DNA from: Escherichia coli
GTDB taxonomy: Bacteria; Pseudomonadota; Gammaproteobacteria; Enterobacterales; Enterobacteriaceae
Strand: one strand, 5' to 3'
Assembly: GCF_016903815.1 (NCBI RefSeq)
Contig: NZ_CP069973.1
DNA length: 64,000 nt
Shown: positions 1 through 64,000 of the stretch, in pieces
How the letters are laid out: every line of letters starts with the position of its first letter
How positions within the stretch are numbered: position 1 is the stretch's first letter
Notes under the pieces: generated by a model
Databases searched by the model: none
Told to the model about the DNA's origin: nothing
What the model saw: only the letters and a program-made list of their open reading frames with translations
Made by a program: the position numbers and the translations under genes

Positions 1-541
1 GTCAAACATGACTATTTGCATAACTGAATCTCCACCTGAATACGTTAAAAAGACTTAAGTAGTGGAAGGGTATTACCCGCGAGAAAAAATAAGAATTCGC
101 CATTTGGCGGTGGCCATTCTACAGAGATGACGCGTAGAAAATAGTTGCCGATATAAATCGTTACAGCTAAACGCCTGAAATTACATGTCGAGGGCACTAT
201 TTAAAACAATTTTGAGGATTTCCTTATATTGATGGTTAGTACGCATGCAATTAAAAATGAAACTCCGCGACCACAAGCAAAAATAACAAATGGCAATGAG
301 ACAAAAATAAGCACAAATAGCCAACACGTCCTCTGTTCACTTTAAAGGGAATCGCTGAAAAAAAACGCTCTGTTTAGGGAAATTCACCTTTCTCATAAAG
401 CTATTCCGCCCTTTTCCTGCTGAGAAATCGCCACATTCGTCATGACAACATTGTGAAACCCGGCATTAGATGTTAGAAAAAACAATAAACAATGCGATAT
501 GCGCGTTACTGTTTCGCTGTGAACAACAATCGGTCAAAGAA

Positions 542-1441
542 ATGGATAAAATTCACGCAATGCAGTTGTTCATCAAAGTCGCGGAGCTGGAAAGTTTTTC
601 CCGCGCGGCGGATTTCTTTGCTTTGCCAAAGGGAAGTGTTTCGCGCCAGATACAGGCACTGGAACATCAACTTGGCACCCAGCTTCTCCAGCGCACTACG
701 CGACGGGTCAAACTCACGCCAGAAGGCATGACCTATTATCAACGGGCAAAAGATGTGTTGAGTAATCTCAGCGAACTGGACGGTCTGTTTCAACAGGATG
801 CCACCAGTATCAGCGGTAAATTACGCATCGACATCCCGCCAGGAATCGCGAAAAGCCTGTTACTGCCGCGCCTGTCGGAATTTATCTATCTGCATCCGGG
901 AATTGAGCTGGAGCTGAGTAGCCATGACCGTCCGGTAGATATTCTTCACGATGGTTTTGATTGCGTGATACGCACTGGCGCGTTACCGGAAAATGGCGTT
1001 ATCGCCCGTCCCCTCGGCAAACTGACCATGGTCAACTGTGCCAGTCCGCACTATCTGACGCGCTTTGGTTATCCTCAAAGCCCCGACGATCTGACTTCGC
1101 ACGCAATAGTGCGCTACACACCGCACCTGGGTGTACATCCGTTAGGTTTTGAGGTTGCCAGCGTTAATGGCGTCCAGTGGTTTAAGTCTGGCGGCATGTT
1201 GACGGTAAACAGTCGCGAAAACTATCTCGCCGCCGGTCTTGCCGGTCTGGGGATTATTCAGATCCCGCGCATTGCCGTGCGCGAAGCCCTGCGTGCCGGG
1301 AGGCTTATTGAAGTATTACCTGGCTACCGTGCCGAGCCGCTCTCCCTTTCGCTGGTTTATCCGCAGCGTCGGGAGCTTTCCCGGCGTGTAAACCTGTTTA
1401 TGCAGTGGCTGGCTGGCGTAATGAAAGAGCACCTGGACTGA
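542..1441 (+). CDS. yhjC: LysR-family transcriptional regulator
   Basis: ORF 470..1441; N-terminal LysR-type helix-turn-helix region (QLFIKVAELESFSRAA...); ATG at 542 gives 299 aa; followed by yhjD and yhjE. Confidence 0.8.
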   Translation: MDKIHAMQLFIKVAELESFSRAADFFALPKGSVSRQIQALEHQLGTQLLQRTTRRVKLTPEGMTYYQRAKDVLSNLSELDGLFQQDATSISGKLRIDIPPGIAKSLLLPRLSEFIYLHPGIELELSSHDRPVDILHDGFDCVIRTGALPENGVIARPLGKLTMVNCASPHYLTRFGYPQSPDDLTSHAIVRYTPHLGVHPLGFEVASVNGVQWFKSGGMLTVNSRENYLAAGLAGLGIIQIPRIAVREALRAGRLIEVLPGYRAEPLSLSLVYPQRRELSRRVNLFMQWLAGVMKEHLD

Positions 1442-1489
1442 CCGACTATACTTTTTAAGAATGACCACGACAGAAGGACAAAAGAGCGG

Positions 1490-2503
1490 ATGACGCAGGA
1501 AAACGAGATCAAACGTCCCACCCAGGATCTGGAGCACGAGCCGATTAAGCAGTTGGATAATAGCGAGAAAGGCGGCAAAGTTAGCCAGGCGCTGGAAACC
1601 GTCACCACCACTGCCGAAAAAGTCCAACGCCAACCGGTTATTGCGCACCTGATTCGCGCAACAGAGCGCTTTAACGATCGGCTGGGTAACCAGTTTGGTG
1701 CGGCTATCACCTATTTCTCATTTTTGTCGATGATCCCGATTTTGATGGTGTCGTTTGCCGCAGGGGGCTTTGTGCTGGCCTCCCATCCGATGTTGCTACA
1801 GGATATCTTCGACAAAATTCTGCAAAACATCAGCGATCCGACGCTAGCCGCCACGTTGAAAAACACCATCAACACCGCCGTTCAGCAGCGTACTACCGTA
1901 GGGCTTGTCGGCCTGGCGGTGGCGCTTTATTCCGGCATCAACTGGATGGGTAACCTGCGTGAAGCGATTCGCGCCCAGTCACGCGATGTCTGGGAACGCT
2001 CGCCGCAAGATCAGGAGAAGTTCTGGGTAAAATATCTGCGTGATTTTATTTCACTGATTGGTTTGTTGATTGCACTGATTGTGACGCTTTCGATCACCTC
2101 GGTTGCCGGTTCGGCGCAGCAAATGATTATTAGCGCCCTGCACCTGAACAGCATTGAGTGGCTGAAACCGACGTGGCGGTTGATTGGCCTGGCGATTTCC
2201 ATCTTCGCCAACTATCTGCTTTTCTTCTGGATCTTCTGGCGCTTGCCGCGCCACCGTCCGCGCAAAAAAGCCCTGATTCGCGGAACATTTCTGGCTGCGA
2301 TTGGTTTTGAAGTGATTAAAATCGTGATGACCTACACCCTGCCATCGCTGATGAAATCCCCCTCTGGCGCAGCATTTGGTTCCGTGCTGGGACTGATGGC
2401 ATTTTTCTACTTCTTCGCCCGTTTGACGCTGTTTTGCGCGGCGTGGATTGCCACCGCCGAATATAAAGACGACCCGCGAATGCCGGGGAAAACGCAGCGG
2501 TAA
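1490..2503 (+). CDS. yhjD: inner membrane protein, YihY/RNase BN-like family
   Basis: 337-aa ORF with multiple hydrophobic segments; expected position between yhjC and yhjE. Confidence 0.8.
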   Translation: MTQENEIKRPTQDLEHEPIKQLDNSEKGGKVSQALETVTTTAEKVQRQPVIAHLIRATERFNDRLGNQFGAAITYFSFLSMIPILMVSFAAGGFVLASHPMLLQDIFDKILQNISDPTLAATLKNTINTAVQQRTTVGLVGLAVALYSGINWMGNLREAIRAQSRDVWERSPQDQEKFWVKYLRDFISLIGLLIALIVTLSITSVAGSAQQMIISALHLNSIEWLKPTWRLIGLAISIFANYLLFFWIFWRLPRHRPRKKALIRGTFLAAIGFEVIKIVMTYTLPSLMKSPSGAAFGSVLGLMAFFYFFARLTLFCAAWIATAEYKDDPRMPGKTQR

Positions 2504-2541
2504 TTCATTGGTTTATAATGCCTGATAAACGCACGGTCGAT

Positions 2542-2579
2542 CCCCTCGCCCCTTCGGGGAGAGGGTTAGGGTGAGGGGG
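2542..2579. repeat. GC-rich imperfect palindromic intergenic repeat, possibly BoxC-like; copy 1
   Basis: cccctcgccccttcggggagagggttagggtgaggggg; near-identical copy at 4308..4345 in the same orientation. Confidence 0.6.
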
Positions 2580-2894
2580 TACAAGCCAGCCAGAGACCAG
2601 GCAATGACATGCACATAACCACCTGAAACTACATCTCTTCAGGAGCAAACAATTTCATTCCAACTCACAACCCCAGCATATAAATCCAGTTGGTAACTTT
2701 TATTTAACCTGAAACCAGTTTTATCCACTATTTATAAAATTATGTGAAGCATTTCATAGAAGAAAAATCACTGGCTTAAACATTATCCCCTTTTTGCCTG
2801 GCTTTTGACCATTTCCGCGATTTGTTACACATTGAAATATCACTTTTGCTGTGCGTAATATGGCTATTCGTTAGCCAAAAAATAAGAAAAGATT

Positions 2895-4217
2895 ATGCAA
2901 GCAACAGCCACAACACTCGACCACGAGCAAGAATACACGCCGATCAACTCGCGTAATAAAGTCCTTGTCGCCTCTCTCATTGGCACGGCCATTGAGTTTT
3001 TCGACTTTTACATTTACGCCACTGCGGCCGTTATTGTGTTTCCGCATATCTTCTTCCCGCAGGGCGATCCTACGGCAGCAACGCTCCAGTCGCTCGCCAC
3101 CTTCGCCATCGCCTTCGTCGCGCGCCCTATTGGCTCTGCCGTCTTTGGTCATTTTGGCGATCGCGTTGGGCGTAAAGCGACGCTGGTCGCCTCGTTGCTA
3201 ACGATGGGGATTTCGACCGTGGTGATTGGTCTGCTGCCGGGCTATGCCACGATTGGTATTTTCGCCCCGCTGCTGCTGGCGCTGGCTCGATTTGGTCAGG
3301 GTCTGGGCTTAGGCGGTGAATGGGGCGGCGCGGCGCTGCTGGCGACTGAAAACGCCCCACCGCGCAAACGTGCACTGTATGGCTCCTTCCCACAGCTGGG
3401 CGCACCGATTGGCTTCTTCTTTGCCAACGGCACTTTCTTGCTGCTTTCCTGGCTACTGACCGACGAGCAGTTTATGAGCTGGGGCTGGCGGGTGCCATTT
3501 ATCTTCTCGGCGGTACTGGTCATTATCGGCCTGTATGTTCGCGTGTCGCTGCATGAGTCGCCGGTGTTTGAGAAAGTCGCTAAAGCGAAAAAACAGGTGA
3601 AGATCCCGCTGGGTACGCTGCTGACCAAACATGTTCGCGTAACCGTACTGGGTACGTTCATTATGCTGGCAACCTATACGCTGTTTTACATCATGACGGT
3701 CTACTCTATGACCTTCAGTACCGCCGCCGCGCCAGTTGGGCTTGGCCTGCCGCGTAACGAAGTGTTGTGGATGCTGATGATGGCAGTTATTGGTTTTGGC
3801 GTGATGGTACCTGTCGCCGGATTACTGGCTGATGCCTTTGGTCGCCGTAAAAGCATGGTAATCATCACCACGCTGATCATCCTGTTCGCGCTGTTCGCCT
3901 TTAACCCGCTACTCGGTTCTGGCAACCCGATTCTGGTTTTTGCCTTCCTGCTGCTGGGGTTAAGTCTGATGGGACTGACCTTCGGGCCGATGGGCGCGCT
4001 GTTACCAGAGCTGTTCCCGACAGAAGTGCGTTACACCGGAGCATCGTTCTCTTACAACGTAGCGTCGATTCTCGGGGCTTCCGTTGCGCCGTATATCGCA
4101 GCCTGGTTGCAGACTAACTACGGGTTAGGTGCGGTGGGGTTATATCTGGCGGCGATGGCTGGCTTGACGTTAATCGCCCTGCTGCTGACCCATGAGACAC
4201 GACATCAGTCGTTGTAA
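2895..4217 (+). CDS. yhjE: MFS-family metabolite transporter
   Basis: 440-aa ORF with about 12 predicted transmembrane segments and sugar/metabolite MFS-like motifs. Confidence 0.8.
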   Translation: MQATATTLDHEQEYTPINSRNKVLVASLIGTAIEFFDFYIYATAAVIVFPHIFFPQGDPTAATLQSLATFAIAFVARPIGSAVFGHFGDRVGRKATLVASLLTMGISTVVIGLLPGYATIGIFAPLLLALARFGQGLGLGGEWGGAALLATENAPPRKRALYGSFPQLGAPIGFFFANGTFLLLSWLLTDEQFMSWGWRVPFIFSAVLVIIGLYVRVSLHESPVFEKVAKAKKQVKIPLGTLLTKHVRVTVLGTFIMLATYTLFYIMTVYSMTFSTAAAPVGLGLPRNEVLWMLMMAVIGFGVMVPVAGLLADAFGRRKSMVIITTLIILFALFAFNPLLGSGNPILVFAFLLLGLSLMGLTFGPMGALLPELFPTEVRYTGASFSYNVASILGASVAPYIAAWLQTNYGLGAVGLYLAAMAGLTLIALLLTHETRHQSL

Positions 4218-4307
4218 GTATCGTGCGGGCTGCCACCCTCACCCCGGCCCTCCCCCCAGAAAGTGAACGGAAAAGCGGTACTCGTTGTTTCAACACGCAC
4301 AAAACAG

Positions 4308-4345
4308 TCCCCTCGCCCCTTTGGGGAGAGGGTTAGGGTGAGGGG
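4308..4345. repeat. GC-rich imperfect palindromic intergenic repeat, possibly BoxC-like; copy 2
   Basis: tcccctcgcccctttggggagagggttagggtgagggg; matches copy at 2542..2579. Confidence 0.6.
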
Positions 4346-4389
4346 AACACGCTGCTCCCGAACTCACCAGCAAACACAATCCAACCTCA

Positions 4390-6450
4390 TCACTTCTTCA
4401 TCTGCGACAAAATCGTCCGGCACTGATTAGCCTCCCCTTCGGAAGGTGAGATCAGCGCCAGTAACGCCGCCGCTGGCGTAACCAGCGTTGCCAGTGCCGC
4501 CGCAACGGCTCCTCGGGCAATCAACGGCCCGGCTTTCACCCCAGCCTGCGGATTTTTAAATGTCCCACGCACATACAGCGGCGAACGCAGCGTGATAATC
4601 CGAATTCCTTTACTCTCCGGATCAATAGTCAAATCCAGCTGTTCCGAAGCAAAACTTGCCGTGCCGGTAACGTTAATCAACGCGTTCTCAGTATCGAAAG
4701 CAAAAATCTGCGGGCGCGCCACGCCGTTGGCAATATCCAGATTCGCCGCCGCACAGTTCACCCGCACCTCATCGTCACCAAATATCGCACCGACAATGTA
4801 GTTACCGACATTCAGCCCGACAATCTCCATCAGGTTGCGGCTCACCAGCCCGTCATTCATCAACAGTTTCAGGTTGCCGTTACTGTTGCCTAAAAGCGCC
4901 GCCACCGAGTTACCGCTACCGCGTAGTTCCGCGTCACCGTTCATTTCCCCCAGCGTCTTCTGCATCAGTTCCACATCGGGCATCAGTTCTTTCAGTTTCA
5001 GCCGACGAGCCTGAATATCTGCCCGCCCTTGCATCGGTTTTTTATCACCTTCCAGATGAATATTCGCCGCAATGCTGCCGCCTGCCATGCCAAATTTCAG
5101 CGGTTGCAGGCGCAGGTCAGCATTTTTGAGGATGATATGAGTAGAAAGATCGCTAATCGGCAGGCTACTGCCATGCTCAATGCGCCGCCCTTTGAAGCGA
5201 ACATCGGCATCCATGACGTCCCATTTATCGGTTTCGAAGCGGTCATAAGGCAGCACTTTACCCGCAGGCTGAACGCTTTTTTCGCCCTTCTTCTGTTCAG
5301 ACCGTTTCGACTTTTCAGCTCCTTTCCCGGAATCAACGCCAATCAACGGTCCCAAGTCCGCCAGCCGCAATTGCCGCGACTCGACATCACCTTCCAGTTT
5401 TGGCCGTGGCTTGCCGGTGGTATAGACCAGAGAACCGTGGATATCGCTATCGCCAATGCGCCCATTAAAGCCGCGATAATCAAAGACCGACGATTTTTCA
5501 GTGTCGATTTTCGCTACCAGCCGACCATCCGTTTCAAACGGCGGGGTATCGGGCAGCAGAACGCCCGTCAGTTCATAGAGATCACCCAGCGAATCGCCAG
5601 AAAATTTAAGCCGTAAATCGACACCACCCATCTTCATTGGGTCATTCACAACGCCATCAAAAGCAACACGGGTGTTACCAGAGCGGAAATCAGCCTGTAC
5701 CGGAAACGGCGTCCCTTCGCCACGCAGCGCCAGCATACCGCCTATTTTTCCCGTACCAGTGAGCGGTTCACCGTTATAACGTCCCTGCGCCTTCAGGCCA
5801 AAAACGTAATCGCCCACCTTTTCTTTATCCGCTTTACCTTTCGATCCAGTAACTTCGCTGAACGGCAGCGGCTTGCCTAACGGATCGACAAAAATTTCCA
5901 GATCCGCTTTGCTTACTTTGTCATCAATGGCGATCCGCCCTTGATCGAAAAGAATATTATCCAGCCGAAACGACCATGCCGACGGCTTTGCATTCGCGTC
6001 TTTGTTGTCATCGCTGGCGAGATTAAATGTCCAGTTGTTGTTCTTTTCTGAGAGGCGAATCAGGCGTGCGTCGGGCTTTTCCAGTTTGATCCACGGTAGC
6101 CAGACCGTTTTGGTCAGCAGCGCCAACGGTGCCAGCGTTGCCTCTACGCGTGGCAAATGCACCATTGTGACTTCGGGAATATCCGGTGGATTGCCGAGAA
6201 TGATGTCTTCTGCATGCACATGAGGCCACGGCACCCAGCTGCGCCAGCCAGTTTCTTGCTTTTGCCGCTCCCACACCACGCCCAGATCGCCACGGATAGC
6301 GAACGGACGATTCAACTCCGCAGAGACTTTCTGGTTGATGGTCGGTTTGAGTCGATTCCAGTCAAAAGTTGCAATCAAAATGATCGCCACGACAATCAAC
6401 AACAAGAAAGCCCCTGAAATCGCAGCGGTTATTTTGCCTGCCTTGCTCAT
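4390..6450 (-). CDS. yhjG: AsmA-family protein
   Basis: ORF 4390..6465; ATG at 6450 (MSKAGK...) has a GAGGAAG Shine-Dalgarno 6 nt upstream and gives 686 aa; N-terminal membrane anchor then large periplasmic domain. Confidence 0.8.
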   Translation of the reverse strand: MSKAGKITAAISGAFLLLIVVAIILIATFDWNRLKPTINQKVSAELNRPFAIRGDLGVVWERQKQETGWRSWVPWPHVHAEDIILGNPPDIPEVTMVHLPRVEATLAPLALLTKTVWLPWIKLEKPDARLIRLSEKNNNWTFNLASDDNKDANAKPSAWSFRLDNILFDQGRIAIDDKVSKADLEIFVDPLGKPLPFSEVTGSKGKADKEKVGDYVFGLKAQGRYNGEPLTGTGKIGGMLALRGEGTPFPVQADFRSGNTRVAFDGVVNDPMKMGGVDLRLKFSGDSLGDLYELTGVLLPDTPPFETDGRLVAKIDTEKSSVFDYRGFNGRIGDSDIHGSLVYTTGKPRPKLEGDVESRQLRLADLGPLIGVDSGKGAEKSKRSEQKKGEKSVQPAGKVLPYDRFETDKWDVMDADVRFKGRRIEHGSSLPISDLSTHIILKNADLRLQPLKFGMAGGSIAANIHLEGDKKPMQGRADIQARRLKLKELMPDVELMQKTLGEMNGDAELRGSGNSVAALLGNSNGNLKLLMNDGLVSRNLMEIVGLNVGNYIVGAIFGDDEVRVNCAAANLDIANGVARPQIFAFDTENALINVTGTASFASEQLDLTIDPESKGIRIITLRSPLYVRGTFKNPQAGVKAGPLIARGAVAAALATLVTPAAALLALISPSEGEANQCRTILSQMKK

Positions 6451-6519
6451 CGTTCGCTTCCTCATATTCTTCCTGTGCCAGTCCTAAAGATAGTCCAGCC
6501 AGGCGGAAAATGAGGCAGC

Positions 6520-7287
6520 TTATAGCGCCAAAACCGCCGTATTCAGCGTTTCTATCGGTGCCGGGCGTGAAAGAAACCAGCCTTGTGCGGCGAATGCGGG
6601 CGAGCTCTGAACATCACGCCACTCTTCCGGCGTTTCTACGCCCTCGACGATCACCCCGCGACAATAGCGATTCATGAGATGTAAAAGCTGAGAAAAGAGT
6701 GTGCGTCCTTCCGGCGACTGACGCAGCATCACAAACAGCTCTCGCGCGATTTTGATGTAGTCATAACGCACTTCACTTAGCGCAGAGAAATTTGCCATCC
6801 CGGTGCCAAAATCATCCAGCCACAGCGGGCCAAATTCACACATCGAGGCAAAGGTTGAATCTTTCGGCAGACGGATGTGTTCCACCAGTTCGAAACGCAG
6901 CCAGGGAAGACGCTCAATCTGGCGCAGGATTTTTGGTTGCTGACGCAGGGCGATGAGCGTAGGGCCATCAATATTGACCGATGCCAGCAGGTCATGCTCT
7001 ATAAAGAAGTCGGCTTTTTGCGCCAGTAAATCAATCTGCTCTTTCACAACCTCCATCCGATGGCTGACGGTGATTTCAGTAAAATAGCGATCCGGCGGCA
7101 GGCGTTGCGAAGGGTTCAAGGGATGCGTGACCACCGTTAATAGCTCCACGGCCATTAACCGCCCGCATGTTTGATAGATCGGCTGCCAGGTGTAAGCACG
7201 CTCACACTGCAACCAAAAACGCCGTTCCTGCAAGCTCTCGATGCTTGCTTCAGGGTTGCTTATTCGCTGGATAACCTGCCTTATCAT
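6520..7287 (-). CDS. pdeH: EAL-domain c-di-GMP phosphodiesterase
   Basis: 255 aa from internal ATG (MIRQVIQRIS...); EAL-domain residues visible; divergent from kdgK. Confidence 0.85.
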   Translation of the reverse strand: MIRQVIQRISNPEASIESLQERRFWLQCERAYTWQPIYQTCGRLMAVELLTVVTHPLNPSQRLPPDRYFTEITVSHRMEVVKEQIDLLAQKADFFIEHDLLASVNIDGPTLIALRQQPKILRQIERLPWLRFELVEHIRLPKDSTFASMCEFGPLWLDDFGTGMANFSALSEVRYDYIKIARELFVMLRQSPEGRTLFSQLLHLMNRYCRGVIVEGVETPEEWRDVQSSPAFAAQGWFLSRPAPIETLNTAVLAL

Positions 7288-7433
7288 CAAAGATGTCCTG
7301 TGTTTAAAAGTGATGCTGCCCGGACTCGACAAAGATTATCGGCGCGCAAGGGCATAACTTTACCGCCTGGCCGGGTTAAATTTTCCCACTCCACAACGGA
7401 ATCTTTCAGGAATACGTTCTGGCTCAAAAAAAT

Positions 7434-7452
7434 AATGGAACACTGTTTTAAT
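7434..7452 (+). promoter_or_regulatory. putative KdgR operator upstream of kdgK
   Basis: AATGGAACACTGTTTTAAT, an imperfect palindrome resembling the KdgR box (AATGAAACAnTGTTTCATT) as I recall it, about 65 bp upstream of the kdgK ATG. Confidence 0.45.
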
Positions 7453-7518
7453 ATGGTTGACCAGCAAACCACCACAGCGCAAACTAACGCTAATTTTTTA
7501 CAGATCAGGTTCACGACT

Positions 7519-8448
7519 ATGTCCAAAAAGATTGCCGTGATTGGCGAATGCATGATTGAGCTTTCCGAGAAAGGCGCGGACGTTAAGCGCGGTTTCGGCG
7601 GCGATACCCTGAACACTTCCGTCTATATCGCCCGTCAGGTCGATCCTGCGGCATTAACCGTTCATTACGTAACGGCGCTGGGAACGGACAGTTTTAGCCA
7701 GCAAATGCTGGACGCCTGGCACGGCGAGAACGTTGATACTTCCCTGACCCAACGGATGGAAAACCGTCTGCCGGGCCTTTACTACATTGAAACCGACAGC
7801 ACCGGCGAACGTACGTTCTACTACTGGCGTAACGAAGCCGCCGCCAAATTCTGGCTGGAGAGCGAGCAGTCTGCGGCGATTTGCGAAGAGCTGGCGAATT
7901 TCGATTATCTCTACCTGAGCGGGATTAGCCTGGCGATCTTAAGCCCGACCAGCCGCGAGAAACTGCTTTCTTTGTTGCGCGAATGCCGCGCCAACGGCGG
8001 AAAAGTAATTTTCGACAATAACTATCGTCCGCGCCTGTGGGCCAGCAAAGAAGAGACACAGCAGGTGTACCAGCAAATGCTGGAATGCACGGATATCGCC
8101 TTCCTGACGCTGGACGACGAAGACGCGCTGTGGGGTCAACAGCCGGTGGAAGACGTCATTGCGCGCACCCATAACGCGGGCGTGAAAGAAGTGGTGGTGA
8201 AACGCGGGGCGGATTCTTGCCTGGTGTCCATTGCTGGCGAAGGGTTAGTGGATGTTCCGGCGGTGAAACTGCCGAAAGAAAAAGTGATCGATACCACCGC
8301 AGCTGGCGACTCTTTCAGTGCCGGTTATCTGGCGGTACGTTTGACGGGCGGCAGTGCGGAAAACGCGGCGAAACGCGGGCACCTGACCGCAAGTACCGTT
8401 ATTCAGTATCGCGGCGCGATTATCCCGCGTGAGGCGATGCCGGCGTAA
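7519..8448 (+). CDS. kdgK: 2-dehydro-3-deoxygluconokinase
   Basis: 309 aa from ATG at 7519 (MSKKIAVIGECMIEL...); PfkB-family sugar kinase motifs including the C-terminal DTTAAGD; ORF-track entry has a spurious upstream extension. Confidence 0.85.
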   Translation: MSKKIAVIGECMIELSEKGADVKRGFGGDTLNTSVYIARQVDPAALTVHYVTALGTDSFSQQMLDAWHGENVDTSLTQRMENRLPGLYYIETDSTGERTFYYWRNEAAAKFWLESEQSAAICEELANFDYLYLSGISLAILSPTSREKLLSLLRECRANGGKVIFDNNYRPRLWASKEETQQVYQQMLECTDIAFLTLDDEDALWGQQPVEDVIARTHNAGVKEVVVKRGADSCLVSIAGEGLVDVPAVKLPKEKVIDTTAAGDSFSAGYLAVRLTGGSAENAAKRGHLTASTVIQYRGAIIPREAMPA

Positions 8449-8543
8449 AAGCAGCATATGCAAAAGGCTGGATAAAGTGTTACCCCTCTATCCAGCTCAT
8501 CCATAAATACCTGATGGTTGTGCTAACTCATCACCATCAGGCA

Positions 8544-10040
8544 TTACTGTGCAGGTGGAATATCCGTCACTTCAGGATGAACGTCATCCGTGGCGACAGA
8601 GGTGGTCGCAGCGGCAGTAGATGGGGTCATGATTTGATCCCAGGCCGCCTGCAACGCTTTCATGTTAAATTCCAGCTCGCCTTTCGGCTGCAGCAGTATT
8701 AACGCCATATCGTTCGACAACTGCTGACGCAGATCCTGATTTAACATCTCCACCGTCAGGCTGTTAAGGAAGTCCTGGCGCAGTTTCTGATATTGCTCCG
8801 GCGCGATATCGACAACCTGATTTTGCAACGAACGCATCCGCTGCCCCATCAGAATATCGGTATCAGCTCGCGCATAGGCGGCAAACAGTTTCTGCAGCTC
8901 CAGTTTCTTTTGCGCCACTAACGCATTGAACTCCTCTTCCGGCAGACCTTTATCGCGAACCTTCGCCAGCTCACGCGCCACCAGATTAAGGTTGCTGTTC
9001 AGCTTGTCGTTTGGTGATTCGATGTTGATGGCACACTGCGCACGCAGATACAGCACACGGCAGTCAAATCCAAGACCGATGTCTTTGCTGTTATTGGCGC
9101 TTAACGCTTGCTGAACATGCCAGAACAGCGCCTCACGGGCCAGGTCCGCACGCCAGTAGCGCAGCAGTGCGGCTGATTCACGAATCGGCTGCCACGGCGT
9201 ATCCCACATGATGGATAACCGGTCCTGACGCACCGCGTCAGTCATAATACTCACCGCTTCCGCACGCAGCGGAGAAAGCGTCGGCACCGGAGCCGGTGTT
9301 TCACGTTTGCCTTTCAGTTCGCCAAACGTTTTATTGATTTGGTCGACGACCGAGCGCGCATCCACGTTTCCCACCACCAGCAGCGTCATTGCATCCGGGG
9401 TGTACCATTTCTGATAGAAATCTTTAATCTTTTCCGCTTCAACGGGTTGTTTCAGCGGATCGGCAGGATCGTGACCTAACAAGGTTGATCCTTTCAGACG
9501 ATAGCGCCACCAGCCCTCTTTAGTATCGGCAGGCCAGGTTGCCACCATGTCCTGACTTTGCAGCGCGTGGTTGATGGTTTCTGGCGTGATAGTCAGTTTG
9601 CCAGTGGCATTTGCCAGATAAGAGAGCGCTTCTTTCAGCAAGTCGTTACGGTTATTGGGCAAACTCAGATTAAACAGCGTGGTGTCATAAGAGACAATTA
9701 CCGGCGGCATCGGGCGTTTAGGGTCGATCCCCTGCTGCCACAATGAACGCGCCTGTGCTGCTTCAAGGCCACCGCTTTGCGTTAACGCAATACGAGGGAT
9801 GGCGTGGCTGTAACCGCTCTGTTGTGTACTTTCGGCGAGCGAACCGGTATTAACCAGCAGGCGAATTTCAACACGATCGCTGGGACGCTGGGGCGTGGTC
9901 AGCACTTGCCACTGTAAACCGTTGGAAAGCGTCCCCTGTTGCCATGCTGGATCAGGCTGGAGCGCATCTGCCTGCACATAGCCAGCAGTGGCCATCATCA
10001 GCAAACCGCCCGCTAAAAGTCGAATTTTTGTGCCCTGCAT
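8544..10040 (-). CDS. yhjJ: periplasmic M16-family peptidase-like protein
   Basis: 498-aa ORF with an N-terminal signal peptide. Confidence 0.8.
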   Translation of the reverse strand: MQGTKIRLLAGGLLMMATAGYVQADALQPDPAWQQGTLSNGLQWQVLTTPQRPSDRVEIRLLVNTGSLAESTQQSGYSHAIPRIALTQSGGLEAAQARSLWQQGIDPKRPMPPVIVSYDTTLFNLSLPNNRNDLLKEALSYLANATGKLTITPETINHALQSQDMVATWPADTKEGWWRYRLKGSTLLGHDPADPLKQPVEAEKIKDFYQKWYTPDAMTLLVVGNVDARSVVDQINKTFGELKGKRETPAPVPTLSPLRAEAVSIMTDAVRQDRLSIMWDTPWQPIRESAALLRYWRADLAREALFWHVQQALSANNSKDIGLGFDCRVLYLRAQCAINIESPNDKLNSNLNLVARELAKVRDKGLPEEEFNALVAQKKLELQKLFAAYARADTDILMGQRMRSLQNQVVDIAPEQYQKLRQDFLNSLTVEMLNQDLRQQLSNDMALILLQPKGELEFNMKALQAAWDQIMTPSTAAATTSVATDDVHPEVTDIPPAQ

Positions 10041-10259
10041 GTGAACCCCTGATCAACTATCCTGGTAATAAAAAACTGCCCGTTGTCGGTCAGTCTAAAT
10101 GACGTTAAAAACACTTCGTGTTAGACCGCAAGAACATGAAAATGTCACGGAAGAAGTGAAATAAACCTGAACTCACCCAGGTGGTAAGTTCAGGCACAGG
10201 GGTCAATTATGCGCAAACACCCGCACTCGGGGAAGGGAGTGCGGGCATAAGTGGTGAGA

Positions 10260-11582
<1,323 letters not shown>

Positions 11583-11728
11583 TTATGGGGTACCTGCGGC
11601 CTTAAAATAACACCCAGACAACATCACAGAAATGTACCTGGATCATAATTGAAACAAAAAGGTTAAAAAGTTTGAGCTGGCTCGCACAAACCAGCACTTT
11701 TTAAAGTTTTGTAATCAGTTTGGGGTAG

Positions 11729-36223: not shown

Positions 36224-36845
36224 TATTCTGCTCCAATTGTGATGTTTGTTGTTTTAACCCTTTGCAGTGGGTTGTCGCTGCCTGACCTTTTTTGTTTTTT
36301 GCCCGGTCGGGTCAACGTTATGAGGTGGGGATGCCGTACTAATTAACATCAGTGTTACAGTGCGGATCCTCCATAAAATGCCCCTCGTGACCTACAATCT
36401 GTCAACAGAATGTGAAAACGTCAATACAGCCCACCGGGATTTACACCAACGGTGAGAATCCACAAACAAAGATTAAAAAAACTTCAAACAACTATTTGCA
36501 GCAGAGAAATTTGTGCTACTCCAACATAACCAGAACAATCAGCTTAATAATTAGCAACAATTGGTGATTAAGTTTTATGCATTTTGTGAAAAAAATCTGA
36601 TGAAAAGGTGGATATCTGAGCGATTAATACCATGAACGCTAAACCGCACAGCGGAAAATGCCAGCGCCAGCCATAAGTAACGCAAAAAAAGATTTAAGCA
36701 AATATAAAAAAAGACAATGGTTTCTGTCACAAATCCGTTAATGGATAGTGAGATATGGGGCGCAAATTTGGCAGGGAAATGTGTGGAGTGTTGCCGTTTA
36801 GATCGGATAAGACGGATACGCTGTATCCCACAATGAGTGCGGTGC

Positions 36846-36870
36846 CGAATTTGGTCGGTGCCAGAGGATT
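36846..36870 (-). other. tRNA-Pro 3'-end-like fragment (degenerate partial duplicate of proK 3' terminus)
   Basis: gaatttggtcggtgccagaggatt repeats the proK 3' region (gaatttggtcggtgatagaggatt at 37013..) about 165 bp away. Confidence 0.4.
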
Positions 36871-36983
36871 ACTCGCCACTTCGTGGCTCGCCCTGCGGGC
36901 CGTTGCTGGCGCAACGTTCTCTCGCTTCGCTCGAGTCGAACCTCCCCGCCCCCGGAGGTTCTCATCCTCATGAGCTACAAATG

Positions 36984-37010
36984 CAAAAAAGCCTGCTCGC
37001 TGAGCAGGCA
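36984..37010 (-). terminator. rho-independent terminator downstream of proK
   Basis: Stem gcctgctc/gagcaggc followed on the minus strand by TTTTTT. Confidence 0.65.
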
Positions 37011-37019
37011 TTTCGAATT

Positions 37020-37096
<77 letters not shown>

Positions 37097-37187
37097 AATG
37101 CGGGGCGCATCTTACTGCGCAGATACGCCCTCGTCAATCCCTTAATAGCAAAATGCCTTTTGATCGGCGAGAAAGTCAGCAGGCCTC

Positions 37188-38879
37188 TTAGTTAGCCGCC
37201 GCCTCTCTTGCCTGCGGGATGTGGCACCAGTTGTTGTTTTCGTTAATTCCACCATCCGGTGAAGTATAGCCAAGACAACCCATGATGGTGTCGTACAGCT
37301 CTACATGACGGCGTGGCACTTTCATGTCGGCTTCTTTTTTCAGCTGCGCAAATGCCTGCGCATTGGCCGGATTTTCCAGATATTTATCTGACATCCAGAC
37401 CATCATCGGCACGCGGAACTGCTCCGGCGGTGCCAGTTCACGCGGCGTGCCGTGCAGGTGCTCGCGTTCATTAATTGACTCACCGTGGTCAGCTGCGTAG
37501 AACACAATCGCTTTCTTATCGCGAACCTGATCAATCACGCTGGAGATAAAGTGATCCACATAGGTCACCGAGTTGTCGTATGAGTTGATCATCTGCGCTT
37601 TGGTACAGCCGCTATCAACACCAATACATTCCGGCTTCCACTGCGCAAAGCTGCGCGGGTAACGCTGGGTGTAGTTAAAGTGTGAGCCTTTGGTATGCAG
37701 AATGATCAGATGCTTACCATCCGGGTTGCGCCCCAGCGATTGCTGCATTTCGTCTACCAGCAACATATCATCTACCGGCTTGCCACGGTTACGTGGCTCC
37801 GCACCAATCTGCTCACGATAAGCAATGTTGTCCGCCATCGTATTGCTGTAGAACCACATTTCGCTTTGCATAGCGTAGAGATCAGAACTGAATCCTAACT
37901 GCTTCAATACCGCGAAAATGTTCTGTTCTTTTAATGTGCGCTGCGGATTATCTTCTGCTCCACCCTGACGTACAAACATGCAACGCAGTGAGAGTTTGGT
38001 TGCAGTATCACAGGAGTAACCACGGAACGCCGCCAGATTTTTCTCCTGAGCAAGTTTCGGTGTGGTATTGCGTTCATAGCCGAAAATGCCCATATGATCC
38101 CAACGCGTGGTTTCACCAATGATAAACACGACATAAGTGTCATCAACGTTTTGCGGTGCCTGATAAGTGAATTTCTTCGCCGGATTAAGCAATGAATTAT
38201 TATCGGAAGATTCATCGACCCGCGCCCAGGCATACAGCCCCAACGCAGAAAGCCAGTTTGATGGCAGATAAGAGTTCGCTACGACACCGCCATAACTCGG
38301 CAAATCAACGCCGGTCGCCCTCTCCACTTTCTTCTGCTGGATATCCAGCAAACGAATCGGTGCCCAAACCATAATACCCGCCAGTACGACGACCGCCAGG
38401 CTGCGAATACGCTGCCCTGGGGTTCGCAGTTGTCGGAGCAAGGTGTAGCGACAGCGGTTATTCCAGATAAGGATAAGAGGCAATGCACTAACGGCGATTA
38501 ACCAGAGAATAAAGTTCAGACCAACAACTTCTTTTGACAGGTCGATATCGGTGGTCATGACGGAAGCGATGATGCCATAACCAATGACCACATTAAGGAA
38601 GGTCATGTAATAGCTGGCACCGGCGGAAAAGAGCACCACCAGCGATGCCAGAATACGCCAACTGCGGCGGCCAAACAGCGAAAGAAGACGTAGTAAAAAG
38701 AAGGTCACCAGTACGGTGGCGGCCAGTTCAACAACAGCAGAAATGCCTTTCCAGACGGTAAAATCGTGCGCATAGCTGCCGAAGCGGCGGTAAAAAACCG
38801 CGCCATTCATAAAAAGGCCAATATAGATTGCAAGCAAAAAGCTCAGCTTCTGCTGTGTAATCGATTTGATGTATCTCAT
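37188..38879 (-). CDS. eptB: Kdo2-lipid A phosphoethanolamine transferase
   Basis: 563 aa from ATG at 38879 ([14 protein letters not shown]...); membrane sulfatase-like domain. Confidence 0.85.
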
Positions 38880-39202
38880 GCAAGCAAACCCTGGACAAAC
38901 AGGTGATAACACCCTGCTTAATGGCTTTTCAGGCCAGGCAGGGGAAAAGTGCGGAGGTAGTCAGATAAGTAAAATCTACACGCGCGAATAAGTAGACCAC
39001 AGCAAAGGGAAAAAGTGTGGGGAAAGAGTGTGCACGAAGCACAAATTTACAAAAATGCAAGTTTGAAAAGAGACTTTAGCGTTACAAAAAGCAGTAAAAA
39101 GGGCCAGTTAACTGGCCCAAATTTTACGCGTCATTGTTTATACATTGCGTTGAAGCGTTTGATTCACACTAAGGCTAAAGCCCAGTAGCTCGCGGCAGAT
39201 GA

Positions 39203-40411
39203 TTAAAGGGAGCCATGCGCCTCACGCAACATTTTCTGCTCTGGCTGACGAATCGTCGTAGAGAGCGCCAGTGACAGAATCAGCAGGGCGAAAATCACGT
39301 AGAAGGTCACATAGAAGCCGCCAAACAGTGAGGCGATAATCGACCCACAAATGCTGCCGATACCGAAACCGAGATAAATCACACCGTAGTTTTTCGCCAG
39401 GTTATTGAGGCCGAAGAACTCACTGACCAGTGACGGGAACACCGTGATAGTGCCGCCAAAGTTAAACGCCACGCAGGCAATCGCTGCAAAGAACGTCACT
39501 GCATTCAATGGTGCAAACAGCAGGGCCGCCATACCCACCAGCGAAATCACCTGACCAATGGTGATAACACGGATTCGGGCGATTTTGTCAGACAGTATCC
39601 CCAGAACCAGACGACCTGAAAGGTTGGCGATGGAAATAACAGTGACTGCATTGGCTGCGGAAACCACATCAAGGTGTGCCAGACTTTGGGCGATATCTTT
39701 CGCTACCCCAATCACGTACAGGCCGCTCATGCAGGCAGTCAGGAACATTACCGCTAACATCCAGTACTGCGGTTTACGCATCGACTCTGCCAGCGTGTAA
39801 TCTTTCTCCACGACACCATTGCTGGTTTTCACTTCCTGTTTTGGTGCGTCTTTCATTAACGTTGCGCCGAAAACAATCATCACCAGCGCAATCGCTCCCC
39901 AAATCACAAATGTTTTTTCCAGACCCACCGTTTCCAGCAGCTGCGTGTCGATAAATTTGAAACCCAGGCTACCCAGACCATAAGAACCGATAGCGAACGC
40001 GGAGATCAGACCTTTACGCTCCGGAAACCACTTCACGCAGTTAGAGAGCGTCAGCAGGTAACCCGCGCCATCCGCCAGACCGACCAGCACACCGGCGCTT
40101 AACCACAGCATCATCAGGTTGTCAGAATGCGCTGTCAGGAAGAAGCCTAATCCCAGCAAAATGCCGGAAGCCATAGTGACGCGTTTAACGCCAAAACGTT
40201 CCTGTAATTTCCCCGCAACAGAAGATGAAATTGCCAGCCCCAGACTTAACAAGCCGAAAGAGAAAGCGACCTGGCTTACCGGCGCATCCAGCTTGGCAGA
40301 AAGCGCGCCGTTAAACAGGCTCCAGGTATAAACCGACCCCAGCGCAAACTGGGTAATGATAGTACCGATGAGTGTCAACCAGCGGGTACGCTGATAATTT
40401 GAAGGTGTCAT
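39203..40411 (-). CDS. yhjX: MFS transporter (oxalate/formate antiporter-like; putative pyruvate transporter)
   Basis: 402 aa from ATG at 40411 (MTPSNYQRTRWLTLIG...). Confidence 0.85.
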   Translation of the reverse strand: MTPSNYQRTRWLTLIGTIITQFALGSVYTWSLFNGALSAKLDAPVSQVAFSFGLLSLGLAISSSVAGKLQERFGVKRVTMASGILLGLGFFLTAHSDNLMMLWLSAGVLVGLADGAGYLLTLSNCVKWFPERKGLISAFAIGSYGLGSLGFKFIDTQLLETVGLEKTFVIWGAIALVMIVFGATLMKDAPKQEVKTSNGVVEKDYTLAESMRKPQYWMLAVMFLTACMSGLYVIGVAKDIAQSLAHLDVVSAANAVTVISIANLSGRLVLGILSDKIARIRVITIGQVISLVGMAALLFAPLNAVTFFAAIACVAFNFGGTITVFPSLVSEFFGLNNLAKNYGVIYLGFGIGSICGSIIASLFGGFYVTFYVIFALLILSLALSTTIRQPEQKMLREAHGSL

Positions 40412-40639
40412 GGCAGTATTCCTGCAGTAATAAAAAGGAAAAATCTCTGCTGACAACCATAACGAAGTGCACTTTATGCCTGGGGAAAAACGGCATGAAA
40501 TGCCATCAGAACGGAATGAAATGCATTAGTTCAGGAATGAATGACTCGACAATTATTCACCAAATTTATTATTTAGTAAGTTAGCACCCACTATCGCCAC
40601 AACTGTTGTTATCCAATGGTTTCAATTGTATCTATAACG

Positions 40640-41338
40640 TTAAAATCTGGCACTAACCCCCATCGTATACAGATAGTCGCTATTGTTAGTGGTATTTTCT
40701 GCCTGAGATAGCGCAGCATAGGCAGCAATATTTTGATTGAGCAACATATCAGCGCCTACGGTGACATCCAGCCAGTTGCCGTTCTGGTTTGTCGCCGTCA
40801 TCCGGCTCAGGCCTGATTGCGCCTTCCAGATATTCTCGCCAAATTGCTGGTTATAGCTGATTTGCGCCCAGGGTCGGAGATCGCCAAGCCGGGAGTCAAC
40901 ACGCCAGCCTAAGGTACTCACGCTGGCATGCCATAACGGATCGGCCAGCGTGGTAGTACTGTCGCCAAACTCGTTATACATCGAGGTGGTTGTGCCATCG
41001 TAATGTAATGCCGCGACCGGGCCGGTTGTAACCTGCTCATATAAAGGAAAATTCCAGCCCATACTCATACTGCTGGTCACATCCACAGGAGTTTCTTCCG
41101 CCAGATTGACTTCCAGTCCCAGCGCCCTTTGGCTACTTTGAATACGTTGCGACAAAATATCGTTGTAATCAGGTTGGTGATCACTATCCCAGGTGTAACG
41201 CTCTGTGGAATGTCCGGGTTGCGTATCAACGATATATTCTTGTTGCCAGGCGTAAGCTGTGTTGAGAAAAAAGGCACTGATTACCACACTCGCCAGCAGG
41301 CTTAGCTGCCAGCGACCACCGCTTTTTTTTATGATCAT
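40640..41338 (-). CDS. yhjY: outer-membrane beta-barrel (autotransporter-domain-like) protein
   Basis: 232 aa from ATG at 41338 (MIIKKSGGRWQLSL...), signal peptide; the ORF-track start at 41344 is a GTG. Confidence 0.75.
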   Translation of the reverse strand: MIIKKSGGRWQLSLLASVVISAFFLNTAYAWQQEYIVDTQPGHSTERYTWDSDHQPDYNDILSQRIQSSQRALGLEVNLAEETPVDVTSSMSMGWNFPLYEQVTTGPVAALHYDGTTTSMYNEFGDSTTTLADPLWHASVSTLGWRVDSRLGDLRPWAQISYNQQFGENIWKAQSGLSRMTATNQNGNWLDVTVGADMLLNQNIAAYAALSQAENTTNNSDYLYTMGVSARF

Positions 41339-41495
41339 TAACACGACTCCAGGGAAGAGCCGAATTCGGCAATATTATTGTCATTGTATGAAGGATATCG
41401 GGCATAGTAGCCCTGTATTAAATATTGACTTTTTCACCGATGCGTCAAGAAAAGCGGCTGAAATTTTTACGATCGGGTACATAGCGAGGGAAAGT

Positions 41496-42059
41496 ATGGA
41501 ACGTTGCGGCTGGGTGAGTCAGGACCCGCTTTATATTGCCTACCATGATAATGAGTGGGGCGTGCCTGAAACTGACAGTAAAAAACTGTTCGAAATGATC
41601 TGCCTTGAAGGGCAGCAGGCTGGATTATCGTGGATCACCGTCCTCAAAAAACGCGAAAACTATCGCGCCAGCTTTCATCAGTTCGATCCGGTGAAGGTGG
41701 CTGCAATGCAGGAAGAGGATGTCGAAAGACTGGTACAGGACGCCGGGATTATCCGCCATCGCGGGAAAATTCAGGCAATTATTGGTAATGCGCGGGCGTA
41801 CCTGCAAATGGAAAAGAACGGCGAACCGTTTGCCGACTTTGTCTGGTCGTTTGTCAATCATCAACCACAGGTGACACAAGCCACAACGTTGAGCGAAATC
41901 CCTACATCTACGCCCGCCTCCGACGCTCTATCTAAAGCCCTGAAAAAGCGTGGTTTTAAGTTTGTTGGTACCACAATCTGTTACTCCTTTATGCAGGCAT
42001 GTGGGCTGGTGAATGATCATGTGGTTGGCTGTTGTTGCTATCCGGGAAATAAACCATGA
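41496..42059 (+). CDS. tag: 3-methyladenine DNA glycosylase I
   Basis: 187 aa from ATG at 41496 (MERCGWVSQDPLYIAYHDNEWGVP...); ORF-track entry has a long spurious upstream extension. Confidence 0.9.
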   Translation: MERCGWVSQDPLYIAYHDNEWGVPETDSKKLFEMICLEGQQAGLSWITVLKKRENYRASFHQFDPVKVAAMQEEDVERLVQDAGIIRHRGKIQAIIGNARAYLQMEKNGEPFADFVWSFVNHQPQVTQATTLSEIPTSTPASDALSKALKKRGFKFVGTTICYSFMQACGLVNDHVVGCCCYPGNKP

Positions 42060-42496
42060 TTCGGGAAGCGCAACGTTCAGAACTCCCCGCGATCCTCGAA
42101 CTGTGGCTGGAAAGTACAACCTGGGGGCATCCCTTTATAAAAGCGAATTACTGGCGTGATTGCATTCCGCTGGTGCGGGATGCCTATCTTGCCAACGCGC
42201 AAAACTGGGTCTGGGAAGAAGACGGTAAGCTTCTCGGTTTTGTCAGCATTATGGAAGGCCGATTTCTGGCTGCAATGTTTGTCGCACCGAAGGCCGTCAG
42301 ACGCGGTATTGGTAAGGCGCTAATGCAGTATGTGCAGCAGCGCCATCCCCATCTGATGCTGGAGGTTTATCAAAAAAATCAACCGGCGATAGATTTTTAC
42401 CATGCGCAGGGTTTTCACATTGTCGACTGCGCATGGCAGGATGAAACCCAACTACCCACCTGGATTATGAGCTGGCCGGTGGTTCAAACGCTGTAA
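42056..42496 (+). CDS. yiaC: GNAT-family N-acetyltransferase
   Basis: 146-aa ORF overlapping the tag stop by 4 nt. Confidence 0.8.
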
Positions 42497-44798
42497 GTGT
42501 CAGTTCCGGACCGTTGTATTTTTCCAGCCATGCCAGTGCCGTATTACCCGCACAGCCATTCCCCAGCCGCGAGCTGGGGAGATCTTTGGTCAGAACGTTC
42601 ACCGCGCCGTTTTTACAAATACCGTCAGCGGTTAAATCCAGATCCGGCCATGCCCCTTCATGAATACAAATCACGCCAGGTTTAATTCCCTCGCTAATGA
42701 CCGCTCCGGCAAGAATTTGCCCGCGTGCGTTCCACAACCGAACAATATCGCCATCTTGTATGCCGCGCGCCTGGGCATCGTCAGGATGAATGGTGACAGG
42801 CTCACGATTTGCCACCGCGTACAATTCGCGCAGAGAACTGTAATTCAGCTGGCTGTGCAGACGATGTGCCGGATGAGCAGAAAGTACCTGCAACTGTTCT
42901 GGTTCGGCATTGCCCTGCCACTCATCCGGCTCCAGCCACATCGGATGCCCAGGGCAATCCTGGTAACCATAATCGGCAATACGCTGCGAGAATATTTCAA
43001 TCTTACCGCTGGCGGTTTTTAATGGATGCGCCTGCGGATCGCGGCGAAAATCGGCGAAGCGAATAAACCGCTCACTGTCCGGGTTTTCCGGCATCTCAAT
43101 TAACTGGTTGGCTTCCCAGAACTCAGCAAATGGCGACAATTCAACCTGCTGGCTTGCCCCGCGCTGCCGGGCAACGTTATAAAACGTTTCCAGCCATTGC
43201 AGCTCACTTTTTCCTTCCGTAAACCGCGCATAGCCGCCCTTCTCCCAACGTTCACTCAACTCGGCAAAGACATCAAAATCATTACGCGCTTCATAACGTG
43301 GCGGCACCACTTGTTTCATCGGCACCAGATGCTGATTACTGTAATCACCGGTCATGGTGAGATCATTACGCTCAAAAGAGGTAGTCGCAGGCAGAACGAT
43401 ATCCGCGTGTTTCGCCGCAGCCGTCCAGAAGCATTCAGAGATCACCACCAGCTTCGGTTTTTGCCAGGCACGGATCAGGCGATTGGTATCCTGATGATGA
43501 GTAAAGTTGGCACCGCCCGCCCACCAGATAAAACGAATATCCGGGAAATGTCGGTTCATACCGTTGTGTTGATATGCGCCACCAGGGTTTTCCAGTGCTT
43601 CAACAATGCGGGCAACAGGGATTTTATCTACCGCATCGGTGCCGCCAGGCAAGCTGCCCTGCATGGAAGAGAGCACCGCAGAACGCCGCGTGGGGTTACC
43701 ACCATTGGCAAAATGATAAGAAAGACCAAAACCGCCGCCGGGTGTGCCGATTTGCCCCAACATTGCCGCCAGCGTGACGATCATCCAGTGTTTTTGCTCA
43801 CCAAACTGTTGACGCTGCATTCCCCAGCCAGCCATCAGCATGGTCGTGTTTTGGTGGAAAAGAGCCGCCAGCTCGCGGATTTTCTCTGCGTTAACTCCAC
43901 AAATCCCTGCCGCCCATTCGGCGGTTTTGGCTATTCCGTCACTCTCGCCCAGCAAATAAGAGGCGAAGACGGCATAACCGGTGGTGCAACGCGCCAGAAA
44001 CGCTTCGTCGTGCCAACCATTTTCCACCAGCGTATGGGCGATCCCCAGCATCAGCGCAACATCGGTGCCCATGTGCGGTGCCACCCACTCCATTTTATCG
44101 CCAAAGAAATCGACGGTTTCCGATCGCATTGGATCAATGCAGATCAGCTTTTTCCCGCTGTCACGCAGTGCGGAAAAGTAAGAAAGCCCCTGCTCATCGG
44201 ATGCATTCCACGCAATTTTCAGCGTATTGAGTGGATTAGCACTCCACAGCACCACGACATCGCTATGTTCCAGCACCAGGGGCCAACTGGTTTGCTGTTG
44301 ATAAACTTCGCTGCCCCCCACGACATACGGCATGATCGCCTGTGCTGCACCGGTCGAATAATCCCCCAGATGCCCGGTATAACCGCCTGCCAGCGCCATA
44401 TAGCGTTGTAATAATGTCGAGGCCTTATGCAGCACGCCGTTTGAACGCCAGCCGTAGGAACCAGCAAAAATCGATGCCGGACCATAAGCCTCACGAATGC
44501 GTTTATGTTGTTGGTGAATAAGCTCCAGCGCCTCATCCCAACTCACACGAACAAATTCATCCTGCCCGCGAATGCCTTGCGGTTTTTCCGGTGACGCAAG
44601 AAAGCCTTTGCGCACCATTGGAAATCGTACCCGCGTATTGCTGTGAACCTGGTCGCGAACCGCGCTCTGCAAGGAGTTTTCCATTCCTGTGGTTAACGCG
44701 CCACGCGAGCTAAGCACGGTTTCGCCGTCAGTTTCAACCAGCATGGGCCCCCAGTGGGCGGCAGTCAGAACGGAATATCGTGAGGATGAGTTGGCCAA
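42465..44798 (-). CDS. bisC: biotin sulfoxide reductase (molybdopterin oxidoreductase)
   Basis: 777-aa ORF, DMSO-reductase-family molybdoenzyme. Confidence 0.85.
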
Positions 44799-44950
44799 AC
44801 CGAAGACTCCTGAAAGGTTAGATGTATTGAGCAGTTAAATATTACTTACAAATTTCCGAGTATTCCCAGGAATAATCTTCATGTTCACGCGGCATAATCT
44901 CCCGCCACGGAACCCGTGGCAAAGAATAAAAAGGTTATTAAGGATTAACA

Positions 44951-45610
44951 ATGAAGAAACGTGTTTATCTTATTGCCGCAGTAGTGAGTGGCGCTCTGGC
45001 GGTATCTGGCTGCACAACTAACCCTTACACCGGCGAACGCGAAGCAGGTAAATCTGCTATTGGCGCAGGTCTGGGCTCTCTCGTGGGCGCGGGTATTGGT
45101 GCGCTCTCTTCTTCGAAGAAAGATCGCGGTAAAGGCGCGCTCATTGGCGCAGCAGCAGGCGCAGCTCTGGGCGGCGGCGTGGGTTATTACATGGATGTGC
45201 AGGAAGCGAAGCTACGTGACAAAATGCGCGGCACTGGTGTTAGCGTAACCCGCAGCGGGGATAACATTATCCTCAATATGCCGAACAATGTGACCTTCGA
45301 CAGCAGCAGCGCGACCCTGAAACCGGCGGGCGCTAACACCCTGACCGGCGTGGCAATGGTGCTGAAAGAGTATCCGAAAACGGCGGTTAACGTGATTGGT
45401 TATACCGACAGCACGGGTGGTCACGACCTGAACATGCGTCTCTCCCAGCAGCGTGCGGATTCCGTTGCCAGCGCGTTGATCACCCAGGGCGTGGACGCCA
45501 GCCGCATCCGTACTCAGGGCCTTGGCCCGGCTAACCCAATCGCCAGCAACAGCACCGCAGAAGGTAAGGCGCAAAACCGCCGTGTAGAAATTACCTTAAG
45601 CCCGCTGTAA
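44951..45610 (+). CDS. yiaD: OmpA-family lipoprotein
   Basis: 219-aa ORF; lipobox (LAVSGC) and C-terminal OmpA-like domain. Confidence 0.85.
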   Translation: MKKRVYLIAAVVSGALAVSGCTTNPYTGEREAGKSAIGAGLGSLVGAGIGALSSSKKDRGKGALIGAAAGAALGGGVGYYMDVQEAKLRDKMRGTGVSVTRSGDNIILNMPNNVTFDSSSATLKPAGANTLTGVAMVLKEYPKTAVNVIGYTDSTGGHDLNMRLSQQRADSVASALITQGVDASRIRTQGLGPANPIASNSTAEGKAQNRRVEITLSPL

Positions 45611-45713
45611 TCCCTTTCATGCCAGGTGATGCAGAAATCACCTGGCATTCTTCAGTTTTCCTTCATCATATTTCAGGCTAAGGTGATCGCCTTATCAGTG
45701 AATGGAGAGAAGC

Positions 45714-46688
45714 ATGAAGCCGTCCGTTATCCTCTACAAAGCCTTACCTGATGATTTACTGCAACGCCTGCAAGAGCATTTCACCGTTCACCAGGTGGCA
45801 AACCTCAGCCCACAAACCATCGAACAAAATGCAGCAATTTTTGCCGAAGCTGAAGGTTTACTGGGTTCAAACGAGAATGTTGATGCCGCATTGCTGGAAA
45901 AAATGCCGAAACTGCGTGCCACATCAACGATCTCCGTCGGCTATGACAATTTTGATGTCGATGCGCTTACCGCCCGAAAAATTCTGCTGATGCACACGCC
46001 AACCGTATTAACAGAAACCGTCGCCGATACGCTGATGGCGCTGGTGTTGTCTACCGCTCGTCGGGTTGTGGAGGTAGCAGAACGGGTAAAAGCAGGCGAA
46101 TGGACCGCGAGCATAGGCCCGGACTGGTACGGCACTGACGTTCACCATAAAACACTGGGCATTGTCGGGATGGGACGGATCGGTATGGCGCTGGCACAAC
46201 GTGCGCACTTTGGTTTCAACATGCCCATCCTCTATAACGCGCGCCGCCACCATAAAGAAGCAGAAGAACGCTTCAACGCCCGCTACTGCGATTTGGATAC
46301 ACTGTTACAAGAGTCAGATTTCGTTTGCCTGATCCTGCCGTTAACTGATGAAACGCATCATCTGTTTGGCGCAGAACAATTCGCCAAAATGAAATCCTCC
46401 GCCATATTCATTAATGCCGGACGTGGCCCGGTGGTTGATGAAAATGCACTGATTGCTGCATTGCAGAAAGGGGAAATTCACGCTGCCGGGCTGGATGTCT
46501 TCGAACAAGAGCCACTGTCTGTAGATTCGCCGTTGCTCTCAATGGCCAACGTCGTCGCAGTACCGCATATTGGATCTGCCACTCATGAGACGCGTTATGG
46601 CATGGCCGCCTGTGCCGTGGATAATTTGATTGATGCGTTACAAGGAAAGGTTGAGAAGAACTGTGTGAATCCGCACGTCGCGGACTAA
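45714..46688 (+). CDS. ghrB: glyoxylate/hydroxypyruvate reductase B
   Basis: 324 aa from ATG at 45714 ([14 protein letters not shown]...); D-isomer 2-hydroxyacid dehydrogenase family. Confidence 0.85.
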
Positions 46689-46737
46689 GCCGCGACTGCG
46701 TGGAGTAAAGCCCGATAATCGCTCGGGCTTTTACTCT

Positions 46738-47448
46738 TTATTGGGTTGCAGTAACTGCTGTAGTCCAGGCCTGATTAAACGCCTGATGCTGTGCCGGTAA
46801 TGGCGCAATCAGTTTGTTATATTCACTTGCCTGCTGTGACGTCGGGAACTGGATGCCATTTGCGACAAAGCTCACCTGAGTACCTTGCTGAGCAATGTAG
46901 TCTCCAACCATCACCAGTTGTTGCGTGAAAGTTTGTGCCGCCGGAATCAACGGTTGCAATGCATCAGCTGGCGTCGTTACCACTTTGGTGAATGCCTGAT
47001 CAAAGACCGGTTTCAAATCATCGGTCTGTTTTAGCGCAGAGTGCGCAGCATCGGCCTGCAACTTCGCATTTTGCAGCTGTTGCGCCAGTACGCCCAGAGA
47101 ACCGTTCATTTCACGCAGTGGGCCGCTTTGCGTAACGTAATCCTGCGGTACGCGAATTGCGTTAACGCTGTCTACGACCGGGCGCAGACCGGAATCCATC
47201 GCCTGATTCACCTGCTGAGAATAACCATACAGAATCGCGTAATCAGAGACAAAAGGACCAAACTGTTTTTTCTGATCGGCAGTCAGGGTTGGTAGACGTT
47301 CACCGCTACGCATCACTGTATTCTGCAGGAAGTCGATAAACGCTTTACGCTGATCGCCTTCTTTATCAAAACACCCACTCAGGCTAACTACCATTAATAA
47401 CGCCGCAAGAGGCGCAAACCAGCGAGAGCAGGACTTTCCTGTCGCCAT
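46738..47448 (-). CDS. yiaF: lipoprotein YiaF
   Basis: 236 aa from ATG at 47448 (MATGKSCSRWFAPLAALLMVVSLSGC...). Confidence 0.8.
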   Translation of the reverse strand: MATGKSCSRWFAPLAALLMVVSLSGCFDKEGDQRKAFIDFLQNTVMRSGERLPTLTADQKKQFGPFVSDYAILYGYSQQVNQAMDSGLRPVVDSVNAIRVPQDYVTQSGPLREMNGSLGVLAQQLQNAKLQADAAHSALKQTDDLKPVFDQAFTKVVTTPADALQPLIPAAQTFTQQLVMVGDYIAQQGTQVSFVANGIQFPTSQQASEYNKLIAPLPAQHQAFNQAWTTAVTATQ

Positions 47449-47881
47449 TTTCTTACTCCTTTCACCCAAAAAAAGCGCACAACGACACACACGTGTCTGA
47501 CGTGACAAGGATAGTCCAGGACAGGCTTGCAGGATACCCTTTCTACGTAATCTTCCTGGTAAAATCATGGAGAAAATGAAACAAGGTTAATTTGTTGTTT
47601 CATTGTTAAAAAATGATAGTGCCGTTGCTTTTTTTGTTGCCAGAGATTTACGCCTTCTCAGAACGTTAGATTTTCGAAATCTTTACAAACCGGGAGTGGT
47701 AAGAGATATATCGGCATTTATCAGATCGTTAGGTGGCTATAAGTCACGCTAAATGACTGGCTGAATCGAATCATAGCCAGAGCATGCCCTGACTTCACCC
47801 CGCTGTGTCTGCTTTTCCCGACTATTCTTAATGAGCTTCGATGCAATTCACGATCCCGCAGTGTGATTTGAGGAGTTTTCA

Positions 47882-48172
47882 ATGGAATATAAAGATCCAA
47901 TGCATGAGCTGTTGAGCAGCCTGGAACAGATTGTTTTTAAAGATGAAACGCAGAAAATTACCCTGACGCACAGAACAACATCCTGTACCGAAATTGAGCA
48001 GTTACGAAAAGGAACAGGGTTAAAAATCGATGATTTCGCCCGGGTTTTGGGCGTATCAGTCGCCATGGTAAAGGAATGGGAATCCAGACGCGTGAAGCCT
48101 TCAAGTGCCGAACTAAAATTGATGCGTTTGATTCAAGCCAACCCGGCATTAAGTAAGCAGTTGATGGAATAG
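47882..48172 (+). CDS. yiaG: HTH (XRE-like) transcriptional regulator
   Basis: 96-aa ORF with C-terminal helix-turn-helix. Confidence 0.8.
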   Translation: MEYKDPMHELLSSLEQIVFKDETQKITLTHRTTSCTEIEQLRKGTGLKIDDFARVLGVSVAMVKEWESRRVKPSSAELKLMRLIQANPALSKQLME

Positions 48173-48254
48173 ACTTTTATCCACTTTATTGCTGTTTACG
48201 GTCCTGATGACAGGACCGTTTTCCAACCGATTAATCATAAATATGAAAAATAAT

Positions 48255-48283
48255 TGTTGCATCACCCGCCAATGCGTGGCTTA
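48255..48283 (+). promoter_or_regulatory. cspA promoter (-35 TTGCAT, 17-bp spacer, -10 CTTAAT) with AT-rich upstream element
   Basis: -35 at 48255..48260 and -10 at 48278..48283, positions read directly from the sequence. Confidence 0.7.
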
Positions 48284-48291
48284 ATGCACAT

Positions 48292-48452
48292 CAACGGTTT
48301 GACGTACAGACCATTAAAGCAGTGTAGTAAGGCAAGTCCCTTCAAGAGTTATCGTTGATACCCCTCGTAGTGCACATTCCTTTAACGCTTCAAAATCTGT
48401 AAAGCACGCCATATCGCCGAAAGGCACACTTAATTATTAAAGGTAATACACT
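48292..48452 (+). promoter_or_regulatory. cspA long 5' UTR (cold-box / thermosensing leader)
   Basis: Leader beginning ACGGTTTGACGTACAGACC..., about 160 nt before the ATG; matches the cspA leader as I recall it. Confidence 0.7.
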
Positions 48453-48665
48453 ATGTCCGGTAAAATGACTGGTATCGTAAAATGGTTCAACGCTGACAAA
48501 GGCTTCGGCTTCATCACTCCTGACGATGGCTCTAAAGACGTGTTCGTACACTTCTCTGCTATCCAGAACGATGGTTACAAATCTCTGGACGAAGGTCAGA
48601 AAGTGTCCTTCACCATCGAAAGCGGTGCTAAAGGCCCGGCAGCTGGTAACGTAACCAGCCTGTAA
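48453..48665 (+). CDS. cspA: major cold-shock protein CspA
   Basis: 70-aa [24 protein letters not shown]... Confidence 0.95.
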
Positions 48666-48693
48666 TCTCTGCTTAAAAGCACAGAATCTAAGA

Positions 48694-48721
48694 TCCCTGC
48701 CATTTGGCGGGGATTTTTTTA
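48694..48721 (+). terminator. rho-independent terminator of cspA
   Basis: GC hairpin (ccctgcc...ggcgggg) followed by TTTTTTT. Confidence 0.7.
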
Positions 48722-49090
48722 TTGGATAAACCGCTTTATATGTAGAGAAGAACAGTCCCAGGAACAATCCAGATCCGGCACCGGAATGTCGCAATCACGA
48801 CAGACCGCACCATCGCACCCGGAACAATCACAATTATTATTCTTCTTTTTACGTATTACCTCGTTCAGGTGTTGCTTCTGCCTGATTGTCTGTGCCGCAA
48901 GTCGGCAATCTGCAAAACGCTGACGTATCTCGCCCCAGCCTGCAATAACACCTTTCTGTTGAATAATCTCTTTGACTGCTCCCGAACATCCCTGCGTTTG
49001 GTACAACACACTGTAAGCACAGCGGTATCCTTTGCGAGGAGAAAGGTGTCGTTGATAGAGCATTATCAACAGTAAAAGCAGTTTATTCAT
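48719..49090 (-). CDS. YidD/DUF37-like small protein with Cys-rich C-terminal tail
   Basis: 123-aa ORF; ATG at 49088..49090 with GGAG 5 nt upstream; N-terminal YQRHLSPRKGYRCAY... resembles the YidD signature; C-terminal CDCSGCDGAVCRDCD...CSWDC. Confidence 0.5.
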   Translation of the reverse strand: MNKLLLLLIMLYQRHLSPRKGYRCAYSVLYQTQGCSGAVKEIIQQKGVIAGWGEIRQRFADCRLAAQTIRQKQHLNEVIRKKKNNNCDCSGCDGAVCRDCDIPVPDLDCSWDCSSLHIKRFIQ

Positions 49091-49245
49091 GAAGGCTCCG
49101 AACCATTCCTGTTCCCGATTAAAAACTTATCTAATAGCCAAATCCATTCGTATTTAAAAAAACATTCATTAAAGAAATAAATTTGGGTGCAATGAGAATG
49201 CGCAACGCCGTAAGAAAGGCGGGAATAACTTCCCGCCAAAGACTC

Positions 49246-49398
49246 TTACTCTTTCAAATTGCAGGCTAAAAATGCCGCCAGCTCATAACTCCCCTGTTTA
49301 ATATGCAATTCACACAGTGAATCTCTTATCATCCAGGTGAAAAATAAAAGCGTGCAACAAATCACTATTAAAGAAAGTAATCTATATTTCTGCGGCAT
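49246..49398 (-). CDS. hokA: Hok-family type I toxin
   Basis: 50-aa ORF MPQKYRLLSLIVICCTLLFFTWMIRDSLCELHIKQGSYELAAFLACNLKE. Confidence 0.85.
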   Translation of the reverse strand: MPQKYRLLSLIVICCTLLFFTWMIRDSLCELHIKQGSYELAAFLACNLKE

Positions 49399-49458
49399 TC
49401 CCAGCCCCCTGTGTTGATTTCCAACGAGTAAGAGGCTAACCTTATGGTGTTCAGGCAT
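49246..49458 (-). CDS. mokA: mok-type overlapping reading frame (modulator of hok translation)
   Basis: 70-aa ORF in frame with and extending hokA upstream, as in hok/mok/sok loci. Confidence 0.5.
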   Translation of the reverse strand: MPEHHKVSLLLVGNQHRGLGMPQKYRLLSLIVICCTLLFFTWMIRDSLCELHIKQGSYELAAFLACNLKE

Positions 49459-49500
49459 AGGGTAGCCTCACTTTGATTTATAGTCAGGTGGGGCTTTTCT
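49437..49500 (+). ncRNA. sokA: putative Sok antisense RNA
   Basis: Plus-strand hairpin (agcctcac...gtggggct) plus T-run at 49464..49500, antisense to the mok start region; 5' end not determined. Confidence 0.35.
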
Positions 49501-49676
49501 CTGTCTGCCTTTCGGTGAATACCTGAGACAAACAGTCTCAAGCACCCGTGGCTATTCTAGCTTAATAAGTTCGTTTCTTCTCCTTGATATAATCCTAAAA
49601 AAATCTCATAAAATTAATATATGAGATAATCTTTATTCAGCAGAAGATTATTAAAGGTTGCTGTATTATTTAGCGA

Positions 49677-49708
49677 TAAAAAAAGCCTGCCAGATGGCAG
49701 GCTTTTTA
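49677..49708. terminator. bidirectional rho-independent terminator downstream of glyS
   Basis: Stem agcctgcc/ggcaggct flanked by an A-run and a T-run. Confidence 0.7.
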
Positions 49709-49720
49709 ATAACGGCGTTA

Positions 49721-51790
49721 TTACTGTAACAGCGAAATATCCGCAACGCGCAGGAACAGTTCGCGCAGTTTCTCCAGCATGGTCAAACGGTTGATACGCA
49801 ATTCTTTGTCATCAACCATGACCATCACTTTATCGAAGAAGGCATCAACCGGTTCACGCAGCTCAGCCAGTTCGACCAGCGCATCCTGGTAACGACCTTC
49901 AGCAAAGTACGGCTCCAGTTTATCGCGCAGCACAACCACCTGCATCGCCAGTTTAATTTCTTCCGGCTCTTTCAGAGTAGAAGCATTCACGCGATCGCTC
50001 AGCACTTCGTCAGACTTCGCCAGAATGTTAGATACACGTTTGTTCGCCGCCGCCAGTGCAGCAGCTGCATCCAGGGTACGGAAGTGCGATACCGCCTTCA
50101 TACGGGCATCGAAATCTGCCGGACGAGTCGGACGACGCGCCAGTACCGCCTGGATGGTGTCAACGGTGTAACCTTCGTCCTGATACCAGGCGCGGAAGCG
50201 ACCGAGCATAAAGTCGATAACATCATCAACCACGTTGGCATTAGTCAGCTTATCGCCATACAGACGCACTGCTTCTTCGGTCAGCGTTTGCAGATCAAGG
50301 TTGAGGTTCTTCTCAACGATAATACGCAGTACGCCAAGTGCGGCACGACGCAACGCAAACGGGTCTTTGTCGCCTTTCGGATGCTGGCCGATACCGAAGA
50401 TACCCGCCAGAGTATCCATCTTGTCAGCAATCGCCAGCGCACAGGCTACCGGGTTAGACGGCAGGTCATCACCGGCAAAGCGCGGCTGATACTGCTCGTT
50501 CAGCGCCACTGCAACATCTTCCGCTTCGCCATCGTAACGCGCGTAGTGCATCCCCATAACGCCCTGGGTGTCGGTGAACTCGAAGACCATGTTGGTCATC
50601 AGGTCGCACTTGGACAGCAGGCCCGCACGGGTTGCGTGGTTAACGTCAGCGCCAATCTGTTCAGCAATCCAGCCAGCCAGCGCCTGGATGCGGTCAGTTT
50701 TGTCGCGCAGTGTACCCAGCTGTTGCTGAAACAACACGGTTTGCAGGCGCGGCAGGTTATCTTCCAGACGTTTTTTACGGTCGGTGTTGAAGAAGAACTC
50801 GGCATCCGCCAAACGTGGACGAACGACTTTCTCGTTACCAGAGATAATTTGCTGCGGATCTTTCGATTCGATATTGGCAACGAAGATAAAGTTCGGCAGC
50901 AGTTTGCCGTCGTTCGCATACACCGGGAAGTATTTCTGGTCACCTTTCATGGTGTAAACCAGCGCTTCAGACGGCACCGCAAGGAATTTCTCTTCGAATT
51001 TTGCGGTCAGCACAACCGGCCATTCCACCAGCGAAGCCACTTCTTCCAACAGGCTTTCGCTTAAGTCAGCGTTACCGCCAATCTTACGCGCCGCTTCTTC
51101 GGCATCGGCTTTAATCTTCGCCTTACGTTCTTCGTAATCGGCGATGACTTTCCCGCGCTCACGCAGAATTTCCGGATACTGATCGGCATTGTCGATAGTG
51201 AATTCCGGCTCGCCCATAAAGCGGTGGCCGCGAATCACGCGATCGGACTGAATGCCCAGAATGGTAGCCGGAATAACTTTGTCGCCCAGCAGCAGGGTCA
51301 CGGTGTGCACCGGACGCACGAAGTGCACGTCGCTTGCGCCCCAACGCATCAGTTTCGGGATCGGCAGTTTCGCCAGCGAAGTCGCAACCATATTCGGCAG
51401 CAGTGCTTCGGTGCTTTCGCCCTTCACGTGGGCGCGATACAGCAGCCATTCGCCTTTATCGGTAGTCAGACGCTCAGCCTGGTCAACGGTAATACCGCAA
51501 CCACGCGCCCAGCCTTCTGCCGCTTTGCTCGGTTTGCCTTCAGCGTCGAACGCCTGAGCAATCGCCGGGCCGCGTTTTTCGATTTCACGATCCGGTTGCG
51601 CTTCCGCCAGGTTAGCTACTTTCAGCGCCAGACGACGCGGAGCAGCAAACCATTGAACGGCGCCGTGTGCGAGGCCAGCGTTATCCAGCTCCGCAGTAAA
51701 GTTCGCAGCAAAGGACTCAGCCAGGCTGCGCAGTGCTTTTGGTGGCAGCTCTTCAGTGCCGATTTCCACCAGAAAAGTTTTCTCAGACAT
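49721..51790 (-). CDS. glyS: glycine--tRNA ligase beta subunit
   Basis: 689-aa ORF. Confidence 0.95.
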
Positions 51791-51799
51791 AGCCGCCTC

Positions 51800-52711
51800 T
51801 TACTTATCTTTGTTGCACATCGGGAAGCCGAGGGCTTCACGGGAAGCGTAGTATGCTTCTGCCACTGCTTTGGTCAGGGTGCGAATGCGCAGAATATAGC
51901 GCTGACGCTCAGTGACGGAGATGGCTTTACGCGCATCCAGCAGGTTGAAGCTGTGGGCGGCTTTCAGAATACGCTCGTAGGCTGGCAACGGCAGCGGATT
52001 TTCCAGCGCCAGCAGCTGCTGCGCTTCTTTCTCGTACTGCTCGAAGCAGGTGAACAGGAAGTCCACATCCGCGTATTCGAAGTTGTAAGTGGACTGCTCC
52101 ACTTCGTTCTGATGGAACACGTCGCCATAGGTGGTTTTACCCAGCGGGCCGTCGCTCCAGACCAGGTCGTAAACGCTGTCTACGCCCTGAATGTACATTG
52201 CCAGACGTTCCAGACCGTAGGTGATCTCGCCGGTAACCGGTTTACACTCCAGACCACCAACCTGCTGGAAGTAAGTGAACTGCGTCACTTCCATGCCGTT
52301 CAGCCACACTTCCCAGCCCAGCCCCCAGGCACCCAGCGTCGGGTTTTCCCAGTTATCTTCCACGAAACGGATGTCGTGGATGGTCGGGTCCATGCCCAGC
52401 TCTTTCAGAGAACCAAGGTACAGCTCCTGAATATTGTCCGGCGATGGCTTAATGACCACCTGGAACTGATAGTAGTGCTGTAAACGGTTGGGGTTTTCGC
52501 CGTAGCGACCATCGGTTGGGCGACGAGAAGGCTGAACATAAGCAGCCGCCATCGGTTCTGGCCCCAGCGCGCGCAGACAGGTCATTGGGTGAGAGGTTCC
52601 CGCGCCGACTTCCATGTCCAATGGTTGAACAATGGTGCAGCCCTGGCGAGCCCAGTAATCCTGTAAGGTCAGGATCAAGCCCTGGAAGGTCCTGGTATCA
52701 AACTTTTGCAT
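51800..52711 (-). CDS. glyQ: glycine--tRNA ligase alpha subunit
   Basis: 303-aa ORF ([25 protein letters not shown]...). Confidence 0.95.
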
Positions 52712-52805
52712 ATTATTTCGTGCTGGATACGTGTGGATTTAAAGGAAGGGATCAGTATACCCGCTGGATGGAAGATATACAGTACGAAACGGGAAAAAGC
52801 AGGGC

Positions 52806-53108
52806 TTAACGCATGGAAAGATGCAAAAAATGGCCATCTGCGTCAAAAGAACAGACAAACTGCTCTTTACGGAAGGTATAACCGCGCATTTCGTAGCTCC
52901 CCTGGAACTGTTCAAATGCGGTGACGTCGATTTTTTGCGCACCTGTATTATAGCGTTTTGCCGCCTGATCTTTGCATAGCCCTTCCATATTCAACGAACG
53001 CAGAGGATCAACCTTTACCCGTTGTGCTTTCTGCACGGGTGGCGGTGTAGAACAACCCACTAGCGCCATAAGCACCATAAGCGCCATTGCCGGAAAGAAA
53101 GAGTTCAT
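52806..53108 (-). CDS. ysaB: small lipoprotein YsaB
   Basis: About 99 aa with lipobox (LVGCS); three consecutive ATG codons at 53106..53114 make the exact start uncertain. Confidence 0.75.
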   Translation of the reverse strand: MNSFFPAMALMVLMALVGCSTPPPVQKAQRVKVDPLRSLNMEGLCKDQAAKRYNTGAQKIDVTAFEQFQGSYEMRGYTFRKEQFVCSFDADGHFLHLSMR

Positions 53109-53288
53109 CATCATTAAATTACCGTCTGGTTTGCAGGTGAGTCTTATTATTTATATCGGTATAGTGGCTGATATCTTACGAATTTCCTTAAGCCTCTATA
53201 AGCTGTAGTGATAAAACTCAGATTATTCCAGTGCGCCAACCGAATGATTTATCGGTCAGACTTTTTTTAACCAGATACAGAGACACAG

Positions 53289-54284
53289 ATGCAGCCCAAA
53301 ATTTACTGGATTGATAACCTGCGAGGGATAGCGTGTTTAATGGTGGTGATGATTCACACCACTACCTGGTATGTGACCAATGCTCATAGTGTTAGCCCCG
53401 TCACATGGGATATCGCCAATGTTCTGAATTCTGCCTCTCGTGTCAGCGTGCCGCTATTTTTCATGATTTCCGGCTATCTCTTTTTTGGCGAACGCAGCGC
53501 CCAGCCGCGCCATTTCTTGCGTATCGGCTTATGTCTGCTTTTTTATAGCGCAATCGCACTGCTCTACATTGCGCTGTTTACCTCCATCAATATGGAGTTA
53601 GCGCTGAAAAACCTGCTGCAAAAGCCAGTGTTTTACCACTTGTGGTTTTTCTTCGCGATTGCGGTGATTTATCTGGTTTCACCGCTGATTCAGGTGAAGA
53701 ACGTCGGCGGAAAAATGTTGCTGGTGCTAATGGTGGTGATTGGCATTATCGCTAACCCAAACACAGTGCCGCAGAAAATTGACGGTTTTGAATGGCTGCC
53801 AATTAACTTATATATCAATGGCGATACTTTTTACTACATCCTGTATGGCATGTTGGGCCGCGCTATAGGGATGATGGACACACAGCATAAAGCACTGTCG
53901 TGGGTGTGCGCCGCACTGTTTGCGACGGGGGTTTTTATTATCTCTCGCGGGACATTATATGAATTGCAGTGGCGCGGAAATTTTGCCGATACCTGGTATC
54001 TTTACTGTGGGCCGATGGTTTTTATCTGCGCAACCACGCTATTGACTCTGGTTAAAAACACGCTTGATACGCGTACTGTTCGCGGACTTGGCTTAATCTC
54101 CCGCCATTCGTTGGGTATATACGGATTCCACGCCTTGATTATCCATGCACTGCGCACCCGGGGGATTGAGCTTAAAAACTGGCCAATACTCGATATTATT
54201 TGGATCTTTTGCGCGACGTTGGCAGCGAGTTTGTTACTTTCTATGCTGGTACAACGAATCGACAGAAACAGACTAGTGAGTTAA
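53289..54284 (+). CDS. wecH: membrane O-acetyltransferase (acyltransferase_3 family)
   Basis: 331-aa polytopic ORF. Confidence 0.8.
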
Positions 54285-54325
54285 ATAAAAGCCCGGTCAC
54301 ATTGGACTGACCGGGCTTATGTGAA

Positions 54326-54763
54326 TTATTCGCTGTATTCTTCCTGGGTAATCTGTGTTTCTTTTGGTGGGTTTATTCCGGCATCACGAATATTCTTCTG
54401 CACCGCTACTGCACCAAACAAGCTTAAGAAGAAAGCCAGTCCATAAAAACCTTTCTCGCTGAGTAATAACGTCGCATTCCACAGACCTACCATCAGTAAC
54501 GCAACAGAGATAATAAAGACAGTCAGGCAGGTCATATAATAAATGGAGGTGGTCGGTATGCCTTCATACTTGTCCCGAACGGTCTTTTGATAAGACGCCG
54601 CAGAAAACAGTCCTAATACCAGTACGGCAAAATAATATCCTTTTTCATTTAACTGCATCTCTGCATTCCATAGCCCTAACAGATAGGTAACGATACCACC
54701 AACGAGAGCTATCCATGACACAATACTGAATGCCGGAGAATAGGTTGATATTTTGTTGTCCAT
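54326..54763 (-). CDS. yiaA: inner membrane protein YiaA
   Basis: 145 aa from ATG at 54763; two internally repeated membrane modules; paralogous to yiaB. Confidence 0.8.
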
Positions 54764-54808
54764 CACAGTATTCCTTTCATTCCTGAATGTGTAAGAGCTT
54801 TATGTTGC

Positions 54809-55150
54809 TCATGCCGGGCGAAACAAACGCATTTGACCAAACAAGCAGACAAAAAAGGCGATAGGGTAGATCACCATTTCATAAGCATTGATAGGTGCGT
54901 TTAAAACACCGATAAACAAGAGACCGATAGTGATTAACGCAACTAACTGGCAGATGTGGGTAAAAAAATCATCCAGTTGCCCGAGTTTTTCTGCGCGAAG
55001 ATATGCATAGTTGCCAAAAGTTGCCGTCATTAACACGCCAAGAAAATAGCCTTTTCCACTTAACAATGGGCATGAGATCCATAGCCCAAGCAGATAAACC
55101 AGCGCCCCGACAACAAATAATATTTTTGCCACAGTCTTTGAGGTTTTCAT
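54809..55150 (-). CDS. yiaB: inner membrane protein YiaB
   Basis: 113 aa from ATG at 55150 (MKTSKTVAKILFVVGALVYLLGLW...). Confidence 0.8.
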   Translation of the reverse strand: MKTSKTVAKILFVVGALVYLLGLWISCPLLSGKGYFLGVLMTATFGNYAYLRAEKLGQLDDFFTHICQLVALITIGLLFIGVLNAPINAYEMVIYPIAFFVCLFGQMRLFRPA

Positions 55151-55317
55151 AACGATCTCCATATCTACCAGCGATACATTACGAGTAACCAACGAAAGAC
55201 AAAACTGAAAAATGCCATTAACAAATGATTTCAGAATAAATTCATACTAAATATTAATTAATTACTGATATATATAGATGTGAATTATCCCCCACCCGGT
55301 CAGGCAGGGGATAACGT

Positions 55318-56772
55318 TTACGCCATTAATGGCAGAAGTTGCTGATAGAGGCGACGGAACGTTTCACGTCGTGGCTGATAAGCGGCATAACGCTGCGCAT
55401 CTGGTAGATGCGACTGTTCTAACGGCAGTTGCGGCAACAACTCAATGAGCGATTTCTCTGGATTCGCCGCAATCTGCGCCAGCCTTGCTGCGCCCAGTGC
55501 TGGCCCCACATCCCCCCCCGTACGGTAATCGAGCCGCTGACCGCTGATATCCGCCAGCATCTGACGCCAGTACTCACTACGCGCCCCGCCACCAATCAAC
55601 GTAACACTTTGCGGTTTAATGCCGCAGGCATGCACGACATCCATGCCATCTGCCAGCGCATAACCCACGCCTTCCAGCACTGCTCGCGCCAGTTCATTGG
55701 GGCCATGTTGATGAGTCAAACCAAAGAAAACCCCCTTCGCCTGGGGATTATTGTGTGGTGTACGCTCGCCGGAAAGATAAGGCAGAAACCAAACTGGCTC
55801 GGCACTTTCATCAGCCTGTTGAGCAGCCGCGATTAAAGCTGGGACATTGTTCAGGCCCGTTAATTTCGCAGCCCAATCCAGACACGACGCTGCACTCAGC
55901 ATCACAGACATTAAATGCCAACGCTGCGGTAGCGCATGGCAAAAGCTGTGTACGGCGCTTTCTGGCTTGCTTAAGAACCCTTCGCTGACAGCAAAATAGA
56001 CCCCCGACGTCCCCAGCGATAACATTGCCTGATTAGCATCAACCATTCCTACACCAACCGCACCAGCTGCATTATCACCACCGCCTGCGACAACTGGCAC
56101 CGCCGCCATACCCCACGCTTTCGCAACTTCAGGTAACAAAGCACCAGTAATTTCGCTGCCTTCGTATAATGCGGGCATCTGGTCACGAGATAAGTGGCAA
56201 GCCTGCAGCATGACGTCACTCCAGTCACGCTTTGCGACATCCAGCCACATGGTGCCAGCTGCGTCAGACATATCGCTGGCAAACTCCCCCGTCATACGCA
56301 GACGCAAGTAATCTTTCGGTAACAATACTTTGTCGATTTGACGGAATATCTCCGGCTCATGCCGCTGAACCCATAGCAATTTAGGCGCAGTAAATCCGGG
56401 CATCATCAGGTTACCGGTAATCACCCGCGATTGCGGAACTCGCGCTTCCAGCAAAGCGCACTCTTGCGCACAGCGCCCGTCGTTCCACAAAATGGCAGGG
56501 CGTAATAACCGTTGCTGGGCATCCAGTAAGGTTGCACCGTGCATCTGGCCGGCAATACCCAATGCTTTAACGTCCTGCAGAGAATGCTGATCGCCCAGGG
56601 CTTTCATTGCGCGATCAGTTGCCTGCCACCACTGTTCCGGGTCTTGTTCCGACCAGAGTGGATGCGGGCGCGAAACGGTCAGCTTTTCCGTTTGCGAAGC
56701 AACCACCTCGCCCTGCTCGTTGAGCAAAATAACTTTTACGCCCGAGGTGCCAAGATCTATCCCGATATACAT
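55318..56772 (-). CDS. xylB: xylulokinase
   Basis: 484-aa ORF, FGGY kinase family. Confidence 0.95.
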   Translation of the reverse strand: MYIGIDLGTSGVKVILLNEQGEVVASQTEKLTVSRPHPLWSEQDPEQWWQATDRAMKALGDQHSLQDVKALGIAGQMHGATLLDAQQRLLRPAILWNDGRCAQECALLEARVPQSRVITGNLMMPGFTAPKLLWVQRHEPEIFRQIDKVLLPKDYLRLRMTGEFASDMSDAAGTMWLDVAKRDWSDVMLQACHLSRDQMPALYEGSEITGALLPEVAKAWGMAAVPVVAGGGDNAAGAVGVGMVDANQAMLSLGTSGVYFAVSEGFLSKPESAVHSFCHALPQRWHLMSVMLSAASCLDWAAKLTGLNNVPALIAAAQQADESAEPVWFLPYLSGERTPHNNPQAKGVFFGLTHQHGPNELARAVLEGVGYALADGMDVVHACGIKPQSVTLIGGGARSEYWRQMLADISGQRLDYRTGGDVGPALGAARLAQIAANPEKSLIELLPQLPLEQSHLPDAQRYAAYQPRRETFRRLYQQLLPLMA

Positions 56773-56843
56773 ATCGATCGTTCCTTAAAAAAATGCCCGG
56801 TATCGCTACCGATAACCGGGCCAACGGACTGCACAGTTAGCCG

Positions 56844-58166
56844 TTATTTGTCGAACAGATAATGGTTTACCAGATTTTCCAGTTGCTCCTGGCGACCACT
56901 CTGATGCACCGGAGACAAATTGTGTTCCTGAGCATATTTGGCTAAATCTGCCAGTGACATTTGGCCTTTCAGGATTTGCTGGCCTAATTCGCTATTCCAG
57001 CCGGAATAACGCTGCGCGATGCGTTTATCCAGCTCACCATCTTCAATCATGCGTGCTGCAATTTTCAGCGCCAACGCCATCGTATCCATCGCGCCGATAT
57101 GACCGTAAAACAGATCATATTTATCAGTACTTTGACGACGTACTTTGGCATCGAAGTTCAGACCGCCGGTGGTGAAACCGCCTGCTTTGAGAATTTCATA
57201 CATCACCAGCGCATTCTCTTCCACACTGTTCGGGAACTGGTCGGTATCCCAGCCCAGTTGTGCATCGCCACGGTTAGCGTCGACAGAACCGAACAGGCCA
57301 AGCGCAATGGCGGTGGCTATTTCATGATGGAAAGAGTGACCTGCCAGCGTCGCGTGGTTAGCTTCAATGTTCAGTTTAATCTCTTTTTCCAGACCAAACT
57401 GTTTCAGGAAGCCATAGACTGTCGCAGCATCGTAATCATATTGATGTTTGGTCGGTTCTTGCGGTTTCGGTTCGATAAGCAACGTACCCTGGAAGCCGAT
57501 TTTATGTTTATGCTCAACCACCATCTGCATAAAGCGGCCCAGTTGTTCACGCTCCTGACGCAGGTCGGTATTTAACAGCGTTTCGTAACCTTCACGACCG
57601 CCCCACAGGACATAGTTTTCACCACCCAATTTATGGGTTGCTTCCATCGCTGTAACAACTTGCGTTGCCGCCCAGCTGAAGACTTCAGGATCTGGGTTCG
57701 TCGCCGCACCCGCGCCGTAGCGAGGGTTTGTAAAGCAGTTAGCGGTTCCCCACAGCAGCTTCACGCCGCTCTCTTCTTGCTTGCCTGCCAGGACATCAAC
57801 CATTTGCGCAAAATTATTGATGTACTCTTTTAACGACGCGCCCTCAGGGGAAACATCCACGTCGTGGAAGCAATAAAATGGCACATGTAACTTGTGGAAA
57901 AACTCAAATGCGACATCTGCTTTACGCTTCGCCAACGCCAGTGCCTCACCAGGCTGCTGCCACGGACGATTAAACGCCCCCACACCAAACATGTCCGCCC
58001 CGTTCCAGCAGAAGGTGTGCCAGTAGCAGGCGGCAAATCGCAAGTGCTCTTCCATACGCTTGCCCAACACCAGTTCGTCGGGATTATAGTGATGGAATGC
58101 TAACGGGTTAGAGGATTTTGAGCCTTCATAACGAACGCGATCGAGCTGGTCAAAATAGGCTTGCAT
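56844..58166 (-). CDS. xylA: xylose isomerase
   Basis: 440 aa from ATG at 58166 ([31 protein letters not shown]...). Confidence 0.95.
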
Positions 58167-58531
58167 ATTGAACTCCATAATCAGGTAATGCCGCGGGTGA
58201 TGGATGATGTCGTAATATTGGGCACTCCCTTTCAGTTGCTCAATTATGTTATTTCACACTGCTATTGAGATAATTCACAAGTGTGCGCTCGCTCGCAAAA
58301 TAAAATGGAATGAGGAAACTGGGTAATTCCTCGAAGAGAAAAATGCAATAAGTACAATTGCGCAACAAAAGTAAGATCTCGGTCATAAATCAAGAAATAA
58401 ACCAAAAATCGTAATCGAAAGATAAAAATCTGTAATTGTTTTCCCCTGTTTAGTTGCTAAAAATTGGTTACGTTTATCGCGGTGATTGTTACTTATTAAA
58501 GCTGTCCTCTACCTACAGAAGGCCCTACACC
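58167..58531. promoter_or_regulatory. divergent xylA / xylF promoter-operator region
   Basis: AT-rich 365-bp intergenic region between divergent xylA and xylF, with TCACA/TGTG half-site-like motifs; individual sites not resolved. Confidence 0.6.
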
Positions 58532-59524
58532 ATGAAAATAAAGAACATTCTACTCACCCTTTGCACCTCACTTCTGCTTACCAACGTTGCGGCACACGCC
58601 AAAGAAGTCAAAATAGGTATGGCGATTGATGATCTCCGTCTTGAACGCTGGCAAAAAGATCGAGATATTTTTGTGAAAAAGGCAGAATCTCTCGGCGCGA
58701 AAGTATTTGTACAGTCTGCAAATGGCAATGAAGAAACACAAATGTCGCAGATTGAAAACATGATTAACCGGGGCGTCGATGTTCTTGTCATTATTCCGTA
58801 TAACGGTCAGGTATTAAGTAACGTTGTAAAAGAAGCCAAACAAGAAGGTATTAAAGTATTAGCTTACGACCGTATGATTAACGATGCGGATATCGATTTT
58901 TATATTTCTTTCGATAACGAAAAAGTCGGTGAACTGCAGGCAAAAGCCCTGGTCGATATTGTTCCGCAAGGTAATTACTTCCTGATGGGCGGCTCGCCGG
59001 TAGATAACAACGCCAAGCTGTTCCGCGCCGGGCAAATGAAAGTGTTAAAACCTTACGTTGATTCCGGAAAAATTAAAGTCGTTGGTGACCAATGGGTTGA
59101 TGGCTGGTTACCGGAAAACGCATTGAAAATTATGGAAAACGCGCTAACCGCCAATAATAACAAAATTGATGCTGTAGTTGCCTCAAACGATGCCACCGCA
59201 GGTGGGGCAATTCAGGCATTAAGTGCGCAAGGTTTATCAGGGAAAGTAGCAATTTTCGGCCAGGATGCGGATCTCGCAGGTATTAAACGTATTGCTGCCG
59301 GTACGCAAACTATGACGGTGTATAAACCTATTACATTGTTGGCAAATACTGCCGCAGAAATTGCCGTTGAGTTGGGCAATGGTCAGGAACCAAAAGCAGA
59401 TACCACTCTGAATAATGGTCTGAAAGATGTTCCCTCCCGCCTGCTGACACCGATCGATGTGAATAAAAACAACATCAAAGAAACGGTAGTTAAAGACGGA
59501 TTCCACAAAGAGAGCGAGCTGTAA
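58532..59524 (+). CDS. xylF: D-xylose ABC transporter periplasmic binding protein
   Basis: 330 aa from ATG at 58532 (MKIKNILLTLCTSLLLTNVAAHA...), signal peptide. Confidence 0.95.
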   Translation: MKIKNILLTLCTSLLLTNVAAHAKEVKIGMAIDDLRLERWQKDRDIFVKKAESLGAKVFVQSANGNEETQMSQIENMINRGVDVLVIIPYNGQVLSNVVKEAKQEGIKVLAYDRMINDADIDFYISFDNEKVGELQAKALVDIVPQGNYFLMGGSPVDNNAKLFRAGQMKVLKPYVDSGKIKVVGDQWVDGWLPENALKIMENALTANNNKIDAVVASNDATAGGAIQALSAQGLSGKVAIFGQDADLAGIKRIAAGTQTMTVYKPITLLANTAAEIAVELGNGQEPKADTTLNNGLKDVPSRLLTPIDVNKNNIKETVVKDGFHKESEL

Positions 59525-59601
59525 GCGTTACGCCCCGGCGAGGAGCGGGGGCGTGATTTCTCTCCATGCCGCGTGAATGAATTGGCTTAGGTGGAGTCGT
59601 T

Positions 59602-64000: not shown

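Follow-up and report, generated by a model that had tools for sequence, protein, structure and literature searches.

REP elements (BIMEs), which are short, GC-rich, imperfect palindromes of intergenic DNA, protect RNA 3' ends from exonucleases by forming hairpins there. To our knowledge REPs have a cognate transposase, RayT, and none is known for BoxC, an intergenic family also named PIT or TMECO and reportedly described by Bergler in 1992, by Bachellier in the 1990s and by Hoyne in 2000. The published BoxC consensus is CCCTCNCCCN3-6GGGNGAGGGN3GGGNGAGGG; its second loop is TTA in type A and CCG in type B, close inverted pairs are made up of one A and one B, and copies with one G.A mismatch form the 'A mm' class of Table 1 (Holder 2015). 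The same study listed 23 copies in K-12, surveyed 62 loci over 56 strains, found that BoxC loci vary more than control intergenic regions, and saw no bias in the class, distance or orientation of the neighbouring genes (Holder 2015).

The window analysed here (the whole 64-kb stretch of Escherichia coli DNA) carries yhjE between two near-identical GC-rich repeats in the same orientation, as the preliminary description had reported, and the gaps that it gave were exact: copy 1 begins 37 nt after the yhjD stop codon and copy 2 begins 90 nt after that of yhjE. A repeat search of the window showed that each copy is 38 nt long and that they are identical at 37/38 positions (97%), the sole difference being C/T in the first loop; they are direct repeats spaced 1767 nt from start to start. 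When the originally proposed pattern was searched against the 64-kb window with up to three mismatches tolerated, exactly two matches were obtained, at 2542-2578 and 4309-4345, both on the plus strand and with 0 mismatches, and 100 dinucleotide-preserving shuffles used as the control gave none. The names yhjD, yhjE and yhjG come from the annotation of E. coli strain 7/2, a RefSeq genome that matches with 100% identity. The features of the region are as follows.

1490..2503, plus strand: yhjD coding sequence (ORF list; annotation of the identical genome).
2516..2591, plus strand: extended family unit of copy 1 (flanks common to other BoxC loci).
2541..2578, plus strand: BoxC/PIT/TMECO copy 1, type A mm (pattern, repeat and consensus searches).
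2656..2716, plus strand: conserved stretch within the yhjD-yhjE spacer, whose K-12 homologue is the Rho termination region (Adams 2021; coordinate mapping).
2895..4217, plus strand: yhjE coding sequence, MFS transporter (ORF list; annotation of the identical genome).
4222..4360, no strand assigned: composite inverted pair of partial type B copy, spacer and type A copy (RNA fold).
4236..4256, minus strand: partial BoxC copy, type B with CCG loop (GGGGGAGGGCCGGGGTGAGGG; repeat search; comparison with the full allele).
4245..4252, no strand assigned: junction of a 61-bp deletion (surviving copy of an 8-bp direct repeat).
4296..4358, plus strand: extended family unit of copy 2 (alignment with other BoxC loci).
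4308..4345, plus strand: BoxC/PIT/TMECO copy 2, type A mm (same searches as copy 1; Holder 2015 Table 1).
4390..6465, minus strand: yhjG coding sequence, convergent with yhjE (ORF list; annotation of the identical genome).

In copy 1 a C block at 2543-2551 (CCCTCGCCC) is followed by G blocks at 2557-2565 (GGGAGAGGG) and 2569-2577 (GGGTGAGGG), with the loop CTTCG between the C block and the first G block and TTA between the two G blocks; the corresponding blocks of copy 2 lie at 4310-4318, 4324-4332 and 4336-4344. Each copy has on either side about 12 nt of weaker, family-typical flank, which makes the family unit about 60 nt rather than 38; the flanks of the copy 1 unit (GCCTGATAAACGCACGGTCGAT on the left, GTACAAGCCAGCC on the right) both recur at other BoxC loci. 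These extended flanks, and the partial minus-strand copy, had been overlooked in the preliminary description. A covariance-model scan of positions 1-8000 of the window against Rfam at E <= 10 returned matches at chance level only (E >= 1, far below gathering), among them the candidates mir-3099 and Antizyme_FSE.

The guess that the repeats belong to BoxC was borne out. The consensus, 5'-CCCTCNCCC N3-6 GGGNGAGGG N3 GGGNGAGGG-3', is matched exactly at 2543-2577 and 4310-4344 and gave 0 matches in 100 shuffles; both full copies have the type A loop TTA, the partial inverted copy has the type B loop CCG, and K-12 TMECO nos. 7, 11 and 15 of Holder (2015, Table 1) have exactly the core of copy 2. 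Judged by their sequence, both repeats are canonical BoxC of type A with one mismatch (type A mm). They share with that family the exact consensus, the TTA loop, the common G.A mismatch, an intergenic site and a frequency of about 20 copies per genome, as well as inverted A+B pairs, some of them partly deleted, and a hypervariable neighbourhood, and nothing essential distinguishes the two copies flanking yhjE from it. Neither locus carries BoxC in K-12, and they are therefore not among its 23 listed copies. The element found at yhjE is already known: descriptions go back to the 1990s, and detailed characterisations date from 2000-2002 and from 2015. As a long-known element present at about 20 places per E. 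coli genome, it carries little weight as a discovery; BoxC copies do deserve labels in annotation, to avoid their being flagged again as novel.

The yhjE-yhjG spacer holds an inverted pair, made up of the partial copy and copy 2, and not a single copy. In the partial copy (4236-4256, minus strand) two G blocks remain and the C block has been lost to the 61-bp deletion, which was defined by aligning the 172-nt spacer of the window pairwise with the undeleted spacer (233 nt, locus L002). The undeleted allele, from strain CUVET18-789, has a complete copy on the minus strand, and the loop of that copy is CTG. An 8-bp direct repeat flanks the deletion (CAGCCCTC in the undeleted allele, CGGCCCTC in the window), and the pair appears from these alleles to have been shortened through slippage between the two repeats. 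Such loss has been termed the 'palindrome effect' (Holder 2015), and the yhjE locus illustrates how slippage erodes inverted BoxC pairs through short deletions.

Both intergenic slots proved to be polymorphic. BoxC lies after yhjD in 600 (11%) of 5426 complete E. coli genomes and after yhjE in about 29% of them, 1468 having the full pair and 132 the truncated pair seen in the window. Two allele classes were distinguished after yhjD and four after yhjE, in addition to the 61-bp deletion; other strains fill the slots with REP elements or, after yhjE, with a terminator hairpin alone, and in strain SF-173 the yhjE-yhjG spacer is only 40 nt. None of the spacer alleles compared is a clean empty site, the spacers differing as far as the stop codons. 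K-12 has REP sequences in both slots and no BoxC; we take these alleles to be REPs from the known REP consensus, GCC(G/T)GATG...(C/T)TTATC(C/A)GGC(CTAC), which is present in the K-12 alleles of both spacers and absent from the window copies, and the MG1655 RefSeq annotation carries no REP features at the yhjD-yhjG locus. REP/BIME elements are likewise short, GC-rich, imperfect palindromes of intergenic DNA and occupy the same two slots in K-12 and most strains, but they are unrelated in sequence and consist of two arms, whereas BoxC has three blocks. The locus is a tidy example of one intergenic slot holding different repeat families, REP or BoxC, according to strain.

A genome-wide count of the motif, which the preliminary description had proposed as a check, detected BoxC in 5425/5426 complete E. 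coli genomes, with a median of 19 places (range 1-33) and a total of 92,990 places; absence elsewhere in the genome, the outcome that would have spoken against the family, was not what we found. Both window copies lie between annotated genes, and genome-wide none overlaps an annotated feature among the matches listed. The contexts include a divergent promoter region (fepB-entC), the inside of the flgF-flgG operon and an antisense position after gldA; the occurrence of BoxC in every kind of context makes any single dedicated function less likely. Plasmids carry the motif as well (510 records), and phages essentially lack it. The same tripartite motif is found in high copy in distant bacteria (Mitsuaria, a Methylomirabilota MAG and Contendobacter), again among the matches listed, and of the neighbouring copies listed there, 50/66 are in the '-+' inverted geometry seen at yhjE-yhjG.

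As to the origin of the two copies, their mutual similarity is limited to 38 nt. The closest relative of copy 1 is the trmJ-iscR copy (locus L126), with 92% identity over 63 nt (window 2516-2578), and that of copy 2 is the fepB-entC copy of K-12-like strains, with 94% over 54 nt. Since each shares a longer stretch with another BoxC locus than with its counterpart across yhjE, the two appear to be independent members of the family and not the products of a local duplication.

We therefore regard it as highly probable that the repeats are ordinary, independent BoxC members in hypervariable cassettes, with no dedicated function and with structural side effects on DNA and RNA; the lack of function is proposed because no evidence of one was found. 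BoxC is dispersed through the genome and strictly confined to intergenic DNA; its unit measures about 37 nt without the flanks, and in it one C-rich block precedes two G-rich blocks and can pair with either of them. Each copy sits in a hypervariable cassette that is elsewhere filled with REP or, after yhjE, with a terminator hairpin alone, and copy 2 is one half of a type A + type B pair from which slippage appears to have removed 61 bp. Any consequences for the cell would arise from structure: as DNA, BoxC may be a hot spot for small intergenic rearrangements; as RNA, its strong hairpin may define or protect the 3' end of a transcript that terminates further downstream, probably through Rho, as REP hairpins or the terminator hairpin would do in other strains.

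The RNA side of this account was examined by folding and by comparison with published transcript ends. Single copies are predicted to form hairpins of -24 to -26.5 kcal/mol (copy 1, -26.5 with a z score of -2.3), and the inverted pair at 4222..4360 folds as a single extended hairpin whichever strand is read (-60.6 kcal/mol, z -3.1, for the plus strand; -72.1, z -4.4, for the minus strand). In curated Term-seq data for K-12, RNA 3' ends lie 3-12 nt beyond BoxC hairpins at six loci, mostly where the copy is read antisense: 624567(-), 632098(+), 847200(-), 3781065(+), which is the primary end of lldD, 3959467(-) and 4231270(-). Among the curated K-12 3' ends, none falls at a type A mm copy read in sense (0 windows with CCCTCGCCCC), the orientation in which yhjD and yhjE read their copies, nor does one occur at the zntA-tusA copy, which has the closest context in K-12 (it follows one gene of a convergent pair and is read in sense). 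The suggestion that the repeats stabilise mRNA or mark its 3' end is plausible from the other BoxC loci, which speak for it indirectly. According to reporter assays by Hoyne and Maher (2002), in the form in which Holder (2015) cites them, PIT elements have neither promoter nor terminator activity; that public maps show RNA ends at several BoxC hairpins all the same points to a small gap in the literature.

K-12, the source of the transcript data, has no BoxC at either site, and a role in 3'-end formation can therefore be argued by analogy only. For yhjG such a role seems rather likely, because its transcript would read copy 2 antisense, from 44 nt past the stop codon, as a hairpin followed by the U-rich stretch GACUGUUUUGUG. 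For yhjE it is possible but doubtful, and for yhjD it is unlikely. The yhjE transcript of K-12 ends at 3,676,288, which is 7 nt beyond a hairpin missing from the window allele (Adams 2021), and a Rho termination region centred on 3,674,577 has been mapped between yhjD and yhjE of K-12 (Adams 2021, supplementary file 2). The centre of that region corresponds to about window position 2686, some 108 nt downstream of copy 1.

Of the other readings, the one that survives best is that BoxC, notably the inverted pair, is a non-autonomous mobile element of the REPIN or MITE kind and that the two repeats at yhjE arose by insertion. Between E. coli genomes the number of copies ranges from 1 to 33, both slots show presence/absence polymorphism, and the plasmid records, the high copy number in Mitsuaria, the Methylomirabilota MAG and Contendobacter, and the prevailing '-+' geometry (the last two among the matches listed) would all fit. 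REPINs, moreover, consist of two inverted copies and a short spacer that fold into one long hairpin, as in the yhjE-yhjG spacer, and this doublet geometry dominates in Mitsuaria. At yhjE-yhjG, however, the inverted pair was found without a flanking direct repeat in the manner of a target-site duplication, and a clean empty site was not seen in any allele. Between the inverted copies the sequences are minisatellite-like and unrelated from pair to pair, and BoxC spacers vary in length (44-300 nt) and in sequence. A limited sample of 1.07 Mb of BoxC-flanking loci, searched by tblastn with E. coli RayT, gave nothing better than E = 3, so that no RAYT-like gene was seen beside the copies sampled; phages are essentially free of BoxC, and Holder (2015) found no link to mobile elements. 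We consider mobility of this kind unlikely. The narrower proposal that BoxC inverted pairs are REPIN-like units recognised by a widely distributed putative enzyme is improbable as well; it is raised because the identical three-block motif recurs, among the matches listed, in Enterobacteriaceae, Burkholderiales (Mitsuaria), Methylomirabilota and Competibacteraceae, and because one inverted geometry prevails around hypervariable interiors while loops and flanks are lineage-specific. A milder form of this proposal would make BoxC and REP interchangeable 3'-end modules that replace one another in the same slots.

It is very unlikely that BoxC regulates replication or the genes beside it as non-B DNA, whether folded into an intrastrand purine-motif triplex or into a G-quadruplex. 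The blocks do obey the purine-motif triplet rules with one mismatch: GGGTGAGGG placed antiparallel to GGGAGAGGG gives allowed triplets only (G*G:C, A*A:T and T*A:T), and pairing with the C block leaves a single G.A mismatch. A quadruplex motif, G3N3G3N3G3N3G3, can likewise be read in the G-rich half, and oligonucleotides of exactly this sequence type form stable triplexes in vitro, with a Tm of 70-82 C (Holder 2015). Double-stranded TMECO, however, was an ordinary duplex by CD and NMR, quadruplex formation was excluded by NMR, DMS footprinting in vivo revealed no protection, and the unbiased class, distance and orientation of the neighbouring genes do not suggest regulation (Holder 2015).

Taken strictly, the words 'terminator-like' in the preliminary description would mean that each copy forms an intrinsic, factor-independent terminator, one for yhjD and one for yhjE, which is a highly improbable reading. 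Like Rho-independent terminators, the copies place a GC-rich hairpin soon after each stop codon, copy 2 is followed by GACUGUUUUGUG when read antisense, and some BoxC copies coincide with the K-12 Term-seq ends. Such a terminator, however, has an uninterrupted stem and a T-rich run within 0-2 nt, and the plus-strand flanks downstream of the copies (GTACAAGCC and AACACGCTG) contain no T-run; on its antisense side copy 2 does have a U-rich flank, but a mismatch interrupts the stem. A scan of 2300-4700 for terminator and promoter consensus flagged neither copy on either strand. The reporter assays on PIT elements, so far as Holder (2015) cites them, also speak against termination, as do the BoxC copy inside the flgF-flgG operon and the zero count of K-12 3' ends at sense-read type A mm copies.

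The suggestion that the same-orientation copies could recombine so as to delete yhjE, or equally to duplicate it, is barely credible, for all that they are direct repeats 1767 nt apart with 37/38 positions identical and that greater variability was found at BoxC loci than in control intergenic regions (Holder 2015). The predicted BoxC x BoxC deletion junction was found in 0/5426 genomes at query coverage of at least 80%, the duplication junction likewise in 0/5426, and yhjE is kept in 5420/5426; recombination between the two copies is absent in sequenced genomes. The longest uninterrupted identity between the copies is only 23 nt, at the lower limit for RecA-dependent exchange, and the population at risk is small, both copies occurring together in only about 100 genomes. 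Finally, that two GC-rich stretches resemble each other by chance can be dismissed, as 0/100 shuffles gave even one match and the family occupies 92,990 places over 5425 genomes.

The variable cassette after yhjD also reaches into the coding sequence: in the alignment the last codon of yhjD, which falls within it, is CGG (Arg) in the window and CCT (Pro) in K-12.

The 37-nt repeat pattern has exactly two matches in the 64-kb window, both on the + strand and without mismatches (2542-2578 and 4309-4345), and was absent from 100 dinucleotide-preserving shuffles. The unit common to both is 38 nt long, with 37/38 positions identical and a sole difference, C or T, in the first loop. As the preliminary description had it, the near-identical copies bracket yhjE in the same orientation, and the gaps (37 nt between yhjD and copy 1, 90 nt between yhjE and copy 2) proved exact. 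Gene names were taken from the annotation of the RefSeq genome of E. coli strain 7/2, which is 100% identical across 3.3 kb.

Features of the yhjD-yhjG region (window positions)
1490-2503, + strand: yhjD open reading frame
2541-2578, + strand: copy 1 of the repeat
2895-4217, + strand: yhjE open reading frame
4236-4256, - strand: partial copy, reading GGGGGAGGG-CCG-GGGTGAGGG, without the C-rich block
4308-4345, + strand: copy 2 of the repeat
4390-6465, - strand: yhjG open reading frame

Both copies are an exact fit to the published consensus 5'-CCCTCNCCC N3-6 GGGNGAGGG N3 GGGNGAGGG-3' of a motif named in succession BoxC, PIT (potential intrastrand triplex) and TMECO (Holder et al., 2015; PMC4666352). 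Against the list in that paper, the core of copy 2 is letter for letter that of K-12 TMECO nos. 7, 11 and 15, which are 'type A mm' (TTA second loop, one G.A mismatch in the hairpin), and copy 1 departs from this core in loop 1 only. The earlier guess of BoxC was thus correct, and the repeats are an already known family, not a new one; no Rfam family covered the copies. A 39-nt query showed the motif to be dispersed, with 92,990 places in 5425 of 5426 complete E. coli genomes (median 19 per genome, range 1-33), all of them, among the matches listed, outside annotated features. Matches at other loci reach beyond the core, so that the family unit exceeds 38 nt: window 2516-2578 is 92% identical over 63 nt to the trmJ-iscR copy of other strains, and window 4296-4349 is 94% identical over 54 nt to the fepB-entC copy. 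Since the mutual similarity of copies 1 and 2 is limited to the 38-nt core, they are, to judge from their sequences, separate family members rather than products of a local duplication.

The partial minus-strand copy, overlooked in the preliminary description together with the longer family unit, has the type B loop CCG and forms with copy 2 an inverted pair in the yhjE-yhjG spacer. Close inverted pairs always comprise one type A and one type B copy (Holder et al., 2015; PMC4666352). The pair folds as a single long hairpin on both strands (+, -60.6 kcal/mol, z -3.1; -, -72.1 kcal/mol, z -4.4).

Both spacers are strain-variable cassettes that reach the stop codons or run into them. The yhjD-yhjE slot holds two REP sequences in K-12 and most strains and BoxC in the window, the BoxC allele being found in 600 of 5426 genomes. 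This cassette (window 2498-2625) begins within the last sense codon of yhjD, which is Arg (CGG) in the window versus Pro (CCT) in K-12; REP alleles also have 20 extra nt inserted between window 2628 and 2629. Four alleles were found in the yhjE-yhjG spacer.

Alleles of the yhjE-yhjG spacer
REP cassette plus a 9-bp-stem hairpin adjoining the yhjG stop; example K-12
9-bp-stem hairpin alone, 40-nt spacer; example SF-173
full BoxC inverted pair; example CUVET18-789; 1468 genomes
BoxC inverted pair minus 61 bp internally; this window; 132 genomes

Compared with the full-pair allele, the 61-bp deletion (junction at window 4245-4252) cost the type B copy its C block. It is flanked by an 8-bp direct repeat, CAGCCCTC, which on sequence grounds is a signature of replication slippage, and it agrees with the 'palindrome effect' of inverted pairs described by Holder et al. 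(2015; PMC4666352).

Same-orientation copies had also been proposed to mediate deletion of yhjE. Two predicted junctions were searched for: yhjD end, BoxC and yhjG end in the case of deletion, and yhjE end, BoxC and yhjE upstream in the case of tandem duplication. At a coverage threshold of 80%, neither had a match in any of the 5426 genomes, and 5420 of them keep yhjE. The two copies share at most 23 nt without a break, which is at the lower limit of what RecA-dependent exchange requires. With an identity of at least 99% over the whole 3.3 kb, about 100 genomes match the window and thus carry both BoxC alleles, and only these are at risk of BoxC x BoxC recombination. With that limit on the sample, the proposed loss of yhjE is not supported.

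The copies had further been described as possible mRNA-stabilising or terminator-like structures. Both lack a downstream T-run on the + strand, neither was flagged by a consensus terminator scan, and in the reporter assays of Hoyne and Maher (2002), as reported through Holder et al. (2015; PMC4666352), PIT elements had no promoter or terminator activity. Moreover, BoxC occurs in varied contexts (the divergent fepB-entC promoter region, antisense after gldA, inside the flgF-flgG operon), which counts against a true terminator. The strict terminator reading is not supported; a role as a 3'-end or stabilising hairpin is plausible. Single-copy RNA hairpins are strong (-23.7 and -26.5 kcal/mol, z about -2.3), and six curated MG1655 3' ends lie 3-12 nt beyond a BoxC hairpin. 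These came from Term-seq (Adams et al., 2021; PMC7815308, supplementary file 1; datasets of 1175, 882 and 1053 ends), whose entries give the sequence from 50 nt before to 10 nt after each 3' end (-50 to +10), a layout verified against Holder's coordinates and NC_000913.3.

Curated MG1655 3' ends beyond BoxC hairpins (sense, as yhjD and yhjE read the copies; antisense, as yhjG reads copy 2)
624567, - strand: BoxC no. 7, core identical to copy 2; antisense
632098, + strand: degenerate BoxC; antisense
847200, - strand: degenerate BoxC; sense
3781065, + strand: BoxC no. 17, primary lldD 3' end; antisense
3959467, - strand: BoxC no. 20, type B; sense
4231270, - strand: degenerate BoxC; antisense

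Three of the six are at Holder's 23 canonical copies, where a rough calculation gives about 0.15 expected by chance in 15-nt zones; comparable enrichment might be seen at stable hairpins of any kind in transcribed spacers. Read in the sense direction, as by yhjD and yhjE in this window, type A mm copies give the string CCCTCGCCCC, which was in none of the curated Term-seq windows; the closest K-12 analogue, the zntA copy (sense, after a gene in a convergent pair), has no Term-seq 3' end. The Term-seq support is thus indirect, comes mainly from the antisense orientation and favours yhjG over yhjD or yhjE. The 624,567 (-) end is a strong 'orphan' in the fepB-entC spacer, 12 nt beyond the antisense-read no. 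7 and upstream of the fepB coding sequence, and may mark a fepB leader RNA that ends prematurely at the BoxC hairpin.

In K-12, the corresponding locus has a + strand 3' end (3,676,288) 7 nt past the hairpin TTGCCGGATGTCAGACATCCGGCAA (Adams et al., 2021; PMC7815308), indicating that this hairpin ends the yhjE transcript there. In both K-12 and SF-173 it adjoins the stop codon of yhjG (compare 3290-3318 of retrieved locus L001), and it is wholly absent from the window allele (4346-4389), so that this strain has no canonical terminator between the convergent yhjE and yhjG; the BoxC pair is the sole strong structure remaining between them. Adams et al. (2021; PMC7815308) place a Rho termination region in the yhjD-yhjE spacer of K-12, with its centre at 3,674,577. 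It maps to window ~2686, in a conserved part of the spacer about 108 nt downstream of copy 1, which suggests that yhjD transcripts are Rho-terminated well downstream of the repeat cassette. In yhjD RNA the BoxC hairpin (the REPs in K-12) would then be the only structure available against 3'-to-5' trimming. Transcription of yhjG runs into copy 2 in the antisense direction 44 nt past the stop, giving a C-rich leader, the hairpin and then GACUGUUUUGUG, a layout very close to the no. 7 arrangement that yields the 624567 end. From this likeness and the other K-12 evidence we rate a BoxC 3'-end role as somewhat more likely than not for yhjG, less likely than not for yhjE and least likely for yhjD.

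G/C-rich triplex motifs have already been reported as widespread (Holder et al., 2015; PMC4666352). A one-genome-per-species scan gave at least 120 stretches in at least three organisms, most of them from Mitsuaria. Among the matches listed were a Methylomirabilota MAG, Mitsuaria chitosanitabida and Candidatus Contendobacter, which share the three-block motif and have lineage-specific loops and flanks; 50 of 66 neighbouring copies in these three were '-+' inverted, as in the yhjE-yhjG pair, with interiors of variable length that are often minisatellite-like. M. chitosanitabida (loci L014-L125) had more than 100 motif copies among the matches listed, mostly in '-+' pairs 44-300 nt apart, with unrelated interiors often made of short tandem repeats (GCTGATA or GAGTTCATC units, for example) and outer flanks CCCGAAGA / TCTTCGGG that lengthen the inverted repeat. 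E. coli-type BoxC was also on 510 of 72,556 plasmid records, including Klebsiella, Rhizobium, Sinorhizobium and Azospirillum. The occurrence in distant lineages and on plasmids, the dominant '-+' geometry and the variable interiors invite a reading of BoxC as a REPIN-like mobile element; however, a tblastn search for E. coli RayT had no hit across 1.07 Mb of DNA around BoxC copies, and neither a target-site duplication nor a clean empty site was seen at the yhjD and yhjE loci.

The plasmid counts are slightly too high because PLSDB record NZ_OL790696.1, a 4.8-Mb E. coli sequence with 26 BoxC places, is evidently a chromosome. Phages are nearly devoid of the motif (5 of 50,697 records). Campylobacter phages A18a and A11a (MG065686.1, MG065691.1) have three places each with a ~95% match to the E. 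coli unit, which is odd in AT-rich records and may reflect contaminating or chimeric sequence. The 155-kb record NZ_CP074792.1 (L129), labelled plasmid p94_0962-1 and carrying the flagellar genes flgE-flgH, may represent either a piece of chromosome carried on a plasmid or an assembly artefact; at 1501-1538 of the retrieved locus flgF and flgG are separated by a perfect BoxC copy, so that BoxC can sit within an operon.

What the first reader, a model, noticed from the sequence alone, without database searches (positions are those of the whole stretch)
48719..49090. Unusual YidD-like ORF with a cysteine-rich tail between cspA and hokA
A 123-codon minus-strand ORF with a good ATG and GGAG Shine-Dalgarno begins MNKLLLLLIMLYQRHLSPRKGYRCAY..., resembling the YidD/DUF37 family, but its core is divergent and it ends in a tail with eight cysteines in about 30 residues (CDCSGCDGAVCRDCDIPVPDLDCSWDC). 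Its stop codon abuts the cspA terminator. I do not recognise it as a named K-12 gene; it may correspond to a locus that is disrupted or annotated only as fragments there (I recall small pseudogenes ysaC/ysaD hereabouts, but that is uncertain).
Basis: partly seen in the sequence, partly recalled or inferred. Interest (0 to 1): 0.5.

Follow-up and report, generated by a model that had tools for sequence, protein, structure and literature searches.

The report
Second YidD-like gene, cysteine-rich tail
This is a real gene for a second, divergent copy of the small membrane-insertion helper YidD that carries an unstudied cysteine- and aspartate-rich tail; about 2% of E. coli genomes keep it, public databases label it simply "YidD", and its function is unknown.

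Summary
The ORF exists as described (window 48719-49090, minus strand, 123 aa, GGAG five bases before the ATG, stop one base from the cspA terminator). The tail has seven cysteines in 27 residues, not eight.

It is a real gene. It is intact in 112 of 5,426 complete E. coli genomes, always between cspA and hokA, and also occurs in E. fergusonii and other Escherichia lineages. Klebsiella and Superficieibacter carry it at the same glyS-cspA locus. dN/dS is 0.05-0.12 in the N-terminal domain and 0.16-0.65 in the tail.

K-12 and most E. coli have about 58 unrelated bases in its place and no fragments. The ysaC/ysaD recollection is wrong for this interval.

It is homologous to YidD but is not the housekeeping gene, which 5,424 of 5,426 genomes also carry. 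It has a 5-residue insertion, lacks the CHP..GGxDPVPP end, and sits outside the rnpA-yidC operon.

It belongs to a distinct subfamily of about 2,400 clusters across many phyla. All members share the layout: YidD-like domain, basic helix, disordered Cys/Asp tail. No conserved partner gene, solved structure or paper was found.

Function is inferred only: a membrane-peripheral protein with a metal- or thiol-reactive tail. The window allele has lost a family-conserved cysteine (W111). Interest is moderate.

The parts
48719..49090 (-). Coding sequence (123 codons plus TAA) of the YidD-like paralogue. RefSeq WP_001521571.1 is the annotated product in strain 7/2, which is 100% identical in DNA.
48893..49090 (-). 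Residues 1-66: YidD-like helical domain with family-invariant Y12, S17, K20, C24, A25, C35, S36 and C62.
   Evidence: TIGR00278 residues 3-69. hhalign to canonical YidD. Invariant columns. AF2 pLDDT 77-93 with the deep alignment.
48833..48892 (-). Residues 67-86: basic linker (net charge +5, RKKKNNN), predicted as a continuation of the long helix 52-87.
   Evidence: Family-wide linker: median 24 aa, 24% R+K.
48752..48832 (-). Residues 87-113: Cys/Asp-rich region (7 Cys, 7 Asp, net charge -6), predicted disordered. W111 occupies a column that is at least 90% Cys in the family.
48722..48751 (-). Residues 114-123: short basic/hydrophobic end (SSLHIKRFIQ).
49096..49099 (-). GGAG Shine-Dalgarno, five bases before the ATG. 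The upstream 150 nt is conserved within Escherichia.
48690..48717 (+). cspA intrinsic terminator hairpin, one base from the ORF's stop. It is the only hairpin available to end the convergent ORF transcript, with a weak T tract on the minus strand.
48724..49173 (.). Presence/absence segment of about 450 bp (ORF plus its upstream region). About 58 unrelated bases replace it in K-12, AR434 and most E. coli. No flanking repeats or mobile-element signs.
49218..49237 (-). hokA terminator hairpin upstream of the ORF. It marks the upstream limit of any promoter the ORF has of its own.

Best explanation
Shown:
- The ORF is a genuine, selectively maintained gene for a second, divergent YidD-family protein.
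- It belongs to a distinct, widespread subfamily. The layout is a YidD-like four-helix N-domain with three invariant cysteines, then a long basic helix or linker, then an intrinsically disordered acidic Cys/Asp-rich tail.
- The subfamily lacks canonical YidD's CRF-P(T/S)CS spacing and its C-terminal CHP..GGxDPVPP motif.
- The gene is not in the rpmH-rnpA-yidD-yidC operon and co-exists with the housekeeping yidD.

Inferred from synteny and from synonymous divergence that tracks the flanks:
- In enterobacteria the gene is old at the glyS-cspA locus (Escherichia, Klebsiella, Superficieibacter).
- It has been lost repeatedly. A deletion or replacement removed it from about 98% of E. coli.

Mechanism (inferred, not shown; my probability is about 0.25):
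- The strongly cationic N-domain plus linker (+12) places the protein on the cytoplasmic face of the inner membrane, as is reported for YidD.
- The tail's clustered CxC / CxxC / CD-hydrophobic-P-x-C thiolates bind soft metal ions (Zn, Cu, Cd) or act as a redox-reactive thiol module.
- The protein would then be a membrane-tethered, metallothionein-like buffer or a metal/redox switch on a YidD-like activity.
- The window (ST405-type) allele has replaced a family-conserved cysteine with Trp (W111), and E. fergusonii alleles have lost two. The tail may therefore be under relaxed constraint in Escherichia.
For: Gene reality:
- Intact and at the same position in 112 E. coli genomes spanning 94-100% nucleotide identity.
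- The exact protein is seen on at least 1000 contigs, and the 90% cluster includes E. fergusonii and Escherichia sp..
- Orthologues at 50-62% identity sit at the same glyS-cspA locus in Klebsiella and Superficieibacter.
- dN/dS is 0.05-0.12 in the N-domain and 0.16-0.65 in the tail.
- ORF dS of 0.36 against glyS dS of 0.32 for the same genome pair.

YidD homology.

Second copy: canonical yidD is present in 5424 of 5426 genomes.

Distinct subfamily:
- A profile search of 1.84 billion representatives returns only 2409 hits.
- 130 species were hit across Proteobacteria, Actinobacteria, Deinococcus, Cyanobacteria and Abditibacteriota.
- 207 of 244 members have at least 4 Cys in the tail. The Cys region is 21% C and 14% D, and the linker is 24% R+K.

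Structure: with the deep alignment AF2 gives the N-domain and the long helix 52-87 pLDDT of about 77-93 and the tail below 50.

Thiol link: in Rhodobacterales a glutathione S-transferase gene ends 3 nt before the start in at least 8 species.

Against: - No experiment or paper bears on this subfamily.
- The tail matches no Pfam family, including metallothionein families, in any of 150 members.
- No partner gene is conserved across clades. The GST and ABC-F neighbours are clade-level synteny only.
- No consensus sigma-70 promoter lies upstream, and the hokA terminator sits just upstream, so expression in E. coli is unproven.
- Loss from 98% of E. coli, frameshifted alleles in databases (P0002, P0010, P0018, P0011, P0014) and loss of conserved cysteines show the gene is dispensable and possibly decaying here.
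- Membrane association of YidD and the metal affinity of such motifs are recalled from established knowledge, not tested here.
Confidence: 0.6

Rival explanations
1. It works like YidD itself. It would be a specialised or back-up insertion-efficiency factor that assists YidC/Sec insertion of particular inner-membrane proteins. The basic linker and Cys tail would serve as a (possibly zinc-stabilised) contact for ribosome, nascent chain or insertase.
For: The domain is homologous, with all three cysteines of the YidD core kept. PGAP's equivalog model scores it above cut-off. In Klebsiella it follows a ribosome-binding-type ABC-F ATPase gene.
Against: It lacks the invariant CHP..GGxDPVPP end and the CRF-PTCS spacing of canonical YidD. 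It is never in the yidC operon. It is patchy and dispensable while canonical yidD is universal. The ABC-F neighbour is confined to Klebsiella and absent from all E. coli.
Confidence: 0.2
2. In E. coli it is a decaying relic. The gene would be functional in other genera but effectively neutral here, surviving in ST405 and a few lineages only because it has not yet been deleted.
For: It is absent from 98% of E. coli. Within-E. coli dN/dS is 0.3-0.7, or higher on very few substitutions. Family-conserved Cys residues are lost: W111 here, and Y109 plus W111 in E. fergusonii. Frameshifted alleles exist. No consensus promoter was found.
Against: The frame is intact in all 112 complete genomes that hold it, across about 6% nucleotide divergence. 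N-domain dN/dS is about 0.1 between Escherichia lineages. The upstream region and Shine-Dalgarno are conserved in Escherichia.
Confidence: 0.15
3. It is a precursor of a ribosomally made, modified peptide. The YidD-like domain would act as a leader and the fast-evolving Cys/Ser/Gly/Asp-rich end as the core peptide.
For: The tails are hypervariable and Cys-rich, and usually end 1-3 residues after the last Cys. Known leader families also derive from ordinary protein domains (recalled knowledge).
Against: No maturase (radical SAM, cyclodehydratase or lanthionine synthetase), protease or exporter is a conserved neighbour in any clade examined. In E. coli the neighbours are cspA and hokA.
Confidence: 0.03
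4. It is a small membrane-damaging or toxic protein, in line with the old 'haemolytic domain' name of PF01809, lying next to the hokA toxin locus.
For: The Pfam family was first named for cell lysis caused by B. subtilis YtjA (PMC3573977). The N-terminus is very hydrophobic (LLLLLIML).
Against: There is no antitoxin-like partner. Adjacency to hok is not conserved: K. aerogenes and Superficieibacter lack hok there. PADLOC and PHROGs give no hit. The hydrophobic stretch is homologous to YidD's N-terminal helix and too short to span a membrane.
Confidence: 0.02

Closest known systems
YidD (membrane protein insertion efficiency factor; PF01809 / TIGR00278; E. coli b4557)
   Same: Homologous N-terminal domain of about 66 residues. 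The Y-Q-R-x-(I/L)-S-P motif and three cysteines are in equivalent positions, and G47 matches the conserved glycine. Both are small, cationic and have no signal peptide.
   Different: There is a five-residue insertion between Cys1 and Cys2, and CA(Y/H) replaces CRF. The PTCS proline and the invariant CHP..GGxDPVPP end are missing. It adds a basic linker and a Cys/Asp tail. It is not in the rpmH-rnpA-yidD-yidC operon. It is an accessory second copy rather than a universal single copy. Pfam scores it only weakly (25.5 bits).
Bacterial metallothioneins and Cys-rich metal-binding tails (for example SmtA; the CCCDGAC stretch of the ZntA N-terminus) - recalled, not tested
   Same: Short disordered stretches dense in CxC and CxxC with neighbouring Asp or Gly. 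The window tail contains GCDGAVC, and actinobacterial members end in VCCCG.
   Different: There is no sequence-family match, since Pfam finds nothing in 150 tails. The tail is fused to a YidD-like domain. Metal binding is untested.
Zinc-centred redox-switch tails (for example the Hsp33 C-terminal CxC...CxxC) - recalled, not tested
   Same: A Cys cluster in a region predicted disordered without a ligand, attached to a folded domain.
   Different: No homology. The number and spacing of cysteines vary widely between members, which suits a buffer better than a precise switch.

Membership tests
YidD family in the broad sense (PF01809 / TIGR00278 homology) | Significant match to the family profile over the core domain | tested here: met
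   TIGR00278 scores 75.8 bits (cut-off 40), E 1.7e-21, residues 3-69. PF01809 E 1.1e-5, 25.5 bits. 147 of 150 subfamily members hit PF01809 at E<=0.001. hhalign against canonical YidD gives 97.4% probability, E 1.4e-11.
YidD family in the broad sense (PF01809 / TIGR00278 homology) | Three conserved cysteines of the core | tested here: met
   C24, C35 and C62 are invariant in the subfamily and align with C31, C37 and C64 of E. coli YidD.
Canonical YidD (functional equivalog of E. coli b4557) | C-R-F-x-P-(T/S)-C-S spacing between the first two cysteines | tested here: not met
   The ORF has C-A-Y-S-V-L-Y-Q-T-Q-G-C-S, with a 5-residue insertion, no Arg-Phe and no Pro.
Canonical YidD (functional equivalog of E. 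coli b4557) | C-terminal K-C-H-P-x(3)-G-G-x-D-P-V-P-P motif | tested here: not met
   H65, P66, G70, G71, P74, V75, P76 and P77 are invariant in 20 enterobacterial YidD proteins. The ORF has DCRLAAQT followed by a helix, and the motif is absent and unaligned.
Canonical YidD (functional equivalog of E. coli b4557) | Location in the rpmH-rnpA-yidD-yidC cluster | tested here: not met
   The ORF lies between cspA and hokA. The canonical gene overlaps rnpA and abuts yidC. None of the related loci examined showed that cluster.
Canonical YidD (functional equivalog of E. coli b4557) | Universal single-copy core gene | tested here: not met
   Canonical yidD is in 5424 of 5426 E. coli genomes at >=99% identity. 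This ORF is in 112 of 5426.
Canonical YidD (functional equivalog of E. coli b4557) | Improves YidC/Sec-dependent membrane protein insertion; peripheral inner-membrane location | not testable with these tools
   Needs fractionation, cross-linking and insertion assays. The original study (Yu et al. 2011, J Bacteriol 193:5242) is cited in PMC3573977 but could not be read here.
Metallothionein-like metal-binding proteins | Match to a known metallothionein family profile | tested here: not met
   Pfam scan of the ORF and of 150 members found no metallothionein family.
Metallothionein-like metal-binding proteins | Stoichiometric binding of Zn, Cu or Cd through clustered thiolates | not testable with these tools
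   Only composition supports it: the Cys region is 21% C with frequent CxC and CxxC.
Ribosomally synthesised modified-peptide precursors | Adjacent maturation enzyme, protease or exporter genes | tested here: not met
   No such neighbour was found in E. coli, Klebsiella, Rhodobacterales, Pseudomonas, Vibrio or Deinococcus loci.

The most novel reading that the evidence does not exclude
The roughly 2,400-cluster subfamily is an unrecognised class of small bacterial proteins that databases uniformly mislabel as YidD. In this reading a YidD-fold membrane anchor carries a disordered Cys/Asp tail that binds metal or senses thiol or electrophile stress at the cytoplasmic membrane face. Its function would be unrelated to YidC-dependent insertion. 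The conserved endings (CDCSF, CSCG, VCCCGPIPIPFRF) would be specific ligand or partner motifs.
Probability: 0.25. Interest if true: 0.55.

Novelty: new variant of a known kind. Interest (0 to 1): 0.35.

Why it matters
YidD is one of the most conserved and least understood small proteins of bacterial membrane biogenesis, and these searches found no solved structure for it. A natural paralogue keeps the three-cysteine core but swaps the conserved C-terminal motif for a metal-type Cys/Asp tail. That offers a comparative handle on what the YidD core does.

There is also an annotation issue. An "equivalog" model transfers the name "membrane protein insertion efficiency factor YidD" to thousands of paralogues that fail several defining features.

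For E. coli biology the importance is modest. The gene is a lineage marker of an ancestral locus, kept mainly in ST405-type strains (by strain names such as O102:H6 and "405") and a few other lineages, and deleted elsewhere.

Tried and rejected
- **Remnants in K-12 or AR434.** blastn-short and tblastn gave only chance 10-mers. The ysaC/ysaD idea is rejected.
- **ABC-F remnant.** No trace of the Klebsiella ABC-F gene in the window or in any E. coli genome.
- **Mobile-element origin.** No flanking repeats or tandem repeats, no phage hits, and only megaplasmid or chromid hits in other genera.
- **Defence or phage protein.** PADLOC gave nothing, and PHROGs gave only E>0.08.
- **Conserved partner genes.** Naive ORF calling and clustering over 80 loci found only clade-level synteny. 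High-GC loci gave many spurious ORFs, so I did not annotate them further.
- **Tail domain search.** No Pfam family matched in 150 members.
- **Promoter.** No consensus sigma-70 site upstream. Manual inspection found only weak candidates.
- **Literature.** Six searches found nothing on this paralogue. The primary YidD paper was not held.

Full report
**1. The observation**

GGAG lies at 49099-49096, five bases before the ATG. The TAA stop (48719-48721) is one base from the cspA terminator stem at 48690-48717. The Rfam cspA mRNA model ends at 48720.

The quoted tail has seven cysteines in 27 residues, not eight, together with seven aspartates. The whole protein has ten cysteines, at 24, 35 and 62 in the domain and at 87, 89, 92, 97, 100, 109 and 113 in the tail.

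**2. It is a real gene**

The DNA is 100% identical over 1,351 bases to E. coli strain 7/2, where NCBI's pipeline annotates the ORF as "yidD" (WP_001521571.1). A sensitive blastn finds the ORF in 112 of 5,426 complete E. coli genomes. There is always one copy, always chromosomal, at 94-100% identity, and it is annotated as an intact CDS in every row shown.

Strain names such as O102:H6 and "405" suggest the bulk are ST405; that link is from my own knowledge. Five divergent carriers all have the ORF between cspA and hokA. The exact protein is recorded on at least 1,000 contigs. Its 90% cluster includes E. fergusonii and unnamed Escherichia species.

Orthologues of 50-62% identity exist in Klebsiella species, Pluralibacter and Superficieibacter. 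In Klebsiella and Superficieibacter they occupy the same place, between glyS and a convergent cspA.

Nei-Gojobori estimates give dN/dS of 0.05-0.12 for residues 1-70 and 0.16-0.65 for the tail. Synonymous divergence of the ORF between the window and a divergent Escherichia (L016) is 0.36, against 0.32 for the adjacent glyS. The gene has therefore diverged together with its flanks.

**3. Absence from K-12 and most E. coli**

In K-12, AR434 and most other genomes, about 450 bases (window about 48724-49173) are replaced by about 58 unrelated AT-rich bases between the cspA terminator and the hokA terminator. Neither blastn-short nor tblastn detects a remnant.

The K-12 interval is annotated with ysaE, hokA/mokA, IS150 and sokA, but not ysaC or ysaD. 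No repeats or mobile-element signatures flank the segment.

The gene sits at the same locus in several genera and in basal Escherichia lineages. The most economical history is an ancestral gene that was lost repeatedly, and once on the line leading to most E. coli. That history is an inference.

**4. Relationship to YidD**

- NCBIfam TIGR00278 scores the ORF at 75.8 bits (cut-off 40), against 91.4 bits for K-12 YidD.
- Pfam PF01809 gives only 25.5 bits.
- BLASTP against K-12 YidD gives 33% identity over 57 residues, with a gap between the first two cysteines.
- A profile-profile comparison of the subfamily with 20 enterobacterial YidD proteins gives 97.4% probability (E 1.4e-11) over 66 columns. 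It shows the same five-residue insertion and ends before the canonical C-terminal motif.

Homology of the N-domain is therefore secure. However, the ORF fails several features that are invariant in canonical YidD: the CRF-x-P-(T/S)-CS spacing, the CHP..GG-x-DPVPP end, the rnpA-yidC context, and universal single-copy status (5,424 of 5,426 genomes). It is a paralogue, not the housekeeping gene. The "equivalog" name it carries in databases [13 protein letters not shown] function.

**5. A distinct, widespread subfamily**

A profile of the first 23 relatives, searched against 1.84 billion cluster representatives, returns only 2,409 proteins at E<=0.001 and 1,838 at E<=1e-10. This shows the subfamily is well separated from ordinary YidD.

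A scan of one genome per species with the motif YQRx[LI]SPRKG found 130 species. They include Rhodobacterales, Burkholderiales, Neisseriales, Rhodocyclales, gamma-proteobacteria, Actinobacteria, Deinococcus, Cyanobacteria and Abditibacteriota. Relatives also sit on Pseudomonas, Vibrio and Deinococcus megaplasmids but on no sequenced phage.

Across 244 members the layout is constant:

- An N-domain with invariant Y12, S17, K20, C24, A25, C35, S36 and C62.
- A linker of median 24 residues that is 24% Arg+Lys.
- A Cys region of median 34 residues that is 21% Cys, 14% Asp and 12% Gly, with Cys-Asp the commonest pair.
- An end that usually stops one to three residues after the last cysteine.

207 of the 244 have at least four tail cysteines. 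Endings recur by clade: CDCSF or CSCG in proteobacteria, GVCCCG[PG]IPIPFRF in Actinobacteria and Deinococcus, and GCIVIPCCIPI in cyanobacteria.

In a 150-sequence alignment the column of window residue 111 is at least 90% Cys, but the window allele has Trp. Other Escherichia alleles read CSCDC, and E. fergusonii reads YSWDC.

**6. Structure**

With the 150-sequence alignment AlphaFold2 gives four helices (2-16, 25-30, 35-50, 52-87). pLDDT is about 77-93 for most of the domain and linker, and below 50 for residues 94-112 and 121-123. The shallower alignment gave the same picture at lower confidence.

**7. Context**

No neighbour is conserved across clades. Two clade-level associations stand out:

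- In Klebsiella the gene follows a 539-residue ABC-F ATPase of the ribosomal-protection-like type. That gene is absent from the window and from all E. coli.
- In Rhodobacterales a glutathione S-transferase gene ends three bases before the start, within an acyl-CoA dehydrogenase-thiolase cluster.

Pseudomonas, Vibrio and Deinococcus plasmid contexts are unrelated to one another. In the window there is no consensus sigma-70 promoter between the hokA terminator and the ORF. The 150 bases upstream and the Shine-Dalgarno are nevertheless conserved within Escherichia. Expression is untested.

**8. How it most likely works**

What is shown: a conserved YidD-fold domain, a cationic N-domain and linker (net +7 and +5), and an acidic, thiol-dense, disordered tail (net -6).

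What is inferred: the cationic part holds the protein at the cytoplasmic face of the inner membrane, as reported for YidD. The tail binds soft metal ions or reacts as a thiol module. The protein would then be a membrane-tethered, metallothionein-like buffer or a metal/redox switch. The operonic GST in Rhodobacterales is the only contextual hint of thiol chemistry.

I put about 0.25 on this mechanism. I put about 0.2 on a specialised YidD-like insertion role and about 0.15 on the E. coli copy being an effectively neutral relic. A modified-peptide precursor or a toxin is unlikely, because no maturase, exporter or antitoxin neighbour exists.

**9. Novelty and verdict**

The protein is already in public databases under the YidD name, so the ORF itself is not new. 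Within the library searched, the subfamily's distinct architecture and its failure of canonical YidD features have not been described. It is best filed as a new variant of a known kind. Interest is moderate (0.35): the feature is real and the family is widespread and unstudied, but the E. coli copy is dispensable, possibly decaying, and has no functional evidence.

Noticed in passing
window 48453-48665 (+): The same protein accession (WP_000014594.1, the CspA sequence) is named cspE in many RefSeq E. coli records and cspA in others. This is an annotation inconsistency.
   Followed up: no
window 49246-49547 (-): The hokA/mokA/sok locus is intact here: a 70-aa mokA-hokA frame at 49246-49458 and a sok RNA match at 49396-49547, 124.9 bits. 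In K-12, VE-T9 and ST2747 an IS150 sits beside it, and hokA is frameshifted in CUPF09 and VE-T9.
   Followed up: partly
window 49198-49269 (+): A small ORF equivalent to K-12 ysaE overlaps the 3' end of hokA on the opposite strand. It is annotated as a hypothetical protein in strain 7/2.
   Followed up: no
L004 4263-5882; L006 4295-5914 (Klebsiella): A 539-aa ABC-F ATPase of the ribosomal-protection-like type (NF000355, 341.5 bits, below the 380 cut-off) lies directly upstream of the Klebsiella orthologue. It has no counterpart in any complete E. coli genome.
   Followed up: partly
L024, L027, L032, L039, L052, L064 and others (Rhodobacterales): A glutathione S-transferase gene ends 3 nt before the YidD-like start, inside an acyl-CoA dehydrogenase / thiolase / FadB-like cluster conserved in 10-13 species.
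   Followed up: partly
L051-L099 (Actinobacteria), L037 and L049 (Deinococcus), L090 and L094 (Cyanobacteria): Short-tailed members end in a nearly identical GVCCCG[PG]IPIPFRF in two distant phyla, and in GCIVIPCCIPI in cyanobacteria. That is too conserved for a mere disordered metal sponge. An I-P-x-P element also occurs in the enterobacterial tails (IPVPD, IPLPD).
   Followed up: no
L026 2084-2869 (Arenicella MAG): One member is 261 aa: the usual domain and Cys region are followed by an extra part of about 130 residues with a hydrophobic stretch.
   Followed up: no
window 48758-48769 and 48818-48829; residue 111: A 12-nt direct repeat within the tail encodes D-C-S-G and D-C-S-W. The W111 codon replaces a family-conserved Cys. 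Escherichia alleles form a series CSCDC, CSWDC, YSWDC.
   Followed up: partly
window 48703-48719 and 49224-49240: The cspA and hokA terminator hairpins that bracket the presence/absence segment are 82% complementary over 17 nt. This is possibly a coincidence of two GC-rich hairpins.
   Followed up: no

Follow-up and report, generated by a model that had tools for sequence, protein, structure and literature searches.

Genes and RNA elements between cspA and glyS

The window, by which we mean the whole 64-kb stretch of Escherichia coli DNA that was analysed, carries a hokA gene on its minus strand between cspA and glyS, together with an overlapping mokA frame and, on the plus strand, a predicted antisense RNA gene, sokA (Table 1). 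Positions 48660-49725 were 100% identical to E. coli strain 7/2 (NZ_CP023820), in which hokA is annotated and the gene order reads yiaG, cspA (PGAP label cspE), yidD, hokA, glyS. The hok reading frame, which had been proposed in the original prediction, was identified independently by the Pfam family PF01848 (HOK_GEF), matched by residues 5-46 of the 50 residues of HokA with 79.3 bits against a cut-off of 22 (E = 1.5e-22). The mok frame was found to overlap hok as proposed, in the form of an in-frame N-terminal extension and not as a different frame. Its ATG lies at 49456-49458 with a GAGG 8 nt upstream. A small plus-strand ORF at 49198-49269 (MRNAVRKAGITSRQRLLLFQIAG) overlaps, in antisense, the end of hokA at its stop codon and the 3' hairpin of the mRNA; it is the counterpart of ysaE in K-12 records and is listed as "hypothetical protein" in strain 7/2.

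Table 1. Positions of the hokA/mokA/sokA features and of the adjoining segment in the window
Feature	Position	Strand	Basis or remark
hokA ORF, 50 aa (MPQKYRLLSLIVICCTLLFFTWMIRDSLCELHIKQGSYELAAFLACNLKE)	49246-49398	-	Pfam PF01848, codon-position pattern
hok start codon ATG	49396-49398	-	
hok stop codon	49246-49248	-	
mokA ORF, 70 aa, in frame with hokA	49246-49458	-	ORF list
Predicted SokA RNA, ~53 nt	49450-49502	+	Folding; 5' end by homology
Predicted sokA promoter, -35 TTGATT	49414-49419	+	Homology; 17-nt spacer to -10
Predicted sokA promoter, -10 TAACCT	49437-49442	+	Homology
Predicted hokA promoter, -10 TAGAAT	49554-49559	-	Position and homology to R1
Predicted full-length hokA mRNA	49175-49547	-	5' end from R1 hok +1 homology and Rfam model start; 3' end approximate
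tac, mRNA nt 1-12 (GGGUGCUUGAGA)	49536-49547	-	Pairs with fbi (full-length) or ucb (truncated)
ucb (AGCCCCAC)	49488-49495	-	Pairs with mok SD region (full-length) or tac (truncated)
mok Shine-Dalgarno (SD) region (GUGAGGCU)	49464-49471	-	Folding; invariant in orthologue alignment
dcb (AGCCUC)	49432-49437	-	Rfam consensus structure
GC-rich 3' hairpin (GGCGGGAAGUUAUUCCCGCC + UUUCUU)	49218-49237	-	Terminator-like in scan
fbi (UCUCAUUGCACCC)	49185-49197	-	Pairs with tac
451-bp segment with yidD-like gene	48724-49174	-	Directly 3' of hokA mRNA; 58 bp here in most E. coli

The plus-strand sok hairpin that had been put forward was recovered by folding at 49461-49502. The predicted SokA RNA consists of an 11-nt 5' tail (UUCAGGCAUAG), this long hairpin and a U-run (UUUUCUCU), with a fold z-score of -4.2, and Sok of plasmid R1 folded alongside gave the same layout of tail, hairpin and U-run. 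The predicted sokA promoter matches the location of the R1 Sok promoter TTGCGC-17-TATCCT. Its -35 hexamer is invariant in the orthologues described below, and its -10 hexamer, TAACCT in the window and TATCCT in R1, retains T1, A2 and T6 in all of them. For hokA, the -10 box lies 6 nt upstream of the predicted +1 (49547) and TAGAAT was kept in all orthologues displayed; a convincing -35 could not be recognised. A generic sigma-70 scan detected neither of these two promoters. This miss was not counted against them, because the R1 hexamers TTGCGC and TATCCT also fail the thresholds of the scan. The interval given in the original prediction took in the ORFs and sokA and fell short of the whole locus, whose predicted mRNA extends from 49547 to about 49175.

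Predicted two-state fold of the hokA mRNA

The elements of the mRNA were placed by homology with an R1-type hok/sok locus combined with RNA folding. The Rfam family RF01794 matched 49396-49547 (minus strand) from end to end with 124.9 bits against a gathering score of 59 (E = 2e-29), which is far beyond chance. This family is named "sok antitoxin" but is modelled on the leader strand of the hok mRNA and ends at the hok AUG, so that its strand call should not be taken as that of an antitoxin gene. Two groups of sub-threshold Rfam matches were disregarded: those at 49618-49820 (STnc370, STnc430, SurA, rnk_pseudo, Phe/Trp leaders) are centred on the glyS terminator hairpin, and the others, at 48638-48723 (rnk_pseudo, anti-hemB, NsiR1), coincide with the cspA terminator.

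The predicted full-length mRNA (373 nt) folded with a minimum free energy of -138.7 kcal/mol (z = -6.9). In this structure the 5' segment GGGUGC..UGAGA pairs with the 3' segment UCUCA..GCACCC, and ucb pairs with the mok SD region. Removal of the last 37 nt switched the fold to tac/ucb pairing, with release of the SD region and a z-score near -7. A closed full-length form and an open form after 3' trimming are textbook hok behaviour (PMC9841398). By analogy, the full-length hokA mRNA would be stable and shut by the 5'-3' pairing of tac with fbi, with ucb masking the mok ribosome-binding site. With the 3' end trimmed as far as the GC hairpin, tac would become available to ucb and the mok SD would be exposed, and the hairpin presenting it would be both the translatable form and the target of SokA. 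SokA, a predicted cis-antisense RNA of ~53 nt encoded across the mok start on the other strand, would then block translation of mok and hence of hok.

Orthologues were collected by an exact match to the first 26 nt of the leader, which found 14 species representatives; the alignment of 15 orthologues covered Escherichia, Klebsiella, Kluyvera, Pseudocitrobacter and two further Enterobacteriaceae. The full-length fold was 92.3% paired over the 15 orthologues, compared with 40-45% in slid-partner controls, and contained 12 compensatory pairs. Within it, the tac/fbi helix was 99.4% paired with changes from G-C to G-U only, so its support is conservation and not covariation; as the 26-mer query fixes mRNA nt 1-26, covariation in the tac arm cannot appear in this collection. 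The helix of ucb with the mok SD region was 94% paired, and the 3' GC hairpin was 100% paired with 3 compensatory pairs. For the truncated fold, the tac/ucb helix was 100% paired. The helix of dcb with the mok SD region, which closes the SokA-target hairpin in this form, was 90.8% paired with 2 compensatory pairs, and the alternative 5' domain as a whole (tac/ucb plus SD/dcb) was 94.7% paired, the two compensatory pairs lying in the SokA-target hairpin.

The coding parts were compared in the same orthologues. Conservation at the three codon positions of hok was 0.88/0.92/0.78, and this relaxation of the third position fits selection at the protein level. A mok ORF was found in all intact orthologues; in the codons belonging to mok alone the values were 0.92/0.90/0.90, and since the third position is not relaxed there, the constraint acts on the RNA and not on the peptide. 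The elements of hokA/sokA are present in the sequence, give the predicted folds and have been conserved across genera, with compensatory changes. That a chance ORF and chance hairpins should simulate a gene system has a negligible probability and is excluded by the Rfam and Pfam E-values, the fold z-scores near -7 and the presence of syntenic orthologues in five genera.

The window locus shares with R1 (parB) hok/sok the Hok/Gef toxin, the overlapping mok, a Sok that is here a predicted cis-antisense RNA covering the mok start, the 5'-3' lock of tac and fbi, ucb, dcb and a GC hairpin, the counterpart of the one that ends the processed R1 hok mRNA. The two differ in that the window locus is chromosomal and syntenic whereas R1 hok/sok is plasmid-borne, that mok is in frame with hok, unlike in R1, and that the terminator hairpin after fbi, present in R1, is absent.

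Insertion elements, synteny and the 3' flank

The statement that the interval from cspA to glyS is free of IS elements held. Allowing 3 mismatches, no IS150 ends were found in the whole window; no IS-like repeats were found in 48600-49800, and between cspA and glyS the only further ORF codes for a YidD-like protein and not for a transposase. The sequence runs without a break through 49380-49600, and the site at which K-12-type IS150 is inserted (49469-49473) is not interrupted. The statement that K-12 carries an IS150 between cspA and glyS was also correct, and both sequence comparison and published data (PMC11551753) place the element between hokA and glyS. In the alignment K-12 hokA/sokA::IS150 has the same flanking genes as the window, but where the window is contiguous it has a 1.44-kb IS150 and a 39-bp deletion. 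The deleted bases, 49431-49469 of the window, comprise the sokA -10, the 5' part of SokA and the mok SD and ATG. K-12 HokA further departs from that of the window in G36E and N47K and carries F15. These data agree with the reported disruption of sokA by IS150 in MG1655 (PMC11551753). In K-12, IS elements, point mutations or rearrangements have put the five hok loci out of action, whereas hokA (hok-6) of strain NRG857c is IS-free (PMC7232551).

Among 5426 complete E. coli genomes, the mok/sok/leader region (49380-49600) was uninterrupted in 2800; with a longer query able to bridge an IS1, the count in the same genome set was 2828. The IS-free state is therefore not special to the window genome. 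In the remaining genomes the breaks cluster at 49469/49470. In a second common class IS150 points the other way and is simply inserted, with 3 bp (49471-49473) duplicated. An IS-free hokA is in fact already known, having been described and tested in 1999, and its occurrence here is real but ordinary.

IS150-group elements were seen in several taxa at one AAG trinucleotide of the SokA hairpin and mok SD region (window 49469-49473). The cases comprise E. coli, in two orientations and once with the 39-bp deletion, Salmonella enterica arizonae, with a different IS (transposase part 66% identical), and Klebsiella grimontii, represented by the junction only. Their distribution suggests that the AAG site is a sequence- or structure-specific insertion hot spot.

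In all 14 species representatives hokA directly follows glyS. The order of the block is glyS, hokA, an ABC-F ATPase gene (kept or lost), the yidD-like gene (kept or lost), cspA and yiaG, and the synteny glyS-hokA-(ABC-F)-(yidD-like)-cspA was seen in Klebsiella, Kluyvera and Pseudocitrobacter. This conserved block identifies hokA as an old syntenic resident and not a recent acquisition. Decay of hokA is frequent: the copy of Escherichia sp. E1V33 is frameshifted, that of Kluyvera genomosp. 3 contains a stop codon and that of one K. spallanzanii genome is truncated at its 5' end; K. aerogenes lacks the gene, and in S. enterica arizonae an IS3-family element is inserted and hok has been deleted.

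On the cspA side the window is unlike K-12 by virtue of the yidD-like ORF (48719-49090, minus strand), which was missing from the original prediction. It encodes 123 aa with a Cys-rich C-terminal tail and scored 26.5 bits with Pfam YidD, just under the cut-off of 27. The 451-bp segment that carries it is kept in 112 of the 5426 complete genomes, and the 58 bp found in its place in most E. coli are unrelated to it. Homologues of the yidD-like gene with 52-62% identity adjoin cspA in Klebsiella. The possibility that the segment is a mobile insertion disturbing hokA was considered and rejected, because repeats do not flank it, every genome that carries it has it at one and the same chromosomal site, and it shows synteny in Klebsiella; the same features argue for an ancestral segment that most E. 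coli have lost by deletion.

In the Klebsiella and Kluyvera orthologues, fbi is followed after ~25 nt by a canonical terminator. In E. coli alleles, including that of the window, no intrinsic terminator was found after fbi, and the next feature on that strand of the window is the yidD-like gene. A 539-aa ABC-F type ATPase gene lies between hokA and the yidD-like gene in Klebsiella, Kluyvera and relatives (1280-2899 in one compared sequence) and is absent from Escherichia and Pseudocitrobacter; its loss took away the terminator after the hokA fbi. Farther along, the gene at 48453-48665 (plus strand) is labelled cspE by RefSeq/PGAP in most E. coli records, yet its location is that of cspA and it falls within a full-length match to the Rfam cspA thermoregulator (48293-48720, 500.8 bits).

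Expected activity of the uninterrupted locus

With the R1-type elements all present, the locus is very probably a wild-type, uninterrupted chromosomal hokA/mokA/sokA type I toxin-antitoxin system. No inactivating change in the fold-back elements or the sokA promoter, which the original prediction had named as the finding that would speak against it, was visible in the window. Transcription, 3' processing, instability of SokA and killing at this locus are only inferred. The suggestion that the system may be functional stood as far as the integrity of its elements is concerned; as regards killing, it is set against the report on the E. coli C allele discussed below. "Intact" is supported for the window locus, "functional killer" is unproven, and the locus is not demonstrably "active".

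The hokA of E. coli C is in the same position and is likewise IS-free. Its leader, sokA and promoter (49399-49600) are identical to those of the window, which makes the test of that allele, the only experimental one, the best available predictor for the window allele, the transfer from one to the other being inferred. Within the mRNA the two differ only at 49355 (F15C), 49255 (synonymous), 49238, 49202-49203 and 49175, whereas the whole 3' flank differs. The majority E. coli allele is almost identical to the window over 49175-49620 and has the 58 bp in place of the 451-bp segment. According to the account of Pedersen & Gerdes (1999) given in bioRxiv 10.1101/2025.08.07.668861, the IS-free hokA of E. 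coli C, unlike R1 hok/sok, conferred no plasmid stabilisation, and neither post-segregational killing nor activation by rifampicin was seen. Going by this allele, post-segregational or rifampicin-triggered killing would not be expected from the window locus.

A fully active killer in this lineage, in which loss or depletion of SokA leads to synthesis of Hok and to death or arrest of the cell, nevertheless deserves consideration. All elements are intact, the hok frame is under purifying selection at the protein level across genera, and the repeated IS disruption at a single site fits selection against an active toxin. In addition, the HokA peptide is toxic on overexpression (Pedersen & Gerdes 1999, as cited in bioRxiv 10.1101/2025.08.07.668861), and one chromosomal copy of R1 hok is enough to kill when Sok is missing (PMC9841398; bioRxiv 10.1101/2025.08.07.668861). 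However, the hokA promoter looks weak, and the E. coli C allele with its identical leader, sokA and promoter gave neither killing nor rifampicin activation. Because of the latter result we consider an active killer unlikely.

Less probable still is a locus that is intact in outline and has been disabled in this lineage, either by F15C or by the replaced 3' flank, with read-through into the yidD-like gene disturbing the full-length 3' end. Codon 15 of HokA (window 49355), in the transmembrane helix, encodes Cys in the window and F or L in the 14 other orthologues, and the Cys15 allele is a minority one, its exact 31-mer occurring in 283 of the 5426 complete E. coli genomes; F15, however, is not known to be essential. 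The altered flank begins 10 nt 3' of fbi, at the junction of the 451-bp segment, and no terminator was seen before the yidD-like ORF. Against an effect of the flank, fbi and the following 10 nt are unchanged, and the majority E. coli allele is likewise without a nearby terminator.

We tentatively propose, as a possibility on the weaker side, that the uninterrupted hokA is no relic. It would have been passed on vertically as a resident of the interval between glyS and cspA in Escherichia, Klebsiella, Kluyvera and Pseudocitrobacter, selected on both its peptide and its two-state RNA switch, with IS150-group elements disarming it repeatedly at the same AAG in different genera and its transcript possibly entering the yidD-like gene in this lineage. 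If hokA is indeed kept under selection, a host function other than plasmid-style killing would be implied.

As a discovery the IS-free locus carries little weight. Its practical value lies in annotation, since K-12 is the atypical case here. Studies of native hokA/sokA would be better served by a strain of the window type or by E. coli C, and the element map shows targets for mutation. The synteny across genera and the common IS insertion site provide modest context for the role of chromosomal hok loci. One further arrangement was observed between glyS and cspA: in Pseudocitrobacter faecalis, three complete hokA-type loci lie in tandem, ~453 bp apart (949-2228 of the compared sequence).
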